Shown piece after piece: positions 1 through 64,000 of a stretch of 64,000 nucleotides of DNA (its first letter is position 1; every line of letters starts with the position of its first letter). The translations under genes and the position numbers were made by a program. The notes below the pieces were generated by a model. That model did no database searches, had not been told where the DNA came from, and worked only from the letters and a program-made list of their open reading frames with translations. Source of the DNA: Podarcis cretensis. Taxonomy: Eukaryota. The stretch spans positions 100,254,001 through 100,318,000 of the forward strand of contig OX638149.1 of the NCBI GenBank assembly GCA_951804945.1. The letters run 5' to 3'.

Positions 1-3000
1 TGAGATGTACAAATTGAGCTGGATCAGGTTGCCCAAGTTCCATGCCTTCTTTTCCTCTTTTCTCCCCTATAAATATCCCTAGAGCAGGCTTAGGGCACTT
101 TCAGATGACTTGCCTATTGAGCATTAATATTGATTTGTTTGCAAAGAAATTAGAAAGCATTGGCCATTTAATGGAGGCTGGATGATGTTACATCAAAGCA
201 ATTGTTATCCCACACTTTCCCAATCCCTTTTCTCATGGCAAAAACTTCAATTTTTGTGTGTGGAAGCAGCTCTGTTGTGCAAGCCACTTATTCAGCTATA
301 ATTATGCAGCCTGAATTTGCTGGCGTGCGATTGAATGCCACCTGAAACTAGCAACATTCAGGAAGTGAGACAATTTTCATTCAGGTTTGTCCAAGCCAAG
401 CAGCAGCATCCCTCAGGCCATTGCAGTGCCATGCAATGAAGGGAAGAGTGAGGAGTCCACTTGCTATCATAAAACATTTACCACATGGCCATTCACTGTC
501 TTCCTGCTCTTTTCTACTTATGAGGCCAGAGGCAGCAATGCCATGGAACATCTCCATTAGCTCATCCAGTTTTGTCCCACCACTTTCCCTCTGGAAAATC
601 CAATCTTTACTGCTGAATTGGAGCAAATGTCAACCAGGTTTTTCTCAGATTGATGTTTGCTCCAATTCAGCACAAAAGAGTGGTTTTCCAGGGGAAAGTG
701 ATGGGGCAAACAGAAAACCACTGAGGCCCATGTCTAGAAAATATGGGACAAGCTGAAAACTGCTCATACTCAAGCTTTTTAGCCACAGGACAAGGGGAAA
801 TGTAGACAACCCCAGAGTTAGAACTAGATAGGGGTGACAGTAAGTAAAATACCCGTATAGCTTGATTAAGAGATGGATCTTCATGCTATTAGAAGAAGCT
901 ATGAAGAAGCTTGGTCAATGCTTATTGAAGTGACTATCTTATGTGGAAGGAAGTCCCACCGTGCTCAGCAGAACTCACTCCCATATACAGTGTGCACAGG
1001 ACTGTGTATTTCAGCTCATTATATGATGTCTCAAAATAGTCACTGGTAGCCTTGCTTTAAGCCTTGTGTCTTGCTGCTGAAGTCATGTGTGATGTATTGA
1101 TATTCTGTACAGACAGAACTTCACTTAATTTGCTTTTACTGGGAAGGAGGTAACAAAGAAGGAGAGAAACTCAGGCACTATTATGTGGCAGGTAATAGTG
1201 ACATGCATGGCTGTGCTGCTGAAGATTTTGCCATGTTATCTATAATAATAAATTCCAGCTTTGGATTCTGCTGCCATATGATTTTACACTGAGCTTCTTT
1301 CTCTTTGAGCATATGGCAACATTAGTGGGGAATCCATAACTATACTCTGGTGTCCCATCATCTATGTGAAAACTGCATTGCAATGTTTTCTCTCTGTAAA
1401 TAAAGCACGCTGAAGTAGGCTATCCCTGGCATAAAGGGGGTGGGAGGGGACATAACAATTTAATGATGGAGACATCAACAAGAAAATTTTGGGTTGCATT
1501 CAGTGCAGCACTAAGGCTTTGGTTCTATAAGCACAAGGAAATATTCTCCTCCTCTCCTCCCTCCTGCACTGCTAAATCTGTTCTGTGAATCCACTTGGTG
1601 CCCTTATAGAAAACATCCAGCAATGGAAGGGGAGCCAATGCATATTTTGCAGATTTAGAAGGCTGCAAGGGGGGATTTGGCAAGAATGTCCTTCCCTTTT
1701 CCTGCATTAGTGGATGCCTCTGCTGAGCTAAAAGCCCTTCTGTGAGTGCATCTGAACCCCACCCAATAGCAATCATGTATAGGTCATCATGCATGCCAAT
1801 CTGTCCGATATATTTCTCTTAATCCACTTTGGTGATGGTCTAATAAAAGTCAGAGTTTAAGTGGTCTTTATGCCTTGTCTTGAGATCTCACACTATGATG
1901 AGTGAGAACTAACAGGCATGGCTCCTCAAGCAGCCGAGTATATGAATGTGACATATTTCTAAGTTGTCAGCATTAGACAGAGGATCTCATTAAAAGTTTA
2001 GAGCCCAATCCCAATTATAGCTCAGAGTAGTTGTCAAATGTCATAGCCATGTCTGAGGTGTCCAGGAAATAATTTCTCTATAAGAGAAGAGGTAATTTCG
2101 TGTCATAATGGCCAGGAATTCATTGCACGCAATAATATTGAGACCTTTCACTGCCTTTTCTTGTTCTGCATACCTGAGCTTATGGAATGTCACTAAAGGT
2201 TTTCAGTGCACTGAACTTTCTCTCTAGTTAAAATCATTTGTGGGTGTGGCAAGGTGAGAGAAGAATCCTTATTTATTTCTCCAGCATTCTTCTGACTACA
2301 ATTAAGGACCTGTGATGACATGCATAAGACATCTATTGTCCACTGTCTTGAAAATGCAGAGCCTTTGTATTTTCTCAAACAGGGGGAAAGCCTGCATATG
2401 CTGCAGTGTGCCTTGAGCATTTTACTGCACAGAAGGGACAAAGAAGCCCTTCTGGATTGGGGCCCACACATCCTATTTCTAAATGTAAGGGAACTGTTCA
2501 AGGTCTGCTTACCTTGTTGTGACACTGTGATACTACAGGGGTGGCTGTCCGTAACTGAGAGGGTGTGGGGGACCTTAACCCTTTTCTCGCCAGAATCTAG
2601 ACAATAATAGGTTTAAAAAAATCATCTGATTGACACTTTGTTTATTAACTGCTTTCCTTACTAAAGTGGCCCACAGTGACTTACAAAAATAGTATAAACA
2701 CTAAACGTCACACATTTTTCATAAATTCGAAGGTTAGAAATTGGGCAGCCGATCAGAGTTGTGTCCCTGTTTATGTCATAGCTCCCCAGAACATATTCAT
2801 TCTTATCAAGGTTGCCCACACAGTGCAAATAGCTGTGAAACATATCTCATCCCTATCCATAACACTACAATATACTTATGGTGCAATCCTATGCATGCCG
2901 ATTCCAAAGTTCAATGAGTCCCAGGTAAGTGTCTTTAGGATTCCAGCCTTAATGGATTTCAAATATTGTACAGATACACACATAAAGGCATAAAATTATG

Positions 3001-4227
3001 TTATAATTTGATCTCATAAATCCTCTCCAAAGGATATGTCGCTTGCTGTTGTTTCTAGGCCTAGATTGCGGTAAATAAAGCACCCGACAAATGCCTCCGC
3101 AGTCATATATTACTTTGGGATGCTATTCACAGGCAGATTAGTTTTTTATTTGTTTTATTTGATGTTTTCCCATCAGCTAATAACAGTTACTAAATCTGGA
3201 CAGCAAACAGAGGATTTATATAATTTGGAACGCGTACCTAGAGGAAGTAAACATCGGATAATGGTTACTTCAACAGCAAAAAGACCAATAGGCATTCATT
3301 AGAAAAACCTAATGGAAGAATTAGCTATAATTCAGAGCATCTCAGTGGGAAAGTCTGAAAACTGTGTATACAAAAGCAGGTATTAAGACAACCAGACTGC
3401 AAATAAGCCAAAGAAAATTGGCTTCATAAGACTGTATTGCGTGCAATTTTGAAGAAAATGAATTTACTAGAAAATATGCCATTTCAAAAGAATAATCACA
3501 ACAGTTAAGGATTGGTGTGTGAGTGTATGTGCATCTCTGTTTGTTTCATTGTGTATATATAGGTACAGAAGGAGATGTGATAGACCATCAGCAGTGCAAA
3601 CATAGCATAGTTTTGCCTAGAATCCTGAGATTCTTGGCTTCATTGTAATGACAAAGCAAGGTTGGAAGATCTGGAAAAAACATTGGCAGTCCTTAGTAAA
3701 ACCTTACTAACCAGAGTGACTTCTTACCAGGTCAGAGCAAATTGTGACATCAAGCCAAATGCAGCCCACCAACCATTTATTTTTGTGGTCCACCAGGACT
3801 TGCACACTGTTCTGTTTGCAGTCCCAGAGAGATGGCAAAAACAGAAGTTCCCTGATAAGGTGGACCACAGGCATACTAGCTCCCCCCCCCCCAATAAATG
3901 CTTTTATGACTTTCAGGCTTTGAGTGGTTTTCAACTAAGTTTTAGTCAGAGTAGATCCATTGAAATCTGAGCACATAACTAGGTTAGGTCAAGTAACATC
4001 AGTCTCTGATGTGTCAGAAGGTAAGTTCTTATTACCTGTGATCTAACACATCAGTATTGTAGTTTGTGTAAGGCTTTTCCCAAAGCAGCAGGATTAGCTT
4101 ACTTGGCTTAACTGAAAAGCTTAGTTATGATGCTTGTGTGAACTGTAATATTTTGTCTTGCCAAATATTAGATCACACAGTTAGGCAGGCAATTGCAAGT
4201 CTTTTTTGTGTTTACGAATATATTACA

Positions 4228-4229
<2 letters not shown>

Positions 4230-4299
<70 letters not shown>
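4230..4299. repeat. Compound (GT)n(GA)n microsatellite
   Basis: Seen directly. Confidence 0.98.
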
Positions 4300-4301
<2 letters not shown>

Positions 4302-5069
4302 TTTTCATGCAGAATGTTGAAGATTGTTAGTTGCCTTGAGTATCTTAGTAGTTATTGCTCAAATTGTGACCATGCATATGTTACCATATTCAAGTTTGAT
4401 GCTATTTTTTCCCTTTCATTTTTCTCTATATTTTAAATGTTAACATCTTATTTTTGGCTGATGCATAACTGTCCACCCTGCTTCAAAATTTCAAAAGAAA
4501 TAGGCTGCTGTTTGCAGATATCTCCAGGACAATTCATTGTGGAACGTGTTCCACTGCAGGGTTTCTGGGACTCCATTCAACCATGAACACTTTGGAAGCA
4601 TCTCCACCATCAAAAGAGAGCTAAGCCCCACTGCACACACTCAGTCTCTTGCAGGCTCTTGCATTTGGAACATGGCCTAGATCTCTCAAATGTATTGTAG
4701 GATAATATGCACACAGTGGGCTGTAGATGCTTACCTCCTTGAGATTCTGCCAAGCTGCCTGTCTGTGCAGATACGTACTTTCATAGTGCAATAAATAACA
4801 ATATAACATTGTAATTCTTGAGGCTGGCGTAACAATTTTGATCAGACTTTGCACAGCTTGTGACCATGTAGCTCAATCAGTCATGCAGCCTCTCAGGTTC
4901 TCAGTAAGCCCCACAGTCTCTGGAGCAATACTAGGGCAGGCAGCAAAATCAAGAGCCTTAATGAGGTGCCAGGTAGGCTGCCATATGCTGTCAATGGGCT
5001 GCATTCAACTTAATGGGTCTCTTAGCCACACAGACTTGATTTAGCTATATGTACACGGGAAGCTGCCTT

Positions 5070-5407
5070 GTTGTTGTTTAGTTGTTTAGTCGTGTCCGAC
5101 TCTTTGAGACCCCATGGACCAGAGCACGCCAGGCACTCCTGTTTTCCACTGCCTTCCGCAGTTTGGTCAAACTCATGCTAGTAGCTTCAAGAACACTGTC
5201 CAACCATCTCGTCCCCTGTTGTCCCCTTCTCCTTGTGCCCTCCATCTTTCCCAACATCAGGGTCTTTTCCAGGGAGTCTTCTCTTCTCATAAGGTGGCCA
5301 AAGCATTGGAGCCTCAGCTTCAGGATCTGTCCTTCCAGTGAGCACTCAGGGCTGATTTCCTTAAGAATGGATAGATTTGATCTTCTTGCAGTCCATGGGA
5401 CTCTCAA
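5070..5407 (-). mobile_element. 5'-truncated BovB (RTE-clade) LINE, 3' end
   Basis: The minus-strand ORF gives RVPWTARRSNLSILKEISPECSLEGQILKLRLQCFGHLMRREDSLEKTLMLGK..., the typical BovB C-terminus. It has a (CAA)n-type tail and an 11-bp TSD GAAGCTGCCTT at 5059-5069 and 5408-5418. Confidence 0.93.
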
Positions 5408-8400
5408 GAAGCTGCCTTTATAATGAATCAAATGGTTGGTTCACTAGTGCAGCTCTCCAATCTCTCTGGCTAAGACCTTTCACAAGTTGCAGTCATTTAA
5501 GTGGAGATGGCAGGGTCTGAAGCTAGGGCCACATGCATGCACACTGCCACTGACCTAGATTAGCACCTATTAATTCACATTATGCTAGTTGTCTAATTTA
5601 ATGTCATATTGGACTCAAGTGTAAATCATTGTAGCAGAGTATCTTAAAATGTTTTCCCTTAGTGTGCTTATTTTAATGAGAAAACACGAGCCTTAAACCA
5701 TTTCATAATTAAGCAAATCCCAAATCTTCTGAAATCTCTTCTGTTCTGTCCCAGATAGCTATACTGATGGAGGACCAAGGAGGCCACTGTTATGGCCTCC
5801 TGAAACATAATTGTATTCACCCAGCAGGTGCTGCATTAGCTTGAAATACCTTGGCCGTAATGCTATAATCAATAACCTATGTGGATTTTGCAATAAACTG
5901 TTAAATGAGCTTGAGTAGATAACAAAATAGAGATTTGGGCAGGTGGTATTAATGGGAATAACAAGTAAAAGTTCTTTTGCAATTACATGGTCTAAAGTCG
6001 GTGAAAACTGTTTCTTCAATTAACACTTCCAATCAACCTTATATTAAATTCAGTTAATTAAAACTTTTAGTAATCCTCACACAAAAGAGGTTAGCACCAT
6101 AGCTCGAAGACACAAAACTGGATGTTACATGAGGTGTAAGAAATGATATTATTATGAAGGAGTACAGGACCTTTAAACAATTAAACAGTATTTTGTTATT
6201 TTTTGTATGTCACTTTAACAAAAGTGTATAGACTTGCTCTTTCAGTGTTTGAATTGTCATTTATTGGTATCTACGATGTCCCAGAGGAAGACACACCTTT
6301 GAGATGTCTCTATTGATGCACATAATTTATTTAGGCATGTCAAATTGACAGTGTTGCCACAGACCATCAGTTCATTCCTATACAGTTTCCAATATAGTGC
6401 AATGTGTGATGGAGGCAGGAGATTCCCCTTTCCCCCTTTCCCTTTTAAAGGAATTGCTATACCTTTTCTCCCAATGTACACTATTTCCATTTCATTATCT
6501 AATTTATTTACATTTTTTCAGATTGTATTAAAACTCCTTGCAGTGCTTTGCCTAAATCACAACAGTTTTGGTTAATTTTGCTAAAGGCAAAAGCAAGAAA
6601 CAAATTGTTACACTTCACTGTATCCTTCTTATCAAAAAGAGCACCTTTCCTTTGCAAGATTTACCAAAAAAAAGTCATCTATGAACCTACCTCTTTAATT
6701 GTGATTGAGTGAGAGAACAAACAGGCAGAACAAGTGAAGGATATAGCATAACCCATGTATTACGTTGACATATTTGTTATATAGACTATAAAGAGGACTG
6801 ATTCCTCCTCCCAGTAGTTACCTGGGGCTGCCCTATAACCAGGATGGGGAACTAGTGTAGGACTCATTTGCCATCAACCCAAGCCAACATGGCTGATGGG
6901 AGCTGTAATCCAAAAGTATCTGGAGGGCCACAGGTCCCTCACCTGCATTTTATAATGCAAAATTTGGACATTGTTATTTGGGAAATGCCATAGCTGCATG
7001 AAACCATCAACATCCTGATCCAGCAAGGGAGATTACCATATGAAAACTGGGCTTTGCCCAGATAGCCAATGTGCATGTGGATCTGAACATCTTTGTTCAG
7101 GCCTACTGAACCGTTTGGGTGCTATTGCTGAAGTGCATTCCTATCGAGAGCCACAAATTGACCACAGCACCTGTGTGCCTGCTCTGTCTGCTGTCCAAGT
7201 ACTAATAGTTGATGGACAACTTCAAAGCCCCTGCTCTACCTTTCTCATGCTTCTTTGCCTTTAGACTGGACTTAGCCTGGATTCCTTCTGGCAGAAATTC
7301 AAATCAAGGGTTGTCCTCTGTAAAGTTGTACATATGGGCATCCTAGTTTCCTGCTTGCCTAATCCCAGTGCCAAAGTGATTACTTCCCACACCAGTTTCC
7401 CAATGGCTGAGGCAATGCTGGCATGGAAAGGGGTCGTTTTGTTAGCTCCTCTCACTTGACTTTATATTACTGTATAACCTGTACCTAGACTGTCACACTT
7501 CAGTCTAAAATTCTCTCCAGAAATCTTTATTTGTAGCGAGAAGCATTCAGCCATGTGAGTCATCCACCTATAACCTGAAGTTGTGCAGTCAAGATTCCTG
7601 CTTAGCACTTCATCTCCCACATGTGAGAAATAGATTGGTTGTCTTGTTAACTCATACCGGCACCTTCTGAGCCTTTGTCTGCTTACTCAGAAGTAAGTGC
7701 CATGAAGTTCAGTAGAACTTCCTCCCTCATTAGTAGGTTTAGTACTGCTGTGCTAATATAAGAATGCAACAAATGCTGGTTGCCAGAAGAAAAAAAAAAG
7801 CACAACAGATTATCACATTAGAATGCCACTTATTTAAGTGACTATTTCCATATAAAATAATTTATTGCACAGATTGGAAAGCATCAAATGCTTCCCTAGC
7901 ATTCCAGTGACTGGCATGCATCTTTGTTCCTACTAGTACCTTGGGAATTCTTTTCCCTTTTCAGTGAAAGGTTTTAGGGCACCCCCCCACACACACCTTT
8001 TGACACTTTGACAGCTTACAGATTCACACTGGAATATTGTTATCTTTTTCATGATACAATCGCCTGCAATGTCATCACAGCATAGGGTGAGCTGAGGGGG
8101 GTTGAGTTCACAATGCGCCTTCTGCAAGATGCTACTTAATGCGTTTTATAAAATCCACTGATGATATATATGCCAGTGATTTCTAATGAACCTAAGTTGG
8201 TCAACATGAGTAATTGCCTTTATACCAACACCAAAACCCCCCACATTATTTCTGTTTTCATTGCAAACAGTAAAGAGGGCAATTAACTCTATATTTTTAG
8301 AATCAGGAATCTAATATTTTATATATGCAATGGTTGTTCTCAAACTATGAATTACTTCAATTCATTTGCCATATAATAATTTTTATTTCTGACATTGATA

Positions 8401-8574
8401 CAGTTTGACATTAAATATGCTTTTCTGGTTTCATAGCTTTTAATCTACATCCCCTTCCTGTTTATATTATTGCTGTTGGATTTGACTTCTAAAACCTAAA
8501 CATTCGTAAATTGGAAGCCAATCTAAAATTGCTGCAAGACACATAGTATGCCCTCTGCTACCTATACCACTCAT

Positions 8575-8692
8575 CATAGAATTGTAGCATTGGAAGGGAC
8601 CACCCCCTACAATGTAGATATCTTTTGCCCAATGTGGGGCATGAACCCACGACCCTGAGGTTAAAAGTCTCAGGCTCTACCACCTGAGCTAT
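8575..8692 (-). mobile_element. tRNA-Lys-derived SINE copy
   Basis: Reverse complement of the head (GCCCAATGTGGGG...GAACCCACGACCCTGAG...CTCTACCACCTGAGCTA) and tail (CATAGAATTGTAG...TTGGAAGGGACC). Confidence 0.8.
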
Positions 8693-9854
8693 TATGTAGG
8701 TGTGGAATCATGTCCCTGAATGCCGCCCCACTTCAAAGTCTCCTTGTGTGAGCAATGCAAGCACATTAGGGAAAAGAGTCCTCAGTCCTGCTGAATATTT
8801 GCATTCCACAGAGTTCCACAGAATTCAAGTATGTTCACCTGAGATCAGCTGGTCTTCCCTCAGTATGTTAAGGACTGCAGCAAGAAGCTGCCATCCTGCA
8901 GCTGCTTGCAGCCACAAATGTCCTAGTGATTACAATGGGAACTAGGGACACATAACTCTGAACATGACTGAAACCCTAAGAGTACAATCTAGCATATTTA
9001 AGGTTCCATTGATGAGATTTAAACGGATCTAACTGTGCACTAGATAGCACCCTCTGGGCAGCATCAATCACATAGCTTGCTCTGTCACCACCATTCATTT
9101 CATAACTCCCTAGTGCTTTGTGGATTATTCCTTGAACGTTTTAAAGAGCTGATTTCTGGCAAAACACAAAGATGGGAGAGCAGCCTTTACCATTTTGACA
9201 ATATCAAGTAACTTAGTTTCTTATTTTCAAACCTGGATGTTTAATTAATTCTGCGTAATGGTACTTATTATAAATTTAATGGAAGCTATTTTTATGGGAC
9301 AGTTTAATATGCTTGTGTGCTAAATATACACAGGTGCTCGAAATGTATTTCATTTGACCCATTAAACTATCAAAGGTAGTTGTGCTTGAGTTCCATCATG
9401 AATTTGTAAGCTATAATGTTTAATTGATAGCCCCCTAGATTCCATACCCTGCTGTAACAGCCTATAACTATCTACCCAGGCAAAAAGGGAGTAGCACACT
9501 CTATTAGTGGTTCATTTGCTTGGTTTTCAGGAAGAGCCAGCCAAGACTGATTGCCAATGGCAGACACTGTGTCTGACTTTACCATCAGCCCCACAGGGGC
9601 TTAAAAGGAATGTTGCCTAAGGTGACAGGCCTGCTACTGCCAGGGTCACCACAAGTAGGTTGACACCAAAGGAATTTGTCCTTAAGAAGTCTCTTTGAGA
9701 GACACTAGGGCGAGGACAGCACCCCTTAGTAATTTTGACTCCCTGATTGGGCTGAATTCTTGGTGAGAGGCAGGAGCAACTGGAAGTGTGTGTGTATGTG
9801 TTTGACCTAGCCTTTTGGTAACAGAGAGAATTGCTGGGGAATTATGACCTAGTA

Positions 9855-10179
9855 CATATCCTCCAACACATCAAAGACATAAACCGGGATGCCATTTTCC
9901 AATTTTTTCTTACAAGAGGATGGCAGCCATTTTGGGCATTGTGATCTCACACCATTTCACACCCTATTTTTCCCCAAGTGATTTATTTGGGCACAGCATT
10001 AAAAAACATGTGTTTGGGCAGCACCGCCTGAGCTCGCAGCCCTGGAAAAAAATAGTTTTTTTTTGGGAGGGAGGGTTGTGGTGCGAAATCATACGAGATC
10101 ATGGTGCCCAAAATGGCCGCCATCCTCTCATGAGAAAAAACAGGATGTCCTGGTTTTTCTGGGATACTTGCAGGGTATG
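9855..10179. mobile_element. Older non-autonomous DNA transposon (hAT-like) with long internal inverted repeat
   Basis: Ends CATATCCTCCAA / TTGCAGGGTATG. A ~48-bp imperfect inverted repeat at 9914-9962 pairs with 10078-10129. No clear TSD. Confidence 0.6.
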
Positions 10180-13100
10180 GTAATGAGGGCATGAAAACCA
10201 TTCAAGGGCACCTATACAGGATGCATGATTTGTGGTAATGTAATATGTGTGTTGTGTCAGGAACATTTTATTCAAGATTCTGAAATTTTGGTGTCCATGT
10301 GAACGAGTCAGGATGTGCTTGAGAGGGGAGAAGGTTGATTATGCCCCTATAGAAGTGATCACAGGTAGAGTTTCTAGAGGGAGGGTGAGAGGCACAAAAG
10401 ATGTCATTGCTCCATGTGATTATAAAATTGCATGTTGCACCAATGTCATATTATTGTCACCTTTTTAACGACTGATATAAAAAGAGGCACATATATCACT
10501 CAAGTAATTTTCTTCACTGCGGATATTCCCCCCCCCCCCCCAGGAATTGTTTTCTGAAAATCTGGAAACCATACTGTAGATAAATATTAGCTCAGATTTA
10601 AAGAAACAAAACTTGAGATCCCTTCTACAATTGAAAATCAGCCGTCAAGTGTGGTGCAGTGCATGCCACTTGTATCGCATACTAATTTTTTGCCATCCAA
10701 ATGTAAGTGAAGACCTTAAAACTGCTCCTGTCACTTAGTTTGAGGGTTTCACTCTAATCACTCCTTGCAGGGGTAGCCACTTATAAGTTTTTCTATCTTA
10801 GGCTATTTCACCTTAGACTCTTCACCACTGGTTAATGATCCAGGCCAATGTGGGTAGGTGATAATTATGGATGATGCAGAAGATTGCAGAATTCCTGCTT
10901 CAGCTCTGACACAGAGTCACTGTCTGGGCAAGGGTGTCTGCTGCAGTTCCTTAATCACTCTGGGTGGACTAGTACTTAAACAGCAGATGGAGATGTAAAT
11001 CTTGGATGCATTATGCTGAGTTTTTATATTTTATATGTAAAACTAGATGTCAAGGAAAGGTGTGCTGGCTTATCCTTCTCCCTGACATTTATGTGGAGAC
11101 AAACATTCAATCATCTGAGCTCCTAACTACACTCTGAGTAAAATTCAAGCACAGGCTTCTCATCTATGGGCTGTTAGAACTAGGTCCATCACAGAGGAGT
11201 GAGTGGAGCAGGTGGAGGGACCAGTTTGTGTGGTGCCAGGGAGAGACTAATAAAAGTGTTGCTATATTGGCACTGAGCAGATCAAGAGCAGCTTAACATT
11301 GACAATGGGATGCAATGCTTCTGTCCTAATCCCGCTTTCTGGGCCTCATCACAAGGCATCTGCCTTCAGATATCAGTCAGTTGCTACTTGAGCAAGTAGG
11401 AAAGGTCCTCATCAGGCCTTATCATCATTATTCTTATTTACTTATTAAATTTGTATACTACCCTTCACCTGAAGATCACATGGAGGTTACAAACAATATA
11501 AGCCCTACTAATGTGTTTCTGAAGTAGAATTCTAGTTGTATCAGAGCAGCCACCACAAATAGAGCTGGCTCCCAACACTGCATTGTTAACCTATCTAATT
11601 TTGCTGCCCCTACAGCCCTTTTCCAGGTTTGATCCCAAATCTTGGTGGCAATTACTAAGCGGTCTTATACCAAGTCAGACCATTGTTTTCCAGCCAAGTA
11701 TTGCTTTCTTTGACTATCACCTGCACTCCAAGAGTCTTGTGCAAGGGTCTTTCCCATCACTTCCTACATACTTTCTTTACCACTGAACTGAGAGCAGAGA
11801 GATTAGGTAGTTGAAAATAATCCTTGACATTATGCTGACCATTGGAAGAGCTCTGTACATTACACAGGCGTGTGCTTGAGCAGATGAAGGAGGAACTCAT
11901 GCAGCAGTTGAAGGACCTTGCTTGGTCTCTGAGCACTCAGGGGGAAAGCCTGTGCTAAGTCTGTTCTAATGTATTATGGGCTCCTTTACACATGCCGTTG
12001 CCCCTCTGCAAGTACGCAGAGGTATCAGGGGTGAGGTGTACACCCATGTACACATATGAAAATCATGCAGTTTTACCACTCATGGTTGTATTAGGAAGTT
12101 GGTGCAGACTGTGGCTTCCAAATCAGTGCTACCAATCTACATACATAAAATGGAACTACTTCAAACTTCGTTCTACCAAACTTTTTATTTTACTTTTTAA
12201 GCTGCCTATCATGACAGTCGGGTTGTCTGGCCCATGAAAGTTGCTGATACGTTTAAAGTCATTTGGAAGTAATGTATTGTCTGTGGCGTTAGCTTATGAA
12301 AATGCATGATTAAATTACTCTGGCATAGTTCTTATTATGATAAATTGTCACACATCCCTGCTTGTTTTAATTTAGCCAGGATATTCTTTGGGGGAACAGA
12401 TTGTGTGCTTGTGCATGATGAACCAATGCAGGAAGGTCCTTTGGGCACTACTATAATACAAATCACAAAATAAGGGCTTCTTCACAGTTATTAAGTGTAT
12501 TCACCCTAGGGTCTTTCTATGCTAAAAATGAAGCTCAAGACTCACACTACCTGCTGAAGACTCACATATTGTTTTGCAGTTAAATAGTTGTAGATAATGC
12601 ACATATGCTTTAAAAGATTCTGTTTGCAGTTATAAGTACCACTGCCTATAACCCAGCCTATATATGTGTATTGTATAGACATAATGTAGACAAAGAACTT
12701 GCATTTGTGATCTTGCCCATGCTTACTTGGAGCTACATCCCAACACATTAAGTGGAGTTTATTTCTAAGTAAATAATGATAATTAACATTTATCTGACAT
12801 TTAAATTAGGAGTAAGGAACATCAGGTCCAGGTTCCAAATGTAGCCCTTCAGGACTAGCTCGCTCGCTTGCTCGCTCTCAAAACTCTCCCTAGGCCACCC
12901 ACTCTCCCCTCTGGCTCCACCCACCACTGAAATGCAGCACCCAGAAAATTCCCCAGGAGATACATTGGCCCTTAGATCACATGTTCAAAGTGTGCAATCC
13001 TAACAAAAAACCAAGTTAGTATTACTGCCTAGCTTGTTAAAGGTTGGAGGTTGGGGAGAGACTGAGGGGAAAGAGAGAGCGAGAGCGAGAGAGCACATGG

Positions 13101-16100
13101 TTTGCTTAGGTCTGCCTAGTGATTTCATGGCAGAAGTGAAGTTTGAACCAGAGAATTTCTCTTAGCCACTACTCTGCAACAGCTCTCTTTGGGTTGCATC
13201 AGGCTAAGTCACACTCAGAGGGAAAATCCCATTGAAATCATGGTTAACTTAAGCCTGTTGATGTCAGTGGTTTCTTTGTTTGTTTGTTTTTGAAAGGATG
13301 ACTCTCTGTTAATACACAGGGCTGCAACTCTGTGTATTCTGCTCTTACTCTGCTCTTATTCAGGAGTAAGCATGCAAACAGTGCATTTTGAGACATTCAT
13401 GGAAATATGTCAGATGATAGTGCATTTGGGATAAGAGCATGTATTATTTACCAAAATAGTTGTCAACAAAACAATGAGAAAGTGGCAAACAAGGAGATAA
13501 AGCAAGTATAACACAAGGCATGAAAATACAAAAGCATGGCACTTGCAAGCTGATATTAAATGCTGGGTGATTAAATGAGGAGGTGCAGTTTTTCTGTTGC
13601 TAGTAAACCAGAGGAACAGCCAGGTGTAAACACCATGCCTGCATTGTAGGTGAGGTGCTGTTTAGTAACAGGGAAATGATTTTTGTGTGGTTGTGCAGTC
13701 TCTCCCCTCTTCATGTGTTTACCTAAGCCATTTGCAGAAAGACCGAATAGGACTTAGGACATCTGCTTTTCATGCTTCATCTGCCACATCTGAAGAAGGA
13801 AGTCATCTTCCAGAGAATAAAAGGCATAACCTGTTGCCATTACATGGGTGCTCTTGGTGACATGTATGTCTTTTTTCTTTTCTTTTCTGTAACATCTGAG
13901 ACAGATCTTACTTGTCTAACCTCTTTATAGTTTCTTAACCTCTTTATAGTTTTAATGAGCTCTCCAGTAACTTCTCCAAGTGCAGAAAAGCTTTGATGGC
14001 TACTATAAAACTCAAGGTGGATTCTCTGAGTGGCTGCAGTCCATATTGCATCAAGTGTAGAAAGCAGCAAGTGCAGAAGCTGGTCAGTCCTGCATCTTCA
14101 AGCCTTAGTCTCACCTGGGGGTGCTGATATAATATGAGGGAAAACAAACTACCTGCAGCCTGTGAGTAGGATTCTCTCTTGAATCTAACACACTAATTAC
14201 AATCATTGCTCCTGGAGAACTCCTAACAATCAGGGGCTATTCAGATGTTATCCTTGCCAGATGGGAGCTGCTTTCACCCCCAAGCACTACATCTATACAG
14301 CTGGGATAATATTTAAAAGAAACTGAAAAAGAAAAAAAGAGGCAGGCAAAAGTAGCATAGAAATAGTGTATTTTATTTACAAAAACGCTGCAACTTTCTG
14401 TTATTATGCTGGATGTGTTTCAAGTACAAGTCTTCATCAAGGACAGTAGTTATTTACTGTCGCCTGTGAAGGAGTTTCTTTGCCCTTTGGGAGAACCATC
14501 TATGAATAAGCTACACAATTTTTTGGGCACTTGTGAGGTTCACTTCTTTGAGAGTTTTCATTTGTTTTGAGGTGGCGCTGCCTATTTTCCCTGACATTTT
14601 TTTAAATGACTGAGCCATGTAGTCAGGAGCCAGTCTTTGTAGGTTCTGGCTACAGAATCCATGCCATTAACCCCCAGGCAGTATAGGTCACTTGTATGTC
14701 TAGACTGCCATTGTTAGACATTTGTGCTTTGGATCAGTTCTTGTTCATCACTTCTAACTGGACAAATGGCATTTTAAAAGCCAGGTCTAGCACACAGCAA
14801 ACTCGCATGGCAAAGAACCGGGTCTTCAGTCATCTTTTTTCTGAAATAATCTGTGCCTGAGCTCAAGCACACAAAGACACATTTTAACTTATTTTTTTAT
14901 TAAAATGTGTGCTAGTATAGTATGTTCCTTATTCCTTGGCAATATGGTAGTATCCAAAAATATGTGCTATCTAAGTTGGGCTGCATAATCTACCCATCTA
15001 AACACTCTCAATATTTTGTGAACAACTCCTTAGACTGTTTTACTTCTATTTTGCCACTATTCTAACTGCCCTACACTGTATACTAAGGACTATTATAAGT
15101 GAATTTTATTTCCCCTTTATTCAGTGATGGGGAAACTGGACTTCCAAACGTACAGTTCCAAATTCAATCAGCCCCAACCAGCATGGATAATGGTCAAGGA
15201 TGATGGAAGTTGGTAGTCCAGCAATATCCGGTTCTCCATTCTTTTCTTAATAAGTATTATTCTTGTCTTGTTATTTGTGTTCTTGCCTGTGGTTTTGGTT
15301 TTCTTTAAATCCACTTCTTGTGGAAAAAAAAGAACGTGCATTTTCCATGCAGGATGGTACTATAGCATCAGCAATGATTACAAACACAACAGTTGCTCCT
15401 AGCAATTGTGAAGGAATGCCTTACAGTTTCATAGTTTCTTCTTGAAGGGAGGAGGAGGTCTTTCTCAGCCTCACAATAAGCAGCAAATTGGCTTGGTGCC
15501 TTGTTTTTCTCAGCCTGATGATATTTATGCTCACAGGCGCAAAAAAATCCTGGCTTCTAAAAATTGGTTTTGACTGACTCAACACCCATGCATGTTTTCT
15601 TTCCAATCAAGATATTTGATGAACAAAAAGTTTCTATAGCAACAGGTTAAAGAAGAGAAAAGGATCTGCTTCTAGGATTTTATTCGGCGTATGATGAAAA
15701 TACAAAAAAAAGTAGCTCTGCTACTCTGATTTAGTTGGTGTGGCCTTCTGTAGATTGTTGCTCATAAGTTCTGATTGCTTGGAGATGACAAAAATTAAAT
15801 TGGAGAAGAAAGTGAGTTCTTACGGTTGAGACTACCAGTTCCCATCAAATCACTGACAAACATTTCAGAGCAGTTTTTAATGGTACAGAATTAAGGATTT
15901 GGGACAGCTACAGCAATCCCTTTCTTTTTTCCCTTTTTTAAAGCATCTGTCGCTTAAAAAATATATTTTTATTAGAAGTCTGCAAAATTCTTAAAATAAG
16001 AGTTTTTAAAAAACTATTTAAAAGAGGGAAATACAATGGAAGAGCAAAGTTACAGATAGACAAAATAGACATATGGATGAAAAATGTTAAGGGCATGCAG

Positions 16101-18329
16101 TTATGCAACAGGCAGGTCCATCCAAAGAAGGTTTCAGGACAACAGGGTTGACTTCTACAAAGGATCAGTGCTGCCTTGCCTCAAGGCAAAGTGATGTACT
16201 TCAGAGGGGGGGTGCAGCTACGGGATATAGTTAATGGTAGGATTTGGTTCCTGAGTGATGCCATGAGACTTTTAAAAGTGTTGCCCTTGCTGGAAGGCAC
16301 CATTAGGTTCTGCTTCAGATAGCAAAATATCTCGAGCTAGCATTATCATAAGCAATCAATGGATAGCATTTTGCTTGAAAGGGGTTTGGTTTTTAGTCAT
16401 GCTTGGAAACAATTCTCCAGGCAATATACATTGCATGGAAGAAGAGGGAAGGCTGAGACCACTGGCCCTGACTCCGCAGTTATGTCCCCCCTCTGGCCTT
16501 ACCATACACACCCACACCACCCACCATCCACACATTGTCATCATGGTGTTTCCTCCTAATCATATTTTCATTCAAGATGGCAAGGTCTCACATAGCAATC
16601 AGTGAAATCTAGCACAAAGTTTCAAGCACCTTGCACTTAAGTGGTGCAGTGTTGAACTTTTGATCCATCCATACTGTGTACTTAACAGTTTCTGTGGTCA
16701 GTGGTTCTGCAGGGTCCAGATTAGCAAATAATAGGACCTTTGGATTTAGGAAACACTGGATTTTTAACATTTCCAAATTCTGTTAGGAACAGAATGCCTC
16801 CTGCATAATCTTGTGATTTGTGAAGAAATGTCAACTCTGATAAATCTGAAACCAATTGATTTTTGTTTTTGTACCATGAAAATTGGATAAGATTTGCTCT
16901 CCTGGTAATGATTGATCTCTTTTGCATCTGTTTCTTCAGAACACAATGTAGCAATTTATTTAATTTTTTTATTACTAATCTTTAATCTAGTGCTGTGTTT
17001 GTTGAATGCAGCAGACAGCATGTCCAAACAGACTGTGCTCAACTGGACAATAATTGGAATAATTTTTTTAAGACACAAATTTATTTATGTGCTCATTGGT
17101 TTCTTTGAGCCCATTATATTGCTGAGTTATTGGATGACATGGTGATTTGATTGCAAATGGCTAAATGACGTTCTGTCAATCGAGTCAGACTTGGAAAACA
17201 CTGTTGTCATAAAATCAAGGACTGATGTCTCTTCTTCATTTGTTGCAGTTGCTTAGATCATTTGACATGGTAACCTGAAGATCATGATAAGTTATAAGAA
17301 CATCATTTTTTAATGGCCCTAGGAATGCTCCCTTCCATCTTAGACAAGGACTTGCAGAGGAGAAATAAGTTGTGGGGTTCATATGGTGACAGGGAGGGGG
17401 GTCCAAATTTCACATGCAAGAGGTGTGGTTATGGAGTTACAGTAGAGATCTGTCCATTTCCTCAAATAGCTAAGGCCCATGAACTTCCATAACTGAGCAT
17501 CCTTAACCCAAGGCCTCATATATTCAGATGTGTAACAGCATTGTTTTAACAAACAAGTTATTGTAAAAAAATAAAAAAATAAAGCAAGCAAATCAATCTA
17601 CCCTAGATTAGTTCACAGTTCTCAACAGCCCTATGTAGGCTCCTTCAGATTATAACTTGGGCAATCTGAAGAAATGCCCTGTTTCCAAGGTATCTTCTTC
17701 CATCTCCAGGTCACTTTTTAGAGTATCAAAGGGTTCAGTTATGACAACACCCTCTTAAACTGGGGGAAGTTGTTTATAATGCTCTGAGGTAATATCCCCA
17801 TTTGTAGCATAAGGGCACCCAAATGCAACTTTGGCATTAATTTTAAAAAAATGTTTGTGTGCGCACATGCACGCGCGCACACACACACAAACATTGATGC
17901 CCCTGTCTGCAGTTCAGATGTACCACAAAGATTATTGACATGGCTACTAAAGAGGCATAAGAAGAAGATATGTCTAAAATGTGATAGTCTAAGGGCTGCC
18001 AGAAGAGCTCAGATTTACCTCTGTCTTTACAAACTTCAGTGGCAAGTATGGCTTTGTGATACTTACTCTGCATCAGATTCTGAATCATCAAGGCTGCTCC
18101 AAGACATTTTGCTACCTTAGGCAAAGGACAAGATGGCACCTCCTGTCATTCCATGTACAGAAGGTGGTCAGACTGCCAGTTGAGTCTTACTTCAATGTGG
18201 GCTGCCTCCACTGCACCTGATGGCCTCGGGCTGGCTTATGGAGCCCAGGTTATGTACTACTCGGCCCATATAGCTCTGCCCTCCAACATCTCTCTGCCAC
18301 TCCCTCCTTCCAGCATCAACTGTCCAAGG

Positions 18330-18772
18330 CAGAGGTTTTCAATCCCTGCTGTGGCACCCTGGGGTGCCTTGAGGGGTGCCACAGGCAACACTGGCCTCTG
18401 TCCCTCTTTCCTTCCCTCCCTCCTCAGATGCCTTCTCATGTCTCTGCCTACCAAAGGTTTGCATAGCTGTTTGTTGCAGCAGCCCTGGCTACAAGTTCCT
18501 CAGTCAAATGGTGCCTCTGGGGCTGGCCTAAGGGTGCTTCCCAGTCCCCTGTGGGGCAGTGTGAGGAGGCAGCTCCCAAGGAGACTCCCCAGGAGAGGGA
18601 AGAGGAGGCTGAGGGAACCCTCCACAAGGGACGGTATTCAGAAAGGGGTGAGGGGCTGCCAGCTCTGCAGGCAACAGGTGACATAACTGGGCTCCTGAGC
18701 CCCACAGGGGTGCTGCAGAAAGAAGGGAGTTGATCAAGGGAGTCGTGGACTCAGAAAGGTTGAAAACCTCTG
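18330..18772. mobile_element. GC-rich non-autonomous hAT element
   Basis: TIR CAGAGGTTTTCAA / TTGAAAACCTCTG and a degenerate 8-bp TSD GTCCAAGG/GCCTAAGG (6 of 8). Confidence 0.78.
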
Positions 18773-19298
18773 GCCTAAGGCATCTGGTAGAACCACCTCT
18801 GCAAGTCAGCTATAATGCAGTCAGTGTGTTTATCCGTGATCCTTTCACTTTATCTATTTACTACTCCTTTGTTGCACAGTGAAAGTTAAAGCCCTCTTAT
18901 CCTGTCAGTTTTATGTAAAGCAGGAAACCCCCCTTTTTTTGGTACAGTAAGCAGCACTTCATTAGTTGCTCATCACTTTTTTTAGCTGCTCGTCACTATT
19001 TTATGTCTGATTGAAAGTTATTCAAATGTACCCAAAGCTTTTTCCTGTGCTGCAGAGTACAGAGAAGCTCCCTGGGAATGTGCAAATGTAGTGGAAGTTT
19101 TCCAAGCGATGAAAGAATTGCTAATGTTTTATGTTAACAACAATTTTTTGAAGAGTTTCATCCATTCTATAATTCCAAGCTGCTTTGTTGCAACATTATT
19201 TGAAGTCTTCAAATAGAGAATGTCCTTTATTACCAGAACGGTAGAAATAACCTAGTAGTAAGAGCCAGTTCTGGCCACAACTTTGTTTAATGCTTATA

Positions 19299-19540
19299 CA
19301 GTGGTACCTTGGTTCTCAAACAGCTTAGTTGTCGAACAAATTAGCTCCTGAATGCTGCAAACTCGGAAGTAAGTGTTCTGGTTTGCGAATGTTTCTCGGA
19401 AGCCGAACATCCAATACAGCTTCTGCTTGAGTGCAGGAAGCTCCTGCAGACAACCGGAAGCCACGACTTGGTTTTTGAATGGTTCCAGGAGTCGAATGGA
19501 CTTCCGGAATGGATTAAGTTCAAGAACCAAGGTACCACTG
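19299..19540. mobile_element. Non-autonomous Tc1/mariner-superfamily (pogo/Tigger-like) MITE, subtype A
   Basis: TIR CAGTGGTACCTTGGTTCT / AGAACCAAGGTACCACTG flanked by TA on both sides; 242 bp. Confidence 0.9.
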
Positions 19541-22500
19541 TAATATAAAAAAATATTAATAGGCCATTCGTACCATAAGTTCAAACAAACACACTTGAAT
19601 ATCTTATAATCAGATTTCTTCCAAGCAGTCATGCGCCTGCCTATAAACTATTGACCGGTTCAGATAAGTCACTCTCCAGCTCAATTTCTGCAAGCAGTGG
19701 ATAGCACAGTCCATACCACATTAAGAACATAAGAGTCCTGCAACAGACTAAACACCCATCTAGCGCAACATCACGTTCTTATAGTGGCCAACTAGATAGC
19801 TGCTGGAAGCCCAAAAGTGTAGGACCCGAGTACAAGCGATTCTTGTCCTATATCCGCACCCACCAGCTCATCCTGGTCCCTAGGAGAGAAAAGCTTCCGA
19901 TGGGGTTCAGGATAGGGAAGCAAGAGATGGCAGCACAGCAGCTCTTCCTTGGATGCAAGAGGACCTCCCTGCTTTCCCCATATTCTTCTTTCAAAACAGG
20001 AGAAGACACATGAAGCATATTGACCCATGTAGCATCTCCACCCATCTGGGATCATGGGGACTGAACTACAACTCCCATCATCCCCAGCTGCTGAGATTTT
20101 CACTGGGGACAGTGGGAGTTCATGCCAGCAGAAATTCCCTCTTCTCCACAACTATCAAATACCGCAGGAGCCCTGGCCTCTTTTGATCTGGCCACCCTAG
20201 CTCGAAGTATCTTCCTATATTTCAAAGAAGCATGTAGGGAACAGAGAGAGATCCAGACAAGCCTTTCCTATTGAAGGACAAGCTGTTGACCCACTTCCCT
20301 ATTCTGAATCCCAAAAAAGTTTCATTCTTTGAGGACCAGGATCGGCTGGCTAGTGAGGGCAAGGCCAACAGTTGGATGAATTGTTAGATTTCAAGTGGCC
20401 TAATCATACAATAAAACACCCCTTAGTTCAGTTGGGCCACTTTAAGGACCCAACTTATTTTAAACAGATATTTTTCAGTGTGGTCTTGGTTGCAGAGAGA
20501 GTGCCCAGTGGAACCCCTGTATTTCCCTTTTCTCTTGTTTCAGTGCAGATGTTTCAGGGCTACAGGAGCAGGCAATCTTAGATACCACTGAGCATGCTCA
20601 GCAGCTTCAGTGCAGGATCAGTCAAAGCTCTATATCCATCTGATATATATCCATCTGAGGGGAAATATTGACAAACTATGCCTAGCAGTATATGAAAAGT
20701 GTTGCGAATGAACTTCTGTTACTACTTAAAGAGTCTTTCTTCTGAGAGCGTGATTTTAAATGGCCAGTTAAAAAGTCAATTCTCTGTGCTATTTTTATCA
20801 GCGTAAATGAATTAAAAAAAAAATTGAAATCCTGTACAACCCCTCTTATTGCTGTCTATATTGAAACAGATTGTTTCATTTGTCATGAATCATATTCACT
20901 TTTTCAGTCTTGGAGCACCAGGTAAAAAAATATGCCTGTTTATGGAATTTGCATGGGTACAGCTGCAGGCTAAAATGCTTTGATGTAAATCTGATGAGGC
21001 TTGACTCCATCCTCTACAGCTGAACAAAAAAATACATTGCGATAGTAAGAACAAATTGGCTTTAATGTGTTTCTGGTTGCTTGTTGCCATTAAACAATGA
21101 AAGAGGAAATGATAAATCAATATCTGGTTCTTCACGTAGTGGAGAATGCACATAATATCAATTATCATTCTTAGCAAAGTTAATTCTCAAGATATACTTT
21201 CCAGCCTTATCTGGGTTACTTACCTGGGTGACCAGAATGTTTCATCTGTATTTTAGACACAGACAAATTGAAATACCTGACAGTGGCATGATACAGATAA
21301 TCCTGGGGCAGTGATGTAGGCACTATGAATGCCATACTTTCTTCATCTGTCTAAAGTCCACCCTCCCTAATATTTATGTGAGGGGTGAAGAGCCCTCAGC
21401 CTGTGGGTCAGACACGGCCCATCGTTGGGTTTCATTCACCCCAGAGGTCCTTTCCCACCCACTAGCAGTTCAGCAGGAAGCAGCTGAGAAGAGAAAGGGC
21501 TTTGACGTTGTGCAAAGTGCAAGATCTTCTGAAAAGCAGATCAACATAAAAGGAAAATGCCTCAGCAGGGCGGTAGGTTCGTAGTGCTTGTAAATGTGCA
21601 GAAAGTGTGCCTGCATTTTACAGTTGCTTGTGTGCGGTTCTTTGAAGTTTGAGGGTTTGACTCGTTTCAAGGCAGGGCATCCAGTTTAGCTGTCCACTGG
21701 TGCTGTTAGCAATCTTCTGCTGGGATTATAGAAGGGTGGGGTTTTGTTTTGTTTGCATGCTTGGAGAGTGACCCCTCCCATTTCCCCCTACAAACTTTGT
21801 AGGAAAAAGTTTGTGGAGAAAATAAAAGGTGAAAATTAACTATATGCTTCAGTTTCCATGGGAAAAAACTGTTTATAAGTGGGGGGGGGGGGGATGAATG
21901 TGTGCATAAAGGATGTGTCATTGGGTGTGGGTTTCACTTACCCACTTTTGGAATATGCCCAGCCCAGCAGCTCTCCACCAGGTTATGCAGCCCTTTCCCC
22001 CAAAATGGTATCCAACTCCGATTCATATACAGAACTTCGGCAAAGCTTCCAAGACTGTTTACAACCCCCACTTTTTATTTTTGCTGCTGCTGCTGTTGTT
22101 GTTTCGCTTCCTTTTTCTTAAATATACATTTGCAGTAGATGAATAATTTAAAAACAAGATAAAAATACACAAGATAACAGTGTGTTGTTTTAAAAACACA
22201 ACAACAACATTTTTAAAGTGTTTAAACTGGGAGAACACAAACGTATTTGGCTGATCACAATGTTGGCACCCAGTGAGGCTCCCTGCATATAGAATTCCAA
22301 AAAAAATTGAGTATCACCACTGAAGAGATTTTCTCTCTACCTGCCACTGATCTCAAATATCACTTGTTTTATCTCAGATGTCAGGTGTACCTAGAGGTTG
22401 GGGGGGGGGGGGAGAATGCTTGCCCAAGACTCCAGAGAGTTGCTGCCAATCGGAGCAGATAAAACTGGATTAGGAAGGTAGTCTGGCCTCGTCTAAGGCT

Positions 22501-25500
22501 GCTTCCTATGTTGCTGGCTGCACTCAAGCTTCAAAACCCCATTCACTATTGAACAGCTGAAAAGGGAGGGTGTAATTTGGAGGAGACAAGGGCTAAATGC
22601 TACCAACACTCTGTTAACCTTAACCTTACACGCAGCTTAATGTGTAAAATGCTACAATCATAGGCATTGCAAGACGTGGAGATGTTTTTCTGCCCTCCCC
22701 CCTTCTTTCGGGAAATTTTGTTTAATATGTTCTGTGCAGAGCGGCTTTAGATAGGAAGCACAACCAGCTTCTACTTAGCACAGTTGGTAGAATGAAGCTC
22801 CCTTTGTGCTTAATTCTCATTCAGGTGCCATTGAGTTCTCTTAACAATGGAACTGTCCAAGAGAACCCATTATTTGTCAGATTGCAGCAACCTCAGAATA
22901 CAGCTTGAATATGTGCTGCTGTGGCTACTAGACAGCTATTAAAGCTTTTGGAATTATTCTTTATTCTGCTAGCTTGAAAGTAATATAGGTTGATATACCA
23001 ATCTATTAGTATAAAGAAGCAGTATTTCCTCCTAACAATTACAGGGCTGTGGTGGGGGAGAGGAGGATGCTCTTAATAATACCTGCGTAGAAAGTGCTGT
23101 ACTGGTGAAATTACCAAGGCAGCATTGTTACTTGACCTATTGTTTGAGGCGTCATCATGTGTTAAGTCACCGGCATATGTGGCCTAATCAGCTTTGCTGT
23201 CTCTTGGATAGGCATTCATTGCCCTTCAAATTTTTTGTGTACTTATATTCTACCATTCTGGCTACATGACCACGCAGAGTTGTTATTTTGTCATCCCAAA
23301 ACACTGGATCCCAACCTATGGATGTCACTGGGACTTTGCTGTACTCTTCTTGGGGGGGGGGGAGCACCCCAAATCTAATTGTGGGTTTAAAAAGGAGCTA
23401 ATTTCTTCAAGCTACATTGACACAATCTTGTGAGAATACCCTTCCATGGTTTATCTAACCCACAATGTTTTTATTTGATTACTACTAAACTATTTTCTTT
23501 GAAACTTGTCAAACTCCTCTATTTGTAAGCACTCTTGCTTTAACATCCCCCAAGCTGACTATCAACAGCATTTAGTACTTCTCTGGAGTTAGAGCCTTTG
23601 ACCTAAAGGAGCTGCAGTAATGGACCAGCTAATCATAGTAATTACACAACAAAGAACCATGCACATTTGTCCCATCCCCACTTGAGATTAGGAAGGAAGG
23701 AAAGTGCTTCTACTTGACTGCTGGTGCTTAACAGCAGCTGGCCAATGGGTAAGATACCAGGGTATGTGCTGAAACTGTGCATTAAGCATCCAGAGAATGG
23801 ATATTTAGCATGTCACTGACAAACATTTGTTGATTCTTTTCAGCAAAGGCCCCAGATTGAAGAAGTCATTTTAGGACAGGAACATATTAATTAAGTGTGA
23901 GTGTTCATTGAGGGGACTCCAGTAGCAATTGGCTCCAAGAGAGCAGCTTTTCTCTTTCAGGGACACCTATGCATGGAACTCTTGTTTCCTATTAAGTAAT
24001 TGAAAAGTAAAGTAGGATTTAAGAAAAGTCCACCAACAGCCCAAAAATATGGCAGCCCATAGTACTGCTGCACACCTGTACTTGGAAAACACAGTGCTAC
24101 CAATCCTGTTGGCTTAACCAACAAACAATGAATCAATGAATCAGGAAAGAGATGTACAGAATGAACCCATCTGCTTCCCAAAGAAAGCCCCATGAAGATG
24201 TGCCTTAGATGCTAAAATAGGATGGTACTGTGCTCTGCCTTTTCCTCTCTTCTGTTCTTGTGTTCTTTCCTGTAGTAGCACTTCCTTAGATTTCAACATG
24301 GCTCTCAAATTGAAAGCTCTCACTGAGCATTTACCTCAGTAGCTTTATTGCACTTGTTCTGCCTTAAAATCCTCTTTCTATCGCTGATATTTTGTTCACA
24401 TTGCTTTTCCTTCACACCATTTCTCTTCTTCGCTTATCCAGCCACTCTTGAGTTGACCAGCTTCACATGTTTTTCATCCTGCTCTCCATCTGCCTTTCCC
24501 TACTATCCTCTTCCATCGTTTCTTAGAGATCTATTATCTCCTGAGTCTTTGGGGTCCTTCATAGCTCCTTACTTCCTCTGCTTCCACTTCTATTCTGTCA
24601 AGGAAGTTCCTAATGTGCAGAAATATTACAAAGAGGTTTATGTGCTTTAGAGCACATCACAAAGTGCTTCTCGGGATGCTCTTCAGAAAGCTGGTGTGAT
24701 GTTCAGAAACACCCAGGGTCTTGTAGAAACAAAGCACTGGGAAACTGCTTTGGACAACTGGAATAGGGATTTAATGCTTTGCATGTGCTTAATAAGTGAA
24801 AAATAAAACATTGTTTATGTTTGTACACTGTTCCAACATTTTCTTCAAGTGGTAGAAGTTTGAGAAGACTTACAAATGTAGTTCAAGATGATCTTTCAAG
24901 AATACTTGAAATGTTAAATCCTTGTAATTGTACTACTTTGGAGAATGGGTGTCTGTGCACCTGTGTTGTTTAACAAGCATTTTAAAGTAATTTCCCCCTC
25001 ACCTTTATAATGATTGCTTAGCAATTTATAGAGATTCAGTACCATGTGATGGAGGTTGCCAACATATAATGTATCTGGCTGTGTGAGTATGTATGTATGT
25101 ATGTATGTATGTCACCCAAGCACACAAATATGCATTTATGCCAGTGCAGATACCCAGATTAAATTTATGTTTCTGCAAGGATCAGTGTCTGAAGTAATTG
25201 ATAACCCTCAATTTCAGGGTATTCTGCATCGTCCGGCCCATAAAGCATCTTTGATTTTCAGTACCTATCTATTATGCTGTAATAATAAAGGTTAATAATG
25301 CAATTCATTCATTTACTTAGTCATTTCATTCACAATAGTTTACACTGGATGTGTATCTAGAATTTTTTTTTTTAAAAAAAAGAACAAAGATAGGGCATTT
25401 CAGGAATCAAATACAAACCTTGTGTTATAGACACTATAGTTTTAAACGGGGTTTGTGCTCTTTCAGTATTCTCCTGCAACAACAAAACTAATGAATATAT

Positions 25501-28500
25501 AATTTTCTCTCCTTTTTGCTTGTCACGACTTGCTAACACGGACATCTACAAAGGCTCAGGTTGGTGATGCAATCTGTATTGATATTTATTGTTTAGTTGA
25601 GGAGGGTCTCTCTGATGTTGTTCTTCACCACAAAGCACCCCTCGCTCACACAAACAATCTCCCCACCCATGACAGTAATCTCTTAGCTGAGAGTGTTGAC
25701 AGGGTTGTAGCCAAAACCAGGAGCAAGAGGGAAGGCTTCTCAGGGGAAGGAAACATTAATATATAGAGAGGGAGGACTGAGCATGCTCAGTAGCTGAATA
25801 ATGTTGAGTGTAAGTTGGAAAAGAAAATAAGGAAACTTGTAGGAGGGTACAGAATGAAGGGGTATGTGGTTGTCTGGCTGCCTGCCTGGCTGCCTCATAT
25901 CAGAAAGTGTGAATATAGTTATATATGTCCCAGTTGTCCCTCTTTAAATCCAAAAAAGTATTACTGCATAACTTAGAGATGTCCAAACTCTACCATCATC
26001 ACTATTTCCTTCACTTTCTGTTGCTGAACACATCCTTAAAGTTTAGCCAAATGTACAAAATCACAGAGTATAGCTTTATCTATCTCTCTTTAACTTTTTA
26101 TTTCCTTTTAAATTTGTCATGGTTGCCTTCCTTTATGATGGGGGTGGGTGAGGAAGCAGAAACGATAGTATCTAAAGATTCTTGAATCAGCAGGAAATGC
26201 ATAAATGTTCGACAGATTTCCCACTAATAAGTCTGCTTCTTAGATTAGGAATTGCAGCAGCACAGCAAAACACTTTGTTTTGGGTCTGAAACGTTGATGA
26301 GAATAGCATTCCCCTGTGTGCATTTCAAAGGCCCAAACCACTTTGGATGAAATATTTTTCCTGATAATAAAACTGAGGTACCTAGCTTTCTTTTTTAAAA
26401 TAAATAAATAAAAAGGTTTTAGAGAGTTGGTCATTTGTCATTTTAAAAGCATGTATAAAGTACACCACATTGCTGCCTTGAGATCTTCCATATAATCAAA
26501 GATTAATTCTTCTATATAGGGCAATCAGCCCGCACACAGGATGTGATCCTGTCTTCCACTCTGGAAGGTGCAGAATGCTTTGTGCCTTTCACTCAGCACC
26601 AAATAGCATGCAACCACTAGTTACAGTAAATCTCTAGTGCTATTTTTTGCCTTGGTTCCTGTTGGAAGTATTCGCAGTCGCATAATAGATACAAGAAATC
26701 ATTAGTGTTTTTAGATCTGTCAATATTTTAGAAAAAAAAACTATTCATATTCAGCCTCTGGAGTCAACTGATAAGTGCGGCTGAAGTCTGCAGTGTGGTC
26801 TCCAAGGGAATTTTTCAGGAAGATTCTGCTGTGTTGAAAGTGAAGCTCGGAACGGAGTGTGATGGAAAAGGTTGTGTCTCTTGCCTTCCGAGTAGGAAGA
26901 AAGGTGCCAGCAGCTATAACATTGTTGCTCAGTGGCAGCGAGAAGTGAGCTGCTTACTTTCTAGCACTTTAATGGGAGGCATATTTTCTCCCCACACGCA
27001 CACACTCATACCATTTACCCTTTGAAAACATTTAGCACTGCACCAGATTGGAGCAGCAGTGTGGTTTACAGGCTGGGAGCCTGTTGTTCACACAAAGCTT
27101 TAGGGTCTCATAACTCCTGCTGCTACTAATTAGAGACCTGGAGTTTATTGAAATGAACAATCACTCAGAGAATATTTTATCCCATATTTTCACATTTAAT
27201 TACACCAGCTCATTTTAAACTCTGTGGAAGGATGCCAGTGCTTTAACACATTGTAAGCAGATGATTAAAAAAAAAAAACCAACCATGAGAGTTACAAGAA
27301 ATAAAACTGTTTAGTATTATAAATATGAATGAATTGTAGTCACGAAGGTTTCACTTTGGAGTGGAATGGCGGGACTGAGAGAGAGCTCGTTTCAGTGTGT
27401 TTTGATGTTTTTAAGAAATCACTTTCTTTTTGTTGCACCTCCCAATTTGAACAGAGGTACCTATCTCTGAATATTTAACAGCCCGTTGGACCATATCTAG
27501 AGACAAGTCACTTAAGAGAATTTAGAAAATCAGATGAGCTGGAAGAGAAAACAAGAAAAGCAGAACTATAAGAGTTCATTTAATGTAATTATTTCTATAG
27601 CATCTTCAAGGCATCTTCAAGCCATTTTACAAAGGGAAATTGTGACTGTGACTTGCCCAAGGACACTTATCCCAAAAGAATAAGGAAGGAGCTCCAAGGG
27701 ACAGCAACTTCCTTGCATGCAGAAAGTCTCAGATTCAATTTCCAGTGTTTCTCATTTAAACCTATTGGCTCTGGGTTCTGGGAAGGACCTCCATCTGTCT
27801 CTGAGCTCAGAATTCACTGCCATAGTAAACGGTACTAGGCTAGATAGATGACTGGTAAGCAGCCTCATACAATAGGGTTCTTTAGTGTTTGGTCTCTGCC
27901 TTTGGACTTACAAGTTAGAATAAACTTCTCTTCTATAGCAATTTGTAAGGGTTTCTCCTACCTACCTAAATGTTTGATGATTCAGTTACAGAAACTTAAC
28001 AGACCTTATTAATACTTCTGAGTGCCTTTCTGTGTTTTGTACCTATTGAGCTGTGAAAAGAGATTTATTTTTTTTTAAAAAAAACCCCACACATTAATCA
28101 TGCATGTTTCCAGCTGCAAAAATGTTTTGTGGGGAAGATGAGTTTCCCCAGGATTGTGTGGTTTGGGGAACCATAAGTAGTCATGAGAAAGTTAGAAAAC
28201 ATCTAACCAATCCACCCCCACAAAAAAGCCCCTAAGAATTATTAATCTTTTGATTTTAGCATCTCTCGCCATCTAGTCAACGTTAGCCTGTCACCCGCTT
28301 AGAGAACATGAATGCATTATAGCCCTCATTGGTGGATATACATTATATCTCCTAAATTTGAAGTATCTAAATGCTTAAAGTTATCTAGGGCTCACCTGTG
28401 CTCTAGCCCATAATGTATGGAAGGGTAAACATGGGCATGATTCAAGTTGATTGGCAGCCTAATCCATTTTGAGGTGTAGGCAAATGTATGCATCATATAG

Positions 28501-29834
28501 TCTGGGTAGAGGGAGGGAATGAATCTTGGATCCCGGTGATCATGAGATACAGATAAACTTTATATGTCACTACCCCCCCCCCCCTTTATGCATAGGGAGG
28601 AGGGTTGGGAGATAGTTTGTGTGAATCTAACACTGAGCCCCTCTGTAATGTGTTGACTTTCTAGGCAGGAAAGTTATGGCTGGTCAGGCCCTCAGCTGGG
28701 GAATAAACAAGAGCAAAACACTTTGAAATTAAAGAAATGGTGAGATGTTCAGACAGGGAAATAAAGCAAAACTCTGTACAGAGAGCTGCAACTTTCTTTA
28801 AGACCTGAAAGTGTGTAGGACTTTGTGGCAATGTTTTGCAGAGAGCTTTATTCCCAGTTACTTGTGCTGACCTCTGTTATCTGTTCACACAATATGCTTG
28901 GAGCCAGCCCAGGTGAAACAGCCTTTGTAAATGCTTCACCCAGCACTTTCATAATGATAAACTGCCCAAAATGGGAGCTTTAGGAAACCAAAGATGTAAG
29001 TTTGATGAAACAGAGATGCTCTGAAATGAGGTACATTTTAATTTACAGTTGTGGTACATATTATAAAAAGATAGGTAGGTTTGTGAGTGGGAAAAGTGTC
29101 TGAGCATTGACTCCTTTGCTGTTAGCTTGGTGACTAATGCATTAGGCACAACAAATCCTTCCAAACAAGAATGCATAATGTGGACTGGTAACTTTACAAG
29201 GATAATAAGAGATGGGGAGAGTGAGTGGTCAGCTTAAAAACCATGTCATTTCTGACAAGGAGGGATGCTGTAGTTATCTGAGCTCAGCTTCATGAAAGTG
29301 CATGAAAAAGCCAAACCCTGTATTATATTGCAGGGGGGCTTTTCTAACTGTTGATTATACATTTGATAACTCACATGTAAACCAGATTGAGGTCAATGGA
29401 ATTTATTCCCAGTTAGGTATGCAGAGGATTGCAATCTAAGGATTTGCTCTGGATGTGATGCTTTGGTGAATTAAGCCCAAGACATTCTGCAAGAACAGAT
29501 GCTGAAAATAAATGAAAATACAATTAACAAGTTTTATTTGGATTAGTGTAAGCCTGGAGTGTATTAATAGGTTTGAAACTGAGTGGAAATTATTTGAAAT
29601 GTAAATGTATTGGGGTGCCTGGCAAAATTGGCAACCCTTTTTTACATTAATATAACACACTCACTTTTTGCATTCCTCTTTTGTATTTGTGTTTGGATTG
29701 CATGGTTTGCTTGTATTGATGTATATATAAAATCATATATATATATATGGCTTAATAATGCAGGATGTGTGCTAGTTAGGAAAGAAAGTTTTCTACATTG
29801 TCCATCTAGCTATTTAATAGGATAGGATCTAGGG

Positions 29835-29970
29835 CAGTGCTGGCAAAACTTGGTCCTCCAGCTGTTTTTGGACTACAACTCCCATCATTCATAGCTAGCA
29901 GGACCATTGGCCAGGGATGATGGGAACTATAGTCCCAAAACAGCTGTGGGGCCAAGTTTGGCCACCACTG
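29835..29970. mobile_element. Palindromic hAT (Charlie-like) MITE related to the 50456 copy
   Basis: CAGTG...CACTG ends, 8-bp TSD ATCTAGGG/ATCTATGG (7 of 8), shared GGACTACAACTCCCATCAT core. Confidence 0.85.
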
Positions 29971-31360
29971 ATCTATGGGAAAGTAGCACCCTCAAAGGCT
30001 TGGCAACTAACTTGTACAGGATCACTGGCTAAGTCTTTACAGAAGTGGCCTTGCAGTCATGAGTCTGGATTTCATTTTTATAGTTTGCTTCCCCCCTCCT
30101 TGCTAAAGGGGGGCCAGCACCTGCCCAAGTCATGAAATATCAAAACAGCTGTCTCTATTAATTCTGTGCAGCCTGAGCTGTATGAGTTTGACTGTGAGAG
30201 CTGTGCTGACCCAAGTTCAGATTCTTTTAAAAAATCACCTGAGCTCCACATGGACCCTGGTGTAACAAAAGAAGAGAGACATTACAGAATCACTTCATGC
30301 TAACAGCTGCCTGATTGTGAACTCTGAACACTTGGGGAAAAGAGTAAAGTGGATATAACAAATCCTGCAAAGTGAAAACCTCAGTTGGAGAGTCTTGGTA
30401 GTAGCGTTTAATAGCTAAACTTTCTTGTCACCCGACCTAGTGCTTCAGTAAATCAAAGCGTGTCAGCCAGCTCTTCTAAAGAACTTGATTATTTAGCACT
30501 GGCTGTATTTTATAGTGGGGTTTCCCTTTAGTCTCTATATTTCTTTTCTCCTGGTACTTTAACACATATGGCCACAATCATCTTAGAAGGAATGGTCAAG
30601 TATTAAATTCATCCCCATTTTGAAAGGAATGGTCTAAAAGCTTTCTTCAGTGTTCCATTGCTAACCATCTGATTCAGTCATCGGTTACTTCTAATATAAT
30701 AAGAAGATATTGACTTTTCTTGAGGGGGATATCAAGATTTACTGACTTGGAGACTGAGGTATTTGCTGAGGGGAAATTGGAGTCAATATTTTACTCAAGG
30801 GACAATAAGTCCTGATGGTCACTGGTATATCGAGCCATTGTGTGATTTTCAGAAGTGCTGAGCAACACCAATTCCAACTGATGAGAGCTGAAAGCATCTA
30901 ATACTTGGAATGCTGGGATGGTGCCTGGGTAAAATAACTTAGATTCAAGGAAGAAACAGGTCAGAGGATCACAGACTCCTTACTCAGCTTCAATCAGAAA
31001 GCTTACTGATAACCAACCCGTTAAGTGGCAGAAACTTTTCAAGTAGCTTTAGTGTTAATTGTGTAAGCATATGCACATATAAATTTATAGATGATTGAAA
31101 TGGCCACCATAGAACAGAGTAGCAAAGGTCCATACAAACCTCACAATGTTAACTTACAGATGGCAATAGGAGAAATTCAGTTTGGTTTGCATTTAAAGCC
31201 AAATATATCAAATCCACACTTTCTGAAACAATATGAGAACCCAAACCAGCCATTCTTCAGCATTCACACTTATCTGAATTTTGTGATGCGGCTGTCCAAC
31301 CAAACGATGCTTACGAAGACACATATATCAGAGGAAAGTGCGCATAAAAATGAATATATT

Positions 31361-31495
31361 CATAAAATCATAAAACTGTACAGTTGAAAGGTACCATGAG
31401 GGTCATCTAGTCCAACCCTCTGCTATGCTGGAATCTTTTCTTGAACCCATGACCCTGAGATTAAGAGTATCATGCTCTACCAACTGAGCTATCCC
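31361..31495 (-). mobile_element. tRNA-Lys-derived SINE copy, apparently nested in an older AT-rich repeat
   Basis: GAACCCATGACCCTGAGATTAAGAG...CATGCTCTACCAACTGAGCTATCCC head and GGTCATCTAGTCCAACCC tail. Confidence 0.82.
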
Positions 31496-32444
31496 AGATC
31501 ATGAAAATAAAGTACATAATGCATTGTATCAGGATAAAATGCTTGTAAAAATGTCCACATTAGTCAAAACTACATTAAAAAATGGGTTTTATTGGGAGAA
31601 ATTTGCACCAAAGTGTTCAAGAATTTTCATTTTTTTTTTTAATTGCAAATTCTTGCAGAAACGTCAAGAACTGAATTTAAGGTTGGAAAAATGAGAAAGC
31701 TGGAGAATTGAAATTGGCCAATCCTTTCATTTCTGGATGGCAAATACGTGTGTGCACTGACATAAAAACAAAGATGCAAATCTTTAGAGTTGGTTTGCAT
31801 GGGGTTGGGGGTCCTGCTAGCTTTCAGGTATCAGTTTAAACCCCAACCTCCATCTTAAAGAGCATTACCAGAAGGCTCTTAAAGTTTGCAGCTAATACTC
31901 ATCTGCTCCAACTAGCCTTAATTAGTCATAAGCACCAACTATTCTGAGCATGATCTTTCTAATGCGGAAATCCTCAAAAACCTCTCAGCTCACACAGCTG
32001 AGTAGGTTCCCCCCTATGCATACTTATCTAGTACTTTGAGATTCAGTAATTTTTGAACTTCCCTGTAATTCCCATATTCACCCATCTCAATCAGAACATG
32101 ATGATTCTTAATCAGAATGATACTTATATGCAGGTGCAAGTAACCATATGAAGACACCATTGTGCAAATTGTATTTAAGTTAGGAACTTCTTACGTTCTG
32201 CAATGGTTGATCCCCTAGTTAAAACATTCCATCTTCTCCAGAACACAGATATGAAAATTGATACTGAGCTGAAATTTCCTGGTGGGTTCTAGCCTTATTT
32301 AGGGCCCTTCCAGAACGGTGCTTTATTTGGCAACATGTTTTTGACACATCGCTGGTGGATATTTTCTGCATTAATTTGCTCTGCAATGCTCCTCCAATGC
32401 TACCACTGTGTTGCTGTCTAGAGGGCTTATAGCACAACTAAAGC

Positions 32445-32803
32445 TTCCGGAGGCGGCGCGAACGGCAATGGCTGCCCTCTTCTAATCGGGAGAGGGAAGC
32501 TCCGCTGAGACGGGTCGTCCGCTGCAGCGAAGCGGAGACCCATTTTGGAAAACCACAGGTGGCAGAAGCCTGTGGTCTTGGGACCCGGCGGGCGCCAGGA
32601 GCAGTCCCCAAAACGTTGAGGGAACCCCGTAAGGGGCTCCGGATCGCGGAGGGGGTTGCGGCGCTGTGGGTCGTTCCGCAGTCAACGGAGCGAAGCCGCG
32701 TTGCTGCTGCCGGTGAGCGCTGACCTTTCTTCCTAAACTTCTGATTTGGAAAGCAACAATCCGTGAGTAATAAGGATCTTACAAAACTTTGAGACCTAAA
32801 AAA
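32445..32803 (+). mobile_element. CpG-rich retroposed insertion with 17-bp TSD; probable L1 5'UTR-derived or unclassified non-autonomous retroelement
   Basis: Perfect direct repeat TATAGCACAACTAAAGC at 32428-32444 and 32804-32820. A6 sits before the 3' copy. About 30 CpGs in a CpG-poor background. The family call is inference. Confidence 0.75.
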
Positions 32804-34788
32804 TATAGCACAACTAAAGCCAAGCAAAACTAAATCAGGACATTAGTAGTAGTATAAGTTGTGGGCTTTCAACAGGCCGTTATAGCAGATGCAAACAGTA
32901 AATAAAGCTGTGTGAAACAATATTGAATCTGAGATTACATATGACTGCCCCAATAGCTTCATTAGCATGAATCATCATGAATGTGCAGTGAAAAAGGACA
33001 TCTGGAGGGGCCCTTCCTTGAGGTCCTGTTCTTTACAAAATCTCTATTATTCCTGTGGTGTGTGCTGATTTCACGGTGTGATAGCTGTGTCTCAAGCGCT
33101 GCATTTAGTTGCACCATTGAGCAAACATTTTCTTGTGTGAACCAGTTTTGGCAGCCATTAAGGGTATGTTGCAACTAACAACTGTAGCTTTCAAAGCATA
33201 CCCATGAACATTGTAAATACCTTTGAACATTGATCTGTTGCTTGCTCTACTAATTTCCTCACACAGAGGTTTTAATCAGGATTCAGCAAAAGTGTCAAAG
33301 AGCGTTTGATTTTACCATTCTATTTCTGTTTCACATTGACATTTTGTTCTGTACAAGCTGCTAAGTTATTCTTCTGTCATCATCATCTTCTTAACATAAT
33401 GCTACCACTTGATAGTGAGTAGTAAGAACTATATAGCTGAACAGATGAATAACAGTGTAACAGTTTAGGGTGGAAGGAACATATTTTGACTGCAGTATTT
33501 GCCATTCTGCATTGTTCTGTCTTAGAATTCGCTTTGTTCGGGCTACCTTCCAGTGCTACTATGCCAAGCCTGAAAATCAGAGCCCTTTACTTTGTCAGTC
33601 AGAAAGCTATTCCATCCACATGCAGGTTTATTTGTTTTCAGGTAGATATAGCTGGTTGAACCTCCAGCTATATTGCATTATGTTATGTGAGGCCATGGTG
33701 TGGGGGGAAGATTTTCCCTCGAAACAAATAGCCGACATTCCTAAATCCTTTGAGGGTCTGGCATTATCCATGCTGACTGATACGTGCTAAACAGTGTCCA
33801 TGGTTGCAGGCAAAAGCAGTCCAGTGCTTTTGGATCCTGCTTGTGGTGGCAGGGGTGAAGATGGGAGAAGGAACTTGAAGAATGATGACTGTCATTGATT
33901 TCTTATCAGATGATGCAAAATTACAGACAGATCTTCAAACTGCATCTCATAATCAGTGTTTTATAGCTTAGAGATGTAAATTGCTCAATTGACTTCAATT
34001 GATAATGTTCCTAAGTAGTGCCCTTATAAGGCACTTGAGAGGTAGTGGTGAATTTTCATTTTGGGGGGTGTCCTTCCTTATTTCTGCACTGTTTAGCACT
34101 GTAATTTCCTTTAGCTGGGAGCTAAAAATATAAATATGTGTGTGAGAGACCTGGGACCTTTTTAACTTTGGAAACTTTGGTTTCCCAGACCAAAGTGTCC
34201 TCATATCTTAGTCTGAAACAGCTGCTTGCTCAATAAAATGGGGTGAAAGAGTGGGTAGAGATCACAGTGGTAATAAGTAGGCATTGAAACTGCAGAAGGA
34301 AAATTTGTGAGCGTGTGTGTGAGAGAAGGTGGGTGAGTGGGTGAGAATGAATAAGAGAGAACAAATAAGTTGCCTGGTCGTTCTGGAGTTACTGAATTGA
34401 AGAAGAGCCCCATGAAGGCAGCTGCTCTAGTGCAGGTGAGAGTTCAGCAGGACATGAACTCTGTTTTAGATTACACAGAGAAAGAAATAGGCAGTGTGGT
34501 GTAGTAGCCAGAGAGCTGGACTAGGACCTTAACGGCGATGGTAGAAGAACCTGAGAAGGAAAACAAAAAAAGGTGACTTAGAAAAGCAAAGAATGTCAGC
34601 AAGAGATGCACCTGAGCTTGCTGACTCTAAGACAGGCAGCAGAGAAATCAGCATTTACAACAACAAGCAGCTGTAACACCTTAAACCGGGGGGGAAACTG
34701 AACTGTGATGGGAATTAACTTCAGTCACTGAAAATACTTAACAGGGATAATGTGAACCTTTCCATCCAGAAAGAGATTTAGTTCTTTC

Positions 34789-34924
34789 CAGTGCTATTTT
34801 TCTAGAAAAAGAGGTGCCAGAACTCACCATGAATGCCTCCCTTGTTCTCTTAGAATGGCAATGGCGCCCACCAGAGAGGTGCCTGAACTGAGTTCCACTG
34901 AGTTCCGGCTGAACAAAAGCCCTG
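34789..34924. mobile_element. Short non-autonomous hAT element
   Basis: Perfect 8-bp TSD GTTCTTTC at 34781-88 and 34925-32. Imperfect TIR CAGTGCTATTTT / AAAAGCCCTG. Internal repeats GAGGTGCCxGAACT. Confidence 0.82.
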
Positions 34925-36139
34925 GTTCTTTCCCATGATACAGACAGATATCTAAGGAGAAAGATGCTTTTGTCAGTGCAGTGCTTAGCTGATAAAACCT
35001 TTCCATATTTTGTGTCTGATCTGTATCTCCTTTTCTCACCTTGGCAACAGAAGAAGAAACAAACAGGAATGATCTGTGGTTGTGTAAAAATACGTTTCCA
35101 GGCAGTCGGAAAGACACCACACTCTACTAATGTAAATGTACTTCCAGCCCAAGGGATTATCATCTAGGTCTTAGTATTAATGATGTGCTGTAAAAGTACT
35201 GACTGGGTTATAAATGAAATATGTACAAATCGAGCAGTCTAGCGGTGCGTCTGCTTGGCCATATTTGATAGGTTACCTAATGGACACCTAGCCTCTGCAA
35301 CTCACCGGAGCCTGCGTTCTTCACTTCCCACTCGTCAGATTTAGTGCTAAAGCACTGAGCTATGAGCACGGGAAACTGCAATGCAGATGTGTCCCCAGAG
35401 GATCGGAATGAGTATGAACTCTGGGATCTGGCCCAGTTTATAAAAATACTACTTAACTGAATTTTGATCTGGCTGCTTCTGTACGTCTCATAACTTGCTT
35501 CCACTGAATATATCTTGTAGGTTTCTTATGTAAAAATCTTAGCACTGCAGACACTAAAATAGCACTAAAAATGCTCAATTGAAAGTCAGGGCATTAAAAA
35601 AAATATGTGTTAACTTGGTGCCTAAAACTTAACAGAAAGCATGCCAGGTGAGCAGCCCTGGAAAAAGCACTCCATAATTGGATACCATTTATCCAGCCAT
35701 CAGCTGCCTGACCTCGGACGATAAGCAATATCATAATGACTTCAGTGGCAGGCGCTGATGATGCTCAGTATGTTACCTTCAGTGACGCTGATGATGCTCA
35801 GTATGTTACGCTTTTGCCACCTGCTCCAAAAAGTCTCCAGAAGGTTTCTAGAACGATTTGGCCATTGGCTCAATAGTTGCAAGTTTTGGGGGCATATCTT
35901 GGGGGGGGGGCCTGTGTGTTCTGAGAGAATGCAGTATGCAATTATTGCTTCAAGGATGCTTAACATCTTCGTAGTGTTTTTTTATTGGTGTTCAAAGTGC
36001 TTCACATACAGTATCTCAGTAATCCTTTCAAAATCCTTGTTATGGTTGCAGTGTTGTAGATTTGAGGATGACAAATGGTGTCTTACCTAAGTCTATGTGG
36101 TGCTCCCCATTGTTATATTTGATTGATCAGGGCCTGATT

Positions 36140-36215
36140 TATTATTATTTATTATTTATTAAATTTCTATATCACCCTTCATCTGAGGACCACAGGGTGG
36201 ATTACAATATAAAAT
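36140..36215 (-). mobile_element. Short LINE (L2-like) 3'-end fragment; copies at ~11430-11500 and ~61050-61112
   Basis: The three loci share (TTA)n TTAAATTT.TATA.CACCCTTCA.CTGA.GA.CACAGGG...TTACAA. Confidence 0.55.
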
Positions 36216-36248
36216 CACAGAAATACATAACACAGTAACAAACAATTG

Positions 36249-36287
<39 letters not shown>

Positions 36288-36297
36288 TGTGTGTGTG
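36249..36297. repeat. Compound (CA)n(GA)n(GT)n microsatellite
   Basis: Seen directly. Confidence 0.95.
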
Positions 36298-37129
36298 TTT
36301 TACTCCTTTGGTGTTCTCCTATAAGCCACAGTGATAAGGATCAGGATACCGTCTGGAAGGCCAAAGAAGACTGCTTCTAACTTTGTATGGAAATAAGCCT
36401 TCTTTCTTGGCAAACCTGGATTTTCAACCCCACATTTGCCCCACAACAGTTGGATGGGGGCGGGTGGGCGGTGTTAGTGGGGAGGAAGACTTGAATGAGT
36501 AAATCAGCAAGTGGGAAGAAGGAACACCTAACACCATGTTTCCCTTGAAATATTTAGAACTAAATAATTTAGAGTAAGGAAAATCAGCATGTTCACAAGC
36601 TCGAATAATTTTGACTCCATAGCTCTAACTGTTAAAGGACAATTGGCCACTTTGCATTTATTCTCCTTCATTTCAGTTTTATTTGTACAATAAAACTCTG
36701 AATCTCACATTATTAGTTAATTCTTCTTTTCTCCCTCTCCAATTCTATCTTCCAGATGCCATCTCATTTTAAATTTCACCCGATTCTTTCCATCTAAATC
36801 TTATTTCCCTGTATGCACTGTGGAAAATACTGAGTTCAGAAGCAAGATCACTTTTAGATGACCCATTTAATGCACTCCAGCGAGCATGTTTTAACCTGTG
36901 GAAACCAATGTGTGTGTGATTCACTCCCCCTCCCAACACAGATACCCTTAGCATAGAAGAGCACCATTACATGAAATACTTTGGTGCATTGTTTTCTCCA
37001 GGAGCTTCCTTTCGTAATAAAAAGCCAGTTGCAGTTGAAAAAATGCCCCCCCCTTTTTTTCATCTTGGAGAGAAAAACAGATTTGGAAGGAGGGTTTCTG
37101 AGCAAACAACTACCAAGAAATTATTCAGG

Positions 37130-37134
<5 letters not shown>

Positions 37135-37162
<28 letters not shown>
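37135..37162. repeat. (AC)n microsatellite
   Basis: Seen directly. Confidence 0.95.
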
Positions 37163-37501
37163 CATCCTCCCACTTTGCTACTCAATCAAAAAACAACATT
37201 TGTTTTTTGTGATGAAAGAAATCTTTTGTGGAAAAACAATACCGTGTATTCTGTGACTTTGCCCTCACACATAGGGACAAGCATCTCTGCATCCCTTGCT
37301 CTCCTCAAGGAAGTATAAAAACTTCCAAATATTTTCTATTCTTTGTATATCGTATTGTTGTTTTATTGCTATGGCCGATGGCTGACGCAAATAAAGATTC
37401 ATTCATTCAAACACAGACAAGAATTGACTCAGAGGCACTCACTCCTATGACAGACAGCCAAAGGCTAACAGTCTTCCATTCTGCCATATCCTCCAAGTGT
37501 C

Positions 37502-37590
37502 CATAGAATTGTAGAGTTGGTACTCTAACCTACTGCAATACAGGAATTTTCCACCCAATGTGGGGCTTGAACCCACGGCCCAGAGAGTCT
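37502..37590 (-). mobile_element. Partial tRNA-Lys-derived SINE
   Basis: CATAGAATTGTAGAGTTGG tail and CCCAATGTGGGGCTTGAACCCACG T-arm segment. Confidence 0.7.
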
Positions 37591-37859
37591 AATGGTCCCT
37601 CTCCCAGATAATTCTCTGTAAAAGTGGGTGGATGCACCTTTTCTGGAAAACATATTGATAAATGTATGTGTGTGAACACTAAAGACCATGCCGTGCACAA
37701 TATCCCTTCTTGTCTATAGCAGTTGCTGAGATATACATCTCACCTCAAAAGAGCCATGCTGAAAGACCCAGCTTCAAAACCCAAAATCTCCAGGTAGGGC
37801 TGGGAAAGGTTCACTGCCTGAAACCCTAGGCCTAGAAAGTTGCTTTCAGCCAGTATAAA

Positions 37860-38080
37860 AACATAAGAAAGGCTCTGCTGAATCAGGCCAAAGACCCATC
37901 CACAGTATTCCAGCATCCTCTTCTCACAATGTTCAGCTGGGTGCTTAAGGAAAGCCCACAAGCAGGGCCTGAGTATTATATTACTCTCCTCATTTGTGAT
38001 TCCCATCAACTGGTATCCCAAGGCGTACTTTCTCCAACAGAGGAGGTAGAATGTAGCTGCCTTGACTAGTAGCTTTTGAT
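37860..38080 (-). mobile_element. Old CR1-type 3'UTR fragment; similar fragment at ~19722-19860
   Basis: ACATAAGAA...CTGCTGAATCAGGCCAAAGACCCATC...TCCAGCATCCT pattern, shared with 19722-19830. Confidence 0.55.
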
Positions 38081-39004
38081 TACCTTATATTTAACAGGGA
38101 GCTATATGAACCAATGGTCTGACTCAGGTTAAGGTATAGGGACAACTATGTTTTTCTTTTATATATTTATCCAAAGAAAGAATCACTCTTTTATTGCACA
38201 GTAAACAAATACAGCATATAAGCAATGTATGTTAGAGCCTTCAATGGTATGTCATACTGAAAGTGGCAGAGCACACTAAGTGATGCAAAGTGAAGTGTTA
38301 ATTTTTCATCTATGAAATGCTAAATAGGATCTCCGACATCTGTTTCAGTATATCCCTTTCTGCATGTGATCTGGGATTAGCATGTTCAAACTTCTGTCTA
38401 GCCAATGTGGAAGGGGTTGCCACATTGGCATATGGGGTGTAAGGAGACTGAAGAAGAATACTAACTTCCTCAGCACTACCAAGATGGCCATAGTTCCAGT
38501 TAAATTGATGAAGGAGTAAATATTATACCAATTCCTTTCCCCTTATACATACTCTCAAAATATTCGCCAGAGGTGTTCTGCTGGTAAATTCTCATGGATT
38601 TAGCAACAAACTAGTTATCTGTGCAGTGTGTGTGTGAAAATCCCCAGTCCTTGCAATGAGATTTTCACAGAATGATGGAGCTGGAAAGAATTAGGGTTAG
38701 AATCATTCAGTCTAACGGGCCTTCCTCTTTAGGAGCCTCCTACTTTTTTCTAACTCCACAGATGCAACAGAATGAAGTGTAGAGGCCTATGCTGGTAGAA
38801 TGGATGGTATGATTTCAGAGTGAAGGTGAAGGACCACATTTTGAATGCTTCTCTAGGGGGAAAAAACTCTCTCAGCAGATAGAAAACTAGTACAGTTACA
38901 TGCAGGCTAAGATGGAATGTTTTCTTCTGATGCACTGGTTTCGCTTCGTTTCAGTGGGGAATATTTATGTGGAAGAGCATTCCAAAAATGTAACCCCCTA
39001 CCTC

Positions 39005-39133
39005 ACGGATAGCCAATGTGGTGTCTTCTAGAAGTTGCTGGGTTGCAACTCCCACCATCCCTGACCGTTAGCCATTGTGGCTGGGGCTGAAGGGAGCTGC
39101 AACATCTGAAGTGCACCACATTGGCTAGTCCTG
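39005..39133. mobile_element. Degenerate palindromic hAT MITE; similar relics at ~6840-6945, 15122-15240, 45070-45140 and 53430-53540
   Basis: AGCCAATGTGGTG...CAACTCCCA...GGGAGCTG...CACCACATTGGCT fold-back, with the same core as the 29835 and 50456 copies. Confidence 0.6.
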
Positions 39134-39267
39134 CCCTAACTGTATCCTCAAGTACGTAGTGCCTTCTGTTCTGCTACTTCAACATTCGTCCACCCCACTT
39201 TGTGTCACATGTGTTGGCAAGCCCATAGAGACTAATACAAGAAATCCAAACCAAAGCATGCCACATC

Positions 39268-39290
39268 AAAAAAAAAAAAAAAAAAAAAAA
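39268..39290. repeat. Poly(A) tract
   Basis: About 23 consecutive A. Confidence 0.95.
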
Positions 39291-40192
39291 GCTACAAGCT
39301 GAGAAAACTCAGGCTGTTCAATATTTGGTAAAGCAATAACCCAGCAGACCTCTTAATTTTAAACATTTCTAGTTATTTGTCCAATAACATAGTTGTCTTA
39401 AAATTATGTTCTCTTCGCACAGTACATGTTTTACATTGAGCGACAGATGATTATTATCCACATTCTGATATTCAATATAAGTTAAATAAATAGACTGAAT
39501 TTTTTTAATCCTTCCTAGAGAATACAACTTTACACATTCATGATTTTCAAGCAGAATGATGCAATTTTAAATACGTTTTTTGAGACAAATGGGCTGTGAA
39601 CTGACGGTTTCTGCTGCATTCTTTATTTAATATATTGGAAAATATAGTTGAAGTGAAAGCACAATTGTGTGCCCTTGAGACTTATTAAACATAAGGAACT
39701 ATCATCATCATCAACAACAACAATGGCTTTTTATATGTCTATTAAATATGTTTTCCCCATAAAGTTTATTTCCTTTGCTTTAGCCTTAGGAGCACACAAA
39801 AATAGAAGATTTTTTTGCCATAAATAAGTTTTAGAAAAATATGCATGGTTTTAGAAAAACACACAATGTGTTGTCTAATTTTAGGAGGGAGGATTTGATA
39901 GATGTTATGTGAGCTATTGGAGGAAATGACACTGTAATGGAATTCTTGTGTAGCTGCATACGTATTACATTTTCTGCACATCTTTTGGCAAGTCCGTAAT
40001 GAATCAATGAATTTAAACACTACAATACTTTAAGAACAGTGGATGAAATCCAGCATGTTCCTTAGTGATATGTGTGTGTCCTTTGATTTTTGCTTTTTTG
40101 GGGGGGGAAAATGTTGTTTTACCAAAGTATTTCTGCAGAGCTGTTCACTTGGATGATTGATTATGTATAATTTTGCATGTTTTCCCTGGAAG

Positions 40193-40326
40193 GTGTATGA
40201 GGCAGTCCCATGTTACAGTGAATGCAATCAGTATTCCTGGATAGCAGAACCATGGTCTCCTTGCGAAATCAACAGCGAGCTAAACTCCCTGCACTGTGGT
40301 GAAGGAATACAAACTAGAAAAATAAG
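40193..40326 (+). CDS. THSD7B: Internal coding exon of thrombospondin type-1 domain-containing protein 7B (134 nt, phase 0 to 2): VYEAVPCYSECNQYSWIAEPWSPCEINSELNSLHCGEGIQTRKI(R)
   Basis: Acceptor tttccctggaAG at 40191-92 and donor GTgagt at 40327. The frame is open with TSR motifs (WxxxxWSxC, CGxGxQxR). It matches recalled vertebrate THSD7B (VPCYSECNQYSW) and is in phase with the next exon. Confidence 0.95.
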
Positions 40327-40855
40327 GTGAGTAGATATAAAAACAGTAGGTTTTGAACAGAAACATTAAGAAACTGAACTCTATAGACCCACAACCAGCC
40401 TTTGTAATGCTTTTCTATGTGATGAGAAATGTGCCTTCATCTTTCTACAGCCATTTCTAGAGTTCTGGAATAGCCTTTCTGGTCGATATTGTAGAAGAGA
40501 TGCATGAAATAATGCTGGTCTGTAGGGCGAGAACCCTGTCCCAAATGGTGTGAACACATCTCTACTTTCAGTAGCAGAACTTTATTCAATTAATTGTAGC
40601 ATTTCTACACAGTGTGCTTAATATTGCCTTTCACCTTTTCTGCTTCCGTACAAGAGGCATATGGCAAAAAACAAATATTCTGAGAGGTAATAAAATGATA
40701 AAGCAGTCAGAAATTCTGTGTCATGAATATAAATGCATGCACAGACCACTTACAGCACTACAAAAAAATTGTTTGTTGTTGTTTTTTTTAAAAAAAGACT
40801 GATTTAATCTCTTTGTTCTTGATGGGATGCTCACTTCACATTTTCCCCTCTGTAG

Positions 40856-41009
40856 ATGTATAAATACCACCGAAGACGGCAGTGGCGAGTCTGTAGCCAA
40901 CATGCTCTGTAATCAGTCCGAAATACCCCTTGAAAGACAAAAGTGTACCCTCTACTGTCCCAGTGAGTGTGTTGTATCTGAGTGGGGTCGCTGGAGCCAG
41001 TGCCCAAAG
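40856..41009 (+). CDS. THSD7B: THSD7B internal exon (154 nt, phase 2 to 0): CINTTEDGSGESVANMLCNQSEIPLERQKCTLYCPSECVVSEWGRWSQCPK
   Basis: Polypyrimidine tract plus tgtAG at 40854-55, donor GTaaat at 41010. Lies within ORF 40827..41081. Has the CxxSEWxxWSxC TSR start. Confidence 0.96.
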
Positions 41010-41422
41010 GTAAATTACTTCTCTGTATTTCAAACTCTTGGCTATTTTCTAAATTACATGTTTGTCAGTATAAAGTATTAGGAACTTACCTTTTGCTGTT
41101 CAGATAGGAAACCTGCTGAAATAATACCAAGTGAAAAGATACAAGGAGATATTCTAGGAGAAAAAAACACTGATTACTTATTTTCTCTGATAAAAATGTC
41201 ATTATAGGATACTCATTAAAGCCTAGAAGCAAAGATGCTGCTTTGGAGATTTTTGTTTTGCTTTAAAAAAACCAAAAAAGATTGTCACTTAATGTGTGTG
41301 ACAAGATAGCTAGGTGGATACAAAGCTTGGTGCAAAGAAATACAAAGAGGTTGTTGCAGCGGAGACAGCATGTGTGCTGCAAATTGAACAGGAGCACAAA
41401 CTCTCTCCATGTTACCATTTGA

Positions 41423-41653
41423 GGGTAAAGGTAAAGGGACCCTGACCGTTAGGTCTAGTCGCGGATGCCGTTTACCTTCCCGCCACAGTGGTACCTATTT
41501 ATCTACTTGCACTTTGACATGCTTTTGAACTGCTAGGTTGGCATGAGCTGGGACTGAGCAATGGGAGCTCGCCCCATCGCGGGGATTCAAACCGCCGACC
41601 TTCTGATCAGCAAGCCCTAGGCTCTGTGGTTTAACCCACAGCGCCACCCGCGT
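41423..41653 (-). mobile_element. Sauria SINE, internally deleted
   Basis: (ACCTTT)n tail seen as GGTAAAGGTAAAGG, body CCGTTTACCTTCCCGCC...GGTACCTATTTATCTAC...GAACTGCTAGGTTGGCA, and a tRNA-like head (TTAACCCACAGCGCCACC; B-box region GGGATTCAAACC). Confidence 0.88.
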
Positions 41654-44589
41654 ACAGTACAATTAATATACCCAGTGGTTGGATAGCCAAAGCCAAACCA
41701 AGAATTTGTTATGTTCTTGCCATTAAACTTGGCCCACTGAAGTATTTTGAAATCTCCCACCTGGAAGAGTTTTGTATGCTGCTGTTAAATACAATGTAGT
41801 CAGCTGGAAACTATGTGAAGGCAGATATCTACAACAGTGATTTGGTTTACGCATGGGCACTGCCACCCATGTAAAAACATTATCATAAATGCAACCTTTG
41901 TTTGGAAATGAGTTTTCAGCTATTCCACCAGTCCTGTTTGATGAATATAATAATCATATTTCCTCAGAGCCCAAGCTAATGAATGAGCTGAGAATCCAGG
42001 CATCTCTAAAGGGTAAATTGGTAAAAGTACTAATTAGTGATGCAGGTACTCTCCTGTGGCATACTCGTTGGCCAAAGGATTAGTGTGAAGACACACATAT
42101 TGACAATTTGATGAGGATTGTCATAAAGAACATTTAAGAATTAGCTAGCATTTGGTAGGTTCAATAGCTACTCCTTTATTAATTATTATGGAGAGGTATC
42201 TTGCAAATTAGTTTCCCCTCCTTATCTATAACCTATTTCTTAATTTTTTCTTATTCCTTTGTTACAGCTGCCACCAAGTACTAGTACCGTCTGTTTTCTA
42301 TTTCAGTTTAACCACCAGTATGTACTTATGGATAAGCATAGTGCAAAGATCTGAATATGAAATACAAAGTAGATTTAGTTTATTTATAACAGTTATGAAT
42401 ATAAATATATACTGTTTGTATGCACAGGTGCTTCATAATTAGATTGCTCCTTTTTGTTATAGTTGCTTTAAATAAGAATGCTTACACTGTATGGTTACTG
42501 TCACTATAGTAAATACAACCAAGGGGTCCTTAAGACAATAGTTATGTGAGTTTCCATTCCTTCCTCTATCCAATTTCCCTGTATTAATCCACCTCAGTTA
42601 ACACTCAGCAACCAGTCACTGTGGACTATACTTGCAGTCTTCAGTCAGGTCCACAGTTTCTTCCCTCTGTAGTCTCTCAGGCCTCTCTTAGGACATCTGC
42701 TGCAGTCTTCCCTCTGCCCCAGGTTTTCAGCAATTCCACTGGCACTTAGCTGCAGAACTCTTCTGAAGGCTGCCCTTGGAGTTGAACAAACCTCCTTCAG
42801 CTCTAGCCAGTGATGTCTGCTCTCATCTCCTCTCAGGCTTCAATAAGCCTCTCTGAGCCACTTCTTTAAGTCCTTCTATTTCCACTGTATGAGTCCAGCT
42901 ACCAGCTGAGCAGCAGCCTCTGTCAGTAACTCCCTATATTTTGACCAGACCCTGGCCTTTTTATTATCTCTAGCCAGGACCACCCAAGGCAAACATTTCA
43001 ACTTGAGTGGAATTCTGCCCCCTCGTGGGCCTGTGAACTATAATAAGTATGTACTTGGCAAGCTCTATTTCTCACTGTATTGGGCATTATTTTATTTTAT
43101 TTTTTTGGCTTCCTCCACCCCAGAATGGTCTTTTTTTCAATGACTGGGAGGGTGAGGGAAACCAATCATTGTAAATCTCTGTGTAGTACCAATATCATGG
43201 ATATGACATTGTGCAAGTCTAATGAGGAAAAAAAACCACATTGTTGATATAAACATACTTCAGCAAAGGCAAAAATAGCCATGTGTTGGTCTGGGGAAAA
43301 ACTGTTTTAAACAAAAATGTTTCGAATGTGCCAGCAATAAATTGGCTGAGTTTGTTAAAGCTGACAGTATATGAGATTTGCTATGTGGTGCTACATGTAC
43401 AATCTGCTAATCAGGTTGCAGCTTTTCTTCTCTACAACTGCTCAGTTACAGAATTTTAGTATTTAGGGTGGTGCAGAAGGTCTGGGACTCTGATGGTTAA
43501 AGATTGGGTCATGTGGAGAAAGGGATAACTGCCCTTTCCTCATGTGACCAATTACAGCCCTATCAGGGCCTTACACTCTTGCTATTTAAATAATAAAAAT
43601 CAGATGCATCAAATTCATACACACATTTAACATATCATCCATCTTGGCCCTACCTATGCCACATTAGTATAGTTGTTTCTTGTATTATTTATAATCTAGT
43701 CAAATATTCCATTTCCTTCTTCCTACCAAAGGACCAGCTGGGGAATTCTTCTATCCAGACTGGATGCACATCTTGTCTGTTTCAATAAACATTGGCAAAT
43801 TAAAGCGAAGCACCTTTTTCTTCAGAGGCTTCATATTAATTCCAGTGACAATGGTGTGTTCACACATCATCACTTGATTGCTTCTTATTCACAAACAACT
43901 GAAAGGCTATCGTCTCCCCTTAAATATTCACCATTGAAGTAACATAGCAGTACCTGTCGTGTCCTGACTCCGTCTTCATCTGACTTGGAAATGTAATTAA
44001 TTGACTTCAGTTGAATTCGTCAAAGCATTCTTAAACTGAGCTTAATATGCAAGTTGCGCTACAAGTCCCTGAAATAATTATCTCAGATATATTGCATCAG
44101 CTGTCAGCTTTCTTGCTTGCAACAATTGATAACCCCAATAGCAGATCTGAGTGGCCTCCTTGTTCTCAGCAACTGTTAACATTTACAGTAGTTAATTCAG
44201 GAGGGTTTGATAACAGTTCATTTAATTATGTAAATTTATAGCACAAGGAACAGAATGAAAGAAGAAATGCTACTGTTCCTTGTGGATCAGCCACAGCTTC
44301 GTGGACTTATATGCATATCAAGTAGGCTTAGATTTTCATAAATCAGATATAAGTTCCTGAATTATTTGATGGATGACTCTGAAAACAGAAGAAAGACACA
44401 GGTTCACATGTCAGTGGTTTGTTTTTGTTTTTTTTACTGCATCCCCTGGGTATTTTGGGTCATAAATCTGAATTTTTCCAAACTGAAACGAGATTAGTAG
44501 CTTAATTCGTTTTCTTAAATATCACTTTTACAGAGTCACTTGAATGGCTGTGGCACTGGAACTTACAAACAAACAGCAAAAATAGTATA

Positions 44590-44814
44590 CAGTGGTACCT
44601 CGGGTTACATACACTTCAGGTTACACACTCCGCTAACCCAGAAATAGTGCTTCAGGTTAGAACTTTGCTTCAGGATGAGAACAGAAATCGTGCTCTGGTG
44701 GCGCAGCAGCAGCATGAGGCCCCATTAGCTAAAGTGGTGCTTCAGGTTAAGAACAGTTTCAGGTTAAGTACAAACCTCCGGAACGAATTAAGTACTTAAC
44801 CTGAGGTACCACTG
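44590..44814. mobile_element. Tc1/mariner-superfamily MITE, subtype B
   Basis: TIR CAGTGGTACCTC...GAGGTACCACTG, TA TSD, 225 bp. Homologous to the copies at 54528 and 57589. Confidence 0.9.
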
Positions 44815-44816
44815 TA

Positions 44817-44950
44817 CTCAGGAGGGCATAAGACTCTTAATCTCAAGGTCATGGGTTCAAACCCCACCTTGGGCAAAATATTCCTGCACTGCAAAGGGTT
44901 GTACTAGATGACCCTCGAGGTACATCCAACTTTAAAATTCTGTGATTCTA
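44817..44950 (+). mobile_element. tRNA-Lys-derived SINE with CR1-like tail; 5' end abutted or interrupted by a MITE
   Basis: GACTCTTAATCTCAAGGTCATGGGTTCAAACCCCACCTTGGGC, then CTAGATGACC and an ATTCTGTGATTCTA tail. Confidence 0.82.
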
Positions 44951-45323
44951 GGTTTGCTGCAGGAACTAATGCGACACTTATGCTGCAATATGATCCTGTT
45001 CTTGGAAACATTTCCCAGGAAACCTCTATGCCTCTCTCATGCTCAGTTATGGCAGTCACAGCTTATGGCAACCTTCCCTAGGTTGGTGGCCTGCAGAGAT
45101 TTGGGACTACAGCTCCCATCAACCCCAGCCAGCTTGGGAAAGGCTGCACCATTGGTCTCTATGGCTCCTATAATCCCCAAAGATCTATTATTCCAGCCTT
45201 TTCTCTTTCCCTGAAGAAAATGCAGCAACATGCTTTGGGGTTCTTGCACTGAGGATAAAACCTAGCATTGATCCAAAAGGAAAGATTGCTGTAATGTATT
45301 TCTAGAGTTCTTTCACTGCCTCA

Positions 45324-45349
45324 GTGTGTGTGTGTGTGTGTGTGTGTGT
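45324..45349. repeat. (GT)n microsatellite
   Basis: Seen directly. Confidence 0.95.
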
Positions 45350-47929
45350 ACACATACATATACACGTTCACTATTATAAGTATTTTGTAAGACATTTACC
45401 ACACATGTAGGTACTTCTTCAACACAAGCTGCATATGCATGTGCATGATCCTATAAAATGTGATTGTCCTGGGACCAGATTACATGAAAGATCGCCTCCT
45501 GTCATATGTATACCTACCTAAATCTTAATAGTGGGGCTTTCCCCGACTTATTCCAAACAGCCCCTGAAATTGGTCCCAGGGGAGGGTCAGGAGAACCCCC
45601 AGAACAGTGTGTGGAGGAAGCAGGGATGGGGTTGTTTGATCTAGCAAGTTGCAATGTCTGTGCAGAAAGAACAATTGGGAGAGTTTGGTATTGAATTCTA
45701 CGTGTTTTTCTATTTTATTTTAATCGTGATATATTGCATTTTTCTTACTACAATATACAAATATACAAATTGAAAGAACAACAATAAGCAAGTAAAACAG
45801 ACACTATCCAAAGCTCCATGCAATTTCAGTGTACCCAAAGTGCTTCACATTGGTCCCATTCCTAATGGTGGAGCCTTTCTTACAACAGAAAAATATTGGG
45901 TGATCTCCACCCAGGCAGAGCTCTGTGGATTTGGGCAATTGAATAGAAGTATGTTTCATTCATTTCAGTGGAAGCTACTTCTGTGTAAGTGACTGTAACT
46001 GCAATTGACATGTAATAAAGCACAATTTTTGTCATGAAGATTGCAAAAGTATTAATATTAGTCCACTCTTGGCCAAACACAATATTAATAAATGTTATAT
46101 AGTAACACTGAAAAGCTTGAATATGAATAGATTTTCTGTCTCACACATATATACCTGTCCTTTGGGTAAGATTTGCTTTTTGCTGGGACCCAGGAAAGTT
46201 CAAAATGCCATTATAGATTTGACTGTGGATCTATTTTTATTTTTTTATTTATTTGTTAAAAACCAGAGCTCATGTTGTAAATAGCTTATGAAATTGTTAC
46301 ACTGGGTGTTCACATCTGCATGCAGATTGTTTTGTATGGTTCATTAAGCAGTTAGAAGTGGTCAAATCCCTTCTCTGCAAAAGCATTTTCTGCAGCACAA
46401 GCCTTGACTTGCACATTTCATTATGAATAGCTTGTTAAACATCATGTTCCTGGTTCCATATGCAAGCATTCCAATAAATTGCAGGGACAGTGAGCATTCT
46501 ACAACCTTTGTAGCCAGCAGTTGAGAGGGCTTTGTGAAAAACTAGACAGAGAAGAATTACAGATTGCTCACAGAGAAGGTATTTAGATAGTACTGTACAC
46601 AACACATCAGTACTTAAAGAGCATTTTTAGGTAGATCTCTTTCCTCACAAATGTACTTCTGGTGTTTTCTCTATTTGGTCCCCAAACATATTTCTGGGTT
46701 AAATCTTGCAGTGTGTGTGTGGTAAAACATGACTAATTAATTGGGGCAGCTGGCAACACATCATGTTCATGCATGAAAAGATGATCACTGCATGTACCAA
46801 TGTGGAGCTACTCAATATGGTGGCTTTGATAGGGCCAGGGAAGTCCTCTTCTGCAGAGGAGCTGCAATGCATGTGGCTCCAGTGTGTGGTCTCAAGACTC
46901 ATGAGTAAACAGGTCTGGATCTGGTCAGTGTCTGGATGAGTGAGCACCTGTGAGTCACATGTACAGTGCCTTGGGTTCTATGATAGAATAAAAGTGGGAT
47001 ATGAATGTAAGGTAACAACAAACAATGCATTGGTATGCACAGAGAGTCCCTTTAGACATGTGCCGAATGCACAGTTGGTGGGAGCACACCTGTTAGGCAC
47101 ATTGGTGATGAGACTCGCTCACATAGCCCTGTAACCACTACCACTACCACCCTACAGTTAAACAAACTTGGCATGTTCCATGTTTGAATGAATAGGGCTT
47201 CCCCCCAATCTTTCTGCTCAGTTACTTGCACCCCAAAACAAACTGGGATATTAAAACTAGTCACTGTATGCTTAAGCATGCGATCCAAATGTATATCAAA
47301 ATCCACATTTGAAGTAGCACTTGGAGATTTCCCACAAGCTCTCTCACTTCTTTGAAGGTTACTTCAAGATGTTTGGCTCTCTAGCATATATAGAAATGCA
47401 GGTGTGCAGGTGAATTTTTTTGAGGTTCCATAATTCTTCCTGCAACCCCAGTAACAGGCCTAGTAAGAATGCCAGTGTTGTTTATTTTAGTGATGGTATT
47501 CAAAAAGTGTTGCATTGTTACTGTGTTTTAATTTCCCCCCACTTCTGGTGTCTGATGGTAATAAGCTACCACCAGACACACCTAAAGAGCAGGAAAGCAA
47601 CTTTGTTCAAAGCGGCACTCACCTTGCAAACCATTAGCGACTATGCCTCACTGTCAAGGTGTTTTTCACCTGTCCTGCCCCAGCTTGGGGTCTTCAGAAG
47701 GAGCAGCTGTTCCCTATGTGTGTTTTCTCTCTCACACACACTCAAACACACTTTTGTGGGGAGTGCCCTTTGCCTTCTGTCAGGAACATGGATGTATTGG
47801 GCTTTTAGTCTTTCTATTTTTCAGTTTTAAAAGTTGAGATTTTGTTGTCTTAATTTTTTCTGATTTGCTCCTTTTCCTTGAATTTTCTTTTTCTCCATGG
47901 AACCGTTGTCAGTGCATGTTTTCATGTTA

Positions 47930-48200
47930 AAGAAGCCAGAAGTGGTCATTCAGCAGCTGGGCCCTCTCTCCTTCCTGCAGCACGATGATTGATTTTAACA
48001 AAGCAAAGCAAATGCAGTAGAGCCTTAATTGGGAGCACCTAGCGAGATACTTCTCTTTGATTTTTATTGGCAAATCATTTATGCTACAGTTCTTGCCTGC
48101 AAGGACAAACAATCAGATTAATTGCATGAAAGGTAATAAACGATTCGTAAACACTTTGCAATGGGATTAGTTTTCAGGTAATTAAGAGTAATGGCTTACC
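47930..48200. promoter_or_regulatory. Candidate intronic developmental enhancer / conserved non-coding element
   Basis: Non-repetitive stretch dense in PBX-HOX, posterior HOX, SOX, FOX and OTX/PITX-type motifs. Conservation not tested. Confidence 0.35.
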
Positions 48201-50455
48201 TTAAATGTATCTGGGTGACCATACCCCAGGTAGCAGCAGAGGTTTCAATAAGGTTCCTTTCTGTGTGAAATTATACCACAAGGTGATAGATAACTGTAAG
48301 CACCTGATGGCATTTGCTTAACTGGGAGAACAGGGGCCTGCATCTCCCTGGCAGCTCTCCAAGAGCTATCCAACACTTGGAACCAGCCTCTATTGTCTGT
48401 CTTGCTTTTCTTATAGGGTAGGGTGCAGAAATATATGCACTGCAGTCAGCTGGAGCTGTGCCAGAAATATATTGGGCTAAAGCCACAGCAGAATTTAACT
48501 TCTGAGCTGTAATGGCTCAAGCCTTCAGCTGAATATTCAGGAGGAAAAATGAGTCTGTTCTCATCCTCTGACTCTGCCTGTCTCTTCTTCTCAAGTTCTG
48601 CCTTTGATGACAGCTACAAGGCAATAAAAGCATGTGCTCTTTAAAAAAATAAAAATAACACTTCTGCCTCTGTAGTTAATGAGCTTTTAAATAGGAAAAA
48701 TAGAACCCTCAATGTGATTTATGGAAGGACGTTGCTGAAAGAATCCTCAATATTTGGGGGGTGGGGGAGAGAGTATTTGTGTTGTTCTTGTTACAGTACT
48801 TGCCCAGCTCATGGCACTTAAAAAAAAAGTCCTTTGATTTCCTTTCCCCCACCCAGTGAGCAGGCACAAGCTCATTACCATCAGTTAAATATAATCAAGG
48901 CTATCTAACTAAACTTTTTATGTGGATTTTATTTCAGTATTTAGAAGCATCTCTCCCCTGCTCTACTCTGCATCACTTGTCTCATTTCACTTCACTTGGA
49001 ATCAATAACAGTGCTGCTACTGATGTCAAACGGTCTAGAATTTGCCACTATTTTATGGCATAATTCTGCCATTCTTAATCACTTAAGTAACCCCCATTAG
49101 CCCCAGTGTCACTACCATCATGATGGAGTGTAGTGGGTTAAGACACTTACAAGTGTATGCTGACATAATTGCCCTTTATGAGCTTCCGAAAAGCTATTGA
49201 ACTACTGGAGTTGCTGCCTATTCACTTGGCCGCTGCTCAGAGGTCCCCATGCAATTGTGTCCTGGGGCAGACAGGGACATGTTGCATTCCTCATCTTCTT
49301 ACCCCAGCCGACGGGCAAGATCTCTCATGGCCAGTCAAGGGGTCATCTGCAAAATGTCTCATCCTACAACAAGGTACTCTGAGGCATAACCATGTTTAAC
49401 AGGACAATCAGCTTAATATTTTGTATACAGCAATAACAAAGAATTCTCCATTTCTCGGCGTGTTTGATTGCAATAGTAGCAGCAGGAAGCAGCAATTCTG
49501 TACAGGTTGCTTGGAAGCAATTCTGACTGTGTTTGGTGCATCTCAACTTCTTTTTCAGTGTGTTAGGGTTGCTGCTTTTGTTGAAGAGAGTGCCATATAA
49601 TGAGATAGGTTAGTCTTAGGTAGGTGCACTATACCTGTTCTGAATCTGCAAAGTAGCTGGTCGTTAAACCACATCAGTGAACTTTAGCTGGCCTTCCTCC
49701 GATGTGGCTGGCTAAGAAACATTTGTAGCATTTACACCTTCCCCACATGGGCACATATCCTCTCTCAAGGTAACGAAAAGAACTGGATTATTCCCATTTC
49801 ATCCAAGCCACATTCCCAAGGGTGCCACATATGGTCTGACACCCAATACTGCTTGCAATATTCATCTATTTATGAGTTTAAGAAACTATTAATTGAACTT
49901 TATGTACATTAAATCAGTAACAGTATGACATGTTCAGTCTGCCAGCCTTCCCCCAACCCACAGCCATGTGAAACTTTCATGTCTCAGTTTCTCTTTCTTA
50001 GTTCATCTCCTGAAGAAAGCCTTAACTGGGGAGGTTTACTAGTTCCTCATTTACGTAGTAGGAAAAGTGTATCATTTTAATGGTAATGGTTATAATAGCT
50101 AGAGTTTTGGCTCCTTCCAATCTAATAGTTCTTTGCTTACATATATTCATTGCTAGAAAAAGTAGGCACATGCATTGAGAAAATGAATTTGATTTGTTTA
50201 ACAGGGTCAGTGGTCAATGGAACTTGATTTGAGTCTATTGTCTTCCTGCTGATCGGGTTGGAACATATTTGCAACTTCTAACACACATTACTTTTCAATA
50301 AATCTACATCCAATTTTCTTTTACACTAAAAGGCTGTTATTTTTTAAAAAAAAAATGTGTGTGTTCTATTGCTGTCTGACTTTTATAGAAATGTGACTTC
50401 TTACTGATTTTTGAGAATGATGGGAGATGTTTTCTGAGGCAGACACCATCTAATA

Positions 50456-50592
50456 CAGGCATCCCCAAACTTGGCCCTCCAGATGTTTTGGGACTACAAT
50501 TCCAATCATCTATGACCACTGGTCCTGTTAGCTAGGGATGATGGGAGTTGTAGCCCCTAAAACATGTGGAGGGTCAAGATTGGGGGTGCCTG
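50456..50592. mobile_element. Palindromic hAT (Charlie-like) MITE
   Basis: TIR CAGGCATCCCCAA / TTGGGGGTGCCTG and a perfect 8-bp TSD ATCTAATA at 50448-55 and 50593-600. Near-palindromic body. Confidence 0.9.
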
Positions 50593-50871
50593 ATCTAATA
50601 CCATCAGGAATCCCAGTCCTTCTCTAGTATAGCATGGAAAGTTGATGAAAGAGAACAGATGTAGCATTTCCCCCTATTGCTAGAGAATTTGATGAGCAGA
50701 TTTGATGGGGAATACAAGAGAATATTCCATTGACTGTTTCTGTTCACAAGCAGGTATAACACAGTCCTTTCCCTCTACTTAGGATATCACTCAAGATCTG
50801 CTAACAAAAATTCAAATACACATCTTTCAACATATACCTTTAATCTTTATCTTAACTCTTTTCCCCCCTAG

Positions 50872-51013
50872 GCATGTGACCCCAATATAATGCAAACACG
50901 GACTCGGCATGTACTAAGGTCTCCTTTAAATCCCAAGACCTGCCCTGATGGTTCACAAATGCGACCGTGTGTCCTGAATCAAAATTGTTTTCAGTTTCAC
51001 TACAATTTAACAG
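50872..51013 (+). CDS. THSD7B: THSD7B internal exon (142 nt, phase 0 to 1): ACDPNIMQTRTRHVLRSPLNPKTCPDGSQMRPCVLNQNCFQFHYNLT
   Basis: Acceptor ctcttttcccccctAG at 50870-71, donor GTaaga at 51014. Overlaps ORF 50890..51123 in the same frame. Has the RTR motif and TSR cysteine spacing. Confidence 0.95.
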
Positions 51014-52669
51014 GTAAGAACCCCTCACTTTTGCTGGAACAGAATTTAGTGCTATGCCTGTATGTGAAGTGGAGAGAGGTGATGGCAAAGTGGTTGAGCA
51101 TTAGAGACCCTAAGGCTTGTTAGGTGACTTAGGCCAAGTCCTTGCCCTTTGACGAGGCATATAATTGTCTACCATCTTTATTTAGATGTTAGTTTTTTGA
51201 AGCTTTGGAAAAACAAAGTACTTTGGACCCTGACACACACTTTATGGGGGAAAAAACCCAATTAAAAATATATGCATGTGTCCAGGAAACATTTAGAAGC
51301 TTGCCTGCATTTAGAAGTCGTTAGCTACAATTCTGTTATTACCTGTGTTTTCAGTTACTGTCTCCTTACAGCCCAATGTCATGCATGTTTACTTAAAGAT
51401 AAGTCCTACTGAATTCAAAATAACATATTATGTTATGTATATTTGTATGTGCAAGTGTTTCTAAATAGCAACCGTCAAGGGCATTGATGTGGTTCAAGAC
51501 CGTGGTATGGGTGGAAATAGCAGGCTAAGTCCCCACAAAGCTTGTCAAGTTTTTGTCCTGAAGTAAGAACTGCAGACAAAATAAAATAGGAGTATTTTTG
51601 TTAAGTTTTCTTTTTTTGGGGGGGGGGGAGTCCTAAGTGGGTTGTAAAGGTTTATGCAGAGGCAAAATTCAAATGTCCAACTTTGACCATTAAATAAGGA
51701 TGTTGCTGGTGATTCAAAAAAAATGGGGTATGTGTTCCATTAGGGCTTTTACAAAACATTATATTTCAGTAACATTTACCTTAGGATCACTGCTGTGTAT
51801 CACTTTGGTGCACTCTCTCCATAGAGATAGGCATGTAACAGCATAGAAGCAAATGAAACCATCACCTCTTGATAAATTCAGCAGAAGTAAAACTTGATGT
51901 CCTAGTGCAAAACCCACTCCCATGCATAGAGTGCAGAATCAAAAGCCAGTACTAGATTTTTCCATTCATTGTAACATTGGGTAATCTCTGTGCATGCAAA
52001 ATAAGGTGTATATAGACAACTTTCCTCCATTGAAATGAATGGGGAATGCCACATATGCAAGAGTTTTACATCTAATTTGGTGTGAAGTTAGCTATGAAGT
52101 TGTGTGTATGTTTAGAAAATTCTTCAAAAGTCAATAGGAAAGAATATGTCTTGATTTTCATATTCTGGTAACCAGCATGGAAAACACATCCATCCATACA
52201 AACTGAACATTTTAAAGAGCATTGAGAGGCAAAAGCACAACACCTTGGTGAATAATCTTTTTACTTACACTTTGAAGATGGAAGAGACTTCCAATTACTT
52301 ATGATTTATAGTCATTTTCAACATTACCTTTGCAGAATGATACAGTAAAGATCAACAGCCTCTTTAAATTGTTTACACTGGCTTGAAGAAGACATTAATG
52401 TTTCAAAAGCACTTTATTTTTTAGAATGAAACATGGCTTGCTTTGTCAGACAAAATTCAGTTGGAGGTTGTGACAAGCTTTGCTTTGAAGCAGTAATACT
52501 TCAGAAAATGGTTATAACTTTATTATCCAGGGGACAGTCTAGAACTTGATAATGCATGGACTGCTTTTAAATCCTACATTTTATCACCACTGGACAATTT
52601 GCAGTATACTCAGGGGGAATGTTATTTTTCAGGGGCACTTCAGATTGCCCATAGGTGACTAGGCATAAT

Positions 52670-52670
<1 letters not shown>

Positions 52671-52712
<42 letters not shown>
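52671..52712. repeat. (TAA)n microsatellite, ~115 bp upstream of a THSD7B acceptor
   Basis: 14 TAA units seen directly. Confidence 0.97.
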
Positions 52713-52713
<1 letters not shown>

Positions 52714-52827
52714 CACTTTCCTTGACTTCTATATGCTCCTATCAAGCAAATATAGTTTCATCAAGCTTAGAAATTAAAGATTTCTCCAGCAGTTGATGGC
52801 ATAACTAAATGCTGATGTTTCTTATAG

Positions 52828-52943
52828 ACTGGAGCACATGCCAGCTAAATGAAAATGCAACCTGTGGACAAGGGATTAGGAATCGCCTTCTGAGCTGTGT
52901 TCGGAGTGATGGAAAAGTCGTGGCTATGACCTACTGTGAGCAG
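52828..52943 (+). CDS. THSD7B: THSD7B internal exon (116 nt, phase 1 to 0): (D)WSTCQLNENATCGQGIRNRLLSCVRSDGKVVAMTYCEQ
   Basis: Acceptor tttcttatAG at 52826-27, donor GTgagg at 52944. Translated by hand because it is not in the ORF track. Phases fit both neighbours. Confidence 0.95.
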
Positions 52944-53547
52944 GTGAGGTTTCATGTATATCACTAGGATGTGCCATGTAGGACTTGTGCCATGTAGGAC
53001 AGAATCTGGCTTTCCAGCAAAGCTTGGTTTTTTAAAAATCTCATCTGTCTCATTAAATGAGTTGAAATTTTCTTTGTAATTATTTATTCCTCTTGCTGCT
53101 GTCTGGTTACCATGCAGCTTGGTATTCTGAATCTTCTAGATATGGTTTCATTGCAGTCCTAGGATCTTCATTTGTAGCCTGTGTAGGAATGAAGAATTCA
53201 GGATCCAAAACCCAAGAAAGACACATTTAGGGCAAAACCTGAAAAAATTTTAGGCCTACACCCGTGTTACACAATTGGCTTTTTTAATTCTTCTTTTCAT
53301 TAGATGCAGGAGTGACTAGCAAGTGGTCTTTCAAAGGTTTTGCCACTGTTATTGTCCTTGTCTTTGAAAGGAATGTGCAAGGTGGATGCAACACACACGA
53401 GTTATACAGTACAAGGCTATAAAGCCAGGATAGGGGATGTTGCTCGACTGCAACTCTCCTCATCACTGTTCATTAACCATATTGGCTGGGATGGATGAGA
53501 ACCAAAGCCCAACAACATCTGGAAGGACACAGTTTTCCCACTCATAG

Positions 53548-53680
53548 TAGCTCAGTCGATAGAGCATGAGACTCTTAATCTCAGGGTTGTGGGTTTGAGC
53601 CCCATGTTGGGAACGTTTCCTGCACTGGGGGAGGGGCTAGATGACCCTGGTGACCCCTTCCAAATCTACAATTCTATAAT
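53548..53680 (+). mobile_element. tRNA-Lys(CTT)-derived SINE with CR1-like 3' tail
   Basis: TAGCTCAGTCGATAGAGCATGAGACTCTTAATCTCAGGGTTGTGGGTTTGAGCCCCATGTTGGG is close to tRNA-Lys(CTT). It is followed by the CR1-type tail CTAGATGACC...CCCTTCCAA...ATTCTAT. Confidence 0.88.
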
Positions 53681-53958
53681 CCTGCTGTGACCACCTGGGA
53701 ATCGGCCCCATTGGAAGTCCATGGGCCTTACTTCTGAGTAGACATGTATAGGATTGCACAGCAAGAGTGTTTCTACATTGTGACCACACAGTCCAGGTGC
53801 AGTTAGCGGCATAACTGGAACACCTATGAGGGGGGTGGCGTACCCAAGCAAGCCACCTTCATTCATTTAGATGGGTGTTGGCTTGCTAAAAGCTAGAAGC
53901 ATTTTTCATTCCTTCCCAGCCACTGGTGACAAGTAACTCATTCTCTGTTTGCTTACAG

Positions 53959-54076
53959 CTAAATTTGGAAACCCCTGCACAAATGGTTGCTGACTGCCTT
54001 GTGGAATGCGTCGTCAGCTGCCAGTTCTCTGAGTGGTCCGCCTGGTCAGAATGTTCACATACGTGTGGCCTTGCAG
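53959..54076 (+). CDS. THSD7B: THSD7B internal exon (118 nt, phase 0 to 1): LNLETPAQMVADCLVECVVSCQFSEWSAWSECSHTCGLA
   Basis: Acceptor ttctctgtttgcttacAG at 53957-58, donor GTaacc at 54077. Lies within ORF 53926..54117. Canonical TSR WSxWSxCSxTCG. Confidence 0.96.
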
Positions 54077-54527
54077 GTAACCGTCCGTCAATGTTCTATC
54101 TACGTTTCTTAGAATAGAAATATACTATAAAGCACACCATCAATAATAAATGCTCCGTTTCTGATCACAAGGTTATGAAATTACATAGGCTTAGATCCAG
54201 AGACAGGCTGGAAGAAGGGGCTGAGGGGAAGGTGATTTTCTTCCACATGTGCTCTCTTAGTGACAGTTCTTTTCCTGCAGAGGGTGTGAAGTAAGGGACT
54301 GCAGACCTTATCTGTGGTGAGGTCTCTGGAGCTTACTGGTGGGTGATTCCCGGAATACAGCATGCCAGCTACAAAGTTAGATGACCTTAGTAGCAGCCTC
54401 ACTCATTCAGGCGGACGTTACTGAGGCAGACAATGGACAGACTTCCTCATCTTCTGTCCAAAAGTCATAAGGATATTCAGATGCTGCCAATACATAAAGG
54501 AAGAGCTCCCATATCTTGTGCATAATA

Positions 54528-54769
54528 CAGTGGTACCTCAGGTTACGTACACTTCAGGTTACATATGCTTCAGGTTACAGACTCAGCTAACCCAGAAATA
54601 GTACCTCAGGTTAAGAACTTTGCTTCAGGATGAGAACAGAAATTGTGCTCCGGCAGCATGGCGGCAGCAGGAGGCCCCATTAGCTAAAGTGGTGCTTCAG
54701 GTTAAGAACAGTTTCAGGTTAAGAACGGACCTCCGGAACGAATTAAGTACTTAACCCGAGGTACCACTG
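54528..54769. mobile_element. Tc1/mariner-superfamily MITE, subtype B
   Basis: Same TIRs, TA TSD, 242 bp, with one extra 17-nt internal unit. Confidence 0.9.
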
Positions 54770-55424
54770 TAATATAGGCAGTGATGCATTTGATATCATG
54801 TGTCCCCTCTTTAAGTGGGGGCAATATATAATTGAGTCTTGCTGCAGATGTGAAGCTGGGATTTTTCATTACATCTGCAAGTCTGTTGCCCAAATCAGAC
54901 TTGGTGTGAGACTTTTTTTTTCTTCTTCAAGAAGCACAATGGAAATAAATTGGAATAAGCACTTTTGTAAAATGAAAGATAGCCATATTCAGTTTCTGTT
55001 ATCAATACCAATGCCCACAGCACCTCTGCCATATACATCATTTCACAAACTATGGTATAAAGTTTATATCATGGTGATATATTTTAGTGGCCCATGGGAC
55101 TGCTCCAGTTGTTTTCAGTTCAGGCTTTATGTTGTGGAACAGTACACAAAATATGGTTTGCTGCTGTTGCTGCACTACAGGTGGGAGGTGTTTTCCGTGA
55201 CTGGTGGTAAAACGTTTTGATTTCTTTCTATAGCTTTCGACCAACAGAATTGTGTGTGTGTGTGTGTGTGTATCCAGCCTAGTTCTATGCAGCCCATTTA
55301 AAGTAAAATATGAGATGTTTCCGTAGCTGTACATTGTTCTGTGGATACCATTAGCTCTCAGTGAATATTTATTTATATAAGCATTGATGTAAAAGGCAGT
55401 TCAGCAATTCACACTAGCACAATG

Positions 55425-55514
55425 CATAGCTGTCAACTTTTCCCTTTTCTTGTGAGGAATCCTATTTGGAATAAGGGAATTTCCCTTAAAAAATGGGAAA
55501 AGTTGGCAGCTATG
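55425..55514. mobile_element. 90-bp palindromic hAT MITE
   Basis: TIR CATAGCTGTCAACTTTTCCC / GGGAAAAGTTGGCAGCTATG and TSD GCACAATG/GCGCAATG (7 of 8). Confidence 0.85.
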
Positions 55515-56057
55515 GCGCAATGTGACTTCCTCCTGTCCTCTCCTTCATAGCTCACGCCCAAAATCTGCTTTGGAGGGTTGGGAGAACCCTCAGAATAGAA
55601 GGGGGGAATCATTCACTGGGAATGCAAAACAGCTTGTGCTGATGGAACAATCTCCTTAGCACTACATGTAACCCAATGTTTTAACAATGCAAATGCAAAA
55701 TGTGCATATTTCAAATGACTATAAGGTAATTAACTCAAAATTAAAACATCGTTGAAAAGGTCCACAGGAATTCCACAGGAATACTGAGGGATGCTCAATT
55801 GTTCCATTTGAGGAGAAATCAGCAAGACCCTCAAACTACTGCTGCCTTTAAAACATGAAAAACTTTTTGACTTCAGCTGTGGAAGATAAGAGATGTAGAC
55901 TTTCTAGGTGTAAATGCAGGTTGTTCTGGATTGGCATTTTTTAACCACAGACAAGCATTATAGTTCCATGTGGGTTTCCGAGGAGATTAATTTCTATGCA
56001 TAGTTAGGAGTTTACATGCAGAACTTCAGCAATCATATTATTTTGTTCTGCAACAGA

Positions 56058-56257
56058 TTGTTAGACTAGGGCCTGGGAGACCAAGATTCAAACCCCCACT
56101 CAGCCATGAAGCTCACTGGCTGACTTTGGGCCAGTCACTGCCTCTCAGCATCACCTACCTCACAGGGTTGTTGTGGTTTTATAGGAGAAGGAAGAGGACC
56201 ATGCACACCACCTTGATCTCCTTGGAGATAAGATGGGATATAAATGCAATAAACAAA
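56058..56257 (+). mobile_element. tRNA-derived MIR/CORE-like squamate SINE (Squam3-like)
   Basis: B-box-like GATTCAAACCC, core CTCAGCCATGAAGCTCACTGG...GGGCCAGTCAC...ACCTACCTCACAGGGTTGTTGTG, and an A-rich tail. The family name is from recall. Confidence 0.65.
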
Positions 56258-57588
56258 CTATAAACAATTCTCAATGGCCTGATGGTCTTTTCATTCCTGT
56301 ATGTGGCAATTTCTTGAGGCATACAATAATATACACCATACTACTGGTAGCAAGAAGCCTAATTTGCTTCTTGGGCACAGGAAGAAAAATACTTGCCCAT
56401 ATCAATATTACTAGTTTCTATGTTTGAATATATGAAAACATCCTCCAGATTCTTGATGCATCTGAATCTAAATCTTGCAGGTCGATAATGCCCTGATATA
56501 ATGTTCAAAATTTGCCCATGTTTTTGGTATAGTTTGTTTATCTAATATAAAAGCAGGAAGTGCAGCTACACTGGGCACTTAAACCAGTTCAAATATTAGG
56601 GCTCCCCACCTCCACATATTGTGATTCTTTTAATTTTTTTTATTTGCAATTTCTCCCTCCAACACAAAACTACAATTTTCAAAGTTCAGTGTTTAGGACA
56701 TAGTAGTTTAGAGCATTTACAATTGATCCACATTTCTAGTGCTGGTGATGTGTCCAAAGAGAGCCTTTATTTCAAACCAAGGTTGAGGCAACAGGTTTCA
56801 GTGCTGACAATAGTCAGAAAGAAGGAAAACATCCCCCCCCCCCCATTCTTGCTGCCACTAGATGTTACTAGAATATAGGAAGAGCAGCAGAGTAGTGGTG
56901 AACATAAACTGAACTTAAAGATTCCACATACACAGATAATCCCATGGGAGGCTGTCTCTTTCAGAAAACTCCTTTTAAACCTGAGTCACTCACTGCTTTC
57001 ATTGTGTAATGATTTATTTATGGTATGTACAGAAAGATGATGGCAGAGAAGAGACAAACCCAAGAAGAACAGGGTGAACCTGTGAGGTTTTTTTCTGATC
57101 AAAAATAGCTCTTAGGGAAATATTTCAGGTGGTGGTGCAGCTAGGGATCCCAAAAGCCTTTGGCACACAAGGTGATCTCATGGGCCCACTATGCCATCAA
57201 GTGCTTATGCCATCATTGCATAGCAGTGCCAAACTGATAGCAAAGTAAACAAAACAAAACAAACAAACGAAGGAACAAGTTTCAGTTGCACACCAGAAAC
57301 TGCCAATCTGCCAGTTTTTTGCATTAGAACAACATCCTTACAAATGAATTTATAACTTTAACTTCATAAGGTTATTGTTTCTCCACAGGATCTAAGCCAC
57401 TTGGCCCTTGCCTGTTAGGGTTTGCTGTTCATGCAAAGTGACCCCTCACCATGTTTCCATTCATGTGATCCTAGTTCTCTAGACATGGCATCACAGGGCA
57501 AGAGGCCTTGTGCTGGCAGAGTTTAAGAGTCCCACAACAAAGAAATCCAGTGCAACAGTTACACCAGCAGATGCTGGTTCTTGTTGTA

Positions 57589-57820
57589 CAGTGGTACCTC
57601 AGGTTACAGACACTTCAAGTTACAGGTTACAGATTCCGCTAACCCAGAAATAGTACCTTGGGTTAAGAACTTTGCTTCAGGATGAGAACAGAAATCGTGC
57701 AATGCAGCATGGCAGCAGCGGAATGCCCCATTAACTAAAGTGGTATCTCAGGTTAAGAACAGTTTCAGGTTAAGAACGGACCTTCAGAACGAATTAAGTT
57801 CTTAGCCCAAGGTACCACTG
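57589..57820. mobile_element. Tc1/mariner-superfamily MITE, subtype B
   Basis: Same TIRs, TA TSD, 232 bp. Confidence 0.9.
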
Positions 57821-59563
57821 TATTGCGCAACAATATTCTGCCAGTGCAGGAATGCCCCTCAGTAACCTTAATTAAGTGACAACTTCCCTTGTCCCACTGT
57901 TTTCCCCTGGAGAAAACCACTCTTTAGTGCTCAGTTGGAACAAACAGCAATTCATCCCCCCCCCCCCCGCAAATTGCTGTTTGTTCTGATTTAGAGCTAA
58001 AGAGCAGAAAACCACTTGGATGTGATTTCTAGGCATGGGACAACCAGAAGTATGGATGAGTCCGTAGTGTTATGCATTGGATACAACCCAGTGATACAGC
58101 CCAGTGACACATATATTGATATATGAGATCTAACTTCCTTATTTCAGTCTTTGTATACTCCACATTCTGTACCTTGATTGTATACTGTGGTGGCCAGAAT
58201 CCTTTTGGAGGGGACAGTGAAGGCAATGGTGGTGGGGCATTTATTTTGGGCACTCTATTGATCTCACTGAAGGTGTTCTAAAATGCTACCTCTTTTGCAA
58301 GTGTAACGTTATGGCAACATCAGTAGCAAATCTGATCTCTGTGCAAGAATAGAGTTACAACTAAGAACCAGTCTTCCCCACCATTCCTTGAACCCATTTT
58401 TCCTTCTTGTGCTGTTGGTGTTCAGCCACTGGCAGTAGTTCCTGTTGATGGAATGGCAGAATTCTACTACTGTGTCTTTTACTTCTGACCGTGCAATGGG
58501 AATGAGGGGTCACCACCATCCCAAAAGGCATTTGGGCAGTGGAGTTATTGTTTTCCTGCTAGAAGGATGCTGCTTGTGCTGTTTAACTTGCTCATTCACA
58601 ACTTATGCAAAATCAGAGGTGTTTGCAGATGGAACCAAATTACTGCGATGAGGAATGTTTTACTCAACACATAACTTAAGTTGTAGAATTCATATTTACA
58701 AGATGTGGTGACGTCAAGTAGTTTAAATGGTTTTAGTAATGGATAAGGCAAGTTCATGTGGGACGGCTGATCAGTCATTGTCTATTTTCCATGGTAGCTA
58801 CAAATCGATTCTTAATGTTCCAAATATGATCTTCCCAGGACAGCCAGCTCTCCACTACTGTAGGCAGAATACTAGGCAAGATGGACTTTGAATATGATTG
58901 ACAGAAGGGCGTCCCCAGCATATTAGCAAATAGGATGGTTGCAGCTGTTGTTAGAAGAGTGTTTCTCCCCCCCGGAAGTGAACATTTACAATTTAAGAAC
59001 TATGTATTTTTTCCCAATTTGCCAAAAGGATATGCAAATAACAGCATGGATAAAAGCAAAGGACTTCATTAATTTCAAACAGTTTTTCAATATCTTGCCT
59101 CAATAGACTTAACTTAAAAGACAGTTCTGAGTATAAAATGCTGGGGTTCTTTGTCAATTTCTAAGGAAACTGGTGGAACACCAAGGCTCCTGAGAAAACT
59201 CTAAAGCTATGAGTAAAATAATAATATTGGCTATTATCCCATGTATGGTTAGGCTGCATAAATTCCACTGAAGCCAAGTAATATGCAAAATTGTAACAAT
59301 CATTAGAAAGAATCCTTTACCAAAGATTGAAAACTGCCACTTAACTTGTTGAGTTCTGTGGCAGCATTTCCATTCAAACTCCACATGCAATTTCCCAGAA
59401 GAATCCAATTAAAATGACTTTTTTTAAAAAAAATAAAATAATAATTTGCAGACTTTTAAAAGAATGAGTCGTGAAATCACACTAATAAAAGGGAAAAGAA
59501 ATGGAAACGGGAAACCATGGACTTCAAGCTATATCAGAATGCACATAATGAAATTCCCTGTTA

Positions 59564-61006
59564 ATAGAATCATAGAGTCATAGAGTTGGAATAGACCACA
59601 AGGGCCATCGAGTCCAACCCCCTGCCAAGCAGGAAACACCATCAGAGCACTCCTGACATATGGTTGTCAAGCCTCTGCTTAAAGACCTCCAAAGAAGGAG
59701 ACTCCACCACACTCCTTGGCAGCAAATTCCACTGTCGAACAGCTCTTACTTCAGGAAGTTCTTTGTAATGTTTAGGTGGAATCTTCTTTCTTGTAGTTTG
59801 GATCCATTGCTCCGTGTCCGCTTCTCTGGAGCAGCAGAAAACAACCTTTCTCCCTCCTCTATATGACATCCTTTTATATATTTGAACATGGCTATCATAT
59901 CACCCCTTAACCTCCTTTTCTCCAGGCTAAACATGCCCAGCTCCCTTAGCCGTTCCTCATAAGGCATCGTTTCCAGGCCTTTGACCATTTTGGTTGCCCT
60001 CCTCTGGACACGTTCCAGTTTGTCAGTGTCCTTCTTGAACTGTGGTGCCCAGAACTGGACACAGTACTCCAGGTGAGGTCTGACCAGAGCAGAATACAGT
60101 GGCACTATTACTTCCCTTGATCTAGATGCAATACTCCTATTGATGCAGCCCAGAATTGCATTGGCTTTTTTAGCTGCCGCGTCACACTGTTGGCTCATGT
60201 CAAGTTTGTGGTCAACCAAGACTCCTAGATCCTTTTCACATGTACTGCTCTCAAGCCAGGTGTCCCCCATCTTGTATTTGTGCCTCTCATTTTTTTTGCC
60301 CAAGTGCAATACTTTACATTTCTCCCTGTTAAAGTTCATCTTGTTTGTTTTGGCCCAGTTCTCTAATCTGTCAAGGTCTGGGGTGTTAGCCACCCCTCCC
60401 AGTTTGGTGTCATCCGCAAATTTGATCAGGATGTCCTTGAGTCCATCATCCAAGTCGTTGATAAAGATGTTGAATAAGACTGGGCCCAAGACAGAACCCT
60501 GTGGCACCCCACTAGTCACTCTTCTCCAGGATGAAGAGGAACCATTGATGAGCACCCTTTGGGTTCGGTCAGTCAGCGAGTTACAAATCCACTGAGTAGT
60601 AGCATAGTCAAGACCGCATTTTACCAGCTTCTTTACAAGAATATCATGGGGCACCTTGTCAAATGCCTTGCTGAAATCAAGGTAGGCTACATCCACTGCG
60701 TTCCCTTCATCTACCAGGCTTGTAATTCTGTCAAAAAACGAGATCAGGTTAGTCTGACATGACTTATTTTTCAGAAATCCATGCTGACTATTGGTGATCA
60801 CAGCATTCCTTTCTAGGTGCTCACAGACTATTTGCTTAATGATCTGGTCCAGAATCTTCCCTGGTATTGATGTCAGACTGACTGGGCGGTAATTATTTGG
60901 GTCCTCTCTTTTCCCCTTTTTGAAAATAGGGACAACATTTGCCCTCCTCCAGTCTGCCGGGACTTCGCCTGTTCTCCAGGAATTCTCAAAGATGACTGCC
61001 AGTGGT
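59564..61006 (-). mobile_element. 5'-truncated CR1 LINE: ORF2 reverse-transcriptase domain to 3'UTR, disrupted
   Basis: ORF 59746..61074 has [28 protein letters not shown] and KFADD. A frameshift near 59750 continues the C-terminus in ORF 59642..59869 (VRAVRQWN...SLEVFKQRLD). 8-bp tail units (ATAGAATC/ATAGAGTC) lie at 59564-59590. Confidence 0.96.
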
Positions 61007-62339
61007 TGTCTGTTGTCTGAATTATTACCTATGCAGTTGTTGCTGCTGCTAATTATTAGATTTCTATATACCACCCTTCATTCGAGGATCACAGGGCAGT
61101 TTGCAATATAAATGAATCTGTTTTTAATAGTGGTAGATACATGTTTTCTTCACCCAAGCATGCCTGCTATGTGTTGTTAATTAGTAGCAGCTGATAGAAA
61201 TGCTTCACTGTTTCCTTAATTAAACTCATTTTTAAGTTCCATCTCTTTAGGCAAAGGCTTAATAGAACTGATGACAAACTAGCATATTGTGCTGCTTTCA
61301 TGTTCTTCTATGGCAAGTTAATCAATAAAGATAAGGTGGATCATAATGAAGTATTGCAGAAGCAAAAAATCCTTATTATTAAGCTCATTTCCCCTTTCAT
61401 AATTAACCTTAATGAAAATGTTGGCTTGCAAAGTATATAAATGCAGAATATAAAGTAGTGCTGGTGAACTTGTTTAGTCACCCCCTTGTTTATATTTTAG
61501 GTTAATCATATATTTATTTTAAAACATATCTTAGCATACTTTCTGGTGAATATTTCTTTGTATATGTGATAGACTTCATTAAATCTCAAAATCATGATGT
61601 AGAGGGGAATATTCCCCAAAATTAATAATTATGGCAGTGCTGTGTTTCACAGTAACAATTGCCATATGTTTCCACTGCCTCTTTCCCCCCTCCAGATGAA
61701 GTTTGAGTTTTACGACCAAATTACATTTATTGTTGCTGAAAAATTGCAAGCATTGTAATGGCCATTACTGTCCATAACCACTTTTACAATTTCCATTAAG
61801 AACCTATTTATTTTCAGCGAAATATCCCTAACTCAGTGAATAGAAAAAGAAATTAGGTTACCATTTCTGGAATAATAGTGCTGAATGCCATTCATTAAAG
61901 TATCAGCTATCTCATTTTTTAATCCTCTGCTGCCCAGGCACAGAGGACGACCCAGAGAAGAAATGTTTTCTCTTACACTATTCCAATTAGAAGACAGCTT
62001 GTTATTGAAATGGAAAGAGTTTCCTGAATGGTAGCTGTGTAATTCGGAAGACTGTGTTAAACTGGCAGGCTTTCTGTCTTTATCAAGTTGAGTAACCAAC
62101 AGAGGCTCTCATTAAGGGAAGGAGAGGGCAGAACTGCCAGAGCCGTATGCAAGAAACATCCTATTACAGTCTTCAGACACTGAATGTTCATATGCTCTCA
62201 TTAGTATAACACCACCATTGGTATTATAGCTCCAGCAATGTTCTGCAGGCCCAGGACTTTGCCTTCTTGCAGTGGTTCCCCATTAGCTTGGAGGGAGGGA
62301 GGGGGGGCTGTTCCATCCTTCTGCCCCAAAGGAAATGCC

Positions 62340-62393
62340 CATAGAAAATAGAACTGTAGAGTTGGAATGGACCACAAGGATCATCTAGTCCAA
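62340..62393 (-). mobile_element. Isolated CR1/SINE 3' tail
   Basis: TAGAACTGTAGAGTTGGAATGGACCACAAGGATCATCTAGTCCAA resembles the CR1 tail at 59571-59620. Confidence 0.65.
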
Positions 62394-62429
62394 ATGTAGA
62401 GGTTTCACTTCCATTAAAGTGCATAAGGA

Positions 62430-62431
<2 letters not shown>

Positions 62432-62468
<37 letters not shown>
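62432..62468. repeat. (TG)n microsatellite
   Basis: Seen directly. Confidence 0.97.
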
Positions 62469-62469
<1 letters not shown>

Positions 62470-62791
62470 GTGCTAAATACTCTCGAGTATGACATTGGGA
62501 CATGCATGATCCACAGCTTGATGTGCAGTAAGGCTTCTTATTCTCTGTTAGAAGATGAAAAAGCCAGCCCTTACATTCTGATTCATAGGCAGAGTGGCAA
62601 CTGGAACCTCTTAGGAGTGGTGAGTCAGGGAGAGAATTTTGTAAGCGCCTTTGCTTCCCCAGTAATTCTCCCAGCAACAGAGGTTGCAAGGGACAGAGTT
62701 CCTATGTGATTTGAGCCACTGCAGGCAACTCTGAGAACTTCTCTAATACAGTGTATGATCAGTTTAAGAATAACCCTCTCTTCTTGTTTAG

Positions 62792-62937
62792 GTCAGATGC
62801 TACGTACCAGATATATAATTCTACAAGCACAAGGAGAAGGAAGACCCTGCCCAACTGAGCTCACCCAGTACAGAAGCTGCGTTGTAAAGCCCTGCTACAG
62901 CTGGGTTATTGGCGAGTGGTCCCCATGCAAAGTCAAG
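62792..62937 (+). CDS. THSD7B: THSD7B internal exon (146 nt, phase 1 to 0): (G)QMLRTRYIILQAQGEGRPCPTELTQYRSCVVKPCYSWVIGEWSPCKVK
   Basis: Acceptor ctctcttcttgtttAG at 62790-91, donor GTatct at 62938. Lies within ORF 62755..63000. QGEGRPCPTELTQ and PCYSW favour THSD7B over THSD7A, from recalled sequences. Confidence 0.95.
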
Positions 62938-64000
62938 GTATCTGTTGTGTGCTGGCTTATAGGAAGAATTCCTAGCATTGCCGGTAGAAAAAGTGCATAG
63001 CTGTTCTCCACATGCTGCAAAACTATGAGACAACTGAATATATGCTTTTAAGGTTAGAGAGCTATGCCATTTTAATATTCCTGAAAACAGGAGGAAATTA
63101 CTATCAAATTGTGGCGAATTCATCATTAATGCTAGTAAGCAGCTGATTAAAAACTAATTTAATAGCAAATGCCAAAGGAACATACATTTCTAATAGCACT
63201 GGGATGAGTGTCATAGATCTTTTTTATAGCAGCAACCCTAGATCAAAGCATGATTTAATTTCAGTGAATTCTGCCATGAAGGAAATTGACTTTTGCACTA
63301 AGAACACTATGTAGTCTGTCTCAGTACCTCAAAAGGCCTTGAAACAGTATAGTTTAAAGCCATTGCATGAAGTGCTGAGTGTGACTTTTCTCCTTGGGGT
63401 GATTATTTTTTTTTTTAATGGTCTGAAAATGTAAACGCTGACGTGAGTTGTGGAGCCTCAAAAATATATACCTCTGCTTTGTCAGCACCAGCAGCCTGCA
63501 TGCCCTCTCTGCCTTCATGCCACATTCAGCTTGCACTGACTTGCCTCATGTGTTTCTCCACCCCTCTCCCCATTTATACCTCTTAGATCATGCTTCTTCT
63601 GAAACATTTGATCCAATATATTGCCTTAACTTTAAACTGATTTTCCACACTCAACTTTTTTCATGTGGGAGAGGATGGGGTCTGCTTTGCTTTCTTCATG
63701 TCAAAATAATTGGATGATGCACAGGGGGAACTATGGCAGAGAGAAAATTGCGATATATGCTTAAAAGACATGTATAAAATTGTCACCATTAACATCTCTT
63801 CTGAGAAATGAACAAAGCCCCTTCCTCTCCCATATAATTTTATTAGCTCATAGAGCAATGTATGGAGCTAGGTTTTTAGTTCATCTAGGTCTTCCAGAAG
63901 TTCAAAGAGTATTTGTCTTTGTTTTTGCCTCCAGTGAAGTGACACTTTCTGAAGATCTGATGCTCAGAGTGCACTGGATACGCATTCTTTGGTAACCTAA

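Follow-up and report, generated by a model that had tools for sequence, protein, structure and literature searches.

Genomic setting and structure of the insert

The window, by which we mean the whole 64,000-nucleotide stretch of Podarcis cretensis DNA that was analyzed, contains six + strand coding segments between positions 40190 and 62937 that match residues 1058-1328 of THSD7B (tblastn of P0017). One THSD7B exon is 86% identical to the Varanus protein and 80% identical to the Anolis and Pogona proteins, and a search of the PDB with the host exon returned 0 matches. Together with a Bov-B-like fragment in the window, these identities speak for a squamate. Upstream of these segments lies the insert that is the subject of this report. 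It is oriented in the same sense as THSD7B and is situated about 7.4 kb upstream of the next mapped coding segment, which is found at 40190-40351 on the + strand (76% tblastn identity to residues 1058-1111; these are alignment bounds and not exact exon ends). Since no THSD7B segment of more than 55% identity maps to positions 1-40189, we infer that the insert lies within a long THSD7B intron.

An exact repeat comparison places 359 bp between two identical 17-mers at 32428-32444 and 32804-32820, the left and right target-site duplications, and this pair is the sole exact repeat of at least 17 nt with a spacing of 60-1000 bp within the 64-kb window. The insert has a GC content of 58.8% and contains 31 CpG dinucleotides, giving an observed/expected ratio of 1.01 versus 0.18 for the window. 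It consists of two parts, a GC-rich stretch of 280 bases followed by 80 AT-rich bases (GC 40%, then 28%), and its 3' end is a run of six A residues (A6) at 32798-32803. All 31 CpGs fall inside 32444-32763, and 30 of them inside 32444-32723. These data bear out the description given in an earlier sequence-only reading of this DNA, namely a 359-bp insert between perfect 17-bp direct repeats that ends in A6 and carries about 30 CpGs in a CpG-depleted window.

The features of the insert are all given here on the + strand. Its GC-rich CpG-island head (32444-32723) is likely the internal promoter and start of the 5'UTR of an L1 parent element, as discussed below. When the whole insert is folded as RNA, the predicted structure is more stable than those of 100 out of 100 shuffled sequences (z -4.2), and the predicted stability resides in the head (-143.9 kcal/mol), which would form multiple hairpins. 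The head opens with CTTCCGG (32444-32450), which we take to be an ETS-type motif. The sequence-only reading had the insert begin with this motif, and the motif is indeed there, but its first C (32444) doubles as the final base of the left duplication; we accept this 1-nt overlap because related copies begin at 32443-32444. The YY1-like motif ATGGCTGCC, which the same reading had located at 32468, is present at 32468-32476 and holds the only ATG of the insert, which opens a frame of 5 codons. Two predicted 5' splice sites are retained, CCG/GTGAGC at 32713-32718 (7/9 consensus positions) and TCC/GTGAGT at 32763-32768 (6/9 consensus positions). The AT-rich segment 3' of the CpG island (32724-32797) differs among related copies yet is collinear with them. 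It includes AATAAG (32769-32774), a weak variant of the poly(A) signal located 23 nt upstream of the A-run, which is the only one of 19 signal hexamers scanned for that lies wholly within the insert.

Searches of the insert for tRNA A and B boxes, for inverted repeats with arms in the insert, and for Pfam matches to its three longest frames found none, in agreement with the sequence-only reading, which had seen no tRNA boxes, no terminal inverted repeats and no reverse transcriptase similarity. A tRNA search was likewise empty, and Rfam gave no family at gathering score, with two sub-threshold chance matches. The lack of A and B boxes and of small-RNA similarity in the Rfam and tRNA searches speaks against a SINE derived from tRNA, 7SL or 5S RNA. 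Protein searches with two insert frames gave nothing at E 0.01 among 2054 and 104 candidates, and a search with insert frames gave nothing at E 0.001 among 1.84 billion representatives. A second copy was not found within the 64-kb window (best E 0.78), and pattern scans of viral_contigs and metagenome_contigs returned 0 matches.

The empty site and the age of the insertion

We compared the region 32150-33100 with the contigs of four of 24 listed sequencing runs. Three of these (X2, X5 and X10) are DNA-type runs; the fourth (X15) is classed as RNA-type by guess only and is no evidence of expression. All three DNA-type runs contain an empty site, in which a contig joins 32427 to 32804 and carries one 17-mer, and the empty-site contigs have full flank depth. 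The sequence-only reading had proposed to look in orthologues for an empty site with a single 17-mer, and its presence in X2, X5 and X10 indicates that the duplication was made by the insertion. The flanks differ from the window at 2 of 575, 5 of 575 and 12 of 565 bases in the three DNA-type runs, with X2 being the closest run. Because an empty site is present in a run with flanks that are 99.65% identical, the insertion is young and postdates the split of the window haplotype from one that is 99.65% alike. The filled allele was not seen in the reads of the 24 listed runs, none of which has more than 0.65 of the sampled words, a share close to that expected from the flanks plus paralogous copies. 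No RNA run is listed for the stretch.

Older repeat fragments flank the insert at 32342-32425 and 32918-33013, with up to about 17 and 108 flank-units, respectively, and single X5 and X10 contigs connect 32425 to 32918. The old repeat looks as if it had been split by ~116 bp, with the young insert landing there later.

A multi-copy family that shares its 5' end

Contigs that match 32150-33100 number 867, 400, 190 and 22 in the four runs, older flank repeats included. From flank to head, summed contig depth rises from 67 to 64,000-313,000 in X2 and from 20.6 to 26,000-121,000 in X5, sums that are inflated by contig overlaps, and the head has the highest contig depth of the insert. The ratio of the lowest tabulated insert depth to flank depth is 223-514 for X2, 287-1827 for X5 and 5-145 for X10. 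Summed contig depth is no copy number, and we read these values as suggesting that related copies number some hundreds in the two closer runs. Variant sites are widely common to several runs, as judged from 40 of 112 rows listed. Since the sequence is multi-copy and has many common variant sites, a host Pol II transcript, which the sequence-only reading had named as a possible source, is unsupported.

Pieces of the family begin at 32443-32444 in X5, X10 and X15. Upstream of this point, a single-copy X5 contig has 1158 other bases immediately 5' of the head, and five X15 contigs disagree with one another (agreement 0.5). Given that the pieces start alike and that their upstream bases differ between contigs, the start at 32443-32444 is the 5' end of the element and not the interior of an LTR or of a host gene.

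At 32526, 32605 and 32620 the letter of the window copy is at odds with 95-100% of the depth in each of the four runs. More generally, it departs from most related copies at 32509, 32526, 32560, 32605 and 32620. Two of these departing letters look like CpG decay and two are A-to-G changes in strongly folded RNA, for which RNA editing ahead of reverse transcription is a speculative source.

The 3' end

Loose ends are found behind 32734 in all four runs, and three of them have an extra G there. Because the X2 loose end recognizably resembles the next 30 bases of the insert, we regard 32734 as a variable spacer and not as a junction. A diverged X10 contig is collinear with the insert across 32774 and reaches about 32784, and an X15 contig extends 341 nt beyond the place that matches 32734. 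In X5, two contigs match the insert to 32801 and then proceed into GTACTG… and further non-A sequence (agreement 0.94); this continuation is among the six loose ends listed for that run, which are apparently ranked by depth. A further 304 loose ends and 1461 pieces fall outside the listings. Since the X5 continuation behind 32801 is non-A sequence, a longer form of the element exists past the end of the insert, seen in relatives and not in the source copy. The first four A's of the A6 end match this longer form and appear to be templated, and two are extra. Probably templated for the most part, the A6 is weak evidence for a poly(A) tail.

Over the last 45 bases, depth lies below that of the head. 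The depth excess in the last bin of X5 fits contigs that end at 32801 (12.01 positions at depth 5907) and fits A6 ends at 32803 nearly as well (14.06 positions at depth 5045). In X2, depth at the last 12-14 bases is 30-35 flank-units versus 377 at 32753. As rough upper limits, copies that share the 3' end of the insert amount to 30-35 flank-units in X2 and 246-287 in X5.

Resemblance to the heads of lizard clade-1 L1 elements

The available text of PMC5381506 gives GACTTCCGGTGN8ATGGCG as the 5' end consensus of Anolis clade-1 L1 elements and describes clade-1 5'UTRs of 0.8-1.5 kb with two CpG islands. From the visible part of its supplement, nine consensus sequences were assigned to clade 1 by length, and the first 400 nt of each were compared with the insert by eye. 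Seven of the nine heads start with GACTTCCGG, seven have ATGGCG within 25 nt, and all nine have GTRAG at about nt 235-365, an occurrence with a chance of about 0.22 in each head, the heads being related to one another. In the insert, CTTCCGG is followed 17 nt on by ATGGCT, an AAGCTCC lies near nt 55, and GTGAG occurs at nt 270 and nt 320. When 20,000 shuffled sequences were scanned for the motifs in order, a pattern that was chosen after seeing the data, two motifs occurred in 8 and three motifs in 0.

Short exact matches were also found. The 9-mer GGCAATGGC, at the YY1-like motif, is found a single time in the visible supplement, where L1_AC1 begins; GTGAGCGCT, at the first predicted splice site, occurs once, in L1_AC14; and CGAAGCGG occurs three times, in L1_AC14 and in two mammalian L1s. 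Judged against these excerpted sequences, the insert shares with Anolis clade-1 5'UTRs a CTTCCGG start, ATGGC and AGCTC motifs, a CpG island of ~280-300 nt followed by AT-rich sequence with GTRAG, and the exact matches to L1_AC1 and L1_AC14. It differs from them in that no long alignable identity is evident by eye, the spacing from CTTCCGG to ATGGC is longer (17 nt versus 10 in the Anolis consensus), and the insert ends at nt ~355. Since clade-1 5'UTRs measure 0.8-1.5 kb, these 355 nt would be only the first part of a UTR. The copy number of the insert's family also seems far higher, as full-length copies number 22-24 per Anolis L1 family in two examples in the available part of PMC3787681. 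The head of the family is likely of the L1 clade-1 type, a membership that rests on motifs compared by eye.

By eye, all nine of the Anolis clade-1 heads in the visible supplement, as well as the insert, have a donor-like GTRAG just after the first CpG island. The site may mark an intron within the 5'UTR or be a site for U1, and it could explain how spliced mini-L1s would arise. A literature search on donor-like sites in clade-1 L1 heads found nothing. A testable idea is that the 5' end of lizard L1 RNA may be under the control of splicing, or of U1 protection from early polyadenylation.

Literature searches by title and start of abstract found no promoter-only L1 family in squamates, with most subscription papers, Repbase Reports and bioRxiv supplements lying outside their coverage. 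In a full-text search, three short stretches of the insert appeared in no paper's text.

Origin of the insert

The best explanation, to which we assign a probability of roughly 0.6, is that the insert is a young, duplication-flanked, 3'-truncated retrocopy that comprises the first ~355 bases of a longer element, likely the 5'UTR of a clade-1-type lizard L1. The sequence-only reading, which had proposed a retrocopy taken from the 5' promoter portion of an L1-like or host transcript, survives in its L1-like half: the insertion is young and probably target-primed, has an empty site in relatives, and comes from a multi-copy family with a common 5' end. The host-transcript half finds no support, and it is unlikely that the short form is itself a family, which the same reading had put forward as a possibility.

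The parent would be an L1 transcribed from its internal promoter. Its RNA would have ended early, most likely by premature polyadenylation directed by AATAAG, at the A4 run downstream; ORF2p of an intact L1 would then have copied the short RNA through to its 5' end, and target-primed reverse transcription would have left the 17-bp duplication. The same structure could result from internal priming on A4 with slippage, or from a jump or deletion that connects a real poly(A) tail to A4. We narrowly favor premature polyadenylation because AATAAG, the sole candidate signal in the insert, stands 23 nt before the A-run; in our estimation this route carries a little under half of the weight, internal priming about a third, and a jump or deletion about a fifth. 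As a signal, AATAAG is weak, and for a young insertion primed from a poly(A) tail one would expect a run longer than A6.

The target site reads CT/TATA, or TT/ATAG if shifted by one base, which is a poor match to TT/AAAA; this consensus is mammalian, and the lizard preference may differ. Pairing of the parent RNA with the start of the target (5/8 identical) is not significant, with a probability near 0.24 when 7 registers are considered. Bov-B and Sauria SINE sites have a duplication that begins with TA, as here, but the T-run ~10 nt upstream that belongs to such sites is absent, which speaks against a Bov-B/Sauria SINE insertion.

Copies of this kind have been described before, as far as excerpts of the relevant papers go. 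Human L1s that are 5'-intact, 3'-truncated and flanked by duplications number 90, versus 708 full-length elements (PMC5322556). Premature polyadenylation and internal priming are both given as causes (PMC4859970), and the truncation routes are hard to tell apart (PMC5322556). Like the insert, the 3'-truncated or tailless L1s in these excerpts have an intact 5' end, flanking duplications and an end at an internal A-run, and tailless retropseudogenes have been detected in the anole as well (PMC5322556, PMC4859970). The insert differs from them in its two extra A's, its possible poly(A) signal, its target unlike TT/WAAAAWW, and its very short length relative to the parent. With 3'-truncated L1 copies already a known class, the insert is mostly ordinary. 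A single copy of this class is a clean presence/absence marker, and this one would show recent activity of an L1-type family in its lineage.

Alternative explanations

The number of 5' heads, which is very large by depth, lends itself to another account. Here the L1-type promoter head of this lizard group would be a short retroposon in its own right, its RNA repeatedly polyadenylated at one site, AATAAG, or its copies retranscribed from themselves, giving rise to tens to hundreds of A-tailed, TINE-like elements, in the fullest form hundreds of ~355-bp promoters. We consider this unlikely, and keep it mainly because the heads far outnumber the 22-24 full-length copies per Anolis family. The last-bin depth in X5 also fits about 245 flank-units that end in A6, and the letters at 32526, 32605 and 32620 set the insert apart from nearly all of the depth, as if it came from an intermediate source. 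On the other hand, among the best-supported loose ends listed, the sole 3' continuation is non-A sequence, and the X2 tail depth of 30-35 flank-units versus 377 at 32753 leaves room for a few tens of such copies at most. Tarsier TINEs provide a precedent: in the excerpted account, a Pol II promoter together with a poly(A) signal inside the element can give rise to a large family of short elements (PMC5059674). According to the same excerpt, TINEs resemble the insert as short, promoter-bearing retrocopies that are moved by L1 and end at an internal poly(A) signal, and differ in being LTR-derived, in numbering about 29,000 copies and in having a fixed end. If the short form did recur, it would constitute a non-autonomous member of the L1 clade that lacks ORFs, a promoter-only family that spreads CpG promoters and splice donors in the sense orientation into introns; such portable promoters could start chimeric transcripts into hosts like THSD7B.

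Somewhat less likely again is a spliced, ORF-less mini-L1, in which a 5' head is joined to a 3'UTR tail at a GT-AG junction that would be hidden at AATAAG/GATCTT (32774/32775). The AG/G at this position resembles an exon junction, and X2 depth drops in the bin that holds the second donor. Yet both strong predicted donors, at 32713 and 32763, are kept, and the X10 and X5 contigs are collinear, the former across 32774 and the latter into non-A sequence past the insert, so that we see no GT-AG junction that removes the interior and leaves an L1 3' tail. The last 45 bases of the insert are also less deep than the head, where the 3' end of an L1 should be the most abundant part, and they do not end in the terminal AATAAA reported for these L1s in the available text of PMC5381506. 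SpIREs, as excerpted in PMC5860796, are processed retrocopies that likewise bear an L1 5'UTR and duplications, but the insert differs from them in retaining its donors and in having no evident 3'UTR tail. Spliced forms may occur elsewhere in the family.

It is improbable, more so than either of the preceding readings, that the parent is a longer derivative that is not autonomous (HAL1-like or bipartite), or a different non-LTR element whose promoter is similar, and that the insert is its 3'-truncated form. Compatible with such a parent are a head with no observed link to an ORF, a head copy number that is high relative to the Anolis L1 families in the excerpt of PMC3787681, and a target site that is non-canonical for L1, with a duplication that starts with TA. 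Against it, the head motifs accord with the 5' termini of vertebrate L1s, the T-run that forms the other half of the Bov-B signature is absent, and in the available text of PMC5786205 RTE, Ingi, Vingi and R2 are the only groups with reported ORF-less bipartite LINEs. We regard it as very improbable indeed that the insert arose by processed retrocopying of a host gene's first exon, or that it is an artefact of assembly. The CTTCCGG and ATGGC motifs occur frequently where host CpG islands begin as well, and the filled allele is unseen in the 24 runs; but the sequence belongs to a variant-rich, multi-copy family in four organisms, retains its intron donors, has no protein relative for two of its frames, and is bounded by a 17-bp duplication that repeats the sequence of the empty site exactly, which is unlike the product of a mis-join.

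Other elements in the window

The window contains several further repeats. An open frame of 443 codons at 59746-61077 (- strand) has a reverse transcriptase domain (Pfam RVT_1, E 1e-30) and looks like what we presume to be a young CR1 fragment. Another, of 120 codons, at 5078-5440 (- strand) has no Pfam match; we take it to resemble the end of a Bov-B/RTE ORF. Sequences similar to tRNA-Lys are present at 8625-8698 (- strand) and 53542-53614 (+ strand), with related fragments at 31363-31492, 37502-37585 and 44823-44950, and the tRNA-Lys-like sequences are probably the heads of tRNA-derived SINEs. Elements of ~240 bp lie at about 19300-19540, 44588-44816, 54526-54771 and 57587-57822; the one at 19300-19540 is flanked by TA and its ends are inverted, and the remaining three resemble one another at 83-90%. 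They are probably MITEs of the Tc1/mariner type, which are common in lacertid lizards.
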